Part shown: piece after piece, positions 1-64,000 of the stretch
Position numbering within the stretch: the first letter of the stretch is position 1
Layout: the number at the start of each line of letters is the position of its first letter
Source: Verrucomicrobiota bacterium
GTDB lineage: Bacteria; Verrucomicrobiota; Verrucomicrobiia; Methylacidiphilales; JBCBYL01
DNA length: 64,000 nt
Assembly: GCA_038748025.1 (NCBI GenBank)
Contig: JBCDJI010000006.1
Span: forward strand, 2,416 to 66,415
Reading direction: 5' to 3'
Made by a program: the position numbers and the translations under genes
The notes under the pieces: model-generated
The model's database searches: none
What the model was told of the DNA's origin: nothing
The model's input: the letters and a program-made list of their open reading frames with translations, nothing else

Positions 1-738
1 GCAGTTGCCGGTGCGCTCGCCATAGCCGTTGATGGTTCCCTGCACCTGCGCGGCACCCGCATCGAGAGCAGCCAGTGCATTGGCAACGCCGAGGCCGCAG
101 TCGTTGTGGGTATGGATGCCGACTTTACAGTGGCTGCCGGTCACGGCATCGACTGCGGCGCGGGTGGCATCCGCTATTTCCTGTGGCAGGCGTCCGCCAT
201 TGGTATCGCACAGCACCACGTAATCGGCACCGGCATCCAAGGCGGCTTTCAGGCAGGAGAGGGTGTATGCGCGATGGGCATAGAAACCGTCGAAGAAGTG
301 CTCTGCATCGTAGATGACCTCGCGGTCGTTTTTTTTCAGGAATGCGGCCGTGTCTTCGATCATGTGCAGGTTTTCGTCAGGTGTGGTTCGCAGCACATCG
401 GTGACGTGATCGTAAGAGGATTTGCCGACAAACGTGACTGCGGGTGTTTCCGCCTTGAGCAGGGATACAACGTTCGGGTCTGATTCGACCGGGGCCTCCG
501 GAAAGCGGGTGCTGCCGAAGGCGGTGATTTTACAGCTGCCCCAGTTTACGTGACGGGCCTGCTGAAAGAACTCCATGTCCTTGAGATTCGAACCGGGGAA
601 GCCGCCTTCGATGTAATCCATACCGAAGGCTGCCAGTTTTTCAGCGATATGGAGCTTGTCCGACGCCGAAAAATGGATGCCTTCTGCCTGCGAGCCATCC
701 CGCAGGGTGGTATCATAGAGTGTCAAGTCCTGGTTCAT
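1..738 (-). CDS. cimA: (R)-citramalate synthase / 2-isopropylmalate synthase family, N-terminal 246 aa (rest of gene lies beyond window start)
   Basis: Own translation of the minus strand from ATG at 738-736: MNQDLTLYDTTLRDGSQAEGIHFSASDKLHIAEKLAAFGMDYIEGGFPGSN...GIHTHNDCGLGVANALAALDAGAAQVQGTINGYGERTGNC. Carries HMGL-like DRE-TIM motifs (LRDG.Q, H.HND.G, GER.GN). Absent from the ORF track because it runs off the edge. The + strand ORFs at 29-747 are antisense shadows. Confidence 0.85.
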   Translation of the reverse strand, partial: MNQDLTLYDTTLRDGSQAEGIHFSASDKLHIAEKLAAFGMDYIEGGFPGSNLKDMEFFQQARHVNWGSCKITAFGSTRFPEAPVESDPNVVSLLKAETPAVTFVGKSSYDHVTDVLRTTPDENLHMIEDTAAFLKKNDREVIYDAEHFFDGFYAHRAYTLSCLKAALDAGADYVVLCDTNGGRLPQEIADATRAAVDAVTGSHCKVGIHTHNDCGLGVANALAALDAGAAQVQGTINGYGERTGNC

Positions 739-904
739 GCACGATGATTTTACCCAAACCCTAAGGGGTGTGCTTTTAAATTGCAACGATTGTGATCCGG
801 CGGGGACCAGGGCCGGGAGAAACGTCCCGCGTATTTGCTGCGGTCCTGCACCGCTGATTCAGCAGCCTTGCTAGATCAGGTGCAAGCCTTATAGTAACAT
901 TCGA

Positions 905-1483
905 ATGAAATATAAGGTATTTCTTATCTTCGGTGCCCCGGGGTCAGGTAAGGGAACACTGGGACGCATTATTGGCAATATTCCCGGATTTTATCACATG
1001 GCATGCGGGGATGTATTCCGCGGATTAGATGTTTCCTCAGAGTTAGGGCAGAACTTCCTCAGGTATTCCAGCAAAGGCGAGCTGGTCCCGGACGGGATCA
1101 CGATTGACCTGTGGAAACAGCACATGGAAAAAATGGGTGGTCTCGGACGCTACAAGCCGGACATCGACCACCTGGTGCTGGACGGCATCCCCCGCAATGT
1201 GCATCAGGCTGAAATGTTGCGGGATGAACTGGATGTGAAGAAGATATTTTATCTGACGGTCGGGGACATGGAGGTGCTGATTGAACGAATGAAGCGCCGG
1301 GCGCTGAAAGACAATCGTCTGGATGATGCCAACGAAGAGGTGATTCGCCAGCGGCTGGAAATCTACGAAGAGGAGTCCAAGGAGGTGCTGTCGTTTTATG
1401 GTCCGAAGCTTTCGGTGCCGATTGATGCCAAGCAGTATCCCTATGAAGTGCTGCGGGATGTGCTGCTGGCGATCCGCACTTAA
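905..1483 (+). CDS. adk: adenylate kinase family / nucleoside monophosphate kinase
   Basis: P-loop GAPGSGKGT near the N-terminus, followed by ACGDVFR and LVLDGIPRN, which are typical of ADK-fold kinases. Length 192 aa. Confidence 0.7.
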   Translation: MKYKVFLIFGAPGSGKGTLGRIIGNIPGFYHMACGDVFRGLDVSSELGQNFLRYSSKGELVPDGITIDLWKQHMEKMGGLGRYKPDIDHLVLDGIPRNVHQAEMLRDELDVKKIFYLTVGDMEVLIERMKRRALKDNRLDDANEEVIRQRLEIYEEESKEVLSFYGPKLSVPIDAKQYPYEVLRDVLLAIRT

Positions 1484-1566
1484 ATGCAGAATGTAAAAGG
1501 TAAAAGTAAACTGCCGCATTTTGTGCTCGCTGAAAACTGAAGACCGATTACTGAATACTGAATTTG

Positions 1567-2514
1567 ATGCGCATCGTTTATCTGGGAACGGGGGAGATCG
1601 GGATTCCGGCGCTGGCTTGGCTGATGGACTCACCGCAGGTGGAACTGGCAGGTGTGGTAACGCAGCCGGACCGTCCGGCCGGTCGTGGTGAAAAACTGCG
1701 GGCAGGGCCGGTGAAAGTCTGGGCGCAGGAACGCGGGCTGGCCATTCAGCAACCCGCTTCAGTCAATAAGCCGGATGCGCTGGCGGAGCTGGCGGCCTGG
1801 CAGCCGGATCTGATCGTAGTGTGTGCCTTCGGCCAGATCCTTAAGCAGCCGCTACTGGAATTGCCGCCGCAGGGTTGCATCAATATTCACGCATCATTAT
1901 TGCCGCGGCATCGAGGTGCCAGCTGCATTCAGGCGGCTTTGCTGGCGGGGGATGAGTGCAGTGGTATTACCATTATCCAGATGGATGCCGGACTGGATAC
2001 GGGTGACATGCTGGCAAAACGCCTGGAAGCGATCGAAGAACATGATACCGCTGCGGTATTACATGATCGTCTGGCGGAGCTGGCGCCTGCGGCGCTGGAG
2101 CAGGCGGTCTCGCAAATCATCAACGGCACCGTGCAGCCGGAGGTGCAGATTGAAGCGGAAGCTACCTATGCGCCCAAGCTGGCGCGGCAGGATGGAGAGA
2201 TTGACTGGTCGCAGCCGGTGCGGGAGATCGCAACGAAGATGCGGGCACTCTACTCCTGGCCGGGAAGTTATACGTTTTACCAGAACGCCAGGGGCGAGCG
2301 GAAGCGTGTCAAGCTGTTGCCGCCGGTACGTGTTGATCCGGCATCCACTGATGAGGTGCCGGCAGGTGCACTGCGCGAGGATGAGTCCGGTGATATTCGA
2401 GTGGCAGCCGGTAACGGTGAGCTGGTGCTGGGGCAAGTGCAGCCGGAAGGCTCCAAGGTGATGACGGCTGCGGCATGGGCGAGAGGGGTGGATTTATCCC
2501 AGAAGCTGGGATAA
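1567..2514 (+). CDS. fmt: methionyl-tRNA formyltransferase
   Basis: MRIVYLGTGEIGIPAL...VVTQPDRPAGRG...NIHASLLPRHRGASCIQAA...GITIIQMD is the classic Fmt N-terminal formyltransferase signature, and a C-terminal domain follows. ATG at 1567 is preferred over the TTG at 1564. Confidence 0.93.
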   Translation: MRIVYLGTGEIGIPALAWLMDSPQVELAGVVTQPDRPAGRGEKLRAGPVKVWAQERGLAIQQPASVNKPDALAELAAWQPDLIVVCAFGQILKQPLLELPPQGCINIHASLLPRHRGASCIQAALLAGDECSGITIIQMDAGLDTGDMLAKRLEAIEEHDTAAVLHDRLAELAPAALEQAVSQIINGTVQPEVQIEAEATYAPKLARQDGEIDWSQPVREIATKMRALYSWPGSYTFYQNARGERKRVKLLPPVRVDPASTDEVPAGALREDESGDIRVAAGNGELVLGQVQPEGSKVMTAAAWARGVDLSQKLG

Positions 2515-2584
2515 ATTTAAAGCTCGAAAAGCGAAGTTCGAAATCCGAAACCAAAACGCAGAATCTAAAATCTAAAATCCGCAA

Positions 2585-3604
2585 TCAGTGGAGTGGCAGA
2601 TCGATGTAGACCGGGTAGTGGTCGCTGGCCAGACCGGCCTCATCGCCGCCGTAGACGTCTTTCCGTCTGGATGCCCCTTGCTGCAGGACATGAGCAGTGG
2701 AATCGTTCAATTTCCAACCGGATGACAGGAAGATATAATCGAAGGTGCTGCTGGGCCAGGGTTCACCCTGCTTGGCCGGAATAGTGATGCGTTCCTCTGC
2801 GGAGGCCAGCGTGAAGGTCTGCCTGAATCCAAGATCTTTCAGATCTTCAAACAGGTCTTCATCCGCAAAGGCCCGGGAGAAAAAGTCCGAATTAAAGTCG
2901 CCGACCAAAATTATTTTGTCACGATAAGGATCCAGGTTGAGACGGTCCAGGTCTGCCGCCAGTTCCCTGATGGCAGCGGTGCGTTTGGCAATGTTGCTGC
3001 GACGTTCTTGCGGATCATCGGCTCCGAAGTTACTTTTCAGATGCCCGTTGTAGATATGGATGGTGTGGTCGCCGATTTCAAATTGCGCGTGGAGCCAGCC
3101 ACGCGCCGGACGTGTGCGGCCCTCGAAAGTGCCGAAATCAATCTCCCGGACGGAGGACCACGGGTAGCGTGAGAGCAATGCACACTCCTGCCCGCCCCGC
3201 CTGACTTTTTCCTGCTCTTCTGCGGTGTTTGCCCGGTAGAAAAAGGAGATTGCCAGGTGCGACATGCCGGGAGGGTTTAAGTTGCGGTTGAGCAGTCGCA
3301 GGGCAGGCAGATTGCGGATTTCCTGAGCCAGTATGATGTCCGGCTGGATCTGGTTCAGCATACCGGCAACTGCGGCCACCTGATAGTTGACGTTGAGCTC
3401 CCGCATATCACGGCGTCCCGCGGGAAACCACTCGATATTCCAGCTGCAGATGCGAATAGACTCCGGGTCCTGCGGCGGTTTTTCCATTTCACTACTGAAG
3501 GTAAATGGAGTTTCAATACGAGGGCTGCCGGTATATCCGGCAGCAGCGTTTTTACCGGAAAACAGCACCGGCGCGACCAGCAGTATGAATAACGGAAGTT
3601 TCAT
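2585..3604 (-). CDS. secreted endonuclease/exonuclease/phosphatase (EEP) family protein
   Basis: N-terminal signal peptide MKLPLFILLVAPVLFSG. EEP motifs are present: CSWNIEWF, ILAQEI, GDFNSDF and SDHYPVYIDL at the C-terminus. Confidence 0.8.
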   Translation of the reverse strand: MKLPLFILLVAPVLFSGKNAAAGYTGSPRIETPFTFSSEMEKPPQDPESIRICSWNIEWFPAGRRDMRELNVNYQVAAVAGMLNQIQPDIILAQEIRNLPALRLLNRNLNPPGMSHLAISFFYRANTAEEQEKVRRGGQECALLSRYPWSSVREIDFGTFEGRTRPARGWLHAQFEIGDHTIHIYNGHLKSNFGADDPQERRSNIAKRTAAIRELAADLDRLNLDPYRDKIILVGDFNSDFFSRAFADEDLFEDLKDLGFRQTFTLASAEERITIPAKQGEPWPSSTFDYIFLSSGWKLNDSTAHVLQQGASRRKDVYGGDEAGLASDHYPVYIDLPLH

Positions 3605-3621
3605 ATAAACATCACCCGGCC

Positions 3622-5433
3622 TTACTGGAATGGCCAGAATACAGGAATTAAACAGGAGGCAATCAGCCAGTAAAGCAAGTTAAGCGGCAGCCCAACGCGA
3701 ACAAAGTCAGAAAAACGGTAGCCTCCGGCGTTATAGACCATGGTATTGGTCTGGTAACCGATGGGGGTGGAAAAAGCCAGCGATGCCGCCAGCATGACGC
3801 CAATCGTAAACGGGCGTGCATCCAGTGCCAGACTGGTTGCCAGGTTGTAACCGACCGGTGCCATAACCGCGGCGGTAGCATTGTTGGAAAGCAGTTCGGT
3901 CAACACACTGGTGAGCAAAATCAGCAAGCTCAGGGCGATGTAAGGCAGCCACGCTTCCGGCACCACATGCCCGGCAGCACCGATGACGGAGTCGGCAATC
4001 AGCTTGGCTGCGCCGGTGGTTTCCATTGCCAGCCCAACTCCCAACATTCCAAAGATTAGGAAAAGGATCGACCAGTCCACTGCTTTGATGGCGTCTTCAG
4101 GTGAAATGAGCCGCATCAGCAGGAGGAACACAGCCCCCATGATGGCAGCACCTACAATCGGCACCACGTTGAAAGTCGCCAGCAGAACTACGGCAGCAAT
4201 CGTTATCCATGCCCACACCGGCTGCTGATTCAGGGACTTTGGTTTTTCCGGTTCTGATATTTCATCCAGCAGCATCAGGTCTCCCTTGCTGCGCATTTCA
4301 TCAAAGCGCCATTCCGGTCCCAGCAAAAGGAGTGTGTCCCCGAACTTAAGTCGGATGCCGGAAAAGTTTCTGGTCAGGTTTCTTCCTTTACGGTGTACCG
4401 CCAGCACCAGCAAGCCTTGCCGTTGACGGAAATTGACTGCTTCGATCGTTTTGCCCACCAGGCTGGAATGTCGCGTGATGACACCTTCCATGATGCCTCC
4501 TTGCAGCGTGGAAAGTGCATTGACACCCCATGCTTCTGTTAATTCCTGCTTCAGGTGCATACCGTCGTCTCCAGTCTCCAGAGACTGAAATGCGGCAGAG
4601 ATGAGAATACGGTCGTAGGGTTCCACTTTGATCTGGGGCAGTGGCAGCATCAGCGTGGCACCCTGGCGACGGACTTCAATGATTCGGAATTCGTTCTGGT
4701 TTTGGCCGATTGCAATATTCAGCAACGGCTTTCCCACCCAGGTGGAATGGGGCTTAACCAGCAGTTGGCAGAAAAAAGTCCGGCGTTCTTCCTCACTCAG
4801 GGTCGCAGTAATATTGGAACGGTCCGGAATCAGTTTGGGTGATACGAAGGAAATATAAACAGTGCCGATCAGCAGCATTGGCACCCCGATTTTGGCCAAC
4901 TCAAACATGGAGAGCGCTGGCATGCCATAATCGACCATGATACCGGAGACAATAATATTGGTGGAGGTGCCGATCAGGGTGCAGCACCCGCCCATGATCG
5001 AGGCGTAGGAAAGTGGAATCAGCAGTTTGGAGGGGGCGATGTTGCGTGCCCGGGCCAGTCCCAGCAGTAGCGGCAGGAAGAGTGCCACGATGGGGGTATT
5101 ATTGACAAAAGCGGAGGCAACAGCGACCAGGGAGGATACGGTAAACAGGGTCGAGTTGAGTGAACTGGGCAGGTGATCACGAATCAGTCTGGTCAGCGAG
5201 TTCAGCCCCCCGGATTTATCCAATGCGAACGTGATAATGAACAGTGCACCAATGGTGATCGGGGCCGGATTACTGAAGACTGCCATGGCCTGTTCCACGG
5301 AGAGTATACCGCAGGCGATCAGCAGCGAAAAGGCGGTCATTGCCGCGATTTCGGGAGCCACCCACTCCTGAGCCAGACAGATAACAGTCGCTGGCAGCAG
5401 GATGAGCACGAAAATGATCTCAAAGGTCATCAC
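3622..5433 (-). CDS. SLC13/DASS-family anion permease with central tandem TrkA-C (RCK_C) domains
   Basis: 603 aa with multi-TM halves flanking a soluble segment of about 200 aa (LVKPHSTWVGKPL...VEPYDRILISA / ITRHSSLVGKTI...LKFGDTLLLLG). This architecture is typical of CitT/SLC13-like permeases. Confidence 0.75.
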   Translation of the reverse strand: MMTFEIIFVLILLPATVICLAQEWVAPEIAAMTAFSLLIACGILSVEQAMAVFSNPAPITIGALFIITFALDKSGGLNSLTRLIRDHLPSSLNSTLFTVSSLVAVASAFVNNTPIVALFLPLLLGLARARNIAPSKLLIPLSYASIMGGCCTLIGTSTNIIVSGIMVDYGMPALSMFELAKIGVPMLLIGTVYISFVSPKLIPDRSNITATLSEEERRTFFCQLLVKPHSTWVGKPLLNIAIGQNQNEFRIIEVRRQGATLMLPLPQIKVEPYDRILISAAFQSLETGDDGMHLKQELTEAWGVNALSTLQGGIMEGVITRHSSLVGKTIEAVNFRQRQGLLVLAVHRKGRNLTRNFSGIRLKFGDTLLLLGPEWRFDEMRSKGDLMLLDEISEPEKPKSLNQQPVWAWITIAAVVLLATFNVVPIVGAAIMGAVFLLLMRLISPEDAIKAVDWSILFLIFGMLGVGLAMETTGAAKLIADSVIGAAGHVVPEAWLPYIALSLLILLTSVLTELLSNNATAAVMAPVGYNLATSLALDARPFTIGVMLAASLAFSTPIGYQTNTMVYNAGGYRFSDFVRVGLPLNLLYWLIASCLIPVFWPFQ

Positions 5434-5488
5434 AGAAGAAGATTACAGCAGAAATAAACCCTTCCCGTCTATGCGAGAATGTTCCGGG

Positions 5489-6652
5489 TTAAAAGCTCAA
5501 AATACGACCGCTGTCGCCGGTAAGCGCAGCATCCGGATGATGCGTTGAGCGGTTCTGGTCCAGTTCAATGACCGAGCTGCGGACCACAATTTCGGTGGGT
5601 GTTAAAATCTTGACCGGCAATTGAGCGGCCTGCATTTCGTTGAGCAGGTAATTGGCAGCGATCTGACCCATATTGGGGGCGTAGATGTCCACGGTCGTCA
5701 TCGCAGGGTCCAGCAGGGTTCCGAAATAGTTATTATCAAAACCCATCACGCTGATCTCTTCCGGTACTTTGATGTCCAGATGATTCAACTCAGAGACGAG
5801 TTCAAAAGCTTCGCGGTCCGAAGCGCACAGGACGGCAGTCGGGCGGTGTTTCATACGCAGGATAACATCTGCGGCCCGGCGTGCTGTCAGGTCGTTATGG
5901 GCTTCGGAAAAGGCAAGTTCACTGTGTGCCGCCAGATGGTGCTGGCGCATAGCGCGCTGGTAGGCATTGTAGCGTTCATCGTATCCGTCATGGATGGAAA
6001 GTCCGGTGGCATACATGGAGATGTGGCGGTGATGACGCTCAATCAGGAACTCAATGGCCTTATAGATGCCGGCACAGTCATCAATACTGATGGTGCCGAG
6101 TTCTTCTTCATACATGGTTGCGTTGCCCAGGATGAGCGCGGGAATCTCGGAATCAATCACATAGCGCCGGACGGCAGGTTCCGTGCGGCTGACCAGCACG
6201 CAGCCCATGCCGCCATCGTTACGGAATTTGGATATGGCCTGAATTTTGTCTTCTACCGAGGTAAACCCGTATAGAATCTGCACCTCGTAGCATTCCTGAA
6301 ACATGATTTCTTCAAATCCGATCAGCCAATCCTGAAACAGACTTTGCCAGCCGGTGAGCGCATCGGTATTGACCACGAAAGCGACCGTTCCCATCTTGTT
6401 GACAGTGGCCTGCTTGATGATATCCCAGCCTTTTTGTATTTTGCCGGGTTTGATAATATTCTGTGCAGCGAGCGTATTGATGGCCAATAGCAGAGATGAG
6501 CGGGGGATACGCAACAGGCGACTGAGTGCGGCATCATCCGGGATGTGATCTCCAAAATAGTTGCTGCGTATCAGCGCTCTCAGGAGAACCAGTGCTCTTT
6601 CTTTGCGGTCGAACGATAGTTTAACGGTTTCTTTTTTTCGCATATCGCTCAT
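5489..6652 (-). CDS. transcriptional regulator, winged-HTH (GntR-like) N-terminus plus LacI/PBP1-type sugar-binding domain
   Basis: N-terminus: LLRALIRSNYFGDHIPDDAALSRLLRIPRSSLLLAINTLAAQNII. C-terminus resembles a periplasmic-binding fold (VLCASDREAFELV..., ISVMGFDN). Confidence 0.65.
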   Translation of the reverse strand: MSDMRKKETVKLSFDRKERALVLLRALIRSNYFGDHIPDDAALSRLLRIPRSSLLLAINTLAAQNIIKPGKIQKGWDIIKQATVNKMGTVAFVVNTDALTGWQSLFQDWLIGFEEIMFQECYEVQILYGFTSVEDKIQAISKFRNDGGMGCVLVSRTEPAVRRYVIDSEIPALILGNATMYEEELGTISIDDCAGIYKAIEFLIERHHRHISMYATGLSIHDGYDERYNAYQRAMRQHHLAAHSELAFSEAHNDLTARRAADVILRMKHRPTAVLCASDREAFELVSELNHLDIKVPEEISVMGFDNNYFGTLLDPAMTTVDIYAPNMGQIAANYLLNEMQAAQLPVKILTPTEIVVRSSVIELDQNRSTHHPDAALTGDSGRILSF

Positions 6653-6762
6653 CAGAATCTGATTCTACCCTGCTACAAAACTGATGACAAGCGCTTTGGC
6701 TAAAAGTATCGCAATTAAAACTTTAGGGTTGATGCAGGCCGGAGAGCGGGGAATCCGGAGCA

Positions 6763-7398
6763 TTACTGAAACTTTTGCCAGTATAGGGATGCTTTATCGC
6801 GGATAAATTCAATCGGATCGGGAGAGGGAGTGTCCCGATAGATATTCATCCGCTCGGAAATGTCCAAAATATACTGCCGGGTGGTCGGGTAATCCATGAC
6901 TTGCATGAAAGCCTCTGCCTGGAGTGAATCGATCTGTCGGGACCAGCGCCGGGCGTGAACCGGGCCCGCATTGTATTCCGCCAGCGCAAAAGGGATGGGA
7001 TTATCGGCGTCCTGCCAGCGTTTCAGCGCACGGGAAAGGTACCAGGTGCCGGCGCGGATGTTGGTCCGGGGATTGAACAGGCTGTCGGGATTGAAATGTT
7101 CCTTCTTTTCATGCCTGGCCCAGTCCATACCGGCAGCGGGGGTAACCTGCATTAAACCGCGTTCGTCCGCCGCGCCGTGGGCATCATAGCGGAACCGGCT
7201 TTCGCGCCAGATAACGGCTTTGATCAGCTCCTTCGGCACGTCATAGCGGCGAGCCGAAGAGAGGATGATGGAATTATACTGTCCCTGTTCTTCCAGCTCA
7301 ATTTCCCACCAGAAAAGCGTGGCAGCCACCAGCAAAATAGGCAGGATGGACACGGCAATCAGGATGCCGGCGTCGCGAAGTCGGATGCGTTTGTTCAT
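6763..7398 (-). CDS. lytic transglycosylase (SLT domain) with N-terminal membrane anchor
   Basis: SLT catalytic region ESRFRYDAHGAADERGLMQVTP...AEYNAGP. Start at MNKRIRLRDAG (ATG 7398-7396) is preferred, because the longest ORF (to 7455) would overlap the divergent priA start. Confidence 0.8.
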   Translation of the reverse strand: MNKRIRLRDAGILIAVSILPILLVAATLFWWEIELEEQGQYNSIILSSARRYDVPKELIKAVIWRESRFRYDAHGAADERGLMQVTPAAGMDWARHEKKEHFNPDSLFNPRTNIRAGTWYLSRALKRWQDADNPIPFALAEYNAGPVHARRWSRQIDSLQAEAFMQVMDYPTTRQYILDISERMNIYRDTPSPDPIEFIRDKASLYWQKFQ

Positions 7399-7449
7399 GA
7401 GCGTCAGAACTAAAGCATAAGCCCCTTGCCCATGGGAAGCGAATAGAAG

Positions 7450-9696
7450 ATGCAACTAAACGGAATGCTTGAATTCACTCAAACTGGACGGTTGGTCCGA
7501 GTGGTGCCGGAGTGTGCCTGGGAGCGATGTCTGGACTACATCCTGCCACCGGAGTTGGCGGAAGCGGTGGAGCTGGGTCATCGGCTGCGGGTGCCGTGGG
7601 GACGCCAAGACACCTTTGCCTATGCGGTGGCTTTTCCGGACGAGCCGGAGGTCGAGAAATGCCGCAATGTGCTGGAAGTGGTCGATCCTGATCCTCTGAT
7701 TCCACCGGTGCTGATCCGGATGGCACACTGGATGGCATCGTATTACTGCTGTGAGATCACCCAGGTGCTCAAGAGCATGATTCCGGACCTGCTGCGTTCG
7801 CGGGAGCGTGGATTCAAAGAGCAGCTGTGGGTGGATGCTGTCGTGGAATCGGTTGAACGGGCCGGTCTTCCCTCATCTGCCAAGGCGCAGCAGCGGGCGT
7901 TACATGCAGTGCTGGCGCAGGGCGGTGGCTGGCTGGCGGTATTATGCCGGGATAGCGAAACTACTCAGGCGACCTGGCGTGCGCTGGAGAAGAAGGGTTT
8001 GGTCACACTGACTGCGAAAGCCAGGGAGCGTGATCCCTTCCAGGCCGGGGCGGGCGTAGAGGAGGCTGAACTGGTCCTGACGGAACAGCAGCAACAGGTG
8101 CTGGACGAGATTCAAGTGGAGCGACAAGCAGAGTCGTCCCGTCCCATTCTGCTGCACGGAGTAACCGGCAGTGGCAAAACGGAAATCTACCTGCGGCTGA
8201 TTAATGAAGTCATTCAGGAAGGGCGCCAGGCGCTGGTGCTGGTGCCGGAAATTTCACTGACTCCTCAGACGGTGGAACGGTTCCGGCGCCGTTTCGAACA
8301 CACCGGAGTCCAGCTGGCCGTGCTGCACAGCCATCTCTCCTCCGGCGAACGGCATGACCAGTGGCAGCGCATCCGTAAGGGGGAGGCGTCGATTGTCATC
8401 GGAGTGCGGTCCGCGATCTTTGCCCCGTTAACCCGCACCGGGGTGATCATCGTCGACGAAGAACACGATCCGAGTTTTAAACAGGAAGATGCCCCGCGGT
8501 ATCACGCGCGGGATCTGGCAGTGCTGCGGGCCGGGTGGGAACAGGCGACGGTCGTGCTGGGTTCCGCTACGCCATCCTTGGAGTCGGTGCAGAATGCCCG
8601 CACTCAGAAATACCGGCTCACGCAGCTGACCCGGCGCACGGACCAGCGGAAATTACCGGTGATTCATGTGGTGGATTTACGCAGTGAAAAGCATTCCGGT
8701 CCGGATGCCTTGATGCTGTCAGAACCGCTGCGGCAGGCGATTCGTAAACGGTTGGAGAATCAGGAGCAGTCGATTCTGTTTCTGAATCGCCGTGGCTTTT
8801 CCACCAGCCTGCAATGTCCCAAGTGCGGCTATGTGGCGGAGTGTCCGGAATGCTCGGTGCCGATGACCTATCACCGGACAAGTGGAGAATTACGCTGCCA
8901 TTTATGCGATCACTTTGACGATGTGCCGCAGGATTGCCCGGACTGTGATTTTGCCGGTTTCAAATACAGTGGCACCGGCACTCAGCGAATTGAGGAAGTG
9001 GTGGCGCGCTTGTTTCCTGAGGCACGCTGGCAGCGGATGGATTCGGATAGCATGCGTGCCAAGGGAGCCTACCAGGAAGCACTCACCCGGTTCCGGCGAG
9101 GGGAGCTGGATCTGCTGATTGGCACCCAGATGATCACCAAGGGGCTGGACTTTCCCAATGTGACTTGCGTTGGAATCATTAATGTGGACGGTGCATTGCA
9201 GCTGCCGGATTTCCGGGCTGCAGAGCGGGTATTTGATCAACTGGTGCAGGTGGCGGGTCGGGCAGGACGTGGCGAACGTCCGGGTGAAGTCTTTTTGCAG
9301 ACCTTTACCCCGTTTCATCCGGCAATCCAGTTTGCACGGCATCACGATGTCACCGGATTTATTGATCACGAACTGGAATTTCGCCAGGCACAGCAGTTTC
9401 CGCCGTATCGTCGCTGTGCGGTGGTCATGATCCGGGCACGGGATGAAGATAAAGCGCGGTTTTGCGCGGAACAGGTCAGCAAGCGGCTCGAGCGTTTTCA
9501 GTCGCAGGAAATTCAAATTTCAGCGGCGGGTCCGGCGCCTATTGAACGGATCCGCAATCAATACCGTTACCAGGTGATGTGCTTTACCTCTAATATGCCC
9601 GCGCTCAGCCGTCGTATCACGCGTGTCTTGCTGGGAGAGCGCTGGCCGGAAGGGGTCGTTGTGACGGTGGATATTGATGCGATAAAGTTGATGTAG
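7450..9696 (+). CDS. priA: primosomal replication restart helicase PriA
   Basis: Walker A GVTGSGKTEIY, DEEH box, Cys-rich zinc insert CPKCGY...CPEC...CHLC...CPDC, and a C-terminal helicase lobe (GTQMITKGLDFPNV). Length 748 aa. Confidence 0.93.
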   Translation: MQLNGMLEFTQTGRLVRVVPECAWERCLDYILPPELAEAVELGHRLRVPWGRQDTFAYAVAFPDEPEVEKCRNVLEVVDPDPLIPPVLIRMAHWMASYYCCEITQVLKSMIPDLLRSRERGFKEQLWVDAVVESVERAGLPSSAKAQQRALHAVLAQGGGWLAVLCRDSETTQATWRALEKKGLVTLTAKARERDPFQAGAGVEEAELVLTEQQQQVLDEIQVERQAESSRPILLHGVTGSGKTEIYLRLINEVIQEGRQALVLVPEISLTPQTVERFRRRFEHTGVQLAVLHSHLSSGERHDQWQRIRKGEASIVIGVRSAIFAPLTRTGVIIVDEEHDPSFKQEDAPRYHARDLAVLRAGWEQATVVLGSATPSLESVQNARTQKYRLTQLTRRTDQRKLPVIHVVDLRSEKHSGPDALMLSEPLRQAIRKRLENQEQSILFLNRRGFSTSLQCPKCGYVAECPECSVPMTYHRTSGELRCHLCDHFDDVPQDCPDCDFAGFKYSGTGTQRIEEVVARLFPEARWQRMDSDSMRAKGAYQEALTRFRRGELDLLIGTQMITKGLDFPNVTCVGIINVDGALQLPDFRAAERVFDQLVQVAGRAGRGERPGEVFLQTFTPFHPAIQFARHHDVTGFIDHELEFRQAQQFPPYRRCAVVMIRARDEDKARFCAEQVSKRLERFQSQEIQISAAGPAPIERIRNQYRYQVMCFTSNMPALSRRITRVLLGERWPEGVVVTVDIDAIKLM

Positions 9697-9812
9697 ATAT
9701 CTTATGGACGGATACTTATGATACTATTTTATCTTACTTATTACAGGCAGACAGCGGTCCGCAGTGCTGAAACGCAATTCGCTCTGACGATAAGTTTGCA
9801 GGAATAGGACAC

Positions 9813-12224
9813 ATGATCCATGCTTCTTGTGTTCAAGGTATGAGCGTGATTTCTCAAATTCCACCAGTAGCCTGGATTCTTTCCTATACACATTGGCTGC
9901 ACGGCAAGTGGCCGGCGGGAAAAGTGGAAAAACTGCCGGAAGTGCAACCGGATGGATCAACCAATGTGCCCGGCATTTATGTGGTGGGAGACCTGACCGG
10001 GATTCCGTTGCTGAAATTTTCTTCGGATACCGGAGCGCGCGTCATTGAGACCATCGCTGAGGATTCCTCGTTTCAATCGACGGGGACTGCCACTGACTCC
10101 GGTGATCTGGTTGACGTGGCCGTCATTGGTTCAGGAGTTTCCGGAATGTCGGCAGCGATCGCTGCGAAACAGCAGGGCTGGAGCTATGTGCTTTTTGAAG
10201 CGCAGCAGCCGTTTTCTACCATTGCGAATTTTCCGAAAGGTAAGCCGATCTATACCTACCCTACCGACATGACCCCGGCTGGAGATGTGCAATTTTCTAC
10301 CGAGGTCAAAGAAGATCTGCTGGATGAACTGGAGGGTTATCGCTCGAAACACGAGATCGAGATTACCAATGCCCGGATCGATAAAATCGAAAAGTCAGAC
10401 GGCTTGTTTGTGCTTATCAATGAAAAAAAAGAGGCAGCCATCCGTGCCAAGCGGGTGGTGATTGCGATCGGCCGCAGCGGGAACTTCCGTAAACTGGGGG
10501 TGCCGGGAGAGGAACTGGATAAAGTGTATAACCGCTTACACGATCCCAAGGAATACTGCAGCAAGGATGTGCTGGTGGTTGGTGGAGGAGATTCAGCCAT
10601 GGAGGCGGCAATTGCCCTGGGAGCGTGCGGTGCACGGGTCACTCTGAGTTATCGCAAGCCGGAGTTTTCGCGGCCCAAGCCCGAGAACATTGAAAAGCTG
10701 CAGTCACTGGCTGCCGACCCGGAAGCCCGCGTGGCAGTTGACAGTCCAACTTCCGAGCGGGTAACCACCGCTGCCAGCTCCGAAATGCGCGGGGATAAAC
10801 CGGCAGGTTGGGTCATGCTGGAGATGGCATCCGGGGTAAAGGAAATCCGTGAGGGTGAAGTGACCCTGAAACTGGCGGACGGAAGTGAATCGACGATTCC
10901 GAATGATGCCGTCTTCCCGATGATCGGGCGCGAGGCACCGCTGGATTTTTTCCGCCGCTCCGGAATCAATATCAATGGAGAGTGGCGGATGCCACAATGG
11001 ATCGGGCTGGTGGCAATGTCGCTCTTTGTTTTCTGGATCTATCACTGGAAAGGGGATTACAACATTCCATTCGGTCTGAAGGATCACTTTAACCAGTTCC
11101 TGGGGCTCAATCCGTCCAGTTGGATGAGCCAGTTAAAAGGCTGGTGGGATGAGCCCGGCACGCTGGGGCATACGCTGAAAATCTCGATGACGGGTCGCAG
11201 TTTCTATTATACCATGGGCTATGCCATTCTGGTAACGGTATTCGGGATTCGACGGATCCGCCGCAGAAAGACGCCTTACATTACATTGCAGACCAGCAGT
11301 CTGATGGCGATCCAGGTGGTTCCTTTGTTTATCCTGCCGGAAATTATCTTACCGTTGATGGGACATAACGGATGGTTCGGCAGTGGTATCGGTCAGTGGT
11401 TTGCGGATACGTTTTTTCCGGAAGTGACCTATGGGCATGGTCGCGAATACTGGCGGGCTTACGGCTTTATTCTGGCCTGGCCGCTGATGGCGTGGAACTG
11501 GTTTACCGGCGACCCTCTGCACGGCTGGCTGGTGCTCGGATTCCTGCAGACGTTTGTAGCGATTCCACTGCTGATACGTTACTGGGGTAAGGGATCGTAC
11601 TGTGGCTGGATCTGCTCGTGTGGTGCACTGGCAGAAACCTTGGGCGATCAGCATCGGCACAAGATGCCGCATGGCCCGGTCTGGAACCGATTGAATATGA
11701 TCGGCCAGGTGTTTTTGTGGTTTGCGGTGGTATTGATGCTGCTTCGCATTGCGGGCTGGCTGGGAGCAGCATGGGCTAATACGGTTTTCGAGTTTGGATC
11801 TAAAAATCTGGACTTCATCAACTACGCCTATTTTGTGGACCTGCTGTTTGCCGGGGTGATCGGGGTGGCGTTTTATTTCCATTATTCCGGTCGCATCTGG
11901 TGCCGCTTTGCCTGCCCGCTGGCAGCGTTGATGCACATCTACGCGCGTTTCACCAAGTTCCGCATTTTCCCGCAGAAGAGCAAATGCATCTCCTGTAATG
12001 TCTGTACCTCGGTTTGTCACCAGGGAATCGATATCATGAACTTTGCCAACAAAGGAGTGCCGATGGAAGATCCGGAATGCGTCCGCTGCTCGGCATGCGT
12101 GCAGAGCTGCCCGACCGGCGTGTTGAAATTCGGTCGCTACGGTGCGGATCGTTCCGATGCCAATATCATCTACGATGGTCTGGCCGCATCACCGGTGCAG
12201 ATGGCGGAACTCAGTAAAAAGTAA
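9813..12224 (+). CDS. FAD/NAD(P)-binding oxidoreductase fused to a NapH/MauN-type membrane polyferredoxin (2x[4Fe-4S])
   Basis: Dinucleotide folds DVAVIGSGVSGMSAA and VLVVGGGDSAMEAA. Multi-TM region with CGWICSCGAL and RIWCRFACPLAAL motifs. Two ferredoxin motifs, CISCNVCTSVC and CVRCSACVQSCP. A GD motif (VPGIYVVGD) lies at the extreme N-terminus (see finding). Confidence 0.7.
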   Translation: MIHASCVQGMSVISQIPPVAWILSYTHWLHGKWPAGKVEKLPEVQPDGSTNVPGIYVVGDLTGIPLLKFSSDTGARVIETIAEDSSFQSTGTATDSGDLVDVAVIGSGVSGMSAAIAAKQQGWSYVLFEAQQPFSTIANFPKGKPIYTYPTDMTPAGDVQFSTEVKEDLLDELEGYRSKHEIEITNARIDKIEKSDGLFVLINEKKEAAIRAKRVVIAIGRSGNFRKLGVPGEELDKVYNRLHDPKEYCSKDVLVVGGGDSAMEAAIALGACGARVTLSYRKPEFSRPKPENIEKLQSLAADPEARVAVDSPTSERVTTAASSEMRGDKPAGWVMLEMASGVKEIREGEVTLKLADGSESTIPNDAVFPMIGREAPLDFFRRSGININGEWRMPQWIGLVAMSLFVFWIYHWKGDYNIPFGLKDHFNQFLGLNPSSWMSQLKGWWDEPGTLGHTLKISMTGRSFYYTMGYAILVTVFGIRRIRRRKTPYITLQTSSLMAIQVVPLFILPEIILPLMGHNGWFGSGIGQWFADTFFPEVTYGHGREYWRAYGFILAWPLMAWNWFTGDPLHGWLVLGFLQTFVAIPLLIRYWGKGSYCGWICSCGALAETLGDQHRHKMPHGPVWNRLNMIGQVFLWFAVVLMLLRIAGWLGAAWANTVFEFGSKNLDFINYAYFVDLLFAGVIGVAFYFHYSGRIWCRFACPLAALMHIYARFTKFRIFPQKSKCISCNVCTSVCHQGIDIMNFANKGVPMEDPECVRCSACVQSCPTGVLKFGRYGADRSDANIIYDGLAASPVQMAELSKK

Positions 12225-12227
12225 CGG

Positions 12228-13619
12228 CTAAATAGTGCCAATCATTTTGGCAGGGTCGACCCATTCGTCAAATTCAGCTTCGGTCAGTAAGCCCAGATCC
12301 AGTGCTGCTTCCTTCAGCGACGTATTCTCGGCATGAGCTTTTTTGGCAATTTTGGCCGCGTTTTCGTAACCGATATGGGTGTTGAGGGCTGTCACCAGCA
12401 TCAGTGAATTCTGCAGGTGGGACTGGATACGTGAGCCGTTGGGTTCGATCCCCTGAGCACAGTGGGCGTTGAAGGCGGCACAGGCGTCCGCCAGCAAGTT
12501 GGCGGACTGCAGGAAGGCTTCGATCATGACCGGTTTGTAGACATTGAGTTCGAAGTGACCATTGGATCCAGCGACGCTGATGACAGTGTCATTACCCATG
12601 ACCCGGCAGCAGACCATGGTGAGCGCTTCGACCTGGGTCGGGTTGACTTTACCCGGCATGATGGAAGATCCCGGTTCGTTGGCCGGGATGGTGATTTCTC
12701 CAATACCCGAGCGTGGACCGGATGCCAGCAGGCGGATGTCGTTGGCAATTTTATTCAGGCTGACAGCCAGCTGTTTGAGTGCGCCGTGGGATGCTACGAT
12801 CGCATCGTGGGCTGCGAGGGATTCAAACTTATTTTCAGCAGTGATAAACGGGTAGCCGGTCAGCTCCGCGATGGTTTTGGCGACGGCTTCGGCATAACCT
12901 TCGGGGGCGTTCAGGCCGGTGCCTACGGCAGTGCCGCCCAGTGCCAGTTCGGTCAAATGCGGCAAGGTATTCCGCAGTGACTTGAGTCCGTGATCAAGCT
13001 GGGAGACGTAGCCGGAAAATTCCTGCCCGAGGGTCAGCGGGGTGGCATCCATCCAGTGAGTGCGGCCGATCTTCACGACATCCCGCATCAACCGGGATTT
13101 TTCGGCGAGCGTTTCTTTCAGCGCTTCAATCTTAGGGATGGTCTGTTCGACCAGAACCGTGTAGGCAGCAATGTGCATGGCGGTCGGAAAGGTGTCATTG
13201 GAAGACTGGGACTTGTTGACGTCATCATTCGGGTGAATCAGGCGGTCGCCTTCCCCCAGGCGGTGACCCTGGATGACATGGGCACGGTTGGCAATAACTT
13301 CGTTGCAGTTCATGTTAGACTGGGTGCCGGATCCGGTCTGCCAGACCACCAGCGGAAAGTGGTCATCCAGTTCACCGGCAATGATTTCGTCGCAGGCCTG
13401 GCTGATGAGTTGGCACTTTTCTGTGGGCAGAACACCGACTTGTGTGTTGGTCAGTGCGGCAGCTTTCTTGAGGTAGCCGAAGGCGTAAATGATCTCTTTC
13501 GGCATGGAAGCGGCAGGACCGATGGGGAAATTGTGAATGGAGCGCTGAGTCTGGGCACCCCAGTATTTGTCTGCAGGAACTTCGACGGTACCCATGGTGT
13601 CTTTTTCGATACGTAACAT
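12228..13619 (-). CDS. fumC: fumarate hydratase, class II
   Basis: [27 protein letters not shown]...[13 protein letters not shown] (lyase signature GSxxMPxKxN). Length 463 aa. Confidence 0.95.
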
Positions 13620-13798
13620 AGTGATAGAGCATAATCAGGGCGTGATAAGGTGGTCAACGTTCGATTCTTCAGAGAACGTTTTTCGGCAAAGATATAAGAA
13701 TTTCACGGCTGGATACCAGTATTGCTTATCTGTTCCGGGCGGATTGGATTTGAATTCAGATGCTTGCTGTATGGCGGAAATTACGATAGCCTTTTTAC

Positions 13799-14674
13799 AT
13801 GTCTTACCGTAGCTGGCCTCCGTCCCAGGGTTCCTATGCACCGCTGACTTATGTGGGCAGGTTTCCGGTCGATGCTACCACGATCATCGTCGTGGCACAC
13901 ATTGTGACCATGATCCTCAGCACCATTGCCTTGACGACGATGTCGGGGAACATGCTGGAGAGTTGGGCGGTGCTTAATAAGTGGTTCGGATTTAACGGAA
14001 TCAGCATGCTGCAGGGCAAGTTCTGGACGATCGCATCCTATCCGTTTCTGCACAATATTGCATTTTCACACGTGTTTTTTGCGGTTGAGCTGTTCTTTTT
14101 CTTTTTATTCGGACGTGAAGTCGAGCGATACATTGGCCGGAATGCATATCTCTGGTTTTATGGTCTGCTGATCCTGGTGCCGGCTATTGTAGTTGGTTTG
14201 ATGTCAGTAGTGCTGGGGCCGAGTCAGTTGGCGGGTGCACGGGCCATTCATTTTGCGGTCTTCATTGGTTTCGTGACGATTTATCCGAATGTGCAGTTTT
14301 TCTTCGGGCTGGTTGCCAAGTGGCTGGCATGGGGCTTCTTTGCGATCTATTCATTGATGTATCTGGCGACGCGTAACTGGCAGGGATTGATTTATTTCTG
14401 GAGCACCTGCAGCCTGGCCTATTTTCTGCTGAGGTCTGCAGGCGTGGGCGGTGGCTTTTCCTGGTTCCAGACACTGGAGGGCTGGAAGGAGCAGCGGCAT
14501 GAGCGTCGGGTGCAGCAACGGATTGAAGCCTACGAGCGCGAAGAAGCAGAGAAGGAACAGACGGTGGATGCCATCCTGGAGAAAATCTCCAATGAAGGAA
14601 TCGACAGCCTGACTCCGCACGAGCGTAATTTGCTCAACCGCGCCAGTAATGATCTGCATCAGAAAGATCAGTAA
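13799..14674 (+). CDS. rhomboid-family membrane protein with C-terminal coiled/charged tail
   Basis: Six or seven predicted TM helices, WTIASYPFLHN...FFFFLFGREVERYIG (rhomboid-like), and the tail ILEKISNEGIDSLTPHERNLLNRAS. A catalytic Ser motif is not clearly identifiable. Confidence 0.5.
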   Translation: MSYRSWPPSQGSYAPLTYVGRFPVDATTIIVVAHIVTMILSTIALTTMSGNMLESWAVLNKWFGFNGISMLQGKFWTIASYPFLHNIAFSHVFFAVELFFFFLFGREVERYIGRNAYLWFYGLLILVPAIVVGLMSVVLGPSQLAGARAIHFAVFIGFVTIYPNVQFFFGLVAKWLAWGFFAIYSLMYLATRNWQGLIYFWSTCSLAYFLLRSAGVGGGFSWFQTLEGWKEQRHERRVQQRIEAYEREEAEKEQTVDAILEKISNEGIDSLTPHERNLLNRASNDLHQKDQ

Positions 14675-14727
14675 CCTTTGTCGTCTGTCCGCTTGCGGAC
14701 CATAGCATCAGCGGCTACGCTCCCGGC

Positions 14728-15234
14728 ATGCTATCTGTGGAAACATTATCAAATTTCTCTTTTCAGGACTGGGTGCCGAATCAAAAAACGGTTTTGTGTT
14801 TTGTATTTGAGCAGGAGGCAGTCCTGCTGATTGAAAAGAAACGGGGACTGGGTGCCGGTAAGGTGAATGGACCAGGCGGCAAGATTGATCCAGGTGAAAC
14901 CTCGCTGCAGGCAACGATCCGGGAGTGCCAGGAGGAGATCGGGATCACCCCGCTGAATCCCGAGCCATGCGGAGAGTTGTGCTTTCAGTTTGCAGACGGT
15001 TTAGCGCAGCATTGCGAGGTGTTTCGGAGTGAAAAAGCTCAAGGGCAGCTGATGGAAACCGATGAAGCGAAAGCCTTCTGGCAACCGGTATCAGAGATAC
15101 CCTACCACCGCATGTGGCAGGATGATGAGTTCTGGTTCCCGCACCTGATCGAGCGGCGATACTTTAAAGGCTATTTTACGTTTGATGGCGACCGGATGCT
15201 GAGTAGGAAAGTGGTTATTCATGATGCAGGGTAA
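14728..15234 (+). CDS. NUDIX hydrolase (MutT/8-oxo-dGTPase-like)
   Basis: Nudix box GPGGKIDPGETSLQATIRECQEEIGI. Confidence 0.85.
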   Translation: MLSVETLSNFSFQDWVPNQKTVLCFVFEQEAVLLIEKKRGLGAGKVNGPGGKIDPGETSLQATIRECQEEIGITPLNPEPCGELCFQFADGLAQHCEVFRSEKAQGQLMETDEAKAFWQPVSEIPYHRMWQDDEFWFPHLIERRYFKGYFTFDGDRMLSRKVVIHDAG

Positions 15235-15507
15235 GATGCTGTTTCCCGACCAAATGGCGTGTCGGGAAACCGATCTTGCTGATCCATCTGGCAAGATCAT
15301 CCGGCATTCGCCGGAAGAATCTCATCCTACATTTCACCAGCAGGCTCAATCCTTATGTTAACTTGTATGCGAAAGTATTCGGGGATGCTCACCCTACACG
15401 GGAAAATGTAGGATGAGACGTGCCCCGCTCTGCGGGGTGGTAGCCGCCATGGGTGGATCCATCCTGTCATCGCACCACTCGATGCGCCCGAATAAATACC
15501 ATGTGCT

Positions 15508-16077
15508 CTAGTGCACGGCTCTGGCCAGCAGGAAGATGGCGACCATCCAGGCAAGGGTGACATTGGCTTGCCATACCGGGACGGCCTTTTTGGGTTTAGG
15601 AATGGCCCCGACCGCATTGAGCATAATCGAGAATATGGCAGACAGTGCAAACCACGATGCGTAATTGAGCATCGGAATGCTGCCCTGGTGCCAGATCCAA
15701 TATCCTTTAATCTGCCAGGCGTAGGGCTCCATCACCCAGTCGAACAGCGTAGCAGCTGCTCCTACCAGTAATCCTGTCGACCACGGTCCGAGTGTATTCC
15801 AGTAGGTTCGAAAAATGAGATGAAATCCACCTACAACTGACCACCATGCCAAGGGAATAGCCCATGGCAGCTGCCCTGCGATCATCGGGCCCATGTTGGC
15901 GGTATAATGGTAATCTCCAAAAGGGAAGCCAGTTTTGGTTCCGACCCATTCAGCCATGGCTCCGCAGAATCCTACGAAAAACAAACCCGCCAGTGCACGT
16001 CCCCAACCGATCCATTGACTATAAAGTAACAGCACGACCAGGGCAGCCAGCGCATTAAAAATGAAATCACCCAGCAA
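15508..16077 (-). CDS. carotenoid biosynthesis protein, DUF422/CruF-like (C-terminal 189 aa; see 16120-16248)
   Basis: Polytopic membrane protein with AEWVGTKTGFPFGDYHY, located directly downstream of a CrtI-family gene. The ORF as listed begins at a TTG. Confidence 0.6.
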   Translation of the reverse strand: MLGDFIFNALAALVVLLLYSQWIGWGRALAGLFFVGFCGAMAEWVGTKTGFPFGDYHYTANMGPMIAGQLPWAIPLAWWSVVGGFHLIFRTYWNTLGPWSTGLLVGAAATLFDWVMEPYAWQIKGYWIWHQGSIPMLNYASWFALSAIFSIMLNAVGAIPKPKKAVPVWQANVTLAWMVAIFLLARAVH

Positions 16078-16119
16078 CAGGCATTGCAGAAAAAACTTTT
16101 TCAGTAATTCGGGTAGTTA

Positions 16120-16248
16120 CCAGCTCTCGACCGTAAGGATCGAAATATCCAGGCCGGTAATGACCAGGCCAACGGTTGCCCAGATGACAAATATGCGGAA
16201 ACACATGTCGTGAACTCCGTTGCCCAGTAAGATGACCCGATACTTCAT
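16120..16248 (-). pseudogene. 43-codon ORF in the same frame as 15508-16077, separated from it by a single TAA (16119-16117); probable N-terminal part of the DUF422 gene
   Basis: Own translation: ATG 16248-16246 lies 9 nt after the crtI-family stop codon and gives MKYRVILLGNGVHDMCFRIFVIWATVGLVITGLDISILTVESW*. The same frame continues LPELLKKFFLQCL-LLGDFIF... into the listed ORF. Confidence 0.45.
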
Positions 16249-16259
16249 GTGAGCAGAGG

Positions 16260-17786
16260 TTATGACCCGGAGGATTGGTTAAAATCAAATTTCCGTTGGA
16301 TGGCTTCGGTAACCATCTGAGCACTGAGCAGCACCAGTGGAATGCCGCCACCGGGATGGGTGCTGCCGCCGACAAAAAAGAGTTTGGGATCGATGGGGGA
16401 CTGGAGTGGTGGACGGAACAAAGCGGACTTGATGCTGTTGGATGCCGCACCATACAGGGCGCCCTGTGTGCTCAGGTCGCGCTGTGCGAAGTCGGCAGGA
16501 GTGATGTGGTGATGTGTGACGATATGGTTGCTCAAGTCTTCCAGCCCCATTCGTTCCAGTTTAGAAATGATGCACTGGTCATAGACGTGGCGATGGGAGT
16601 GCCAGTCGATTCTCTCGGTCTCGGCGGGTGCGTTCACGAGAATGAAAAAGTTGTCATGTCCCGCTGGTGCATCTTCCGGGGTGGTCGCGGAGGAGAGGTT
16701 GACGTAAATAGTCGGATCGGACGGGAACTGCTGATGCTCAAAAAGCTCTGCGAATTCATGGTCATAGTCGTCGCTGAAAAAGATATTGTGATGGCGCAGC
16801 TGGCGGTATTGCCTGGAGACACCGAGCAGCAGCACGTAGCCGGAAAGGGAAAGTTCCTCAGGCTCGATACGGGATTGCTCCTGACGATACTTAGGGGCGC
16901 GAATCCAGCGTTCATGGGCACCGAAAGCCTCACCGTTGCATATCACAGCATCCGGTTCCCAGACCGCACCCTGATTGGTTTGGACCCGGTGGCCATCGAA
17001 TTGAGTAACCAGTGTGTCCGTATGAATTTCAACCCCCAGGTCACGCAGAATCTGTTCCAGCCAAAGTGCCAGTGACCGCATCCCGCCCACCGGATACCAG
17101 GCTCCAAAAGCGTTTTCAACGTAGGGGATGATATTGAAAGTCGCCGGGGTCTGATGCGGATTGCTTCCGTTGTAGGTGGCAAAGCGTTCGAAAAGTTGGA
17201 TCAGGTAAGGATCTTGAAAGTGCCGGTGCAGTTCCTGGCTCATGGTGCGGAAATTGGCAATCTTGGGCAGGTGGACCAGCTTTGGCCAGTTCCGGGCAGA
17301 AAAGGCACGCCAGAACTCTTCCGGAGGATGACGCAGATAAGCCTCGCCGGAAAGTTCATAGATACCGCGGGCATAATCTAAAAAGGCAGCCACCTCGGGT
17401 CGCTGACAGAAGGCTTCGTCTGCATCGATCTGGTGACCGTCGGACCAGAAATAACGGCAGACGTTGTCCAAACGCTTAAGCTCCGGTGGAGCGACTTCCA
17501 GGTCATTTGCCAGATCGTGAATGACCTCCGGCATGGTAAGCAGCGAAGGACCGATGTCCCAGCGGAAGCCGTCCTGCCTGAGTTCCGCCACTTTGCCGCC
17601 AAGCGCAGCATTCTTTTCGATCAGAGTAACACGCGCACCAAGCCGGGCCAGACGGGCAGCGCTGGCCATTCCACCCAGACCGGCACCAACGACAACGGCA
17701 TGAAAGGCTGCCGGCGCAGAAACAGTGCTTTTATCGGGACGGTTCATGATGCATGTGTAACGTAGCAATCTTTCATATGGAGACAA
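16260..17786 (-). CDS. phytoene desaturase-family FAD oxidoreductase (CrtI/CrtN/CrtD-like)
   Basis: VVVGAGLGGMASAARLARLGARVTLIEKN dinucleotide fold and the C-terminal FFVGGSTHPGGGIPLV motif typical of the CrtI family. The real start is possibly MNRPDK (17747). Confidence 0.85.
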   Translation of the reverse strand: MSPYERLLRYTCIMNRPDKSTVSAPAAFHAVVVGAGLGGMASAARLARLGARVTLIEKNAALGGKVAELRQDGFRWDIGPSLLTMPEVIHDLANDLEVAPPELKRLDNVCRYFWSDGHQIDADEAFCQRPEVAAFLDYARGIYELSGEAYLRHPPEEFWRAFSARNWPKLVHLPKIANFRTMSQELHRHFQDPYLIQLFERFATYNGSNPHQTPATFNIIPYVENAFGAWYPVGGMRSLALWLEQILRDLGVEIHTDTLVTQFDGHRVQTNQGAVWEPDAVICNGEAFGAHERWIRAPKYRQEQSRIEPEELSLSGYVLLLGVSRQYRQLRHHNIFFSDDYDHEFAELFEHQQFPSDPTIYVNLSSATTPEDAPAGHDNFFILVNAPAETERIDWHSHRHVYDQCIISKLERMGLEDLSNHIVTHHHITPADFAQRDLSTQGALYGAASNSIKSALFRPPLQSPIDPKLFFVGGSTHPGGGIPLVLLSAQMVTEAIQRKFDFNQSSGS

Positions 17787-18469
17787 GAATGCGAACGCTT
17801 TTATACCGGATTTGCCGGGGGATCTGTCGACTCATTTTTCTGCCGTGTCACGTGCGGGTGGTGGGCCAACTGGAATTGGAGCGTGGCTCCTTACTGCTGG
17901 TCGGAAATCACATCAGCCATTTTGATCCGCCCGCATTGGGAATCTGTGTGCGGCCGGTCGTGGATTTCATGGCGATGAAGGATCTCTTCGCAGCAGGATG
18001 GTCTGACTGGTTGTTTACAAACATCTTTGCCATTCCGGTGGACCGGGAGGGATCCGGCACCGAGGCCTTGCGGATTGCGTTACAGCGGCTGAATGAGGGA
18101 CGGATCGTCGGTGTGTTCCCTGAAGGGGGATTACGCACCGGGGATGAGTCGATGCTGGAAACAGTGCCGTTGCCGCCGGGAGCAGCGTTGCTGTCGTTGA
18201 AAGCGGAGTGTCCGGTGGTGCCGGTATTGGTCCTGGGAACGGATCAACTGTATGCCAGACAGGCGTGGTGGCGGCGACCAGAGCTGCGCATTGAATTTTT
18301 ACCGGCGATTTATCCGGTGCGAGATGGCAAGCGAGTCGGGCGATCGGAGTTGAATCAGGAAATCGATCAGGCGATTAAAGGGGCGTATCAGCGGTGGAAA
18401 GCCAGTGAAGAGTTTCTGAAGGAGCTCGTGCCGGTAAGCGCGCAGGAACGCTGGGCCGATGAAGCTTAA
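17777..18469 (+). CDS. lysophospholipid/1-acyl-sn-glycerol-3-phosphate acyltransferase family (PlsC-like)
   Basis: HX4D motif NHISHFDP, plus VGVFPEGG. Start is ambiguous (17753, 17777 or 17789). Confidence 0.75.
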   Translation: METRMRTLLYRICRGICRLIFLPCHVRVVGQLELERGSLLLVGNHISHFDPPALGICVRPVVDFMAMKDLFAAGWSDWLFTNIFAIPVDREGSGTEALRIALQRLNEGRIVGVFPEGGLRTGDESMLETVPLPPGAALLSLKAECPVVPVLVLGTDQLYARQAWWRRPELRIEFLPAIYPVRDGKRVGRSELNQEIDQAIKGAYQRWKASEEFLKELVPVSAQERWADEA

Positions 18470-20868
18470 AACTCATAAAGTGCGCCAGCGGTGCCACCAT
18501 GGGACTGGTAGCCTTCACTACCGGTGGATCCCTGATAGGCAAAATGGAAGGCCCAGCCGGTCAGTTCATCCAGACCGACGGTGACACCCAGGCTGTAGAC
18601 GGCACGATCCCGGTTGGTGTTGGAGCTTTCCACCGTAAAGCTGTTGAGCAGCCCGGGTGTTGCCAGCGACATGGCGAAGGTATTGGATTCCTCCAGGGCG
18701 TGCCACCAGGACGCTCCCATTTGCGGGCGAATAAACCCGAAAAAGGTTTCGTAGTGGCGGGTGGCATTGAAGCCGATGGTGGTCTGTAGCGAGTCCATCG
18801 CGCCGTCGTCAAAACGTAGCGCAGCGCCCGGCGTGCCACTGGTTTCCGTGTAGCCATTGGTGTGGAGGGTGCTGTAGGATATTCCGACGTAGGGGGTCAG
18901 GCGCGCAGTGCCTGCGGAGTTGACCCAGTGATAACCGAGCTGACTCATGACCATACCCTGGTAACCGTCGGTTTCGCCGTTGAACTGCTGATTAGCCACG
19001 TTCCAGCGGGTGGTGTAGATGCCATGATATCCAAGACCCGCAATGACATTGGCAAACCAGTCATTCCAACGGTAGGAGGCGCTCATTCCGGCCTGAGCCG
19101 AATGGGTCGTCAGGCTGGAATTGAAAATATCAATGCGTGCATCACTCTTGGTGTAACCGGCAAAGCCGCCCAGGTAGAGATTTTCCGTTAACCAGGACCC
19201 GCTACCAAGCAGCACACTGCCACGGATGGAAGAGGACTTGGAGCGGTCGCCGGTGGCGGACTGGTGACCGGTTTCGGCATAGCCGGCCAGGTAGGCGCTG
19301 GATACCAGGTCATTGGCGTTGATGGGTTGGATGGTGGCTTGCTCGAGTGGGGGCAGGTCGGGTGTGCCTTGAGCATCTAGAGCAATCAGGTTCTGTTTTA
19401 ATTGCCGCATGGAAGCGGAGTCCAGGGAATCGAGCGAAGCGAAGCTGAAGGAACTGGAAGAAAACGGCACGGAACCCAGTTGATGCATCATCTGATTAAA
19501 CAGGCTGACATCCAGGTTTTGCTGCAGATCCTGCAGTGCATTCCAGAAAGACAGACCAGTGCTGCTACGCAAGGCGTCTTCCAGCAGCAGCAGATCGATA
19601 TTGTTCAGTGCCTTCAGGAAATCACGGAAGTCATCGTTCAAGCCAGTGACATTATCCAGCGCATTGGTAAAGGTGGAGAATGTTGGATCGGTGATCAGAT
19701 CGGAGTAAGCCAGGATGGAATTTGCATCGAATTGAATATCTTCAAAATTAATCCAGGCAATGGACTCACCGAAGAGGGTGATGGTGCCATCGACATCCGC
19801 TGCGGCCAAGGCAGCCAGCTCAGCTTTCCTGGCTGCGTTGATACCGCGCATATTCTCGAAACGCAGCACGTCGTTAGTGCCGGCTCCTCCGTTCATGGTG
19901 CCGATAATATGGGAAGGACCGGAAAGAACCACTGTGGCATTACCTGCTCCGAGCCGCATGGCGGCGGTTCCGCCCTGGATACGACCGCCTTCATTGCGGA
20001 TCGTTCCGGTGGTGCCGGTGAAAGCAAATATACCCCGATCACCTCCTTCAATGATGCCGCTATTTACAATCGTTCCAAATAAATCATCCACATCGATACC
20101 TTCATCTCCGCCGGTAATCGTGCCTGAATTGAAGATGCCGGCACTGGGGATGAGTTCATCAAAGACATAAATTCCAGATTCGGTTCGGCCGGCGATGGTA
20201 CCTGAGTTGGTAATGGTACCTTCCAGGTCATTCTCAATAGAAATGCCGTCTCCATTACTGGTGATACTTCCGGTATTGGTCACAGATCCGCGCAAGTCAT
20301 CATTAACGAAGATCCCATCCACTCCGCCAAAGATGGTGCCTGAGTTGGTGATGTTTCCAGATTCCAGAAGATCATCATTGATTTCAATTCCACCATCCCC
20401 CCCTGAGATGGCTCCTGCATTGATTATGCTGCCAATGAGATCACCCAGTATATCAATCCCGTCATCTCCTCCGGTTACTGTTGCGCCAGAGAAGATATTA
20501 AAGTTACCAGTCAGACTGCCATCGACATCAATACCTTCACCTGCCCCGGCCCCGGAGACAGTTCCCCACACGCTGAGGGTGCCATCAAAAGTGGAGTTAA
20601 TGTCAATGCCTTCAGAAGTGCCTGTGATGGATGAAACCGTAGCACCCGCCAACACATTCAAAGTGATATTGGATAGCACCGGCGTCAGATCAAAACCGTC
20701 ACCGGAGGTGCTGATAATAATGCCGGTGAAGTTAATGGTATCGCCTGCTGTCAAACCTGCAGGATTACCCACTTCAGAGCTGGCGTCCTCGATGATAAAG
20801 GTGGCAGCAGGACTTAATGATGTCATCAGCCCGCAGCAACAAAACAGAATAAGCCTCTTCCATTTCAT
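18466..20868 (-). CDS. autotransporter outer-membrane protein (repeat-rich passenger plus C-terminal beta-barrel)
   Basis: Signal peptide MKWKRLILFCCCGLMTSLSPAA. Roughly 20-24-aa G/D/I-rich repeats (..SGTI.GG.DGI.V.DDL.G..TN..). The C-terminal approx. 280 aa alternate in a barrel-like pattern and end ...GALYEF. Confidence 0.8.
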   Translation of the reverse strand: MKWKRLILFCCCGLMTSLSPAATFIIEDASSEVGNPAGLTAGDTINFTGIIISTSGDGFDLTPVLSNITLNVLAGATVSSITGTSEGIDINSTFDGTLSVWGTVSGAGAGEGIDVDGSLTGNFNIFSGATVTGGDDGIDILGDLIGSIINAGAISGGDGGIEINDDLLESGNITNSGTIFGGVDGIFVNDDLRGSVTNTGSITSNGDGISIENDLEGTITNSGTIAGRTESGIYVFDELIPSAGIFNSGTITGGDEGIDVDDLFGTIVNSGIIEGGDRGIFAFTGTTGTIRNEGGRIQGGTAAMRLGAGNATVVLSGPSHIIGTMNGGAGTNDVLRFENMRGINAARKAELAALAAADVDGTITLFGESIAWINFEDIQFDANSILAYSDLITDPTFSTFTNALDNVTGLNDDFRDFLKALNNIDLLLLEDALRSSTGLSFWNALQDLQQNLDVSLFNQMMHQLGSVPFSSSSFSFASLDSLDSASMRQLKQNLIALDAQGTPDLPPLEQATIQPINANDLVSSAYLAGYAETGHQSATGDRSKSSSIRGSVLLGSGSWLTENLYLGGFAGYTKSDARIDIFNSSLTTHSAQAGMSASYRWNDWFANVIAGLGYHGIYTTRWNVANQQFNGETDGYQGMVMSQLGYHWVNSAGTARLTPYVGISYSTLHTNGYTETSGTPGAALRFDDGAMDSLQTTIGFNATRHYETFFGFIRPQMGASWWHALEESNTFAMSLATPGLLNSFTVESSNTNRDRAVYSLGVTVGLDELTGWAFHFAYQGSTGSEGYQSHGGTAGALYEF

Positions 20869-20969
20869 CCATTCCTTCCGCTGGCAGAGTATAAAGTGCG
20901 GGGAACGGGTCAAGCATCACTTACCGGATAAAAGGTTTCCAATGCAGTCGAAGTCGCTAGAACAAGTAC

Positions 20970-21959
20970 ATGTCAGGAAGGCGATTTATCGATGATATCC
21001 GGGCACAGGTGATAGATGGAGTGTCCTTCGGGTTCATCAATACGGTCCAGCTTCGCCAACGGGCCGGGGTGCATAGTGCTGAGGAAATGGAGGACTATAT
21101 CCTCCAATGGGAAGGAAAGTCATTGGAGGATTTTTACCGTATTCCTGATGAATTTTCTGGAGCTTGCCTGCCCGATACGGGTGCGTTCACGTGCCCCGGT
21201 CCTGTAGCCACCGATTGCGAGGAAAATAATCATATGCATCTGGATATCTGGCTGGGCCCGCAGGGTTGGAAGTCTCCAACGATGTTCATGCTGCATGGTG
21301 TCATGTCAGTCAGTGATGTGGGCTACCGCATGTGGGCTAAGAAATTGAATACGCTAGGGTGGAGTGCGATTTTTTTTCATCTGCCGTATCACTATGGTCG
21401 TAAACCGAAAAAAGCACTGAGTGGGGAAATGGCGCTGACTTCCAATTTAATCAGGACCTCGGAAGGCATCCGGCAGGCAGTGATTGAACTGCGCTGGGTG
21501 TGTAGTGAACTCAAAAAACGTGGTACGCAGAACATCGGACTCTGGGGAACCAGTTACGGTGGATGGATTTCATCACTGCTTTGTGTGCTCGAACCTATGG
21601 TAAGCACGGCCTGGCTGCTGGAGCCGATTGTCGATGTGGATCTGGCGATCTGGGAATCGCCCGCCAGCCGTACCATTCAGCGCCAGTTGAAAAAACGCGG
21701 CATTTCCCGGGAACTGGTGCAGCGACATATGCGGATGGTTTGTCCCACCCACCACCAGCCGGCAGTGGACCCTGCCAGGATCATGCTGGTGGCGGGAACC
21801 TTTGACCGGATTGCCCCGCCGCACAGTATCCGTGCCCTGCAGGACGTCTGGCCGGGGTGCTATTATGATGAATTCCGGCAGGGACATGTCGGCTACCAGT
21901 TGATGCCGGAGAGCCTCCGGCTGGCACAAGAGCGCTTTCCCGCGATGTTTATCAAATAG
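20970..21959 (+). CDS. alpha/beta hydrolase
   Basis: Nucleophile elbow GLWGTSYGGW; the C-terminal FDRIAP...GHVGY is consistent with an Asp/His triad. Confidence 0.65.
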   Translation: MSGRRFIDDIRAQVIDGVSFGFINTVQLRQRAGVHSAEEMEDYILQWEGKSLEDFYRIPDEFSGACLPDTGAFTCPGPVATDCEENNHMHLDIWLGPQGWKSPTMFMLHGVMSVSDVGYRMWAKKLNTLGWSAIFFHLPYHYGRKPKKALSGEMALTSNLIRTSEGIRQAVIELRWVCSELKKRGTQNIGLWGTSYGGWISSLLCVLEPMVSTAWLLEPIVDVDLAIWESPASRTIQRQLKKRGISRELVQRHMRMVCPTHHQPAVDPARIMLVAGTFDRIAPPHSIRALQDVWPGCYYDEFRQGHVGYQLMPESLRLAQERFPAMFIK

Positions 21960-21984
21960 GTTTCAGTGGGCAGTCTCAGAATTT

Positions 21985-22257
21985 TCAGTGTTTCTTTTGA
22001 TGTTTACGGCTGCCGGGGCAGCTGGCTTCGGGTCGCAGTGGATCGAAGATGGCGTTACCGCATTCGGCCTTGGCATCGGCAATCGCCCGCATCAGATCAC
22101 CTAACTTTCCTTTCGGGTATCCTCTCTGTTCAAACCACAGCAGGTAATCAAGCGGCAGATCGTAAAGTGGCCGTCCCTTGTATTTACCAAAGGGCATGAC
22201 CATGGTACTAATCGCTTCGGTGAATTCTTCCGGGGTCACAGCTACTTTTTTAACCAA
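21985..22257 (-). CDS. DUF3820-family small protein
   Basis: MPFGKYKGRPLYDLPLDYLLWFEQRGYPKGKLGDLM matches my memory of the DUF3820 core. Confidence 0.6.
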   Translation of the reverse strand: MVKKVAVTPEEFTEAISTMVMPFGKYKGRPLYDLPLDYLLWFEQRGYPKGKLGDLMRAIADAKAECGNAIFDPLRPEASCPGSRKHQKKH

Positions 22258-22366
22258 ACAGACAGCGAGTTCACAGAGAAGTTTTAATTACTTTTTTGCT
22301 CGGTGTCTGCAGTGATCATGCGGTTAATGGTTTTAACGCCGGCACATAGCTGCTACGTTCTGATTC

Positions 22367-23197
22367 ATGGCAAATGTGACTGTTGTAGGATTGGGGATTA
22401 TCGGATCAATCTGGGCGAAACACTACGCGGATGACGGACATACCGTTCTGACCTGGAACCGGACACCGCAGGCGGAATTTCCGGGATTCGTTCCAGATTT
22501 AGTTCAGTCAGTTGAGTGTGCCGATATGATTCACCTCTGTGTTGCAGATCCGGCGGCGGTTCAGTCGGTGCTGAAGGTCATCCTTGCGGAACTGGATGAG
22601 TCCATGCTGGTGATTCAATCCAGCACGATTTCTCCATCAGCTGCGGAATCGTTTGCCGGCATGGTGACGGCAACCGGTGCTCGCTATCTGGAGGCACCGT
22701 TCACGGGCAGTAAACCTGCGGCGGAGTCGCGGGATCTGGTTTTTTTTCAAGGCGGTTCTTCTGTAGCAGTCGAGAAGGCAGCTCCTTTTCTGGAACCACT
22801 AAGTCGCAAACGGTTTGTGCTGGGCAGTCCGCAGCAGGCGGCGGCTATTAAGCTGTCCATGAATCTGCAGATTGCAGCAGTATCGCAGGCACTGACAGAA
22901 GGCTATCATCTGGCACATCAGTTCGGGCTCTCGCACGAGCAGTTCTATGAGGTGCTGCAGGAAAATGTTGCGTATTCAGGTTTGGCAAAACTCAAAGAGC
23001 CCAAACTGAAAGCCAGCGACTATTCACCGCAGTTTTCGGTCAAACATATGCGCAAGGATCTGGGACTGGCGCTGGATGCGGCGGCCGAGCTTTCGCTGCA
23101 GCTCACTCAGCGGACGAAAGAGATTTATGACGCAGGTGCAGATGCCGGACTGGGGAATAAGGACTTCATTGCTTTAGAGCAGTTGATTCAAGGATAA
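22367..23197 (+). CDS. NAD(P)-dependent oxidoreductase, 3-hydroxyisobutyrate/6-phosphogluconate dehydrogenase-like
   Basis: N-terminal VTVVGLGIIGSIWA Rossmann fold, and a C-terminal all-helical domain with the KDLGLALD motif. Confidence 0.8.
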   Translation: MANVTVVGLGIIGSIWAKHYADDGHTVLTWNRTPQAEFPGFVPDLVQSVECADMIHLCVADPAAVQSVLKVILAELDESMLVIQSSTISPSAAESFAGMVTATGARYLEAPFTGSKPAAESRDLVFFQGGSSVAVEKAAPFLEPLSRKRFVLGSPQQAAAIKLSMNLQIAAVSQALTEGYHLAHQFGLSHEQFYEVLQENVAYSGLAKLKEPKLKASDYSPQFSVKHMRKDLGLALDAAAELSLQLTQRTKEIYDAGADAGLGNKDFIALEQLIQG

Positions 23198-23202
23198 GCG
23201 GT

Positions 23203-25326
23203 ATGCTGGTATCCGTAAAACAGTGGGCATGGAGAGGATCGTTAGGAATGGCAGCCCTGCTGCTGTTATTGATACCTGCTTTGTTGCTCACTTACTGGAT
23301 AGCTTATGGAGATTTTAAAAACTGGGCTGAGAGTGAAGGCTTCCGTGCCATGCTGTCGCATCAGGTTTCCCGGGCACTCAAGGTGCAGGGGGATTTTGGA
23401 AGGATCTCACTGGTCGAGGATCTGACTGCTGAGGTGACCTCGTTTGAAAGTGTCGGGCGTGCCGGCGAGGCGATTGGATCCATGAATGCCTATGACGTGC
23501 GGGGAACGTTTAATCCGTGGGCGATTTTCAGGAGTGTCTGGGAGATTAAGCGGGTGGATATTGCGCGGGGATCATTCAGACTCAGGCTGCCGGATGATGC
23601 GCTCAAGCAACCGCTGCCACAGGGTAAGAAACCCTGGTATAATTTTCTGATGCCGCGGCGCTTCTACTGTGGAGAGATTGTCTGTTCCCATGCGGATGTG
23701 ATTTTTCCGTTCCAGGGAACGGAAGGGCGCTTAAGCGGGTTGCACCTGAGTGCAACGATGATCGGGCAGGATTTCAAGTACGACTGCCGCGATGGACTGC
23801 TGGAATTCCCTTATTTCCCGACGATGCACGTGGATGAACTCAAGATGTTCATTACGCGGGACAAAGCTGAAATTGAGCAAGCCCGTTTACGTGGAGTCGA
23901 TGGCGATCCTGCCACTGCTGAAATCGAGGCTCGCATTGGAATGCGGCAGGATAAGAGTATCCGCGCTAGAGTAAAAACCGGCCAGATGCCGCTTGCCGGG
24001 ATTTTACCTCCGGAGCTGCAGGGCAAACTCAGTGGACGATTGAATGGAGATGTTTTCTGGCACACGGATGAAACGGGGAAAAACATCCATGCTGGCGGTC
24101 AGGTCCGGTTGAAAGAATCGCTGATGCAGCGCTGGTCCTGGCTGGATGAGTTAGCCCGAGTGCATGGGAATCAGGAACTGAGATCCTTTGAATTTGAGGA
24201 AGTATTCTGTGATTTTGAAATTAAAGACAGTCGTTTTGAGGCAAAGCAACTCAAGGTGGAGGCGCCGGAGAGTTTTTCGCTGACGGGGACAGCTGTCTAT
24301 GACTGGGACCGGAAACGGGGAAAGATCCAGTTGGAGATTTTGGAGCTGCCGCTGCGCAAATGGCTGCCGGCAGAAGTAAAAGCCCGGGTGGAGGGACATG
24401 CGAATGCCAAGTTGGAGTGGGAAGGTCATGTGGAACATTCTGAAAAGATGAAAGCCCGTGGGCAGATTGATCTGGTGGATGCGGTGTTTCATAATCCAGT
24501 GCGTTTTGAGGCGGTCCTGGCACCCTATGGCATTCAGGTGCCCAAGATGCTGGATCTGCAAAACGGGGAATTCGATTTTATTTATGACCGGGGTGCCTTC
24601 AAGGTGCAGCAGGCATCTTTTGAAACTGTCGACACAGGACGACTTAACTTTCAGGCAAACTGGAACGGACAGGATCGGTTGACGCTCAATGGTGTGGTGG
24701 ATCAAATTGACCTGCATCAATGGATGCAGGAAGAAGCAGGCAGTGACATCCACGGGATTCTGAGTATTTCCGGAGACTGGAGTTGCCCGGGATGGGATCT
24801 GGAAAAAGGTAGCGGAGCCGGCACGCTCAAACTTACCAGAGCCTGTTTCCGGGGGTGGGGAATCCAGCGGACGCTGGTGCGTTTCTTGAAGGATGAGTCC
24901 TGGCTCACGATGGATGTGGAACCTGTTACGGTCCATTGGCAGGCAAACCACGGGCAGTTTGAATTTTCATCCATTGATATATTAGCTCCCGGTAAAATGG
25001 GTATCCGCGGCACCTTAAAGCAGGGGCTGAATGATGAACTGTCCGGGGTGATCTGGTTGGGAATGCCGGGCAAAAATCTGACCTGGCTGCCCGGAGCAAC
25101 CGACCGGGTCTTCATTAAAGAGCAAGATGGGCTGCACTGGATGAAAGTGACGATGTCCGGCACAGTCGAGGCACCGGAGCATGATCTGGATGACCAGATA
25201 CTCAGGCAGCTGCTGCGACATCCGCTGGCACTGCTTGGGCTGGGGCTACGCGGGGTCAGTTGGTGGGCTGGTGATCTGCTAGGCACTTATAAAGCACCGC
25301 AAGTGCTACCTGCCTGCCAGAAGTGA
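23203..25326 (+). CDS. large membrane-anchored hypothetical protein (possibly AsmA-like)
   Basis: Single N-terminal TM (GMAALLLLLIPALLLTYWIAY) followed by about 670 aa with no motif I recognise. Codon usage matches the neighbours, and the gene starts 5 nt after the preceding gene. Confidence 0.5.
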   Translation: MLVSVKQWAWRGSLGMAALLLLLIPALLLTYWIAYGDFKNWAESEGFRAMLSHQVSRALKVQGDFGRISLVEDLTAEVTSFESVGRAGEAIGSMNAYDVRGTFNPWAIFRSVWEIKRVDIARGSFRLRLPDDALKQPLPQGKKPWYNFLMPRRFYCGEIVCSHADVIFPFQGTEGRLSGLHLSATMIGQDFKYDCRDGLLEFPYFPTMHVDELKMFITRDKAEIEQARLRGVDGDPATAEIEARIGMRQDKSIRARVKTGQMPLAGILPPELQGKLSGRLNGDVFWHTDETGKNIHAGGQVRLKESLMQRWSWLDELARVHGNQELRSFEFEEVFCDFEIKDSRFEAKQLKVEAPESFSLTGTAVYDWDRKRGKIQLEILELPLRKWLPAEVKARVEGHANAKLEWEGHVEHSEKMKARGQIDLVDAVFHNPVRFEAVLAPYGIQVPKMLDLQNGEFDFIYDRGAFKVQQASFETVDTGRLNFQANWNGQDRLTLNGVVDQIDLHQWMQEEAGSDIHGILSISGDWSCPGWDLEKGSGAGTLKLTRACFRGWGIQRTLVRFLKDESWLTMDVEPVTVHWQANHGQFEFSSIDILAPGKMGIRGTLKQGLNDELSGVIWLGMPGKNLTWLPGATDRVFIKEQDGLHWMKVTMSGTVEAPEHDLDDQILRQLLRHPLALLGLGLRGVSWWAGDLLGTYKAPQVLPACQK

Positions 25327-25371
25327 TATCTCATGTCGACGAATGCCTCCAGACAGGCATGGTAGGGTGCT

Positions 25372-27915
25372 GTGTTACCGATTTACGACATCCAGAATCA
25401 ACTGCTTGTCGCCTTTGAAGGTGATTCGAGTCGAGTGGTGATTGAAGCGCCAACCGGTTCGGGTAAGTCGACGCAAGTGCCGCAGATGTTACTGGATGCC
25501 GGGTTGGCTGGTGAGGGGCAGATTGTGGTGCTACAACCGCGGCGACTGGCTGCTCGCGTGCTGGCGAACCGGGTGGCCGAGGAGCGGGAGGAACGCACCG
25601 GGCAGACGGTGGGTTATGAAGTGCGATTCGAACGGTGTGTCAGTAAATCCACTCGCATCCGTTACATTACCGAAGGGGTATTATTACGGGCGATGCTGGA
25701 GGATCCCCGGCTCTCGAACATCTCAGTGATTCTCTTTGATGAGTTTCATGAACGCCACCTCTATGGTGACCTGTCTTTGGCGATGGTGAAGCAACTGCAG
25801 CAGGAGTCGCGACCGGACCTCAAAATCGGTGTGATGTCGGCGACGTTGCAGAGTGACTTACTTAACGACTATCTGGCTCCCTGTGTTGAGGTGAATTCGG
25901 AAGGGCGCATGTTCCCAGTCGAGGTGGAGTATTTGTCCAAAGCTCCACGTGGTGATGTCTGGGATGAGGCTGCTGCGGCCTGGAAGAAGTGTGCGCAGCA
26001 AGGACTGGAAGGCGATGTGCTGATTTTCATGCCCGGCAGCTATGAGATCGACCGGACGTTGCGGGCGATTGAGAACTGGCAGGAATCGCGTAACTGGGAA
26101 CAGCATGCGCTGCATGCAGAACTACCGCCGGAACGACAGGATGCCGCATTGAAATCCTACGACCGCCAAAAGGTGATTGTTTCGACCAATGTAGCCGAGA
26201 CCTCACTGACGATTAACGGGATCCGGACGGTTATCGATTCCGGGCTGGTGCGGCAGGCGCGGTTTGATCCGAATCGTGGATTCGATGCCTTAACGATCGA
26301 TAAGATCAGTCATGCGTCGGCCGAGCAACGCCAAGGGCGGGCGGGCCGGACAGCACCGGGGCGTTGCATCCGGCTGTGGACTGAAGCGGATCATCGGTCG
26401 CATCCGGCCGCCACGGCGCCGGAGATCAAGCGGGTGGATCTGGCGGAAGTGTTACTGACTCTGCATGGACTGGGCGTGGAGGATCCCCGAGCATTCGACT
26501 GGGTAGAAGCTCCTTTAGAGAAATCGCTCGCCCGGGCAGAACAATTGCTTAGTGACCTCGGTGCAATTACTGAAGTAAGCAGTGGGCAGCGAGTAGTGAG
26601 TCGTCTTACAGAAACAGGTAAGCGGATGTTACGTTTTCCGGTTCATCCTCGTTTTTCCCGCATGCTGATTGAGGCGGGAGAGCGGAAGTGTGTGCAGCCG
26701 GTGGCGATCATTGCAGCACTGTGTCAGGGGAAACCGCTGATGATTCGCAAGGTGGATAAACGAGTGGTGGAGCGACGTGATGACGTGCTGGGGGAAGAAA
26801 CGCTTTCGGACTTTTCCCGGGAGTTGCGGGCGTTTGAGTATGTGCGAAATAAAAAGTTCCACGCACCAACCTGTCGAGAGCTGGGGATTCATATTGCAAC
26901 GGCTCGGCAGACCGAACGACTGGCAGTGCGGTTGATCCGGCAGGCGGAGTCGGCAGGGCTTTCGCTTGAGGATACTTCCGTGAGTGAGGCCGACATTCGA
27001 AAGTGTATGCTGGTGGGTTTTGCCGACCAGGTGGCGCGGCGTAAGGACGGCGGAACGTTGCGCTGTGAGCTGGTGCATCGAAGGCGCGGGGAGATTGAAC
27101 GGGGCAGTCTGGTGCGGGATGCAACCTTTGTGGTGGCGGCCGAAATCACGGAAGTCGAAAAGACCAAGGGCAATCTGGATGTGTTACTGCGGCGACTGAC
27201 GGCAGTCGATCCCGCATGGCTGACGGAATTGTTCCCTGGCGAGTGTGTATCTCAGGATCAGATGTTCTTTGATGCGTCGACCCGGCGTGTTTTAGCCACG
27301 CGTGGTACGGTATTCCGGGAACTGGTGGTGGAAAGCTCCGGTGCAGCCGATCCGGATCCGTCCGAGGCAGCGCGACTGCTGGCCGAACAGGTGCTCGCCG
27401 GTAAACTGGTCTTGAAGCAATGGACCGATGCAGTAGATCAGTGGATTGTGCGGTTGAACTGTCTGGCCGAGTGGTATCCGGAAGCTGAGCTGACTGCAAT
27501 AGATACGGATGCCAAACAGAGTCTGGTGGAGCAGATCTGTTTCGGTGCATTTTCCTATAAGGAAATCAAAGACCGGCAGGTGATGCCGGTGGTGAAGAGC
27601 TGGCTCTCGGAACCGCAGCAAATACTGTTGGAGCAAATGGTGCCTGAACGCTATCGCACGCCGGATGGGAAGCATTTGAAGCTGCGTTATCAGGAAGGTA
27701 AGCCGCCGGTTCTGGCAGCCAAAATCCAGAACCTTTACGATATGCAAGCACATCCGGTCTTAGTCAACGGGAACATATCCGTAGTGCTTGAGATTCTGGC
27801 GCCTAATTTCCGTCCGATTCAGGTAACTCAGGACCTGCCGGGTTTTTGGCAGGATACCTATCACAAGATTAAACCTGAACTGGCACGGCGTTATCCAAAG
27901 CATGAGTGGCGCTAG
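25372..27915 (+). CDS. hrpB: ATP-dependent RNA helicase HrpB (DEAH-box)
   Basis: APTGSGKST, DEFHER, SATL, TNVAETSLTI and QRQGRAGR motifs. The 847-aa length includes the HrpB C-terminal domain. Confidence 0.92.
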   Translation: MLPIYDIQNQLLVAFEGDSSRVVIEAPTGSGKSTQVPQMLLDAGLAGEGQIVVLQPRRLAARVLANRVAEEREERTGQTVGYEVRFERCVSKSTRIRYITEGVLLRAMLEDPRLSNISVILFDEFHERHLYGDLSLAMVKQLQQESRPDLKIGVMSATLQSDLLNDYLAPCVEVNSEGRMFPVEVEYLSKAPRGDVWDEAAAAWKKCAQQGLEGDVLIFMPGSYEIDRTLRAIENWQESRNWEQHALHAELPPERQDAALKSYDRQKVIVSTNVAETSLTINGIRTVIDSGLVRQARFDPNRGFDALTIDKISHASAEQRQGRAGRTAPGRCIRLWTEADHRSHPAATAPEIKRVDLAEVLLTLHGLGVEDPRAFDWVEAPLEKSLARAEQLLSDLGAITEVSSGQRVVSRLTETGKRMLRFPVHPRFSRMLIEAGERKCVQPVAIIAALCQGKPLMIRKVDKRVVERRDDVLGEETLSDFSRELRAFEYVRNKKFHAPTCRELGIHIATARQTERLAVRLIRQAESAGLSLEDTSVSEADIRKCMLVGFADQVARRKDGGTLRCELVHRRRGEIERGSLVRDATFVVAAEITEVEKTKGNLDVLLRRLTAVDPAWLTELFPGECVSQDQMFFDASTRRVLATRGTVFRELVVESSGAADPDPSEAARLLAEQVLAGKLVLKQWTDAVDQWIVRLNCLAEWYPEAELTAIDTDAKQSLVEQICFGAFSYKEIKDRQVMPVVKSWLSEPQQILLEQMVPERYRTPDGKHLKLRYQEGKPPVLAAKIQNLYDMQAHPVLVNGNISVVLEILAPNFRPIQVTQDLPGFWQDTYHKIKPELARRYPKHEWR

Positions 27916-28038
27916 CAGATGGAACCACCCTTTCCTGCCGCTCTTGAACGCAAGGCACAACACGATCGGTCAGCACTTTTTCAGTCTGGAAATGAGGTGA
28001 GCAGGCAGGTCTATTTTCAGAAGCCTTTACCTTTACCT

Positions 28039-29388
28039 TTAAACCACCGGCAATTCATAACCTTCGCGACGTTGCCGATCCTGCATTTTTCTGGCCTCAT
28101 CACTACCAATGATTTCCTCTTTTTCAGGATCCCAACGGACAGGCTTACCCAGTCTTTCTGCAATAGCAGCCAAATGACATATCGTCGCAGTGCGGTGTCC
28201 GACAGATGCCGGACAGACCGGTTCTTTTCTGGACAGGACACAATCAATGAAATTATTACGATGATTAGTAGAGGTATAAACGATTTCCTCGTCCGGGGAA
28301 AAGCGGTGATTCTTGTATTTTTCCGGAATAACACTGATCTTACCGCCACGACTGACTCCAAGTTTCCCTTCATCTCCGAAAAACCAGATCATATGAGAAA
28401 TCTTTTTTCCATTCTTGGGATCATCCATGCTGTCTGCCCCTTCCGGATTACGATCACGGAAAACCGTAATGCCGTCCTGGTATCGATAATGGTGGTGTTC
28501 AGCACCCTGATAACCTTGCGGAATGAATTCCACCGGCCCCGTGTTGTCTCTGTTCAGTGCCCATTGGGTAATATCGAAATGATGTGCGCCCCAATCCCCG
28601 AACTTCCGACTGCCATAGTCCCAGTAACAACGCCAGCCTCCGGAGTAATCGCCCAGAACACGATGTGCACTGTATTCATAGTAGGGAGTCGGTCCCAGCC
28701 ATCGATCATAATCAATGCCCGATGGAACCGGTTCAAAAACTTCATTCGCAGGGGGCTGGGGGAAATTACCCAGCTTGCAGTAGACCTTTTCTACATTACC
28801 GATCCAGCCATTGCGAATGATATTGGCGGCGTTACGGAAGTGACGGTCTGAACGTTGCTGTGAACCTACCTGCAAAATCCGACCGTATTTTTTTTCTGCT
28901 GCGACCAGAAACTTGCCTTCATCAATGGTCAAGGTTGCCGGTTTCTCCAGATATACGTCCTTTCCCGCCTTCATGGCAGCAATAGCGATAGATGCATGCC
29001 AGTGATCAGGGGTGCCGATTACCACCACATCCACATCCTGACTGCTCAGGACTTCTTCATGCTCTTTTGTTGTCTGCACTTCGATCTTGTGCTTATTTTT
29101 TAGAAGCTTTACGGCATTTTTAAGGGCCTCGTCCTTAACATCACACACCATGATCGACTGTGTCTGCTTGTGAGGTGTGAACGCATTAAGATGCCCTTTC
29201 ATGATATTGCCGGTGCCGATGTAAGCGACCCCGATGCGCGAATTAGCCCCGACTTTGCTGGTGTTACCCAGCACCTCGGAAGGAAGAATCATGGGAGCAG
29301 TAAACGCACTGCCTGCAGCCAGTGCTCCGGTTTTCAGAAAAGAGCGCCGGCTGTGGTTCGTTGAAGTCTTTTTATGGTGTGTAGTCAT
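28039..29388 (-). CDS. Gfo/Idh/MocA-family oxidoreductase with twin-arginine (TAT) signal
   Basis: SRRSFLKTGALAAGSAF TAT motif, then the VAYIGTGNIMKGH Rossmann fold. The + strand ORF 27919-28851 is its antisense shadow. Confidence 0.85.
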   Translation of the reverse strand: MTTHHKKTSTNHSRRSFLKTGALAAGSAFTAPMILPSEVLGNTSKVGANSRIGVAYIGTGNIMKGHLNAFTPHKQTQSIMVCDVKDEALKNAVKLLKNKHKIEVQTTKEHEEVLSSQDVDVVVIGTPDHWHASIAIAAMKAGKDVYLEKPATLTIDEGKFLVAAEKKYGRILQVGSQQRSDRHFRNAANIIRNGWIGNVEKVYCKLGNFPQPPANEVFEPVPSGIDYDRWLGPTPYYEYSAHRVLGDYSGGWRCYWDYGSRKFGDWGAHHFDITQWALNRDNTGPVEFIPQGYQGAEHHHYRYQDGITVFRDRNPEGADSMDDPKNGKKISHMIWFFGDEGKLGVSRGGKISVIPEKYKNHRFSPDEEIVYTSTNHRNNFIDCVLSRKEPVCPASVGHRTATICHLAAIAERLGKPVRWDPEKEEIIGSDEARKMQDRQRREGYELPVV

Positions 29389-29734
29389 TAACTTAAATCG
29401 ATGATTAAATTTTCAAAAGCTTCATAAATTATATTGATCTCTTCGTCAATGCCAACCGATAAGTGTCATATCCGTCCGCTGGTTCAGATGCCGCTGGGCA
29501 ACGGTGAGCTTGATTAAAAAAAGATTTTTTTGCCATTTCCTGTCTTAGCGCGGGGAATAGCGCGCTGAAACTGGACTGTCTATAAGCACCAGAGGCCCAT
29601 GGTTTGCTCCAAGGCCTACACCGGTCATCACCGCAGATCTGCCCGTGCAAGGACAAGGCGCGGGAAAGTATCAGTGGAGCGTAAAATTTCACTTGAGCCT
29701 GATGGCGTAGAGCTTAGTTTCTTAGCTACGCGTT

Positions 29735-29808
29735 GCCTCCCTAGCTCAGTTGGTTAGAGCAGAAGACTCTTAATCTTTTGGTCCTCGGTTCGAATCCGAG
29801 GGGGGGTA
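29735..29808 (+). tRNA. tRNA-Lys (anticodon CUU)
   Basis: Hand-folded cloverleaf: GCCTCCC/TA/GCTC-AGTTGGTTA-GAGC/A/GAAGA-CTCTTAA-TCTTT/TGGTC/CTCGG-TTCGAAT-CCGAG/GGGGGGT/A. 74 nt; CCA is not encoded. Confidence 0.9.
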
Positions 29809-29962
29809 TCCCTCCGAGGGTTCGAACTCGGTTCGATAGGTCTGCGAGCAGAGCGAGCAATTTCAGAAATAGCAACCTGACTCCTATAACGATGACGCAG
29901 TCATCGGTCATCCAAGGCGGGGGTTATCCGTTGCAGGTGTTCGGGCCCGGGTCAGTTTTTTG

Positions 29963-30793
29963 CTATCCCCTGACGACTTCAACCAGCACTTGCCATGCAA
30001 TGAAGAAGGTGCCGCGCCAGCTGTAGCGGATTTCTTCCTGATTGTCCGGCTCCTGATGCAGGACGCCGACACTCAGGTTATGCTGCATGGTGTCCTGAAA
30101 AAGTTGGTCGAAGCACTGGCCCGCATCGGAGAGAGAGGCATTCCGGGTTGTAACAGATACTTCGTTAATTCTGAGAAATTCACAGTGCTGATCATGGAGT
30201 TCGCTGACAGTTTCGGCCTCCAGACAGCGGTGCACTTTGAAATGTGGTGGCATTTTAAGTCCATAGGCCAGCGGGTAGTCCCAGGTGATCCAGTAGGCAC
30301 CGTCCTGGTCTTTGGTGGCAAAGATCAGGTAAGACAGTGAGACGGCGCCCTGCCGAACGACCGCCAGTGCGGACGAAATGTTGTCTTCGGCATGGTGAAA
30401 AATCCGAAAGCCCTGGTCCAGTGGCGACGGTTTGAGCCATTGATCAGAGTCGCGCAGGAATCCGAGGTCGCGGAGCTCGCTGGACACCGGATGGATTTCC
30501 GGAAATTCATCCGGATCCAATGGGCCGGGGGTGAGCTTGCGTTTCAAGGAAAAGCGCAGCTTGCGGGCGGTGAGTGCCGCTTGCATGACGGGAATGATAA
30601 ACCAGGAGGCCAGCGCCAGTGCCACCAGATACCACAATCCGGTCCAGAACCAGATGGCCAGCCCGATCATGCTAAAGATGATCCACACGCCCGTTCGTCG
30701 CACCCACAGGTTGCGGGCACGGAAGCAGGCAATCGCCAGAACCAAAAGGCCGGCGAGGATCAATAATTCACTCATCCATGTCGGGATTTCCAT
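29963..30793 (-). CDS. hypothetical membrane protein (3-4 N-terminal TM helices plus soluble C-terminal domain)
   Basis: Start preferred at MEIPTWMSELLILAGLLVLAIACF (ATG 30793-30791). I recognise no motif. The gene lies between the two tRNA genes. Confidence 0.5.
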   Translation of the reverse strand: MEIPTWMSELLILAGLLVLAIACFRARNLWVRRTGVWIIFSMIGLAIWFWTGLWYLVALALASWFIIPVMQAALTARKLRFSLKRKLTPGPLDPDEFPEIHPVSSELRDLGFLRDSDQWLKPSPLDQGFRIFHHAEDNISSALAVVRQGAVSLSYLIFATKDQDGAYWITWDYPLAYGLKMPPHFKVHRCLEAETVSELHDQHCEFLRINEVSVTTRNASLSDAGQCFDQLFQDTMQHNLSVGVLHQEPDNQEEIRYSWRGTFFIAWQVLVEVVRG

Positions 30794-30938
30794 GATTGAA
30801 GTATGAATGAAGAATGAAGAAGTAAGAAGGAAGAAATGGCCCTTAAGCTCCTGGATACAGGACCAGGCATTTGGAGGCTTGCGAGGACAGTCCCAAGTAA
30901 CTCGGGGTTGCACACATTTATCGGACGCAATGTTAAGT

Positions 30939-31015
<77 letters not shown>

Positions 31016-31113
31016 ATCAAAGAGCAAAGATAAAACCACATCCTACAAGGCAGCACAACTCTTTTATTCAGTTATTTCGATAGAACCTGCTCGCAGTAGA
31101 CGGTAGTTGCCCT

Positions 31114-32934
31114 TCACGAAACAACTTGGCCGGAAGCATCGATCTGGTATTCACCGGTTTCGGAAAATTCATATATTTTTGCGCCTTTATTCTGGATGCG
31201 GTAGCCACGGATGCGGAGATATTCCGGGGTGTCCGGGTGTTTCAGTTCATCTTCGGTCAAAGGAACGATAACAAATCCGTCATTTTCAACCTGCAGATCT
31301 TTGACGGTAACACGTGCGTCCGGACCAGCTTTGATTACCAGGCCCGCACCGTCGGCAATCGATACATTTTCGAGTCGAATCCCAGGACCGTCCAGGATCA
31401 GAGTTCCGGTGCCGTGAATTGAACCAGCCATGATTTTACTGCGCACTTCTGCCAGCGTCATCGCAAAAGAGGGACGCAGCAGCACGCGGGGCCCCGGAGT
31501 TAACGGGATTTCCAGCATTTTTTCTTCGCTGGATGCTTCGACGGTGACGCCCGCAGCGGAAAGCCTTCTGCGACCTGCCTGATAAAAGTCGGATTCCGCA
31601 GTAACGGCCGACTCCGGCGGACCACCGGCAGCATGCTTGGCGGCGGCATCCGATACGTTGTTTTTATTAGCAGAGAAGGCCCATGAGCGGTCAAAGACGG
31701 AGACGCCGATACGGTGTTTGGAATCATAGAGCTTTGCCAGATCCTGCATCATGGTTTCAAGTCGGGTCGGCTTTCTGAAGGTGGTGCGAGTCTGGTCAGC
31801 ATACTTTGGATTAACGAATTCTGCTATGATACCCTGGGTTCGTTCGAGGATTTCAAGGTAAGAGGACAGCTTGATCAGAAGTACGTTAATGTTGCCGGGA
31901 AAGATGGAATTTCCCTGCTCATTGGGCACGTCACCCTCGGGGCTGACGGTGGCACGCAGTAGCGGGTCGAGCTGATTGTATTCGACATTGATGGTCATTT
32001 CTCGTTCATCGGAAACGAGTTTTGCCAGAGCGCCACAGGCTTCACCCGGGATGCGGTTGACAGCGATGGAATTGAAATCATAATCATGTTCCACCGATGC
32101 ACCGAGTGCGGCTGGCACGGCATTAAAGACTTGTCCATTGGTGTCCTGGATGAAAATCAGATGCTGGATACCCTGCTGCGCCAGCTGGGAGGCAATACCG
32201 CTGCTATGCAGCAGCATGTGAATATCTCCGTGACCATGTGGCTTGAGAATCAACTCGTCGTGTGCGTTCAATGCCAGTTTTCCGTCGTTATCGGAGATCG
32301 CAGGTACCAGCTCCTGTTTGAGGATATGAACCTGTTCGGGGTGGAGGCCGAAATACCTGTTGGATTCGAGTGATGCGAGCGTCTTGGCATTGGTATCCTC
32401 GGAGGTCATGACAATGAAAGGGACGGGGTGGGGGTCTTCCATGCGGTCTTCCATTGCCTTCAGGCAGGAGGCATAATGTGCCAGGTAGGAAGTGTTTTCC
32501 GTGACCTCAACCGGGATGTCGAGTTTGATGCCGGAATACCCCAGACGTTCCCCCAGTCCACCTGCAACCAGCACGATGGCGGTTCTATCAAAATGGGTCA
32601 TACCGATGCTTTCATACTGATCGTAGTCGGCATTGAATCGTGTCAGATCAATTTGTTCCGGCTGATGCGGAGTAAATCCGGCAAAGGGGTTCGTGCCGGC
32701 TTTGGCATCGGCCAGCAGTTTGCGAGCGTTCGTTATGTATCCATGGAGACCGCCGGGATAAGAATCATTAATCCGTCCCAGTGAAGCCAGCAAGCCGGCT
32801 TTACGGCTATTCTCAGTGCCAGGTTCATCCCATTGCGAGAAGAGATGTGTCTGGTCGTTTTCCAGCAGTTGTCGGATTATATTCTGTTCGGCGGGGTTGC
32901 TGCTGAATTGCCGCGGGTCCGGATCGTCGCTCAT
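31114..32934 (-). CDS. UDP-sugar pyrophosphorylase (UTP--monosaccharide-1-phosphate uridylyltransferase, UDPGP family, USP-like)
   Basis: VLVAGGLGERLGYSGIKLDIPVE pyrophosphorylase loop and KPHGHGD. The 606-aa length includes a C-terminal beta-helix-like extension, as in plant and kinetoplastid USP. Confidence 0.75.
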   Translation of the reverse strand: MSDDPDPRQFSSNPAEQNIIRQLLENDQTHLFSQWDEPGTENSRKAGLLASLGRINDSYPGGLHGYITNARKLLADAKAGTNPFAGFTPHQPEQIDLTRFNADYDQYESIGMTHFDRTAIVLVAGGLGERLGYSGIKLDIPVEVTENTSYLAHYASCLKAMEDRMEDPHPVPFIVMTSEDTNAKTLASLESNRYFGLHPEQVHILKQELVPAISDNDGKLALNAHDELILKPHGHGDIHMLLHSSGIASQLAQQGIQHLIFIQDTNGQVFNAVPAALGASVEHDYDFNSIAVNRIPGEACGALAKLVSDEREMTINVEYNQLDPLLRATVSPEGDVPNEQGNSIFPGNINVLLIKLSSYLEILERTQGIIAEFVNPKYADQTRTTFRKPTRLETMMQDLAKLYDSKHRIGVSVFDRSWAFSANKNNVSDAAAKHAAGGPPESAVTAESDFYQAGRRRLSAAGVTVEASSEEKMLEIPLTPGPRVLLRPSFAMTLAEVRSKIMAGSIHGTGTLILDGPGIRLENVSIADGAGLVIKAGPDARVTVKDLQVENDGFVIVPLTEDELKHPDTPEYLRIRGYRIQNKGAKIYEFSETGEYQIDASGQVVS

Positions 32935-33194
32935 AAGTTCGGTTGTTACAATTTTGGGTGATTTTTTGATATCGTGACCAGTCTATTGCCGGGAGTCACT
33001 TCTAAAATGCATCCTGCATATGCTGAATACAAACCTGACACGGTATGTTGAACACTAACAGGCTGATTGTATGGGTTTAACGTCTATTATTGCGGGAATG
33101 CGAGTGCGCAATTATCTTGGGACTGTGTCAAGCATCAGCTTGTCAGAAGCATATCACCGAACCGGTAAAATTGAGATGTGGTGTGCTTGCAATA

Positions 33195-33232
33195 CAAAAA
33201 AAGAGCCCCGGACGTTTCCGCCACGGGGCTCT
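33195..33232 (-). terminator. rho-independent terminator (minus strand)
   Basis: Minus strand reads AGAGCCCCG-(13-nt loop)-CGGGGCTCT followed by TTTTTTTG. The stem is 9 bp and GC-rich. Confidence 0.8.
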
Positions 33233-34110
33233 GAAATTTGGGGGTGGGAGTTCGCCACGCTCTCTTTCCCGATCGGCTGACATTGGGCGCTCTTCCATGT
33301 GGAAGGCTGCCAGCTCCCCGACGCTATTCTCCACGGCAAGCGGAGTGTCCGGTCTCATAGCAGGACCGTTCGGACGGTTACCCATCACGAATTTTTGAGT
33401 GAGGCCTCTCGGCTTGGTTCGGTGGCCACCTGCCGGTGGCTCGCTCGCCAAACTGGGAGCAGACGCGCTGTAAAGTGACACGCCTCTGCACCTTTTTTGA
33501 TCAGGTCGGCTACCGCTTGTGGCGGAACGTTGGCCTGATCGGACGGGTCTGGCCTCTTACCTCTCAGGTTGCCCTTGGCTTCACATCAGGCGATCCGGTT
33601 TTTCGGACCCCCCGCACGAGGAGGTTTTGTTCGTCCAGCCTGGGACGAACCCGCTCCCCGATAACCGCTCTCCATTACGTATTTCACCGCGAGGTGAAAC
33701 CTTCGAAGTCTATTCAACTTCAGAGATCGGTTACCGTGCTGGTCGCAGTGGCAACCGCTACCCTCATTCGGGTAACTGCGTATCTTCCGAATTCGAAACA
33801 GATCCGGAAATATGACTCAGACAGCCGCTGTTTCTAGTCGAAAGATCTTACCTTATCGACGCGGCCGACTGCCGAGCCCCTACTTTCGCAGATTGGACGG
33901 GTGCGATCCCATCCAGAGGGACTGGTGAAACATGCCACGCTCAGAAGTTTGACCTTCTCAACGGGAGCCGGGCACCCAGCTTGGCCCGACTATTCCCCGG
34001 TCACCCGGGATTATCCCAGCAATGCTATTCGTTTCCGAATCCACATCACTGTTCTTTCAAAGAACTAGCAAGAATCTATTACCTGGATCAGGTTTTGGCA
34101 AGCAATATTT
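33195..34110 (-). ncRNA. candidate large structured non-coding RNA, family unassigned
   Basis: No protein-like ORF in any frame across 32935-34409. Perfect local helices are dense, including four GNRA-capped hairpins. The terminator sits at the 3' end and an AT-rich promoter-like block lies upstream. See finding. Confidence 0.4.
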
Positions 34111-34116
34111 TTTGTA

Positions 34117-34145
34117 ACTCTATCAGCGACATATATTTAAGTCAA
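34117..34145 (-). promoter_or_regulatory. possible sigma70-like promoter for the 33.2-34.1 kb transcript
   Basis: Minus strand reads TTGACT-17 nt-TAGAGT inside the AT-rich block 34060-34260. It could equally belong to the divergent control region of the histidine kinase gene. Confidence 0.2.
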
Positions 34146-34409
34146 ATATGTGAATAAGTTTTCTGTCTTGGAAACTGATCGACATAAGCGACTTAGCATG
34201 ACAATTCAAAAGATATTCACCAAGTTATTCACCGTTGAAAAAAATTAAGTTTTTTTAGTTTTCATGGCTTGAGCTGGACTGATTCAGCAGAGATTTTCGT
34301 GATTTGGAGCGTTCCCATCCGATTTGCATTAGGGAGCAATGGTCTGCGCGTGTCGGCAAGCCCATATTTGGGCTTTAGTCGATATACGGCTCTGCTAGGC
34401 TGTCTCAGG

Positions 34410-36611
34410 ATGAATTCGGGATCAGTGAAAGCTTGCAGGGTGCTTTGGGTGATGCTGGTCCTCAACGGGCTTTTGGCTTATGGAGTGACCGCAGCATCAC
34501 CTTTGCTTCGGATAGAGGAGGTTCGCAGCCTGCCGCCGGAAGAAGCGCGCAAAGGGTTTCCGGTTCGGATCAATGCCCAGATTTTGCACGTATTTGCCAA
34601 TCAGCAGAGATTGCACATCCATGATGGGAACTACGGTAGTCATGTGATGAAGCTGCCGGGCGGGAAAAAATTTACGGAGTTTCGGCCAGGCGATCTGGTG
34701 CGGGTTATCGGCAAAACCGGGCAAGGGCAGTATTTTCCGATTATTCAACCCACCAGGTTGGTGAAGACTGGAGAGGCGCCACTGCCAGTGGCCAGCAAGT
34801 TTACACGGGATCAGTTTTATGATGTGACGCTGGACGCTGAATGGGTTTCATTACGCGGATTATTGGTCGCCGTTTGGACAGATGCAGGAAGCCGTTCCAT
34901 TATTATGAGAGTGGACTGGGACGGCACTTGGATTCATGCGCAAACGCCATTTTCTGAAGCAGCACTTCAGCGGATAAGGCAGTTTCTGTTCCGTCGCATC
35001 TGGATCAATGCCGTGGTGGGAAGTCTATTCAATCAGCAGCGGCAGTTGACCGGACGATCCTTCTTTGTGCCCAACGTGGAAAACATCCAGCAAGAGCGCA
35101 ATTTTGTTGAAGGTGAGAATGTCATCTCGCGCCCTATCCATGAATTAATGCGGGCAGATATTGGACAAGAACAGATGGTCGAAACGTGGGGTGAAGTTAT
35201 CCATCAACGGAATAATATATTTTATATCCGGGGTGAGGAGGCCGCGTTGCGGGTCATGACCAACAAGCAGGTTGATTTGCAGCGGGGTGATTCGGTTGTG
35301 ATTCAAGGATTATCCTGGCCGCAGCCTGTCAGTCCGGCATTCAGAGCGGTGCAGGTTAATGTGGTCAGCCCAAGTGACGAACCGGAACCGCTGGTGGTTA
35401 AACTCAAGAAGACCATTGATTCACGTTTGAACTACGAGCTGATTCAGCTGGATGCGGTGTTGGTGGATGCTGGCAAGACCTTCGGCTTTTCACCCCAATT
35501 TAATGTCGGCGACGAGCGGCTGACCTTTTTACTGCGGTCCGGGCCGAATCTGCTCCGGGCCTATCTGCCCGCCAGCGAGCTGGACAATGCGATTGTTCCC
35601 GGTGCCAAACTGCGGGTGACGGGCATCTGTCATCTGATTGCCAGCCCGCAAGCGCAGGGAAAGGTCTCGATTCGCGGATTGACACTGAATCTGCGTGATG
35701 CCTCGGATATTCAGGTGCTGGTTCCTGTGCCATGGTGGACGCCCAAGAAAATGCTAGCCATCTTAAGTCTGCTTATCGTTGTGCTGTTGTTGTCACTTAC
35801 CTGGATGGCGTCCTTGCGGCGGCGTGTCAGGGAGCAGACCAGTGTGATCGGTCGGCAGATTGAACGCCAGACCGTAATGGATGAGCGACAGCGCATTGCC
35901 CGCGAATTGCATGATAATCTGGAGCAGGGTCTGGCCGGCATGGCAATCCAGCTTCGCGGTGCCCTGAAACTGTTGCAGCGTCAAGTGGAGCGTCGTTGTC
36001 ATGCCATGGAGCAGACGCTGGATTTAGCGGGTGATCCCGGAAGCGGTTTGAGGAAACATCTGCAGCAGGAGCGTAAAATCATGGCGGATGAAGCGGAACA
36101 GAGTCAGAAGGCGCTGAAAACGGTCCAGGGAATGTTGACGCACTGCAGCGAGGAATCACGGGTGTCTATTATGGACTTGCGCGGAGGTTTGCTGGAAAAG
36201 ATGAGTCTGCCGGAGGCATTGAAAACAGCGCTGACACCGCTGGCGGAAGAGTGCGGTGCGGTGCTGGAGATTATCATTGATGGAGAGGTCAGGAAACTGG
36301 ACAAGCGAGTGGAGCGTAATCTCTTGCTCGTAGCGCGGGAAGCTGCGACTAATGCGGCACGTCATGCCATGCCAAAGCATTTGCAGGTCCGGCTGAGTTA
36401 TCAGCCGGATTCCTTGCGGCTGGAGATTACGGATGACGGCAGTGGATTCAATCCGAAGCAGGCCGGGGAATATGGGCATTTTGGACTGTTAGGTATGCAG
36501 GAACGGGTTAATACGCTGAAGGGCAGGATAAAGATTGAAAGTGATCGAAAAAGCGGCACAACGATACGGGTGGAGCTACCGGACCCGGGAAAACGAAAAG
36601 ACAAGGCATGA
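34410..36611 (+). CDS. sensor histidine kinase (large periplasmic domain, TM, HisKA_3 plus HATPase_c; NarL/LuxR class)
   Basis: Signal/[27 protein letters not shown]. Second [18 protein letters not shown]-box [17 protein letters not shown]. ATPase motifs [17 protein letters not shown] and GLLGMQERV. Confidence 0.85.
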
Positions 36612-37240
36612 AAGCAAATATACGAGTAATGGTGGTTGATGACAATGCGATCATGCGGCTGGGGCTGACTGAAACGATTTCGATGGAACCTGGAATGGAA
36701 ATGGTAGGGGATGCATCCAATGCGGAAGATGCAATTGAGCTGGTTCGTGAGCTACAGCCGGACGTGGTTACCATGGATTACCAGATGCCGGGTGCCAGCG
36801 GAGTGGAGTGCACTGCACAGATCATGCAGGAATTTCCTCAAACCCATGTAATCCTGCTCTCTGTATTTGATTGTGAGGAAGACATCTTTAAAGCGAAGGA
36901 AGCCGGGGTGAAGGGCTACCTTACCAAAAAAGCCGGGGAGGTAGAGGAAGTGATTGAAGCCATCCAGGAAGTGGCTCACGGCGGGAACTATTTTCCGGGA
37001 TCGATTGCCCAGAAACTGGAAAAACGTGAATCACAGAAAAGCCTCACCGAGCGGGAAATGGCTGTACTGAAATTGTTAGCCGGCGGTCGCAGCAACAAAG
37101 AAATCGAGGACGAGCTCAGCATCTCACTGGCAACCGTGAAATTTCATATTATTAACCTGCGCGAAAAGCTGGATGCGGCAGACAGAACGCAAGCCGTGGT
37201 GCATGCCTTCAAACGCGGTATTTTGCACCTGGATGGGTAA
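36608..37240 (+). CDS. response regulator, REC plus LuxR/NarL-type HTH
   Basis: VMVVDDN...[11 protein letters not shown] receiver domain, and C-terminal [39 protein letters not shown]. The start overlaps the kinase stop by 4 nt. Confidence 0.9.
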
Positions 37241-37483
37241 TAGCATGTTTCGGCTGGGATATGGTGGGCTCCTCCTTCTGCTTCGCGCTGGTGCTAACCG
37301 GTATTAATCGTTAAAATGACTACTTGGTGTCTGATTCGCCGGGCTGAGCGACTGTTGTTGAACGCACCTGTTTGTCCTGCAGATCCGCCCCTGATCCTTA
37401 GCTGTAAACCGGTCAAGTCATCGGTCTGTGAGCAGAGCGGTCAACGGTTTAATCGAGAACAGGTGTGGCAGCATCTTTACCCG

Positions 37484-39352
37484 TTATTTTTTTCTGACCA
37501 GGATCAGCCAGTCCTGTTCCGGCGTGGCGGGTGCGTTTCCCAGTGATACGCGAGCACCGCCCGTCACTTTAGAGACAGAACCCGACTTTAGTGGCCCGCC
37601 CTGACGTGGATTAAACCATTGCACCGTGAAATCACCAGCAGCGGATTGCAGATTGATGTCCGTGCTACCCCCTCGAGTCAGGTAAACCAGATACAGTTCA
37701 TTGGCTTTTGCGAAGCAAAATTTATTATTTTGTTTTTTATTGGTGCTGATCAGGGCATTCGCATTGTCCATTTCCCAGAACGGGATCTGGTGCTCGCGAA
37801 AGAATCGCAAAGCAATGTTGCTGTATTCCCAAGTCTGGTCACGGCTACGCCAGTTTTCTGCGTTGAGATCATTTTCCGGCAGTTTGTATCCAAAATAGTA
37901 TTCCGTGCCGGTGCCGCCAGCCAGCAGGGTTCCCCAAAGAACGTAACTGCGCACTTCATCAATGTTCGGTATGGAAATAGGTTTTTTGGCCTTGGCATTT
38001 TTTTGAATGGCCTCAGCCACGCCCGGCCAGTCGGGATCAGGTGGACTGCCAGCGCCGGCATTGCCTGCTTCATCCATGGATACGATCCACTGGTGCCCAG
38101 AGCTTTCGGAGCGGGTGATCCACTCCAGCACATTTTTGTGGGAATCAACAACGTCACTGTTCTGAATCGAGACTCCGGTGAGGGTCTTAGGATTTCCCAG
38201 GTGCGGAGTATAGCGTTTTTCGTACTCGTTGGGATAGGTGTGTAAGACGACCGGGTGGCCGTAGGGATCTATTTCCCGCAGATAGTGCGCCATGGTACTG
38301 ATCTGCTCCAGTGATTGGGTATTCTCCTCTCCCAGATTCCAGTTCAATGCCAGATGATAGCCGAAACGTGCCACCATTTCCCTCAGGTAGGCTTTGCGCT
38401 GTGGTCCGAGTTCGCCTCCGTCCAGGGCATGTCTTTTGCCGGCCTCTTTCTTTCCATTGAGATCATCATTTTCGGTTTCCTGCAGTTTGAAGTGCAGGAA
38501 CATACCCTGGGCGGCTGCATGATCAAAAACCACGCCCCACTGATCCAGTTTGGAACAATCAAAGTGCAGCTTCTTATCCCGGCTGATGTGCGGCCAGACG
38601 TTATCGCCGTCGCCACCGGCATTGTAGGGGATAAATGAAAAGACGTTGGCACCTTTAGCTGCCAGATAGTTGATCGCACCAATCATCCCTTTGCCTTTAC
38701 CACTTTGCCATGTCGGGTCTCCGTTCTGCCAGTCCGGCACATGAGGAGCCCATGTTTTGAGTGGTGTGCCGTCAGTGACAGTTCCGTCAAAATCGGCATA
38801 GGCCAGAAAAGTTTCCGGAGAATCGGCACCGGCTTTCAGAAAATATTCCCCATTTCCTGCAAATTGCAGATAACGGGTTCCAGTGTATTGCAGCCGACCC
38901 TTTGCACGCAGGTCGCGACCGGTCTTATCACTGGCTGCGATCTCAAAGCTGCCGGTTATTCCGTTCAAGTCGGTATGCTTAAAATCCACCACATAGTTCC
39001 ACTTGCCTGTTTTGTCGGGTGACAGGTGCGCGCGCCACTGGTTACCTGCAGTAGCAGAAGTTTCCCCGGCATTACCATCGGCTGCAAAGTAAGCCGGAAC
39101 GGTATAACTGGGGGCACCGGATTCGTGCGTGAACTGCACATTCATCTCAAGATCAGTGAAGGGATTGGGATTCGTATCGGTTTCCGCAGCATATCGACCG
39201 TTAAAAGTGAGGGTAATTTTGTGCCATTCCTTCATCTCTCCGCCGATCGTAACCGCGTCACTGGGCGGAGGATCACCCAGACCATTCAGGATGAGAGTTG
39301 CACTGAGGCACAGAACTCCGAAAAAAGTCGTCAATGGTCTCATTGAAGCCAT
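37484..39352 (-). CDS. secreted DUF5060-domain putative glycoside hydrolase (TIM-barrel core, C-terminal beta-sandwich)
   Basis: Signal peptide. N-terminal WHKITLTFNG...NPFTD...YTVPAYFAADG...WRAHLSPDKTGKWNY is DUF5060-like. C-terminal FTVQWFNPRQGG is typical of this glycosidase-like family. Confidence 0.6.
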   Translation of the reverse strand: MASMRPLTTFFGVLCLSATLILNGLGDPPPSDAVTIGGEMKEWHKITLTFNGRYAAETDTNPNPFTDLEMNVQFTHESGAPSYTVPAYFAADGNAGETSATAGNQWRAHLSPDKTGKWNYVVDFKHTDLNGITGSFEIAASDKTGRDLRAKGRLQYTGTRYLQFAGNGEYFLKAGADSPETFLAYADFDGTVTDGTPLKTWAPHVPDWQNGDPTWQSGKGKGMIGAINYLAAKGANVFSFIPYNAGGDGDNVWPHISRDKKLHFDCSKLDQWGVVFDHAAAQGMFLHFKLQETENDDLNGKKEAGKRHALDGGELGPQRKAYLREMVARFGYHLALNWNLGEENTQSLEQISTMAHYLREIDPYGHPVVLHTYPNEYEKRYTPHLGNPKTLTGVSIQNSDVVDSHKNVLEWITRSESSGHQWIVSMDEAGNAGAGSPPDPDWPGVAEAIQKNAKAKKPISIPNIDEVRSYVLWGTLLAGGTGTEYYFGYKLPENDLNAENWRSRDQTWEYSNIALRFFREHQIPFWEMDNANALISTNKKQNNKFCFAKANELYLVYLTRGGSTDINLQSAAGDFTVQWFNPRQGGPLKSGSVSKVTGGARVSLGNAPATPEQDWLILVRKK

Positions 39353-39446
39353 AGGTTATAGGATAAAAGTATTCTATCAATAGAGAATCATCTATGATCT
39401 TAGCAGCAATTCTTGCCTGATGGCTGTGGATTCGCTGAGATAAATC

Positions 39447-40136
39447 ATGGTGCGGATCAAAGACATGCATGAAGGCGAGCGGCCGCGGGAGCGGCTGCTG
39501 TCGAAGGGGGCGGGGGCACTGTCCGTGCCGGAGTTGATTGCAATTATTCTCCGGGTCGGAGTGACCGGGAAGTCTGCAGTGAGTCTCGGTAGCGAGCTGC
39601 TCAAAAAAGCTGGTGGCCTGGACGGGCTCTGCCGGCTCTCGATAGAAGACATCACCAGTGTGAAAGGACTGGGTAAAGCTAAAGCGTGCCAGTTGAAGGC
39701 GGCGTTTGAACTCGGGGCGCGGCTCGCCACCGAACGGGTCAAGGCGTTTCCGGTGGAAACGCCGCAGCAGGTCATGGGACTGCTGGGAGATGAGATGCGG
39801 TTACTGGATGTGGAAAGCTTGCGGGTAGTCGCGGTGAACTCGCGACTGCATGTAAAAATTGTCGAGGAAGTCAGTCGCGGCACAGTTAATGAAACGGTGG
39901 CGCATCCGAGAGATGTGGTGCGGGTCGGGCTGATGCATAAGGCCTACGGTTTCCTGCTGGTGCATAATCATCCCACCGGTGATCCAAGACCCAGTTCAGC
40001 GGATCTGGACTTTACATTGCAGGTGCGGGATGCGGCAAGGCTGTTGCAGATTGAGTTTCTGGATCACGTGATCCTGGGTGTACCCGGCGACGGACGGGAG
40101 CCGTATTACTCCTTCAAAGAAGCTGGGTATCTCTAA
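39447..40136 (+). CDS. radC: RadC-family JAB/MPN domain protein
   Basis: ERPRERLL..GAGALSVPELIAIILRVG HhH region and the JAMM motif HNHPTGDPRPSSAD. Confidence 0.9.
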   Translation: MVRIKDMHEGERPRERLLSKGAGALSVPELIAIILRVGVTGKSAVSLGSELLKKAGGLDGLCRLSIEDITSVKGLGKAKACQLKAAFELGARLATERVKAFPVETPQQVMGLLGDEMRLLDVESLRVVAVNSRLHVKIVEEVSRGTVNETVAHPRDVVRVGLMHKAYGFLLVHNHPTGDPRPSSADLDFTLQVRDAARLLQIEFLDHVILGVPGDGREPYYSFKEAGYL

Positions 40137-40158
40137 AAAAGAGTGTTAACTGTTTCCC

Positions 40159-40953
40159 ATGAATATTCACGAACGGGCGATAGTTCATCCGACTGCATCA
40201 ATCGGTGATGGTACGGTCGTCGGACCGGATGCGATCATTGATGAGCATGTCACTATCGGTGCACAATGTGAAATTCGGGCACGCGCCATCATCACCGGGC
40301 ATACGACGATGGGTGATCGCAATCAGATAGGCTACCATGCAGTCATTGGTGCCGAGCCGCAGGATCTCGCTTACGATAACTCAGTCAGTTATGTCCGGAT
40401 AGGCAATGATAATATCATCCGGGAAAACACGACGATTCATCGCGGCACGAAATCCGAATCCGCAACCGTGCTGGGAGACCGGAACTATCTGATGAGCGGG
40501 GTTCATGTGGCGCACAACTGTCAAATCGGGAACGAAGTCATTCTGGTGAACAACGTCCTGCTGGGCGGCTATGTGGAGATTCGCGACTATGCCTTTCTCG
40601 GTGGCGACGTGGTGGTGCATCAGTTTGTGCGGATCGGGGAATATGTAATGGTACGGGGTCAGACCCGGGTCGGGATGGATATCCCACCCTATTGCATGGC
40701 GGCTTACACCAACGCCGTTGTCGGGCTGAACCGGGTCGGGCTCAAACGTCGCGGCTTTGATGCTGAGCAGCGTAAAACCATTCAACGCGCCTTTGATGTC
40801 GTTTTCAGGCAGGGCAATAACCGTGAGCAGGCAATGAGTGCGATGCGTGTCTTCAAAGGCCTGCAGACGGATGAAGTTAAACTGCTGATGTCATTCCTGG
40901 AGGGAACTCAGCGCGGGATATGTGATTTCAAGGAAGACCGGGAAGAGGATTGA
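40159..40953 (+). CDS. lpxA: acyl-ACP--UDP-N-acetylglucosamine O-acyltransferase
   Basis: Left-handed beta-helix hexapeptide repeats starting IHERAIVHPTASIGDGTVVGP, MSGVHVAHNCQIGN, and the C-terminal helical domain GLNRVGLKRRGF. Confidence 0.9.
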   Translation: MNIHERAIVHPTASIGDGTVVGPDAIIDEHVTIGAQCEIRARAIITGHTTMGDRNQIGYHAVIGAEPQDLAYDNSVSYVRIGNDNIIRENTTIHRGTKSESATVLGDRNYLMSGVHVAHNCQIGNEVILVNNVLLGGYVEIRDYAFLGGDVVVHQFVRIGEYVMVRGQTRVGMDIPPYCMAAYTNAVVGLNRVGLKRRGFDAEQRKTIQRAFDVVFRQGNNREQAMSAMRVFKGLQTDEVKLLMSFLEGTQRGICDFKEDREED

Positions 40954-41023
40954 AGTCAGAAAGAAGAGTTAATAATTAAGAAATGACCGGTTCCTGAACT
41001 TCTTCCTTCTGCATTCTTAATTC

Positions 41024-42310
41024 TCAGTTTAATTGGGTTTCCTCCCCTTCGCTGCGGGCGATCAGCACGGCACCGCAGGAATCGCCGAAGACGTTGACGG
41101 CAGTGCGGCACATGTCAAGGATACGGTCGGTAAACTGAAGCAGGGCGACACCGATGCCGATGAATTCTTCCGGCATTCCGACCGCGTTGAGAATGATCAG
41201 GATGGCCACCAGGCTGGCGGAGGGAATTCCTGCGACGCCGATGGAAGTTAATAACGCCAGTGCAACGACCGTAAACTGGGCTCCGAAGGAAATTTCCAGG
41301 CCAAAGAACTGCATCAGGAAAATAACTGCAATGCATTCATAGAGTGCCGTGCCATCCATATTGACGGTTGCACCCAACGGGGTCGTAAAGCTGGTGACGC
41401 GTTTACTGACACCGGCTTTATCGGTTAGGCATTCCATCGTCAGTGGTAGCGTCGCAGCAGATGAGGCAGTCGAAAACGCTGTCAGCAAGGCTGAGACCAT
41501 GGCCCGAAAATGTTTGAGAGGCTGCACCCGGGCAACCAGCTTGAGCAGCAGTGGCATCGTGATCAACAGGTGCGCCCCCAGTGCCAGCACCACCGTAACC
41601 GGGAACCAGACCAGCTTCACCACTTCGGTGATGTCGGTCTTCATGCAGATCGAGGCAATCAACGCAAACACACCAACCGGTGAAAAGGCCATAATCAGTT
41701 CGGTGATCCTGAGCATGACTTCATAGACCGCCTGCCAGAATTTTTCCATCGTTTCCCGCAGGTCGCCGGGAATGCGGGTAATGAAAAAGCCGAAGATGAT
41801 CGAGAATACGATCAGTCCGAGAATCTGCCCCTCGGCAGCGGCTTTGATCACGTTAGGCGGCAGCATGCGTTTGAAGATGGCTACGACATCACTGCTGTCC
41901 TTGCCGGCTGCTTTGGCCAGGGTTTCATTATCGGGATCCGGCAGCTCGAAGGCTTCATAACCGGGCTTACCGTTAATTATACCGGGTTGGAACAGGTTGA
42001 CCAGAGCCAGACCGATCAGGATGGCGATGGTGCTGGTGATGAGATAATACGACAATGTCTTTCCTGCCAGACGTCCAAAACCGGTTTCCGCTCCAATGGC
42101 AGCCATGGAGGAAATCACGGCAGAGACAATCAGCGGCACAATCAGCATTTTGAGAGCCTGAATGAAGAGTGATCCGACAAAGTCGAAGGTGCTGACTGCA
42201 GCACCGGATATGGGTTCCGAAGCAAAGGCCTGCAGACAGCTGCCGGTCAGGATGGCCAGCAGGATGGCAGCCAGAATTTGCAGGTAAAGCGGGAGTTTGA
42301 GTAATTTCAT
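41024..42310 (-). CDS. dicarboxylate/amino acid:cation symporter (DAACS/GltP family)
   Basis: [21 protein letters not shown]..., SSAATLP and NMDGTALYE motifs. ATG 42310-42308 overlaps the nadC stop (ATGA). The Arg/Cys-rich 59-aa extension in the longest ORF is rejected. Confidence 0.88.
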
Positions 42311-43161
42311 GAGAGGATTTCCAGACTGAAGTCGAGGGCGCGGACAGTGTGGGTGAGCGCACCGACAGAAATGAAGTCGACGCCGGTGGCAGCCACCTCG
42401 GGAATGCGTTCCAGTGTCATATTGCCGGAGGCTTCCAGCGGAATCCGGCCTCCGGCACGCTCCACGGCCTCCCGCATCTCGTGGCATCTCATGTTGTCCA
42501 GCAGGATGCGGTCCACCTCCAGCTTTAGAAATTCATCGACCTGTTCCAGTGTATCTGCTTCCGCAATCAGCGGTGCATCTGGATCCAATGCCCGCGCCGC
42601 CTTCACTGCATCGGCAAATCCGGCGGTTCCGTTCATTCGTGCCACATGATTGTCTTTAATCATGAAGGCATCATAGAGCCCCATCCGGTGATTGAGACCG
42701 CCGCCGCAAGTAACGGCATACTTCTGCAATATTCTCAGGCCGGGGATGGTTTTGCGGGTATCCAGGATTTTGCATTTTGTACCGGCTGTGGCATCAACGA
42801 AGCGGTGGGCCTCGGTAGCAATACCGGACAGGTGTTGCAGAAAATTCAGAGCAGGTCGTTCACCGGTCAGTATGGCAGCTATCGGTCCTTTCAGTTCGAT
42901 CACCGTCTGTTCGGGCTCGACAGGCGAACCGTCGGCGGTGGTAACAGTAATGTTCAGCGCTGGATTGAGTTCACCGAAAACAGTCTCCGCCAGGGGGGTG
43001 CCGGCCAGGACACCCGCTTCCCTGCAAAAGATACGTGCGCTACCCGTAGCGGAATCCGGGATCAATGCTTGTGTGGTGAGATCCATCGGGCCCCTGTCCT
43101 CACGGATTGCCTGCCGGGCTGCTTCGTGCAGGATCGCAGGGTCTGGTACTGAGATGGACAT
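42307..43161 (-). CDS. nadC: nicotinate-nucleotide diphosphorylase (carboxylating)
   Basis: ILDTRKTIPGLR, KYAVTCGGGLNHRMGLYD, MIKDNH and LEASGN motifs. Length 284 aa. Confidence 0.93.
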   Translation of the reverse strand: MSISVPDPAILHEAARQAIREDRGPMDLTTQALIPDSATGSARIFCREAGVLAGTPLAETVFGELNPALNITVTTADGSPVEPEQTVIELKGPIAAILTGERPALNFLQHLSGIATEAHRFVDATAGTKCKILDTRKTIPGLRILQKYAVTCGGGLNHRMGLYDAFMIKDNHVARMNGTAGFADAVKAARALDPDAPLIAEADTLEQVDEFLKLEVDRILLDNMRCHEMREAVERAGGRIPLEASGNMTLERIPEVAATGVDFISVGALTHTVRALDFSLEILS

Positions 43162-43274
43162 GGTCAGATCATTTCAGGAAAACGGACAAAGGGGAATATT
43201 TTTAACGCAGCGGCGCGGAATTCGCAGAGCAGAAACCCATTTTATTATGTTTTCTCTGTGGTTAAAATTCCTGA

Positions 43275-44264
43275 GTGATTGAGGCGGTAACAGCAGAGAG
43301 TCTAGCCAAGGCCGTAAAGGCTTTGCAGGCAGGTGAATGTATTGGGCTGCCGACCGAGACGGTATATGGGCTGGCGGCGGACGGACTGAATCCGGAAGCG
43401 GTGGCAAAGATATTTCAGATCAAGCAGCGCCCCAGCTTTGACCCGCTGATCTATCATCTGGCTGCGGATATGGAATTGTCGACGGTGGCCTCCGATATTC
43501 CTGAAGAGGCACAGCAACTGGTCAAAACATTCTGGCCGGGACCGCTGACCCTGGTATTGCCCAAGCAGTTGACAGTTCCGGATGTGGCCACGTCCGGTTT
43601 ACCTACCGTTGCGGCACGCTGTCCGGATCATGATGCAGCCCAAACGCTGTTGCAAGCGTATGGAAAACCGCTCGCAGCACCTAGCGCAAACCGCTTTGGT
43701 CGGATCAGCCCGACCACCGCCCAGGCGGTGCAGGAAGAGTTAGGTGAGAGCATCACATTGATTTTAGATGGAGGGTCTTGCCGTCGCGGAATTGAATCCA
43801 CCATCATCGACTGCACGGGAGAGACTGTTAAGCTGGCGCGGCCGGGTTCATTGGCATTGGAAGAGATCGAGCAAATTACCGGGCCGCTGGAAGTGTTATC
43901 GCACGATGGCCCGCCCAGTGCACCCGGCATGCTCAAAAGTCACTATGCGCCACGCACGGTGCTGTATCTCTCACGCGAAACCTATCAGCCGGGGATGCGG
44001 GCCGGTGGCAACCACGGCTATCTGGTGCTGACCAATACCGGTCATCCTGCCAGAGACGTGCTAGAGTTATCGGGAAGCGGCGACCTGGTGGAAGCCGGCG
44101 TGCGACTCTTTGGAGCCATGCGTGAACTGGATGCGCGCAATTACCAATCCATCATCGCCTTTCCGGTGCCTGATCATGGCATGGGCCGCGCTATTAATGA
44201 TCGCCTGCAGAAAGCCGCCAGTGGTTACGTTGTCTGGCGGGAGGGGAATTGGATTTTAAAGTAA
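43275..44264 (+). CDS. tsaC: L-threonylcarbamoyladenylate synthase (Sua5/YwlC type, with C-terminal Sua5 domain)
   Basis: LPTETVYGLAAD, FQIKQRPSFDPLI, LAAPSANRFGRISPT. GTG start at 43275. Confidence 0.9.
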   Translation: MIEAVTAESLAKAVKALQAGECIGLPTETVYGLAADGLNPEAVAKIFQIKQRPSFDPLIYHLAADMELSTVASDIPEEAQQLVKTFWPGPLTLVLPKQLTVPDVATSGLPTVAARCPDHDAAQTLLQAYGKPLAAPSANRFGRISPTTAQAVQEELGESITLILDGGSCRRGIESTIIDCTGETVKLARPGSLALEEIEQITGPLEVLSHDGPPSAPGMLKSHYAPRTVLYLSRETYQPGMRAGGNHGYLVLTNTGHPARDVLELSGSGDLVEAGVRLFGAMRELDARNYQSIIAFPVPDHGMGRAINDRLQKAASGYVVWREGNWILK

Positions 44265-44349
44265 AAATGCAAAAAGTAGATTGCAAAATTACGGAAACCG
44301 CGAGTGTGTGATGCCGAGACTTTTTACTTCTGCATTTTGACTTTTGAAT

Positions 44350-45204
44350 TTACTCCACCCGCTTCCAGCCTTGATTACAGGCTTCTAGAATGCGGATTTG
44401 CGGCGGGTGCTGACCGGCGGCAACCAGTGCTTCAGACATAGATGCAGCGATTTCGTCCCAGTGCTTCAGTGTCAGAGCCATCACGGCGGGGCCGGCGCCA
44501 CTGATGAAGGCACCCAGCGCTCCAGCCTCTACGGCAACATCCAGTGCTTGCGCAGCACCCGGGATCATATCCAGCCGATACGGCTGGTGCAGTGTATCCA
44601 TAAAGGCACCGTCCAGCGTTTCATAACTTTCCGATGCAAACGCCGCGGTGATGAGAGCAGTATTCTGGATGTTGGTCACGCAGTCTTTGAATCTGATCTG
44701 CTGCGGCAGGACTTTGCGCGCATCGGAGGTTTCCAGCACAAAGTCGGGAATCAGAGTGACAAATTTGAGCTCATCCTTGACGGAAAAGCGATGGTGGTGA
44801 AGCGGTGAACCGGCCACGAATCCACCAAAACAGGCAGGAGCAGCATTGTCCGGGTGCCCTTCCAGTTCAGTGACCAGCCGGAACAGCGTTTCTTCTTCCA
44901 GGGGACGATCAAATTTTTCATTCAGTCCGGCGATAATACCCAGCCGGACGGTTACACTGCTGCCGAGTCCGCGTGAGCGCGGAACGTCACCGCTGATTCC
45001 GGTCTGGAACGCCTGGGATGCCTGGCCGGCGGTTTGATAGAAGATGTCCGCCGCAGCTTCGAAAAAAGGATCGTTCCAGCTTGCATCGGGTTCACCCAGC
45101 GTGATCCGGTTGTAAAGATTAAGCGCGACACCCAGCGCATCGAACCCCGGACCGAGATTGGCGGTGGTAGCGGGGACTTGGATGGTAACCGGATGATGCA
45201 ACAT
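44350..45204 (-). CDS. thrB: homoserine kinase
   Basis: VPATTANLGPGFDALG and the GHMP motif PRSRGLGSSVT. Start preferred at MLHHPV. Confidence 0.9.
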   Translation of the reverse strand: MLHHPVTIQVPATTANLGPGFDALGVALNLYNRITLGEPDASWNDPFFEAAADIFYQTAGQASQAFQTGISGDVPRSRGLGSSVTVRLGIIAGLNEKFDRPLEEETLFRLVTELEGHPDNAAPACFGGFVAGSPLHHHRFSVKDELKFVTLIPDFVLETSDARKVLPQQIRFKDCVTNIQNTALITAAFASESYETLDGAFMDTLHQPYRLDMIPGAAQALDVAVEAGALGAFISGAGPAVMALTLKHWDEIAASMSEALVAAGQHPPQIRILEACNQGWKRVE

Positions 45205-45243
45205 GATATACGATTTGCAGAATAACCTGAGCGGCAAAAGCGC

Positions 45244-46056
45244 TCAGGGAAAGCGAAAAAATGCCTCTGCCGTTGCAGTGGTTTCAGCAGCCAGCGCAGC
45301 CAGCGATTGTTTACGCGTCTGAGCCAGCACACGGGCGGTATCCGCCACCATGGCCGGTTCACAACGTTTGCCCCGGTGGGGAACCGGAGCCAGATAGGGC
45401 GCATCGGTTTCCACCATGAAGGATCGGGCCGGCAACTGACAGACTGTCTGGCGCAGGTCGTCGAGCTTTTTGAAAGTGGCGATGCCGGTGAAGGAAACGA
45501 GGTGGTTGTGTTCGATCAGGTATCGGGCCCGTTCGGCGGATTCGGAAAAACAATGGAAGACCGCCTGCAGTTTACCGTGGTAGGGGGCGAGTGCGGAAAT
45601 ACAGTCGTCCCAGCTGTCGCGCTGGTGCACCACTACATTGAGGCGTTCGCGCACAGCCAGCTCCAGTTGCTCGGTCAAGATATGCTGCTGCCGTGTTTTG
45701 ATTCGCTGAATCTCTGCATTGAAGTCAGCAGTCGTGTCAAAGTCACTGGATTTCGGCAGATGATGGTAATCCAGCCCGCACTCACCGATAGCGACGACTT
45801 TCGGATGGTGGCATAATTTCGCCAGTTCTGCGATTTCCCCATCGAAGAAACTATCATAGTTACAGGGATGGTGCCCGACGACTGCAAAAACGGAGTCATA
45901 GGTTTCCGCCAGTGCAATAGCTTGTTGGCTGGATTCCAGCGTGGTTCCGATCGAGATCATGCGGATGACACCTGCCGCAATGGATTGTTCCACGATGGAG
46001 TCTAGGTCATCCTGAAAGTCCGAAAAGTCCAGATGGCAGTGGGTGTCGATAAGCAT
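45244..46056 (-). CDS. tatD: TatD-family metal-dependent hydrolase
   Basis: MLIDTHCHLDF, GECGLDYH, VHQRDS and ETDAPYL motifs. Start preferred at MLID (46056). Confidence 0.9.
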   Translation of the reverse strand: MLIDTHCHLDFSDFQDDLDSIVEQSIAAGVIRMISIGTTLESSQQAIALAETYDSVFAVVGHHPCNYDSFFDGEIAELAKLCHHPKVVAIGECGLDYHHLPKSSDFDTTADFNAEIQRIKTRQQHILTEQLELAVRERLNVVVHQRDSWDDCISALAPYHGKLQAVFHCFSESAERARYLIEHNHLVSFTGIATFKKLDDLRQTVCQLPARSFMVETDAPYLAPVPHRGKRCEPAMVADTARVLAQTRKQSLAALAAETTATAEAFFRFP

Positions 46057-46120
46057 GGATAAAGTTATACATGTGACAGGCATCGTTGACACGCTTTCGT
46101 ATCCGGCTATTCCGGTAGCT

Positions 46121-46510
46121 GTGAAACGCGAAGAAATTTCTACTGATCAGGCACCCGCGGCGATTGGGCCTTACTCGCTGGCGGTCTCCACGGAAGGCAT
46201 GGTGTATACCTCCGGACAGATTCCACTGGTTCCCGACACCGGAGAATTGGTTACAGGCGGTATCGAAGCCCAGGCCAGCCAAGTGCTCTCCAATCTCAAA
46301 GCCGTACTGGAATCCAGCGGCGCGGATTTTTCAACCGTGGTCAAAACAACGGTCTTCCTTACTGATCTGGGGAATTTTGCGACGGTGAATGCGCTGTATG
46401 CAGCAGCTTTTGGTGAGACCAAGCCGGCACGCTCGACCATTGAAGTCTCGGCCCTGCCCAAAGGGGCTCTGGTGGAAATTGAAGCGGTGGCGCTGGTCAA
46501 AGAAGCATGA
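46121..46510 (+). CDS. ridA: RidA/YjgF-family reactive intermediate deaminase
   Basis: ISTDQAPAAIGPYSLAV...SGQIPL...ARSTIEVSALPKGALVEIEAVA. The GTG at 46121 gives a typical length of about 129 aa; the longer ORF (46043) would overlap the divergent tatD start. Confidence 0.85.
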   Translation: MKREEISTDQAPAAIGPYSLAVSTEGMVYTSGQIPLVPDTGELVTGGIEAQASQVLSNLKAVLESSGADFSTVVKTTVFLTDLGNFATVNALYAAAFGETKPARSTIEVSALPKGALVEIEAVALVKEA

Positions 46511-47076
46511 CGATGGAAGGCGAGGTTTTATTACAAAAATTTCGCGATCTGGGGGCACTGCTGGAAGGCCACTTCCTGTTACGATCCGGCTTGCACAGCC
46601 GTCAGTTTTTCCAATGTGCCCAGATGTTGAAGCATCCGCAACTCTGTTCGGAGATCTGTGCCTCCCTGGCGGAAAAGTGTCAGGACATCGAGGCGGATGC
46701 GGTGATCTCACCCGCACTGGGCGGGATTCTGGTCGGGCATGAAGTGGCACGTCATCTGGGGAAACCTCACATTTTTGCGGAAAAGAAAGCAGGGGTGCTC
46801 AGCGTCCGTCGTTTTCAGATTGATGAGTTCAGCCGGTATTTAATCGCCGAAGATGTGGTGACAACGGGCAGCGCGGTCAAGGAGGTCTGCCAGATTGTAC
46901 GTGAGGGCGGGGCCAAGGTAGCGGGTGTTGCATGCATTGTCGACCGCAGCGGGGATAACCCGCCCGATTTCGGAGCGCCGTTCATCCGTCTGTTGAAACT
47001 GCAGGTCGAGACGTTTGCAGCAGATGCCATTCCGGATGATTTGAAAGACATGCCGGCGCTGAAACCGGGAAGTTGA
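46507..47076 (+). CDS. pyrE: orotate phosphoribosyltransferase
   Basis: GHFLLRSGLHSRQFFQCAQ and the PRPP loop YLIAEDVVTTGSA. The start overlaps the ridA stop by 4 nt. Confidence 0.88.
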   Translation: MTMEGEVLLQKFRDLGALLEGHFLLRSGLHSRQFFQCAQMLKHPQLCSEICASLAEKCQDIEADAVISPALGGILVGHEVARHLGKPHIFAEKKAGVLSVRRFQIDEFSRYLIAEDVVTTGSAVKEVCQIVREGGAKVAGVACIVDRSGDNPPDFGAPFIRLLKLQVETFAADAIPDDLKDMPALKPGS

Positions 47077-47100
47077 CTGTGAAGATTTTAATATCAGGGT

Positions 47101-47165
47101 TGCTCAAAAACTAGGGACGGAGGTAAGTCTACTTAAGACTTACCTCCGTCCCTAGTTTTTGAGCA
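47101..47165. repeat. REP-like perfect palindrome (30-bp stem, 5-nt loop), long copy of the REP family at 62.85/63.59 kb; probable bidirectional terminator
   Basis: TGCTCAAAAACTAGGGACGGAGGTAAGTCT-ACTTA-AGACTTACCTCCGTCCCTAGTTTTTGAGCA, located between the convergent pyrE (ends 47076) and K+ channel (ends 47174) genes. It has an A5 run before and a T5 run after the GC-rich core. Confidence 0.85.
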
Positions 47166-47173
47166 ATATCATT

Positions 47174-48874
47174 CTAACTGGAATAGACTTTATTGAATTT
47201 TTCACGCTGGGCATTGGTGCCGAGCATGACCAGCCGGGTGCCTGCCTCCAGCCGGGTTTTGGCCGGCGGGTTGGTGATGGTGGTGTCACCGTCTTCGATG
47301 GCAATCACCACCATTCCGGTTTCTTTCCCAATACCGCTGTCTAACAGCATTTTACCCTTCAGGTCTTTAGGCAGCTTGACGGAAAAGAAGTCGGCGCCCT
47401 CTCCCACCATGACTGGCTCGCGATTGAGCAGGTAGGCATTTACAAACTCGCAGCCCAGTGAAGCGTAACTCAGGACAAAGTCGGAACCCGCCCGGTAGAT
47501 GGCTTCGATATTGCGCACGCGTGTCAGGCGGCTGACGATACTCAGTTGCGGATGCATACGTCGGAAAAAAACGGAAAGGTGGATGTTTTGTGCGTCGTCG
47601 TGAGTCGTCAGGGCAATGGCACTGACTTCATTGATTCCCGCTTCGGCGAGAGTCTTGGCATCAGTTGCTTTTCCGATGATAACCTGGTCGCAGTACTGTT
47701 CGAGTTCTTCGCGTAGTGCGGGGTTGTGGTCAAGGATGCGTACATGGACGCCACGCATCTTCAGTTTGCGGGCCGTGGAACAGCCGACTTTTCCGCCTCC
47801 GATCACCAGCACCTGGTGCTCCCGGTTGTCACGCTGGCCCAGCAGTTGATTGAGCTGTTGGACCTGCTCGCGGTTGCCAATGGCGACCGGTACCGTTGTG
47901 TCACTCAGTGGTTTGTTGGGATCAACGGAAACGAGGTGGCCGCATTCCCACATGCCGACCACGTTCATGCCGGTCGTTTCACGAATTTTAGCCTCGCGCA
48001 GGGTCATGCCTGCCAGCGGTGTGTCGTGGACCAGAAATTCAACAATGACCAGGTCTTTGAATCGCCCGACCTCATGGGCCGTTCCAACGCCGGCGCTGAT
48101 ACGGGTGGCGAGGGATTCTCCCAGTTTCAGTTTCAACGGCAGCAGATAGGTAGCTCCACTCAGGGCGAAAATATCAATAGAATCCATTTCCTCGGCGATG
48201 GCAATAATCGGCACTTTTTCGTTCAGTGAGCGGACGGTGAGGATAATGCCGGTATTACGGGTATCTTCGGCATTGGCCAGCACTGCTCTTGCCTGGGTGA
48301 TGTTAACCGCTTCAAAGGTGGCAGGGTCAATAATATCTCCGGCGACTACCTTTAAACCCTCTTCACGCATCTGAGCGGCCAGCGCAGGATCTTCTTCGAT
48401 GATACAGTAGGGGATCTGGTTGAGTTCGAGTTTCTGGATCAGCCGGTTGGTAATGGAATCGCGCTGACAGATGATGACGTGATCGGTGACCTCATCCGGC
48501 AGTTTACGGGAGACCTTGGCGCGGATCTGCGCTTCCAGCCAAGGGGCGTAGAAAAAGCGGATAAATGCAAAAGGCAGCATGACCAGTAACAGAACAATCC
48601 CGGATGCCAGCACCAGAACGCTGAAAAGACGGCCCAGATCACTGGTAAAGGTGATATCGCCAAAGCCCAGGGTGCTCATTACGGTCAGCGTCCAGTAGAG
48701 ACCGGTAAGCCACGAGTGGTCCTGTCCCTCATAGACCATCAGCAAATGAAAGATAATGGAGTACAGAGTTATAATCCCGATCAGCAGGTAGAGATACTTT
48801 TTGAGGGCATCCAGGTTACGCCTGGTGGTTGGGTCCTGAACGAAGTAGGAAAATTCAGAGGCAATAAATTTCAT
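47174..48874 (-). CDS. potassium channel with two RCK (TrkA-N/TrkA-C) modules
   Basis: Pore/selectivity filter TVMSTLGFGDITF, then two Rossmann-like RCK domains (VIICQRD..., VLVIGGGKVGCSTA). Confidence 0.88.
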   Translation of the reverse strand: MKFIASEFSYFVQDPTTRRNLDALKKYLYLLIGIITLYSIIFHLLMVYEGQDHSWLTGLYWTLTVMSTLGFGDITFTSDLGRLFSVLVLASGIVLLLVMLPFAFIRFFYAPWLEAQIRAKVSRKLPDEVTDHVIICQRDSITNRLIQKLELNQIPYCIIEEDPALAAQMREEGLKVVAGDIIDPATFEAVNITQARAVLANAEDTRNTGIILTVRSLNEKVPIIAIAEEMDSIDIFALSGATYLLPLKLKLGESLATRISAGVGTAHEVGRFKDLVIVEFLVHDTPLAGMTLREAKIRETTGMNVVGMWECGHLVSVDPNKPLSDTTVPVAIGNREQVQQLNQLLGQRDNREHQVLVIGGGKVGCSTARKLKMRGVHVRILDHNPALREELEQYCDQVIIGKATDAKTLAEAGINEVSAIALTTHDDAQNIHLSVFFRRMHPQLSIVSRLTRVRNIEAIYRAGSDFVLSYASLGCEFVNAYLLNREPVMVGEGADFFSVKLPKDLKGKMLLDSGIGKETGMVVIAIEDGDTTITNPPAKTRLEAGTRLVMLGTNAQREKFNKVYSS

Positions 48875-48968
48875 GCAGAATAGACTTTGGAAAGTTTAAC
48901 CACAGGGATGACGGCGGGCACAGAGTTATTTTGATTAAAATTGAGTGATGCCTGCTATCCGGGCAGAT

Positions 48969-49001
48969 AAAAAAAGCTGCTCCGGTCGGGAGCAGCTTTT
49001 T
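48969..49001 (-). terminator. rho-independent terminator downstream of the RRM-protein gene
   Basis: Minus strand reads AGCTGCTCC-CGAC-CGGAGCAGCT followed by TTTTTTTAT. Weaker T-run in the + direction. Confidence 0.75.
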
Positions 49002-49022
49002 ATGCAAAGGACGGATCAAAGT

Positions 49023-49544
49023 TCAGTTCTTGGCACCAGCGACAATAATCTGGCGGCCCATATATTCAGTGCGGTGGTATTTTTCCGATGCGGTTTGTGC
49101 AGTTTCCACCGAGTTCATTTCCACAAAGCCGAAGCCCTTGGAACGTTCACTGCGATCGCGCACGATCTCTGCGCTTTTGACCTGTCCGACGGTTCCGAAG
49201 TGATCAAAGAGGTCACTTTCGGCGGTATCGTAGGACAGGTTACCAACGTAAAGACGTGCGGAGGTGACCTGTGGTTGTTCATCAGCAGGTTTGGGGCTGC
49301 GCTCTTTCCTCTTAGAGGAAGAACGCTCTTTGCGTTGAGTGTTTTTTTTCTGAGGCTTCGAACTGATACCAAAGAGGTTGGAGAAGAAGGCCAGAATCGG
49401 GTTCTGAGTTTTCTTCGGTGCGGCATTGCGGGAGCGGTTACGACTACGCCCGCGGTTGCGGTTTCTATTACGATTGCGGTTGTTGTTCCGACCGCGTCGG
49501 TTGTTGGAGGATCGGTTTCCGGATCCTTGTGTTGCATTATCCAT
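49023..49544 (-). CDS. RNA-binding protein: N-terminal Arg/Asn/Ser-rich low-complexity region plus C-terminal RRM domain
   Basis: RNP2 LYVGNL and RNP1 KGFGFVEM. N-terminus GNRSSNNRRGRNNNRNRNRNRNRGRSRNRSRN. Start preferred at MDNATQ. Confidence 0.8.
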   Translation of the reverse strand: MDNATQGSGNRSSNNRRGRNNNRNRNRNRNRGRSRNRSRNAAPKKTQNPILAFFSNLFGISSKPQKKNTQRKERSSSKRKERSPKPADEQPQVTSARLYVGNLSYDTAESDLFDHFGTVGQVKSAEIVRDRSERSKGFGFVEMNSVETAQTASEKYHRTEYMGRQIIVAGAKN

Positions 49545-49971
49545 GTATTGCTCAGCAGACCAGCAGGTCGGCATGGCGTGGTGAGGATTTCAGCGTGCGG
49601 CAGTCGAACGGCTCTTCGAAATTACAGGTGCTGACCGGATCATGTGATGTCCTGATCTGCGTGTTGCGATTCCCTGTAAAAACGTGATCCATATCAAAAT
49701 TTACTCTGGTTGCTTTTGATTTGCCGCAAAGCTGTCCGTTGCTCTCGCCTTGCTCTCCAATGTTAAATAAGTTCTTATTCGTTCAGGCTGAGAGACTTGT
49801 CATTCTATTTCGTCGCGATAACGACCCTGATCGGTATTCTCTCAGCAAAATGATCAAGGTCGGAGAACTGGTCTGCTCTCCTTTCCAGGAACATAAGATA
49901 TGGTTGTAGCAAAGAAATGGCAATTAATATTTAGCAGGTGTCGGGCAGGGGGTAATAACCGGCCAGTCGGA

Positions 49972-51996
49972 CTAAACCATCTGTTCCGCAATAAAGGGAG
50001 GCAGCGGGCAATCCAGAGTGTCCGCGATAGCTCGTATCAATTCTACCTCCTCCTCGCTGCAACCCCTGAATTTCAAGATAACCTGCGAGCACGCAAAGAG
50101 GAGGTTGCGTTTATACATAGGTGTAAGTCCCCCGCAGGCGTTAAGGGCGGCGTCAACCTGAGCCAGTCCGACTTCCTCTTGAGGCAGTAATTCTGCTTTT
50201 CGATGGCCCAGATTGAGTTGAGAGGCACCGGCCTCAAAAGCAGCCTGCGCTTCCTGATACGTCTCACTATCCAGATAGGCCAGAGCACCGAGTAATTGCA
50301 TGCATTCCTGCCAGACGGGGATCAGGCTGCGAACCGAAGGCCGCCGGGCATTGACCGGGTTAAAGGCAGGATCCAGATGCCGCAGTAAGACTTTTTCCAG
50401 ACAATACTCAAACAGACTGATGCCCTGATCCGCTGCAGCCAGATCACTGACTATGGTGCGAAATACCTGATACTGTTCCGGGCTGAGTTGGCGCAGAGCC
50501 GGAATGGTCAGGTCCAGCAGAACCAGCCGTTGTCTGGGTCGGAGTTGTTGAGATTCCGGTTTCAGTTTCTGCATTTCCGCCAGCACGGCAGGATCGGCGT
50601 GTTGCTGTAAGAGATTCTGCTGGTATTGCAGCACCGCTGGATCCTGCGAAAGCAGCAGACTGTAGGCCACGGCACACGCACCAAATGGTTCGTGCGAGGC
50701 TTGGTAGAGAGGGCGTGGCAAGGCTCCGGTCAACTGGCTGGCAGCGACGATGGCGGCAGGAGTCAGGTGTCCGGCACTGGCGACCAGACCTGCCACCCGG
50801 GTATCACCGCTGTCTTCCGTGAATATTCCTTCACGTTCGCGTTGTTTTTTATGATAGGAACCGTCTTGATCTATCGGCTCCGGGCGTAACGCGCTGACTT
50901 GCGGAAAGGTACCGTCAAAAGATGGATCCAGGATGGAAATCCGCTCAATCAGCGGTGGATGGCTGGCAAAGAGCTCGAACCAGGAGGAAGCCAGTCCATT
51001 GGCAAAGAAAAAGTGGCTGGCTTCGGCATTCTGGGAGGAAAGAATCGCACTTCCGTTGGAAAGGCCGCCGATTTTTTTTAGCGCCATGCCGATGCCTTCG
51101 GGGTTACGCGTGAATTGAACGGCAGCGGCATCTGCCAGAAACTCACGTTGGCGGGAAACGGCGCTTTTGATCAGTTGAGCAAAGAAATAACCGATGGATC
51201 CGACCAATGCCATTATCACACCCGCGGCGAGCATTCCCAGAATAAGCTGGAACGGCATACCGCTTTTTTTTGAACTGCGCGAGCTGCCGGCATAAAAGGC
51301 GACCCGGAATGGAAGGCGGATGAGCATGATCCCGGCTTCTGCAATAAAAAGGATACCGTGAGTCAGGCAGGTCATCTGCATGTTCAGGCGCATGTCTCCG
51401 TTGAGAATATGACTGAATTCGTGGGCGATGACCCCCTGAAGCTCATCCCGCTGCAAGAGCTCCATCGTCCCCCGCGTGACGCCGATGGTGGCGTCTGCTG
51501 TCGTAAATCCGGCAGCAAAGGCATTGATACCGCGCTCCTGTTTCAGCAGATAAACCTCGGGAACCGGGCAACCGGAGGCAATGGACATCTCCTCCACAAT
51601 ATTGAGCAGCTGCCGCTCCTGCGGGCTGTCGGTATTCGGCTGTACCCTTTGCCCGCCCAGCATGATGGCAATGGCTTTCCCGCCTTGAGCAAGTTGATAG
51701 GTCTTCATACTGCTGCCGAGGAAAATAATCGCTCCGGTCACCGTGAAGACGATCAGTATCAGGTCCGGATCGAGCGGAAGCTGATCCGTCAGCGGGTCCA
51801 GCCATCTCAGATCCAGGCTTTCCTTGGTGAGGCGGAACGTGTCATCCGGTGAGGTAGATGCCGCATACCCCAGCGATAAAGCGCAGAGTGCATACACCGC
51901 CAGTATGGTCAGGATGACGGAGATGCAGAAATAGATGACGAGCTTACGCGTTCTTTTGCGGGCCTGATCCTGATGTTCAAAAAAATCCATGGGCAA
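49972..51996 (-). CDS. M48-family zinc metallopeptidase, membrane-bound, with long C-terminal helical domain
   Basis: HEFSHILNGD (HExxH), flanking TM helices, and location immediately downstream of lemA. Confidence 0.8.
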   Translation of the reverse strand: MPMDFFEHQDQARKRTRKLVIYFCISVILTILAVYALCALSLGYAASTSPDDTFRLTKESLDLRWLDPLTDQLPLDPDLILIVFTVTGAIIFLGSSMKTYQLAQGGKAIAIMLGGQRVQPNTDSPQERQLLNIVEEMSIASGCPVPEVYLLKQERGINAFAAGFTTADATIGVTRGTMELLQRDELQGVIAHEFSHILNGDMRLNMQMTCLTHGILFIAEAGIMLIRLPFRVAFYAGSSRSSKKSGMPFQLILGMLAAGVIMALVGSIGYFFAQLIKSAVSRQREFLADAAAVQFTRNPEGIGMALKKIGGLSNGSAILSSQNAEASHFFFANGLASSWFELFASHPPLIERISILDPSFDGTFPQVSALRPEPIDQDGSYHKKQREREGIFTEDSGDTRVAGLVASAGHLTPAAIVAASQLTGALPRPLYQASHEPFGACAVAYSLLLSQDPAVLQYQQNLLQQHADPAVLAEMQKLKPESQQLRPRQRLVLLDLTIPALRQLSPEQYQVFRTIVSDLAAADQGISLFEYCLEKVLLRHLDPAFNPVNARRPSVRSLIPVWQECMQLLGALAYLDSETYQEAQAAFEAGASQLNLGHRKAELLPQEEVGLAQVDAALNACGGLTPMYKRNLLFACSQVILKFRGCSEEEVELIRAIADTLDCPLPPFIAEQMV

Positions 51997-52085
51997 ATTC
52001 CTGAACCGCTAATGAATGCGAATAAACACGAATTTGCCGGAGCAGGAACTAAGATTGTCCAGACCAGCAATGGAGCGGGTTCATT

Positions 52086-52700
52086 TTAACTGAAAGAGAC
52101 TTTGGGTGCTTCCTTTTCCTGCTCATCTTCGATTTCGAAGTAAGCGGCTTCCTGGAAATTGGCAAAGTTGGCTACGATATTATTGGGGAACTGTTCGCGC
52201 TCGTTATTAAATACCATGACCGAGTCATTGTAGGCCTGCCGGGCGAAGGAAATTTTGTTTTCGGTGGATGTCAGCTCCTCGCTGAGCTGCATCATGTTCT
52301 GATTGGCTTTGAGGTCGGGATAGGCCTCCACGACCGCAAAAAGCCGTCCGAGTGCACCGGCCAGGCCGGCTTCCGCACCTGCCAGGCTCTGCATGGATTT
52401 GGCATCTCCGGGGTTCTCCGCGGCCTTGGCACCGGCTCCGGCGGCCTGGTTGCGGGCTGCGATAACCGCCTCCAGAGTTTCACGCTCGTGATCGAGATAG
52501 CCCTTGGCAGTCTCGACCAGATTGGGAATCAGGTCGTAGCGGCGTTTGAGCTGCACATCGATTTGCGCGAAAGCGTTTTCAAAGCGGTTGCGCAGGGTAA
52601 CCAGCCGGTTGTAGATTCCGATACCGAACGCGGCAATAGCCACTGCCAACAGCACAATAAATGCCAGAATAATGAGCAAAACTAGAGCGATAATGGACAT
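52086..52700 (-). CDS. lemA: LemA-family protein
   Basis: N-terminal TM, then YNRLVTLRNRFENAFAQIDVQLKRRYDLIPNLVE...EAYPDLKAN...AYNDSV, which are canonical LemA blocks. Confidence 0.9.
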   Translation of the reverse strand: MSIIALVLLIILAFIVLLAVAIAAFGIGIYNRLVTLRNRFENAFAQIDVQLKRRYDLIPNLVETAKGYLDHERETLEAVIAARNQAAGAGAKAAENPGDAKSMQSLAGAEAGLAGALGRLFAVVEAYPDLKANQNMMQLSEELTSTENKISFARQAYNDSVMVFNNEREQFPNNIVANFANFQEAAYFEIEDEQEKEAPKVSFS

Positions 52701-52742
52701 AACATGGCCAGTAATAGCATGAACAGCGGACTTAATCCATTA

Positions 52743-53129
52743 TTATCCGTGCTTCCGTTTATAACGGGAGTGGGGAGGACATAAGAGTGAGTCGATGGCA
52801 GCCTGCTGTTTTCGGGCATTCGTTTTAGGGTTGGTTTCCACGCTCATCAGTTGCGCGGGTGCATGTCGAGCCATCAAACGGTTTAAGGCCAGATGTGCCA
52901 GTTGCGGATCCCGGTCGAAGGATTCCAGTGTCTGCCACAGAAGTGGGGTGGATTCCTCAGCCGCCGGTTCGTGCAACAAAGCAAGCTGCTGCCAGTGCTG
53001 TTGAGTCTTGACCGGGAACATGCCGGGACATTGCCCGGACCGTGTTTCCAGACGGTCGAGTATTTTTTCCAGCCGGATCTGATGTTCCGATTGATGCATC
53101 ATTTTCAGGATATCACGATTTATGCGCAT
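52743..53129 (-). CDS. hypothetical protein (128 aa)
   Basis: ORF with neighbour-like codon usage, in the same orientation as and upstream of lemA. No motif recognised. Confidence 0.35.
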   Translation of the reverse strand: MRINRDILKMMHQSEHQIRLEKILDRLETRSGQCPGMFPVKTQQHWQQLALLHEPAAEESTPLLWQTLESFDRDPQLAHLALNRLMARHAPAQLMSVETNPKTNARKQQAAIDSLLCPPHSRYKRKHG

Positions 53130-53263
53130 GGCGACCCCAACCTGGCAGGGAATCTCTTTCCAGCTGCAGGATACCGCAGCTTTCCAGCGTCACGCAAGCC
53201 GTTGTAAAAGTCTGGCGTTGAAACAAGCAAGCCACTGGTGCCGTGACAGGGGATCGATCTGCA

Positions 53264-53812
53264 CTAAGGCTTTTCCTGCTGACGCGCCAGCAGGTATCGG
53301 ACTTCCGTGTCCAGCTCTTCCGGCAGAGCGACTCCGGTGTAGCGGTTGACAATCATCCCATCCGGATCCACCACAAAAGTGCTGGGAATGGCATCAATGC
53401 CTCTAAACTGATGATGAAAGCTGCGGTCAGCGATACCGATGGGATAGTCGAGTTTCTCGTGGGCGATGAACGATTTGATATCTTCGGAGGATTCATCCGC
53501 TGAGACGGCAATACCAATGACCTGGATGCCGGAGTCTTTGTAACGCTCGCGTAATGCGAGCAGTTCATTGGCCTGGCGAATTGATGCCGGCGACCAGGTA
53601 GTCCAGAAATTGATCAGTGTAATTTGACCTTTGGCCAGGCTGCTGGATAGTTTATCACCATCCGGCGTAGGCAGCTCAAAGTCTGGCATCACAAACGGAT
53701 TAATGGTTCGGGGAGGGGGTTGATCCGGGCCCTTGCTGCATGCCGCCAGAAACGTGAGACCAACCATCAGGAGTCCTGTCAGCGCATAAGCGGTTTGCGG
53801 TTTATCTGCCAT
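53264..53812 (-). CDS. TlpA/ResA-like thioredoxin-fold lipoprotein lacking the CxxC motif (SPAS)
   Basis: Lipobox LTFLAAC. Redoxin fold ITLINFWTTWSPASIRQANEL...GIQVIGIAV...GIDAIPSTFVVDPDG. The active-site position reads W-S-P-A-S (codons TCG CCG GCA TCA, checked on DNA). Confidence 0.75.
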   Translation of the reverse strand: MADKPQTAYALTGLLMVGLTFLAACSKGPDQPPPRTINPFVMPDFELPTPDGDKLSSSLAKGQITLINFWTTWSPASIRQANELLALRERYKDSGIQVIGIAVSADESSEDIKSFIAHEKLDYPIGIADRSFHHQFRGIDAIPSTFVVDPDGMIVNRYTGVALPEELDTEVRYLLARQQEKP

Positions 53813-53895
53813 GGCATTACAGCGTGCGCTTATCCGGATAAAAACCCAATAAAATTTTTTGATTCCTACGGGGAATCTGTTCAAATGATTTACTT

Positions 53896-55638
53896 ATGGC
53901 AGCAAACAAAAGAACCGCATTAAGCACAAAATCCAAGCAATCTCCGGCACACCGGCAATTTTCCGGTCCCATGGTGGACGGACCGGAGCGTGCGCCCAGC
54001 CGCGCCATGTTGTATCCGGTTGGATTTAAAAAAAGTGACTTTAAGAAGTCACAGATTGGGATTGCCTCCACCTGGAGCATGGTAACCCCTTGCAACATGC
54101 ACATTGATGAACTGGCCCGAGAAGCCTCGCAAGGAGCGGACAAGGCTGGCGGCAAGTCTGTTATTTTTAATACCATCACTATTTCAGATGGAATCTCTAT
54201 GGGAACGGAAGGGATGAAATACTCCCTGGTTTCCCGGGAAGTGATTGCGGACTCCATCGAGACCGTGATGGGGTGTGAAAACTTGGATGGGGTTGTCGCG
54301 ATTGGAGGATGCGATAAGAATATGCCGGGATGTATGATTGCATTAGCGCGGCTCAACCGCCCGGCAGTATTCGTCTATGGGGGAACCATTCTGCCCGGAT
54401 GCCTCACGGGTCAGCCGGAGAAAAAGCTGGATGTGGTTTCGGTATTTGAGGCTGTGGGTAAACATGCCAAGGGGGAATATACGGATAAGCAACTGGATGC
54501 TGTGGAGTCTTGCGCCATTCCCGGACCCGGTTCCTGCGGGGGAATGTACACCGCCAATACCATGGCTTCCGCCATTGAGGCAATGGGGATGAGTCTGCCT
54601 CACAGCTCAGCACAAAATGCGGTTTCTCCCGCCAAGAGAAAGGATGCCCGTGCGGCTGGAGCCGCCGTGATGAAGCTGATGGATCAGAGTATCCGTCCGC
54701 GTGACATCATGACACGTCAGGCGTTTGAAAATGCAATAACGGTTGTGATGGCGTTAGGGGGTTCAACGAATGCGGTATTGCATCTGCTGGCCATTGCACA
54801 TGCGGCAAAGGTGAAGCTGACCATTGATGATTTCACGCGGATTGCCAGGAAGACTCCGGTACTGGCTGACTTGAAGCCCAGCGGCAAGTATCTGATGTCT
54901 GAACTGATTGCGATCGGGGGGATGGTGCCATTGATGAAGACGCTGTTGGATGCCGGTATGCTGCATGGAGAGTGCATGACCGTCACAGGTAAGACGGTTG
55001 CAGAGAATTTGCGGAATACCAAGCCGTATCCGAAATGGCAGAAGATCATCCGTCCCCTAAATGACCCGATCAAGAAGGACGGGCATCTAGTCATACTCTA
55101 CGGAAATCTGGCACCTGAGGGTTCGGTAGCCAAGATTTCAGGCAAAGAGGGGCTGGTTTTTACGGGCAAGGCGCGCGTTTACAATTCCGAGCCCAAAGCG
55201 ATGGCGGCTATCCTGGCCGGAAAAATTAAAAAAGGTGATGTTATCGTGATTCGATATGAAGGGCCTAAAGGCGGACCCGGCATGCGTGAAATGCTCTCGC
55301 CTACCTCAGCGATCATGGGTCTGGGTCTGGGTAATGATGTGGCACTGGTAACGGATGGCCGTTTTTCAGGTGGAACACACGGTTTTGTCGTGGGACACAT
55401 TTCTCCAGAGGCTTATGTCGGCGGGCCACTGGCTCTCGTCAAGAGTGGTGATACGATCACAATCGATGCAGAACAGCGCCAGATGAACCTGCATGTCGGC
55501 GCAGCCGAGCTGAAGGAACGTCGGGCGGCATGGAAGAAGCCGAAACCCAACTATACTTCGGGAATGCTCGCCAAGTTTGCGCATTTGGCCAGCAGCGCAT
55601 CGAAAGGTGCGATCACGGACGGAAATCTGGATTTGTAA
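53896..55638 (+). CDS. ilvD: dihydroxy-acid dehydratase
   Basis: [36 protein letters not shown] and [23 protein letters not shown]. Length 580 aa. Confidence 0.95.
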
Positions 55639-55655
55639 GGGTGAACGATTCAACG

Positions 55656-56348
55656 ATGCCACCTCCCCCTCCCAGAAGCGGCATTCCCTCGTGGGTGATT
55701 TTTATTGCGGTGGTTCTGGCGGTCTCGTTTGCGGCGAAACTGGTGCTGGATTCAGCCAGCCGTGCACCAGCCCGCGCCATGGAATCCACAGTGGATGCGG
55801 CTCGTTCCGTAGCGCTGCGTGCAGCAGGCGTTATCCGGGACGTTTTTCAGGTAGAACCGCAGATTCAGATCCAATCTGAAGTCATACAGTTGCAGAGTTC
55901 ACCGATTCTGGAATTGGCGTTGATGGAACGGGATTTTCACTTAAGCAACACGTGGAAAGGGCGCTGGCTGCACAGCGAGAAAGAGCTGACGGTATCCGGA
56001 TCCTATACTGCCAAGGCGGGCTTTGATCTGGAAAAGAAATTTGAAGTGAAGGTCTATGAAACAGAACAGCAAGTGTATCTGTATTTACCCGCTCCGGAAG
56101 TCTTATCGCTAGATCTTAGTGATGACCTGAAACTTGCAGGCAAGAGCGGGTTATGGAATCGGATCACCGATGAAGACCGCACCCTGGTCATGAATGATTT
56201 CCGGCGGGATGCGGAAGCTCATGTCGTGGCGTCTGATTTGCTGTCAGAGACGCAGCGGCAAGTCGAAAAGCGGATACGCGAGGCACTACCGAGCGAAGAG
56301 TGGGAACTGCTTATATTATTTCAGTCAGTGGAGTCCGGTTCCGAATAA
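55656..56348 (+). CDS. DUF4230-domain membrane-anchored protein
   Basis: N-terminal TM IPSWVIFIAVVLAVSF, plus VSGSYTAKAGFDL and LYLPAPEVLS blocks as I remember DUF4230. Start is ATG 55656 (or GTG 55641). Confidence 0.6.
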   Translation: MPPPPPRSGIPSWVIFIAVVLAVSFAAKLVLDSASRAPARAMESTVDAARSVALRAAGVIRDVFQVEPQIQIQSEVIQLQSSPILELALMERDFHLSNTWKGRWLHSEKELTVSGSYTAKAGFDLEKKFEVKVYETEQQVYLYLPAPEVLSLDLSDDLKLAGKSGLWNRITDEDRTLVMNDFRRDAEAHVVASDLLSETQRQVEKRIREALPSEEWELLILFQSVESGSE

Positions 56349-56376
56349 AAAAGCGGCCCGGATATTTCCGGGCCGC
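56346..56376 (-). terminator. rho-independent terminator downstream of the AP2-protein gene
   Basis: Minus strand reads GCGGCCCGG-AAATAT-CCGGGCCGC followed by TTTTTTATT. It sits between convergent gene ends. Confidence 0.75.
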
Positions 56377-56405
56377 CCGTTGATAAAACAACAAACTGGA
56401 TCGAA

Positions 56406-56996
56406 TCAATCGGCCATGTTTTTAATGCCTTCTTTGCGGGCTTTTACCGCAAGTCTTTTGGCCTTGTCTTCTCCATATTTGGTGATGGAGTAAACTTTCT
56501 TTTCAATAACACCGGTGCGCGGACTCCAGGTAGCTTGCCAGAAATCGTAATTTTTACCTTTTACTTTCTTGGTCAAACGAGTCACCCCAACAATGCCGGA
56601 CTTGGTTTTGCGACGCTGCACACGGGCAAATTCCTTACGTGACATGGGAGGGTATTTGGCGCGGAGTTTTTCCAGGCCGACTTTAGCGGCTGCCAGCGCT
56701 TTGCCCTTTCCGCCGTGCTTCTTATCGGTGAAGAACGCGGAGTAGGTCTTGCCCTTGCGGGTGACGCGGACAAACCAACCGTGGTTGTGTTTCTCTTCCT
56801 GATCAATGCGGGAAATTCCCTTCAATCCGGTGCGGCGACGACGTCCTGCTTTTTTGGTCGCTTTTTTGGTTACTTTTTTCTTTGAAGCAGCTTTTTTGGC
56901 TACTTTTTTGACGGGTTTCTTGGCAACTTTTTTAACCACTTTTTTGGCAGTTTTCTTTTTGCCAGTTTTCTTTTTGTTAGTTTTGCGTATTGGCAT
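56406..56996 (-). CDS. DNA-binding protein: Lys-rich histone-H1-like N-terminal tail plus two AP2-like domains
   Basis: Tail: KKKTGKKKTAKKVVKKVAKKPVKKVAKKAASKKKVTKKATKKAGRRRR. Domain 1: GISRIDQEEKHNHGWFVRVTRKGKTYSAFFTDKKHGGKGKALAAA. Domain 2: GIVGVTRLTKKVKGKNYDFWQATWSP...YSITKYGEDKAKRLAV. Confidence 0.65.
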   Translation of the reverse strand: MPIRKTNKKKTGKKKTAKKVVKKVAKKPVKKVAKKAASKKKVTKKATKKAGRRRRTGLKGISRIDQEEKHNHGWFVRVTRKGKTYSAFFTDKKHGGKGKALAAAKVGLEKLRAKYPPMSRKEFARVQRRKTKSGIVGVTRLTKKVKGKNYDFWQATWSPRTGVIEKKVYSITKYGEDKAKRLAVKARKEGIKNMAD

Positions 56997-57120
56997 AGCG
57001 CTGAAGTATCCTATATGTTTTTAATTTGTCTAGTGATTTGTTACGGTTTTATTGCAAAAGATAACAGTGTATATTACACCAATTAACTATTAACAATTAG
57101 TAACTGATAAGGTGTTATGC

Positions 57121-57155
57121 AAAAAGAGTAGGGTGCATACTTCACTTTCACCCTA
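57121..57155 (-). terminator. possible rho-independent terminator about 135 nt downstream of bioA
   Basis: Minus strand reads TAGGGTG-(13-nt loop)-CACCCTA followed by CTCTTTTTGC. Confidence 0.45.
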
Positions 57156-57290
57156 AAATGTTTACCTGCGCATTAAGCCGGCGCTAACAGATACCTGTGA
57201 ACGGGCATTCAGCGCAGGTCGGTGCTGCCTGCTGCTGCGGGAGTCAATCATACGGGCCAGGCAAGTAACAGCGGGATCCCGGCTAACCTG

Positions 57291-58697
57291 CTATCCCAGC
57301 AGGGTATGCGTTGCAGTGAGTAAAATCTCTCCCATTTGAAGAACTTGTTCCCCGGACGTGGAATAAGGTGGCATCAGGACAAGCACGTCGCCGACGGGGC
57401 GGGTAAGCAGGCCGTGCCGGGAGGCTTCCAGGCAGATTGCTGCTCCGATACGCTGCTCATACGGGAAGGACTCTCGTGTGGCGGTATGGGCTACAAGTTC
57501 GATGGCAAGTATACAGCCCTCCTGGCGCACGTCCCCGACATGCGGGTGTTGCCAGAAGGTTGCTCCCACTGCTCTTAATGAATTTTCGATCTCACGGCGT
57601 GCCGACTGGCATTCCGGTGTATGAAGTTCTTCCCAGCTGGCGATGGCTGCGGCGCAGCCCAGCGGGTTGCCGGAGTAGCTGTGGCCATGATAGAAAGTTT
57701 TACTCAAGTCGCCGGAGAATCCCTGGAACAAGGCTTCCCGGCAGAGCGTGGCCGCCAGCGGCAGGGTACCGCTGGTGATTCCTTTGGCTAGTGCAATCAC
57801 ATCGGGTTGGACATTCTCGTGCTGGAATGCAAAATCTTTGCCGGTTCTGCCGAAGCCGGTCATGACTTCATCTAAAATCAGTCGGGCGCCATGTTGATGC
57901 GCGATCGCAGCTGCTTCTTTCAGGTAGCCATGCGGGTGCATCAGGAATCCTGCTGCACCCTGCACCCGGGGTTCCAGCACCAGTGCGGCAACCTTGCCGC
58001 TACCAGCCTGTTGAAAAGCCTGTTCGAGTTCCCGCAAGCATTCGCCCTGAGTTTCCGCATAGCTGCGGGCGTCGGCAGGCCGGGGTTTAGCCCGATTATA
58101 GGGGCTGCGGTAGCTGGCGGGCGAGCTGACCTCGATGGCAGGGAATAACAGCGATCCGTATGCTTTGTGAAAGACTTTACTGTGTCCCATACTCATTGCA
58201 CCCACCGTGTCACCATGGTAGCCGTCGGCCAGTGAGATAATGGTAGTGCGATCCGGTTCTCCGTTCTGCTGGAAATACTGGATGACCATCTTGAGGGCAG
58301 TTTCCATCGCAGTGGACCCGTCGTCAGACAGGAAGCACCGGTCCAGACCGGTGGCATGGCATAATTTTTCTGCCAGCACGGGTGCCTGGGTATTGGTCAA
58401 CCCCAGAGAGGAGACGTGGGCGATCTGATCCAGTTGATCCCTAATGGCCTGATGGATCCGGGGATGGCGGTGGCCATGCAGGTTGGTCCAGATGGAGGAG
58501 TTACCGTCCAGATACGTTTTCCCGTTGGTATCGGTCAGCAGTGAGCCGGAACCGCTCTCAACGACGATGGGAGTGAATAAATCATCGAGCCAGATATCGT
58601 TTGGGGTGAACGGATGCCACAGGTGTTTTTTGTCGAGTGCGATAAGGTGATCGGTGTTCACTGGTAAAAGACTAAGCGTCCAGTATCCAAATTCCAA
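57291..58697 (-). CDS. bioA: adenosylmethionine-8-amino-7-oxononanoate aminotransferase
   Basis: LWHPFT, class-III aminotransferase blocks (LSDDGSTAMETALKM, ILDEVMTGFGRTG), and location adjacent to bioF. Confidence 0.88.
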   Translation of the reverse strand: MEFGYWTLSLLPVNTDHLIALDKKHLWHPFTPNDIWLDDLFTPIVVESGSGSLLTDTNGKTYLDGNSSIWTNLHGHRHPRIHQAIRDQLDQIAHVSSLGLTNTQAPVLAEKLCHATGLDRCFLSDDGSTAMETALKMVIQYFQQNGEPDRTTIISLADGYHGDTVGAMSMGHSKVFHKAYGSLLFPAIEVSSPASYRSPYNRAKPRPADARSYAETQGECLRELEQAFQQAGSGKVAALVLEPRVQGAAGFLMHPHGYLKEAAAIAHQHGARLILDEVMTGFGRTGKDFAFQHENVQPDVIALAKGITSGTLPLAATLCREALFQGFSGDLSKTFYHGHSYSGNPLGCAAAIASWEELHTPECQSARREIENSLRAVGATFWQHPHVGDVRQEGCILAIELVAHTATRESFPYEQRIGAAICLEASRHGLLTRPVGDVLVLMPPYSTSGEQVLQMGEILLTATHTLLG

Positions 58698-58715
58698 CTC
58701 TAACGTCCAGTGTTC

Positions 58716-59852
58716 CTAGTGGTAAGGGGCGAGCAGTTTGAGGAGCTTTAACACCGTTTCCAGCTCTGCGGTGGTGTGGGTGGCATTCAGGGAAAGGCGC
58801 AGCCGGGACTCGCCACGCGGAACCGTAGGGAACCGTATAGCGGGCAGAAATATTTTCTTACTCCAGAGTTCACCGGCAATCTTCAGGGCTTTTTCTTCGT
58901 TACCGATGCGGATGGGAATGATCTGACTGTCGACATGCAACGGGAAGATATCGTTGTTAGCGGCATGGCCGACAAGTCGGGCCAGCAGTTTTCTTGTTTC
59001 GGCACCCTCGTTGGATGAGATCAGCTTCAGCCCTGCCAAAGCAGCGGCTGCCAATGCCGGTGGAGCAGCTGTGGTAAAAATGAAGCTGCGGGCACGGTGC
59101 CGCAACAGCCTGATCAATGCTTTGGAGCCGGCTGCAAAGCCACCGAGTGAACCAACGGATTTGCCTAGCGTTCCCATTTGAACTTCGATCTGGCATGCCA
59201 TTTTACGGGTCTCCACAAATCCCTGACCACCACTTCCGAAGACGCCAAAGGCGTGCGCTTCATCCAGCATCAGCCAGGCATTCCATTGCTGCTTTAGCTG
59301 AATGATGTCAGCCAGTGGTGACCGGTCCCCATCCATCGAATAGAGCGATTCAGCAATGACCAGGATACGGGAATCTGCATTGCGTTCGCGTTCCAGCTTG
59401 AGGATTTCCTGCAGATGCTGGAGGTCATTGTGGCGCATGACGCGGACTCTGGCTCCGGAAAGACGTGCTCCATCCCACAGGCAGGCATGGCATTTTTCAT
59501 CCAGAATGACGGTGGCGGAACGATCAACCAGTGTCGGGATAACGCCGACAGCGGTGGTGTAGCCGTTGGGAAAGGTAAGCGCATCTTCGGTCAGCTTGAG
59601 ATATGCCAGTCGGGATTCAAGTTGCTGGTGGATTTCGGTGTGACCGGAGAGAAGTCGTGCGGAGCGCGAGCCGAGGCCGACCTGATTCAGAGATGCAGTT
59701 GCCGCTTCAACTACCTGCGGGTGGCGTGAAAACCCCATGTAATCATTGCTGCCCAGGTTAAGCATTCCGTCGGGAATGGCAGTGCAAGTCCGGCCGAGGT
59801 GCTCACGGCGGTCAGCTTCCAGCTGTTGGTCAAGAAAGTCTTTCCAGTTCAT
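58716..59852 (-). CDS. bioF: 8-amino-7-oxononanoate synthase
   Basis: NDYMGFSRHP, alpha-oxoamine synthase PLP Lys block GTLGKSVGSLGG, and LMLDEAHAFG. Confidence 0.88.
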   Translation of the reverse strand: MNWKDFLDQQLEADRREHLGRTCTAIPDGMLNLGSNDYMGFSRHPQVVEAATASLNQVGLGSRSARLLSGHTEIHQQLESRLAYLKLTEDALTFPNGYTTAVGVIPTLVDRSATVILDEKCHACLWDGARLSGARVRVMRHNDLQHLQEILKLERERNADSRILVIAESLYSMDGDRSPLADIIQLKQQWNAWLMLDEAHAFGVFGSGGQGFVETRKMACQIEVQMGTLGKSVGSLGGFAAGSKALIRLLRHRARSFIFTTAAPPALAAAALAGLKLISSNEGAETRKLLARLVGHAANNDIFPLHVDSQIIPIRIGNEEKALKIAGELWSKKIFLPAIRFPTVPRGESRLRLSLNATHTTAELETVLKLLKLLAPYH

Positions 59853-61066
59853 AGATGGATGCCGTTGATTAAAGTGAAGTGAGGTGCATGCGTCGATTCG
59901 ATTATCCAGTCGTAGGGGTCGGGAACGTGTTCGGCACCCGGAGTTTCAAAAGCGACCAGATCTGCCAGTGCACCAGGCTTCAAAACACCGAGTTCATCCG
60001 CTTTTCCGATGGCAGCGGCAGGTATGGTAGTGACTTTTTGCAGCCATGTCTTGGCATCATGGCGAGGAAAGTTTTTCCGGGCGCAACGCAGTTCGGCACG
60101 CAGATCCAGCCGGTCCTGAGTATTGCTGGCCAGGCTGTCAGTGCCGATGGCGACCTGGCTGCCCGTGGCTTCGATTTCTTCCAGCGGGAATTTCTCGTGT
60201 CCAAAGTAGTCGTGGCACAGCGGACAGTGAATGACAGTGAGCGGTTGTTCTTCCAGATGCTGGAGATCGTTGTCCTGCAGGTAGTTCAGATGGGTGGCGA
60301 GGCAACGATCGTTAAGCAGACCAAATTCCATCAGATGGGAGAGGGGGGAACCGTGACCGCAGTCGCTCATATCACGCCCCATGGAGGCAAGAAAATCATA
60401 GAGCTCACCATCACCGGAGTGGAACATCTCGTTTTCGTCCAGTGACTCGGCGATGTGGGTGGTGAAGGGCATGCCGAGTTTTTCACTGCAGTGGCGGGCC
60501 AGGCGGAACAGTTCGATGCTGGCGGTATAAGGAGCATGCGGTGCAAGGCCGAAGCCGCCCAGCCATTCGGGATGCCGTTCAAAGAAATCTAGCGCACCCA
60601 TCAGCATTTCATCGCTCTCGAGCCGAGTTCTCACATCAATGAGTTCCAGAAACCACCAGACCCGCATCGGAGGTCGGGGGAGTTTAAGCAACAGCTCCGG
60701 GAAGGATTCCAGGTTAAACACGGTCGTGCAGCCGCTTTTGAGCAGCATCCGGTATCCCGCCTGAATCGCCTGCAGGTAATCTTCCGGGCCGAGCGACTGC
60801 TTCAGAGCATTGATCTGTTTGATCCAGGCCGTGAAGGATTTACCTGGAAAAATGGAACCGTGGAGACCGGTATAGTCGAGGTGGCAGTGGGCATTGATCA
60901 TGCCGGGCATCAGGATGTGACGGTTTAACACGACAACTTCCTCGCCGGAATCAGGTTCCAGATCAGGCCCGATTTCCTTAACACGGTTACTTTCTACACG
61001 TATCGCTCCTGCTAATGGCGGGTTTTCGCCATCCATTGTTAGAATAACCGGAGACTGGATTAACAT
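59849..61066 (-). CDS. amidohydrolase-superfamily protein (chlorohydrolase/deaminase-like)
   Basis: PGMINAHCHLDYT metal-binding HxH and later HIAES. The stop overlaps the bioF start (ATGA). Confidence 0.7.
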   Translation of the reverse strand: MLIQSPVILTMDGENPPLAGAIRVESNRVKEIGPDLEPDSGEEVVVLNRHILMPGMINAHCHLDYTGLHGSIFPGKSFTAWIKQINALKQSLGPEDYLQAIQAGYRMLLKSGCTTVFNLESFPELLLKLPRPPMRVWWFLELIDVRTRLESDEMLMGALDFFERHPEWLGGFGLAPHAPYTASIELFRLARHCSEKLGMPFTTHIAESLDENEMFHSGDGELYDFLASMGRDMSDCGHGSPLSHLMEFGLLNDRCLATHLNYLQDNDLQHLEEQPLTVIHCPLCHDYFGHEKFPLEEIEATGSQVAIGTDSLASNTQDRLDLRAELRCARKNFPRHDAKTWLQKVTTIPAAAIGKADELGVLKPGALADLVAFETPGAEHVPDPYDWIIESTHAPHFTLINGIHL

Positions 61067-61187
61067 GGTGTAATCAGTCTAACACGCGGGCGCGGATGTG
61101 GGGAGGAGATAAGGTTGAAATAGTATATTAAAAACCATTTTTTCTGGAAACTACCGGGTTCCGGGATGCCGGTAATTCCGCCTTGCT

Positions 61188-61751
61188 TCAGTCTTTCTGT
61201 AGCAGGCCTTGTGCCCGCACGTCTTCGATGGCTTCACGCAGGGAGCGTTTTTCTTCCGGGATCATGTGATCGGTGAAGAGTATGCCGTTGAGGTGGTCGA
61301 CCTCATGCTGCACGGCACGCCCGAGCAGACCGTCCGCTTCGAATTTGAGTGGCTTACCTTCGATGTCCAGACAGGCACAGGCGACACGGTTGGGGCGGGT
61401 GATCTCGGCGTTGATACCAGGGAAGCTAAGACAACCTTCTTCGGCGCTGTCCTTTTTCTTGATGGTCTTGAGTTCGGGATTGATCAGCACCATCGGCATG
61501 TAATCGGCTTTTTCGACGGGCTTCCCGTCGATCCACATCCTGCTAGGCGTTTCGATTTCCTCCGGGATGTCGATGACTGCGATTTGCAGTGCTTTGCCGA
61601 CCTGCTGCGCTGCCAGCCCGATTCCGGCAGCTGCATACATGGTTTCCAGCATGTCATTCGCGAGCTGTTGAATTTCCGGGGTGATGGATTCGATTCGACT
61701 GCCTGGCTGACGCAGGATGGGGTTACCGAAAAGCGTGATATCTAAAATCAT
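61188..61751 (-). CDS. def: peptide deformylase
   Basis: GIGLAAQQVG, EGCLSFPG and QHEVDHLNG motifs. Confidence 0.95.
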   Translation of the reverse strand: MILDITLFGNPILRQPGSRIESITPEIQQLANDMLETMYAAAGIGLAAQQVGKALQIAVIDIPEEIETPSRMWIDGKPVEKADYMPMVLINPELKTIKKKDSAEEGCLSFPGINAEITRPNRVACACLDIEGKPLKFEADGLLGRAVQHEVDHLNGILFTDHMIPEEKRSLREAIEDVRAQGLLQKD

Positions 61752-62167
61752 GGAGTTTCCTCCGGCTTGCGAGTGTTGAGAGAAAGGTCGTTCAATCCGG
61801 CTGCATTGGCTGCATCCATGATCTTAACAAAAAATCCCAGCTGAATCCCCTCATCCGCTTCGAGTGCAAATCTGGTTTCCGGCTTTTGGCTGAGCAGTGC
61901 TTCCACTTCACGGGGCAGCTGTTCGAGGGTAGTTTCACGGTCACCGATAAAGATCTGGTTATCCGCGGTAATGAAGATCACCACCGGATCTTCAATGGTG
62001 CTCTCTTCCTTGCCCTGGGTGGATTCCGGCAGGCTGATCTCCACCCGGGGCTCCGCTTTTTTGAAGGTCGTGGTAACGATAAAAAAGATCAGCAGGATCG
62101 ACAGAATATCGATCATCGAAACAATGTTGATGCTGAGTGGGCGCTTCGGGCGGGAGTAGAACTGCAT
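61748..62167 (-). CDS. exbD: ExbD/TolR-family biopolymer transport protein
   Basis: SINIVSMIDILSILLIFFIVT TM, then a periplasmic domain. The gene follows exbB, and its stop overlaps the def start by 4 nt. Confidence 0.8.
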   Translation of the reverse strand: MQFYSRPKRPLSINIVSMIDILSILLIFFIVTTTFKKAEPRVEISLPESTQGKEESTIEDPVVIFITADNQIFIGDRETTLEQLPREVEALLSQKPETRFALEADEGIQLGFFVKIMDAANAAGLNDLSLNTRKPEETP

Positions 62168-62182
62168 CTTCGGATAAATTTA

Positions 62183-62818
62183 CTATTGGCTGGAAAGGTA
62201 ACACTTGGCCAGAAAGTCCATACACAGGCTTTCCATCTCCACGGCCATGGCTTCGATCTTCTTGGTATAATAGCTGTGAGCGATCAGCGAGGGAATAGCG
62301 ATGACCAGTCCGGTGACGGTTGTATTGAGCGCTTCTGAAATTCCTTTGGCAATCGCCATGCCCTGTCCGCTGTCCAGACCGGTCTCTCCGATATTGGAAA
62401 AAACGGTAATCAGACCGGCAGCAGTTCCCAGCAGTCCGAGCAGCGGTGCAACGCCAGTGGTAATCTCCAGCACCACCAGTCCCCGTTCGAGTTTAGAAAT
62501 TTCATTTCGTGCCTGTGTTTGAACGGCCTCCACGTTTTCTGCCTTGCTCCAGGGCAGGTGTTCCAGACAGATACGCACCAGACGAGCCAGCGTTGTGGTG
62601 CCGGGTGCGGCCAACTGCTGAATCTCAGTTGTAGCCCCTCCCATCTTCAGGTAGGTAATCGCGCGAAAGAGGGATTTAGGAATCACTTTTTCTCGCTTCA
62701 GAGCCAATCCCCGCTCAATGATGAAGGCTACTGAAACAATCGAACAGATCGCCAATGGAACCATGAAAATCCCACCACTGGCAAAGAAATTAAACAATCC
62801 TGAAATCATAAGGGGCAT
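62183..62818 (-). CDS. exbB: MotA/TolQ/ExbB proton-channel family protein
   Basis: Three TM helices and the conserved GVAPLLGLLGTAAGLI...ALNTTVTGLVIAIP block. Confidence 0.85.
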   Translation of the reverse strand: MPLMISGLFNFFASGGIFMVPLAICSIVSVAFIIERGLALKREKVIPKSLFRAITYLKMGGATTEIQQLAAPGTTTLARLVRICLEHLPWSKAENVEAVQTQARNEISKLERGLVVLEITTGVAPLLGLLGTAAGLITVFSNIGETGLDSGQGMAIAKGISEALNTTVTGLVIAIPSLIAHSYYTKKIEAMAVEMESLCMDFLAKCYLSSQ

Positions 62819-62849
62819 ATCTTGACCAAGAATCAGGAGAGCGAAAGTG

Positions 62850-62901
62850 AAAACTAGGGACGGAGGTAAGTTTGACAGAACTTACCTCCGTCCCTAGTTT
62901 T
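62850..62901. repeat. REP palindrome (23-bp stem, loop TGACAG), left flank of the RAYT gene
   Basis: AAAACTAGGGACGGAGGTAAGTT-TGACAG-AACTTACCTCCGTCCCTAGTTTT. It ends 5 nt before the ATG at 62907. Confidence 0.9.
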
Positions 62902-62906
62902 TTGCC

Positions 62907-63584
62907 ATGCCACGTAAAGCTAGAATTGTGATACCCGGCCAACCGCATCATGTTGTGCAGCGCGGGGTGCGTGGTATGAATGTTTTTCAGTCGGATGCAG
63001 ACCGGTTGTATTATATTCAATTGTGTCGTGACGGTGCAGAGAAAACGGGGGTACACTTTCTTGCGTGGTGTCTGATGAGCAACCATATTCACTTGCTGGT
63101 AGTTCCGGAGCATCAGGCATCGCTAGGAACGTTTTTCAGAGAAGTTCATGGCAAATACACGCGTTACTTTAACAAGAAGTCCAAAGCGAAGGGGTATCTT
63201 TGGGAGGATAGATATTATTCCGTTCTCGTAGGTGGCAGCCATTTTGCGAATGCCCTTCGTTATATTTTATACAATCCTGTCCAAGCAGGCTTAGTCGCAA
63301 AGAGCACGGAATACCGCTGGTCTTCAGCCAAATTCAATATGGGTATGGCAGGAAAAGACTACCTGGTTCTTGAGCGACCTACCGAAGCATTGCTTAACAA
63401 ATTACACAAATTGTCGTATCTGGGTATGCAGGAGGACGCACAATCTATTGAGAGAGCATTACGTAATCAGTGGGCATATGCTTCTGATAAGGAAATCAAG
63501 CACTTTGAGCGAATTACGGATACGATTCTCCAGCCACAGCAGAAACAGCATCAAAATTATCCTGCGTGGTCGATGGGTGCATAA
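62907..63584 (+). mobile_element. REP-associated tyrosine transposase (RAYT; IS200/IS605-like Y1 HUH transposase fold)
   Basis: N-terminus PHHVVQRG, HUH motif SNHIHLLV, catalytic Tyr region RYILYNPVQAGLV. 225 aa, flanked on both sides by the same palindrome. Confidence 0.8.
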
Positions 63585-63587
63585 TTT

Positions 63588-63638
63588 AAAACTAGGGACG
63601 GAGGTAAGTTGCCGAAACTTACCTCCGTCCCTAGTTTT
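63588..63638. repeat. REP palindrome (23-bp stem, loop GCCGA), right flank of the RAYT gene
   Basis: AAAACTAGGGACGGAGGTAAGTT-GCCGA-AACTTACCTCCGTCCCTAGTTTT. It begins 3 nt after the RAYT stop and overlaps the stop codon (63637-63639) of the tonB-like ORF. Confidence 0.9.
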
Positions 63639-64000
63639 AGCGGATCGTGAATGAAATCTCTTCCCAGTAGCCGTCACCGAGCTGGGTGCGCATGGATTCG
63701 GAAAACGGCTCGAGCTGGCCGCTGTTTACCATGATGGCGCGGCGGGAGATGGCGTGGAGCTGGGAAGAGTTATTGCCTTCGATGACCTGAAGTTTTTCGA
63801 AGACGCCATCTGCACGCACATAAAAGCGTATCTTGACCATGCCAATTGAGATGAGGCCGCTGGATTCCTCCACATAAACATACCAGCGTGATCCGATGGC
63901 GCGGTAGAGTTTTTCCTTGTAACGCCCCAGTTCAGTCTGTTCCGCACCAAACGAATTCTGAGATCCCACGGCAGCTCCGCCGGGGAGAAAAGCCTGGCGC
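63637..64000 (-). CDS. TonB C-terminal-domain-like protein, C-terminal part (gene continues beyond window end)
   Basis: The frame stays open to position 64000. The C-terminus, YKEKLYRAIGSRWYVYV...GMVKIRFYVRADGVFEKLQVIEGNNSSQLHAISRRAI, resembles the TonB_C fold pattern. The gene lies upstream of exbB-exbD. Confidence 0.5.
   Translation of the reverse strand, partial: RQAFLPGGAAVGSQNSFGAEQTELGRYKEKLYRAIGSRWYVYVEESSGLISIGMVKIRFYVRADGVFEKLQVIEGNNSSQLHAISRRAIMVNSGQLEPFSESMRTQLGDGYWEEISFTIR

Follow-up and report, generated by a model that had tools for sequence, protein, structure and literature searches.

The ORF-free segment of the window (the whole stretch of DNA that was analysed, 64,000 nt in length) was found to be a gene for MISL RNA (Rfam RF03079), and we hold with high confidence that it forms a stand-alone minus-strand unit of ~870 nt whose product is most likely a trans-acting folded RNA. 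The interval 34016-33247 on the minus strand matched the MISL covariance model over its full length (cmscan; 501 bits where the gathering score is 274.6, E ~1e-152, model positions 1-751 of 751), and 158 of the 177 pairs in the consensus are canonical here. The search covered 32900-34450 on both strands with all 4227 Rfam families (E<=1), and besides MISL it gave only a sub-threshold match to ctRNA_p42d (23 bits vs. 50), which falls on the terminator hairpin. The first-pass annotation of this DNA had described a large structured RNA of unassigned family, similar in kind to the GOLLD, ROOL and OLE class; the family is now assigned, and the likeness to that class did not hold at the level of covariance models, as neither GOLLD, ROOL and OLE nor HEARO and raiA were matched on either strand of the scanned interval. 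Its dismissal of RNase P, tmRNA, group II introns and the cobalamin riboswitch was borne out by the same scan, in which these families (and group I introns) gave no match at E<=1. Because the Rfam match returned by the scan that the annotation had proposed is a confident one (the outcome it had itself named as deciding against novelty), the RNA is known rather than novel; as a member of a catalogued family it should not count as a new RNA class, and what we add to it is modest.

We take RF03079 to originate from the survey of 224 candidate structured RNAs by Weinberg and colleagues (2017), although the name MISL is absent from the main text of that paper, and we presume from the family description that its host range is Verrucomicrobiota. 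Our literature search brought up no experimental study of what MISL does; its sole mention was in a paper that takes a MISL segment as an example for chemical probing.

Homologous loci were collected by a genome scan in which 102 species genomes carried the core 24-mer. The scan provided 102 MISL loci, nearly all labelled Verrucomicrobiota, and 83 homologues align from end to end (median 754 nt, range 743-811 nt); all 19 homologues that were tested exceeded the Rfam threshold, with scores of 433-590 bits. Among the carriers are an Akkermansia MAG (L053), Limisphaera sp. VF-2 (L036) and Horticoccus sp. (L052). The copy from the window is a divergent one (in the MAFFT alignment its identity to the other 80 sequences has a median of ~59% and reaches at most 62%) and has a 21-nt insertion within one hairpin loop, and it has in common with the family the invariant blocks GAUAAUCCC, CCUGAGAG-UAAGAGGC-AGACCCGU, GCCUCACUC, GCGUCGGG and GGGAAAGAG.

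Covariation was assessed in a sequence-only MAFFT alignment of 81 sequences, with the structure mapped from the window's copy. In this comparison of homologues (of the kind that the first-pass annotation had called for) 82.5% of the consensus pair cells were canonical, vs. roughly 35-45% with shifted partners, and compensatory (double) changes were registered at 127 of the 173 pairs. Four helices scored poorly in this alignment, probably through misalignment, and one of them is clearly out of register (moving it by one position makes it 96% canonical). Several of the helices proposed earlier from the letters of the window fall within the conserved structure (33996-34009, 33629-33650, 33682-33699, 33425-33440 and the nested helix at 33500-33540), and the one at 34027-34040 belongs to a 5' extension that is conserved too but adjoins the Rfam model from outside. 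The others can be drawn in the window but are not conserved in the family: CUGC-GAAA-GUAG (33880-33891) is canonical in 20% of cases across homologues, GGUUGCC/GGUAACC reaches 49% (its GGUUGC appears to pair instead with GCAACC at 33572-33567), and GCC-GAGA-GGC (33404-33413) competes with two consensus helices and is without independent support.

The unit, as we read it, exceeds the Rfam model by ~50 nt on either side, around a core of ~750 nt (33247-34016, minus strand). The 5' extension (34017-34051) is formed by the helix P0 (34051-34044/34024-34017), which encloses AUUCG-GAAA-CGAAU (34040-34027); among the 81 sequences P0 is 79.8% canonical (vs. 33-46% with shifted partners), with compensatory changes at all 8 of its 8 pairs, and the extension has a local fold z of -4.4. 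Three candidate tertiary pairings, all of them outside the printed Rfam structure, were recognized by covariation. The first, a candidate pseudoknot (PK1, 33469-33585), would join UGUGA (33585-33581) to UUACA (33473-33469), the latter sitting in the loop that caps the helix 33490-33458; it is 99% canonical (vs. 20-48% with shifted partners), its per-position pair types include CG/UA, GC/AU and UA/CG, and it does not appear in the structure line printed by cmscan. The second (PK2, 33322-33362) would link UGCUA in a hairpin loop (33362-33358) with UAGCG (33326-33322) and is 100% canonical (vs. 8-40%), with double changes at two positions (AU/GC and UA/CG). The third is a long-range pairing (33567-33756) of GGUUGC (33756-33751) with GCAACC (33572-33567), which is 99.4% canonical (vs. 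19-49%), changes from UA to CG in 10 sequences and from CG to UA in 4, and would tie the 5' half of the RNA to its 3' half.

The core is connected to the terminator by a conserved C-rich linker (33233-33251, ACUCCCACCCCCAAAUUUC), which is presented here as single-stranded and reads CUCCCAyCCCCC in the homologues. This tract invites the reading that MISL is mainly a base-pairing regulator, with the linker pairing to G-rich ribosome-binding sites and the fold serving as a platform for stability or sensing: some small RNAs of Gram-positive bacteria reach Shine-Dalgarno sequences through C-rich seeds, and the linker, placed directly ahead of the terminator, is conserved and showed no covarying partner within the RNA in the homologue alignment. 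We nevertheless find this reading improbable, as the ~750 nt of tightly covarying structure and the invariant junction sequences far exceed the needs of a seed carrier, and the C-rich tract could be a mere spacer or a protein-binding site.

The segment does not code for protein. The longest ORFs between 32934 and 34410 measure 133, 112, 102 and 98 aa, and a Pfam search with all four gave no match at E<=1; the first-pass annotation was right that no convincing ORF is present there and that one of the candidates (112 aa, 33143-33481, minus strand) reads through the terminator. As for the coding-potential check that it had recommended, the longest ORFs of the homologues (median 124 aa vs. 109 aa in shuffles) vary in strand and position, no conserved reading frame was found among them, and lag-3 periodicity is absent from the column variability of their alignment. 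On the other side, the 872-nt minus-strand RNA is predicted to fold at -377.6 kcal/mol (z -6.1), with a z of -3.35 for the plus strand. Fold, covariation and coding tests agree on what had been proposed at the outset, a large structured non-coding RNA of ~0.87 kb on the minus strand.

One may still ask whether a base composition like that of coding regions, together with Arg/Ser/Pro-rich ORFs of 100-133 aa, betrays a decayed protein-coding gene, or whether the RNA comes from phage or mobile DNA, be it as a group II intron or as cargo in the manner of GOLLD/ROOL. This reading is effectively refuted and we give it almost no credence: next to the missing ORF conservation, 3-nt periodicity and Pfam matches, the end-to-end length is held at 743-811 nt across the phylum, no intron or other Rfam family matched above threshold, and the genes flanking MISL are ordinary chromosomal ones. 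A phage link was likewise rejected, with the core 24-mer present in only 2 tiny contigs (2.2-2.4 kb) among 2.9 million viral contigs, vs. 102 species genomes.

The positions of promoter and terminator are conserved in the MISL family. A sigma-70-type promoter is predicted at 34073-34101 on the minus strand by consensus scan and comparison of homologues (-35 TTGCCA at 34101-34096, 17-nt spacer, -10 TAGATT at 34078-34073). In the 69 anchored homologues the same position is occupied by a -35 TTGtcg and, after a spacer of 16 nt, by an extended -10 TGnTAagnT, which ends ~7 nt before the conserved A/G preceding GUUC; the predicted start of transcription is at ~34066. The promoter put forward by the first-pass annotation, TTGACT-17-TAGAGT, does exist in the sequence (34145-34117, 9/12 consensus match), but it is the element at 34101-34073 (TTGCCA-17-TAGATT) that homologues conserve instead. 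Most of them also have an upstream direct repeat (GTGAAyAA-N3-GTGcAyAA), of which the window has no clear version.

At the other end, the intrinsic terminator at 33232-33195, with which the first-pass annotation had closed the unit, was recovered in sequence, fold and homologues. It reads AGAGCCCCG...CGGGGCUCU followed by U7 (33201-33195) on the minus strand, and consists of a 9-bp GC stem (33232-33224/33210-33202) that is prolonged inwards by GGCG-GAAA-CGUC. For the 73-nt 3' segment, a fold of -30.6 kcal/mol (z -3.9) is predicted. The hairpin is present in all 81 of 81 homologues (-22 to -37 kcal/mol), at least 5 T are found within the next 10 nt in 57 of the 81, and the stem is 98.3% canonical, with compensatory changes at 5 pairs. 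A simple terminator scan missed the site, presumably because its inner loop/bulge exceeds the 3-8 nt loop limit.

The terminator also bears on the notion that MISL is a cis-acting leader (riboswitch or attenuator) of the UDP-sugar pyrophosphorylase-like gene downstream (32934-31114). This gene does lie on the same strand, 260 nt past the terminator, and in 17 other loci the next gene on the same strand is of the cysteine-synthase type. We consider the leader reading very improbable, since a very strong hairpin (-22 to -37 kcal/mol) closes each copy and no alternative anti-terminator was seen, the Rfam type of MISL is gene rather than cis-regulatory, and the genes downstream of it vary by lineage, with the window's neighbours found in no other MISL locus. 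A fixed gene neighbourhood was in general rejected, as no neighbour gene is universal and synteny exists only at the level of lineages: there may be an M23 peptidase and a SecDF-P1-like lipoprotein upstream, a CysK-type gene and then Rho downstream, or, in Opitutae, an HrpB helicase upstream of MISL, and the window's locus shares none of these neighbours. In only 7 of ~102 loci did the ~8-kb block that holds MISL also contain a tRNA gene, with differing tRNA identity, strand and side, and the tRNA association suggested earlier is not a feature of the family. No rRNA genes were found near MISL in the 102 loci.

The predicted 5' end of the RNA is occupied by a boxA-like element, GUUCUUUGAAAG (34065-34054), set in a small GUUC/GAAC hairpin (34051-34065, minus strand). 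It is near-invariant in the homologues, which read GTTC(A/T/C)TTGA(A/T)AG(A/C)AC. Within 738 kb of loci sequence, 83 occurrences of the 11-nt core fall in MISL leaders and ~4 elsewhere, and 7 more lie upstream of MISL copies that have divergent or longer 5' halves. A second boxA-like motif, ~740 nt upstream in two loci (L014 and L031), was treated as chance because it lies inside a protein-coding ORF of the other strand and has no RNA family match.

The core of the MISL 5' motif, G(U/C)UC(A/U)UUGAAA, is identical to the boxA core of verrucomicrobial 16S leaders and spacers. The rRNA leaders of the phylum carry GCTCATTGAAAA, GCTCTTTGAAAA, GTTCTTTGAAA(G/T/A) or GTTCATTGAAAG at a fixed position before the 16S rRNA gene; with a strict pattern, the core was located ~120-170 nt before 16S in 24 of the 52 leaders with a Verrucomicrobia-type signature, and it was absent from the 16S bodies and reverse strands of the rRNA loci scanned. 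These 16S genes were picked by the EUB338-III target and a VER37F-like signature. Measured against the consensus GYTCTTTAANA, which is gamma-proteobacterial (PMC5725501), the MISL element matches 9 of the 10 specified positions. A precedent for boxA on long non-coding transcripts is described for CRISPR arrays (PMC7862264, citing Stringer et al. 2020), and in the view of the same source a boxA blocks Rho when it opens such an untranslated transcript.

The MISL 5' element, judged by its sequence, suggests Nus-factor antitermination. More specifically, MISL might be made like rRNA, with a 5' boxA that would load a Nus-factor complex and let the ~870-nt RNA escape Rho and be chaperoned while it folds, a scenario that we regard as quite plausible, though somewhat short of probable. 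Like the boxA of rRNA and CRISPR transcripts, the MISL element would open a long untranslated transcript. It differs from the boxA of rRNA leaders in that it would lie at the extreme 5' end and not after a boxB hairpin, is embedded in a small hairpin, and is not followed by the UGUGCGA-type boxC of rRNA leaders; the MISL promoter region, moreover, does not resemble rRNA promoters.

Alternatively, the motif, 11-12 nt in length and a near-palindrome within a small GUUC/GAAC hairpin, could serve as an operator in the DNA or as a hairpin that protects the 5' end. A dimeric repressor would then bind over the start site, or the hairpin would guard against 5'-end-dependent decay, and there would be no boxA. 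That CAGTTCaTTGAAAGAACTG forms a 19-bp near-palindrome across the predicted +1, that the GUUC/GAAC stem is 99% canonical, and that no boxC-like sequence comes after the motif (unlike in rRNA leaders) all speak for such a role. The pattern of change speaks against it: where one side of the palindrome has changed, the mirror position does not carry the complementary change (as in the GTTCCTTGATAGAAC of Opitutae), some copies have GCAC for GAAC, which breaks both palindrome and stem, and conservation falls on the left-half sequence and GAAAG rather than on symmetry. In addition, rRNA leaders and spacers within the phylum carry the 11-nt core as well, there without a palindrome and away from +1. 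We see the operator or hairpin role as a real possibility, albeit a rather doubtful one.

Returning to antitermination, the working of the unit may be pictured as follows. RNA polymerase would start at ~34066 from the TTGCCA-17-TAGATT promoter, and the boxA-like GUUCUUUGAAAG, transcribed first, may recruit NusB/NusE and other Nus factors as in rRNA operons; this would make elongation over the long untranslated transcript resistant to Rho and could help co-transcriptional folding. The RNA would then fold into ~26 consensus helices, the 5' extension helix and probably the three pseudoknot or long-range pairings, and transcription would stop at the conserved intrinsic terminator (33232-33195). 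We infer that the product is most likely a stably folded RNA that works in trans, with a protein scaffold, a self-assembling particle or a catalytic RNA as candidate roles; a role as mRNA, leader or simple antisense regulator is unlikely.

MISL, one of the large orphan RNAs of bacteria, occurs across a whole phylum, including Akkermansia. To its description we add an anatomy comprising the likely transcript ends (~34066 to ~33195), the conserved promoter, a covarying 5' helix and the boxA-like 5' element, in addition to the candidate tertiary pairings. Should the boxA link be true, it would offer a concrete handle on MISL expression and a hint of a stable housekeeping RNA, and MISL would be, as far as we could find, the first large orphan bacterial non-coding RNA with rRNA-type antitermination. 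The product would then look like an abundant housekeeping ribonucleoprotein, or like an RNA that assembles itself or is catalytic, in either case specific to Verrucomicrobiota (Akkermansia included).

Compared with known systems, the window stands closest to the MISL family itself, as it shares helices, invariant blocks and the organisation as a stand-alone gene with the 102 homologues. MISL further resembles ROOL, GOLLD, OLE, raiA and HEARO in being several hundred nt long, in having many helices with GNRA-type caps along with long-range pairings or pseudoknots, and in being a stand-alone gene without known family function. It differs from these 'ornate' RNAs in having no covariance-model match to their families at E<=1 and no phage or tRNA association, and in its near-confinement to Verrucomicrobiota (in the sample of 102 loci). 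ROOL, GOLLD and OLE are described as forming RNA-only homo-oligomers (PMC12286853), and because these RNAs homo-oligomerise, self-assembly is a reasonable hypothesis for MISL as well.

The whole window was compared with Rfam 15 by cmscan, which returned three matches above the gathering score: two tRNAs and the MISL RNA (RF03079; Rfam type "Gene; sRNA"). The MISL match lies on the minus strand (34016-33247), covers model positions 1-751 of 751 and reaches 501 bits against a gathering score of 274.6 (E ~1e-151); with the printed Rfam structure mapped on to the window copy, 158 of 177 consensus pairs are canonical. On this confident match, the large structured RNA that the first-pass annotation had left in an unassigned family is therefore a known RNA, a divergent member of MISL, and as a discovery ordinary. 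A permissive scan of 32900-34450 (E<=1) added only one sub-threshold match, of ctRNA_p42d to the terminator hairpin (33198-33232, minus strand; 23 bits, gathering score 50; E 0.04), almost certainly a chance likeness of GC-rich hairpins with a U tail. Thus, the interval bears no likeness to GOLLD, ROOL, OLE, HEARO, raiA, RNase P, tmRNA, introns or riboswitches. The 2017 survey that presented 224 candidate RNAs does not use the name MISL in its main text; a literature search returned a single paper naming it, in which a window of MISL serves as a chemical-probing example.

The RNA is located between a UDP-sugar-pyrophosphorylase-like gene (Pfam UDPGP; 31114-32934, minus strand) and a HisKA_3 histidine kinase (plus strand, from 34269 or 34410 to 36611), and the span was rightly described as free of credible genes: its four longest ORFs (133, 112, 102 and 98 aa) had zero Pfam matches at E<=1, and the 112-aa ORF does cross the terminator. 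This minus-strand terminator (AGAGCCCCG...CGGGGCUCU then U7, 33232-33195) is also borne out; the 3' segment of the window copy folds at -30.6 kcal/mol (z -3.9), and the minus strand of 34066-33195 (872 nt) has a fold z of -6.1 (complement, -3.35). Terminator, fold z-scores and lack of a credible gene together indicate that the original observation was real and beyond chance.

With a 24-nt core motif as probe, 102 loci were recovered from a genome set holding one assembly for each species; almost all of them bear a Verrucomicrobiota label (among them Opitutae, Limisphaerales, Pedosphaera, an Akkermansia MAG and the isolates Limisphaera sp. VF-2 and Horticoccus sp.). When the window RNA was used as query, nhmmer aligned it end-to-end in 83 loci (743-811 nt, median 754 nt), the window copy sharing at most ~62% identity with the other aligned sequences, and all 19 loci re-scanned by cmscan were MISL above threshold (433-590 bits). 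Off-phylum titles (Stutzerimonas, Bifidobacterium/Bifidobacteriaceae, Klebsiella, Acidoferrum, Haliangiales, Limnocylindrales, Proteobacteria) were attached to some MISL loci (L012, L018, L020, L021, L041, L048, L054, L062, L063, L065, L074, L075, L085, L088, L097); the six such records that were re-scanned carry MISL at 433-588 bits, and the contigs are most likely verrucomicrobial DNA under a wrong label or in a wrong bin, or else contamination. In some marine and lake lineages (L002, L014, L031, L033, L069, L070, L096) the 5' half is divergent or longer. In L031 the full cmscan match covers 893 nt, of which nhmmer, with the window sequence as query, aligned just the 3' two-thirds; this points to insertions in the 5' domain that are specific to lineages.

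The structure was assessed on a sequence-only MAFFT L-INS-i alignment of 81 sequences with 80-nt flanks. The Rfam pairs were canonical in 82.5% of cases (vs roughly 35-45% with the 3' partner shifted), and both-sided changes were registered in 127 of 173 pairs; four helices had low scores, for which misalignment is the probable cause, and one of these reached 96% after a one-column shift. The AUUCG-GAAA-CGAAU hairpin picked out in the first reading is enclosed by a covarying 5' extension helix beyond the Rfam model, P0 (34051-34044 with 34024-34017, minus strand; 80% canonical, 8/8 pairs compensatory). Other proposed helices fared worse: CUGC-GAAA-GUAG is not conserved (20% canonical), and GGUUGCC/GGUAACC (49% canonical only) is replaced by the pairing GGUUGC:GCAACC (33756-33751 with 33572-33567, 99.4% canonical). 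The latter is one of three candidate tertiary pairings on the minus strand, the others being 33585-33581 with 33473-33469 (99%) and 33362-33358 with 33326-33322 (100%); all three have compensatory changes, and their shifted controls are low. That the locus might be a decayed gene is ruled out by the shuffle-like ORF lengths of the homologues (median of the longest 124 aa vs 109 aa in shuffles), the varying strands and positions of these ORFs, and an alignment whose column variability declines steadily as the lag grows and shows no lag-3 peak.

Upstream regions, which line up at a fixed distance, yielded a promoter consensus (-35 TTGtcg, 16-nt spacer, extended -10 TGnTAagnT), with a conserved CA|GUUC ~7 nt beyond the -10. 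Its window counterpart is the predicted promoter TTGCCA-17-TAGATT (34101-34073, minus strand), the position of which sets the predicted start at ~34066; the originally favoured TTGACT-17-TAGAGT (34145-34117) lacks a conserved counterpart in homologues. Just upstream of the -35 (~-61 to -43), most homologues carry a direct repeat, GTGAAyAA-N3-GTGcAyAA, in an 11-bp register (e.g., L079:3112-3140), of which the window (34130-34102) has no clear copy; the repeat was not found in rRNA promoters of the same phylum and could be an activator site or UP-like element. At the terminator position, all 81 sequences form a hairpin of -22 to -37 kcal/mol with a covarying stem, followed in 57 by a 10-nt stretch with 5 or more T. 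The C-rich linker just before it, CUCCCAyCCCCC, is conserved, and no covarying partner for it was found in the 81-sequence alignment. Pairing of this tail with targets is possible, if doubtful, and at most a minor role; the invariant single-stranded junction blocks are better matched to tertiary contacts or ligand/protein binding than to antisense pairing.

No universal neighbour gene of MISL was found across loci; the recurrent ones are lineage-specific and none is common with the window (M23 peptidase, upstream, 26 loci; SecDF-P1-like lipoprotein, upstream, 20 loci; CysK-type enzyme, downstream, 17 loci). Two RNA-handling genes recur nearby in sub-lineages, neither of them beside the window copy: Rho (downstream on the same strand, two to three genes away, in 11 loci; e.g., L031:6176-7297) and the DEAH helicase HrpB (upstream and divergently oriented in 11 loci of Opitutae; e.g., L028:1827-4460), a proximity that could be plain synteny. 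The suspected tRNA association, prompted by genes at 29735-29808 (plus) and 30942-31015 (minus), 2.2-3.5 kb from MISL, dissolved among the homologues, just 7 loci having a tRNA in the same block, without pattern. Among viral records the core motif occurs on only two very short contigs classed as viral (L225 and L226, IMG/VR, 2.4 and 2.2 kb), judging from their size probably misclassified cellular fragments. Taken together, the lineage-specific neighbours, the few tRNAs and the mere two contigs classed as viral mark MISL as a chromosomal, vertically inherited, stand-alone gene, which fits an RNA acting in trans; a cis-acting leader is very unlikely, and a pseudogene or mobile-element origin scarcely credible.

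At the level of sequence comparison, MISL is established as an independently transcribed, non-coding and elaborately folded RNA conserved across the phylum. To our knowledge, no experiments on what MISL does have been published; we infer that it most likely acts in trans as a folded particle, one that serves as a scaffold for proteins, assembles with itself or works as a ribozyme.

The transcript is predicted to begin with near-invariant bases, GUUC(A/U/C)UUGA(A/U)AG(A/C)AC (window version GUUCUUUGAAAG, 34065-34054, minus strand), that resemble the boxA of rRNA operons; the window version agrees with the published gamma-proteobacterial consensus GYTCTTTAANA (PMC5725501) at 9 of 10 specified positions. 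Within 738 kb of the MISL loci, the 11-nt core was recovered 83 times in MISL leaders, 7 further times upstream of MISL copies with divergent or longer 5' halves (one confirmed, L031) and ~4 times elsewhere, roughly the chance expectation. Being a near-palindrome, the element might instead serve as an operator on the DNA or as a 5' hairpin that protects the RNA, which is the main alternative to boxA; against this, a change on one side of the palindrome is not matched by a complementary one at the mirror position, and the stem is broken in some homologue copies.

The boxA reading was examined within the phylum in 120 metagenomic 16S loci carrying the EUB338-III target, 87 of which had an identifiable 16S 5' end and a leader of at least 120 nt. 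The strict motif was present in 25 of these leaders (mostly ~120-170 nt before the 16S start), namely in 24 of 52 with a VER37F-like signature of Verrucomicrobia type vs 1 of 35 without; it was absent from 16S bodies and reverse strands, and present in 8 of 48 16S-23S spacers (e.g., L136). In most motif-bearing leaders a small hairpin precedes the motif and UUGAAUUGUGCGA comes after it. In Verrucomicrobia-type leaders the succession of hairpin, G(C/T)TC(A/T)TTGAAA(A/G/T) and TTGAATTGTGCGA resembles a boxB-boxA-boxC order; only about half of the signature leaders have the strict motif, others carrying variants such as GTTCTTTGACA. In sequence, the MISL 5' element thus equals the boxA core of verrucomicrobial rRNA leaders but lacks their boxB-/boxC-like surroundings. 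On the model of rRNA operons and of the boxA elements upstream of CRISPR arrays (PMC7862264, citing Stringer et al. 2020), Nus factors recruited by this 5' motif would render transcription of a long untranslated RNA Rho-resistant and may aid its folding, a plausible though tentative proposal. To the known family the analysis adds better-defined transcript ends, extra conserved pairings and this testable boxA/Nus hypothesis. MISL shares the boxA core with the rRNA operons of its phylum, whereas the promoters of the two are not alike.
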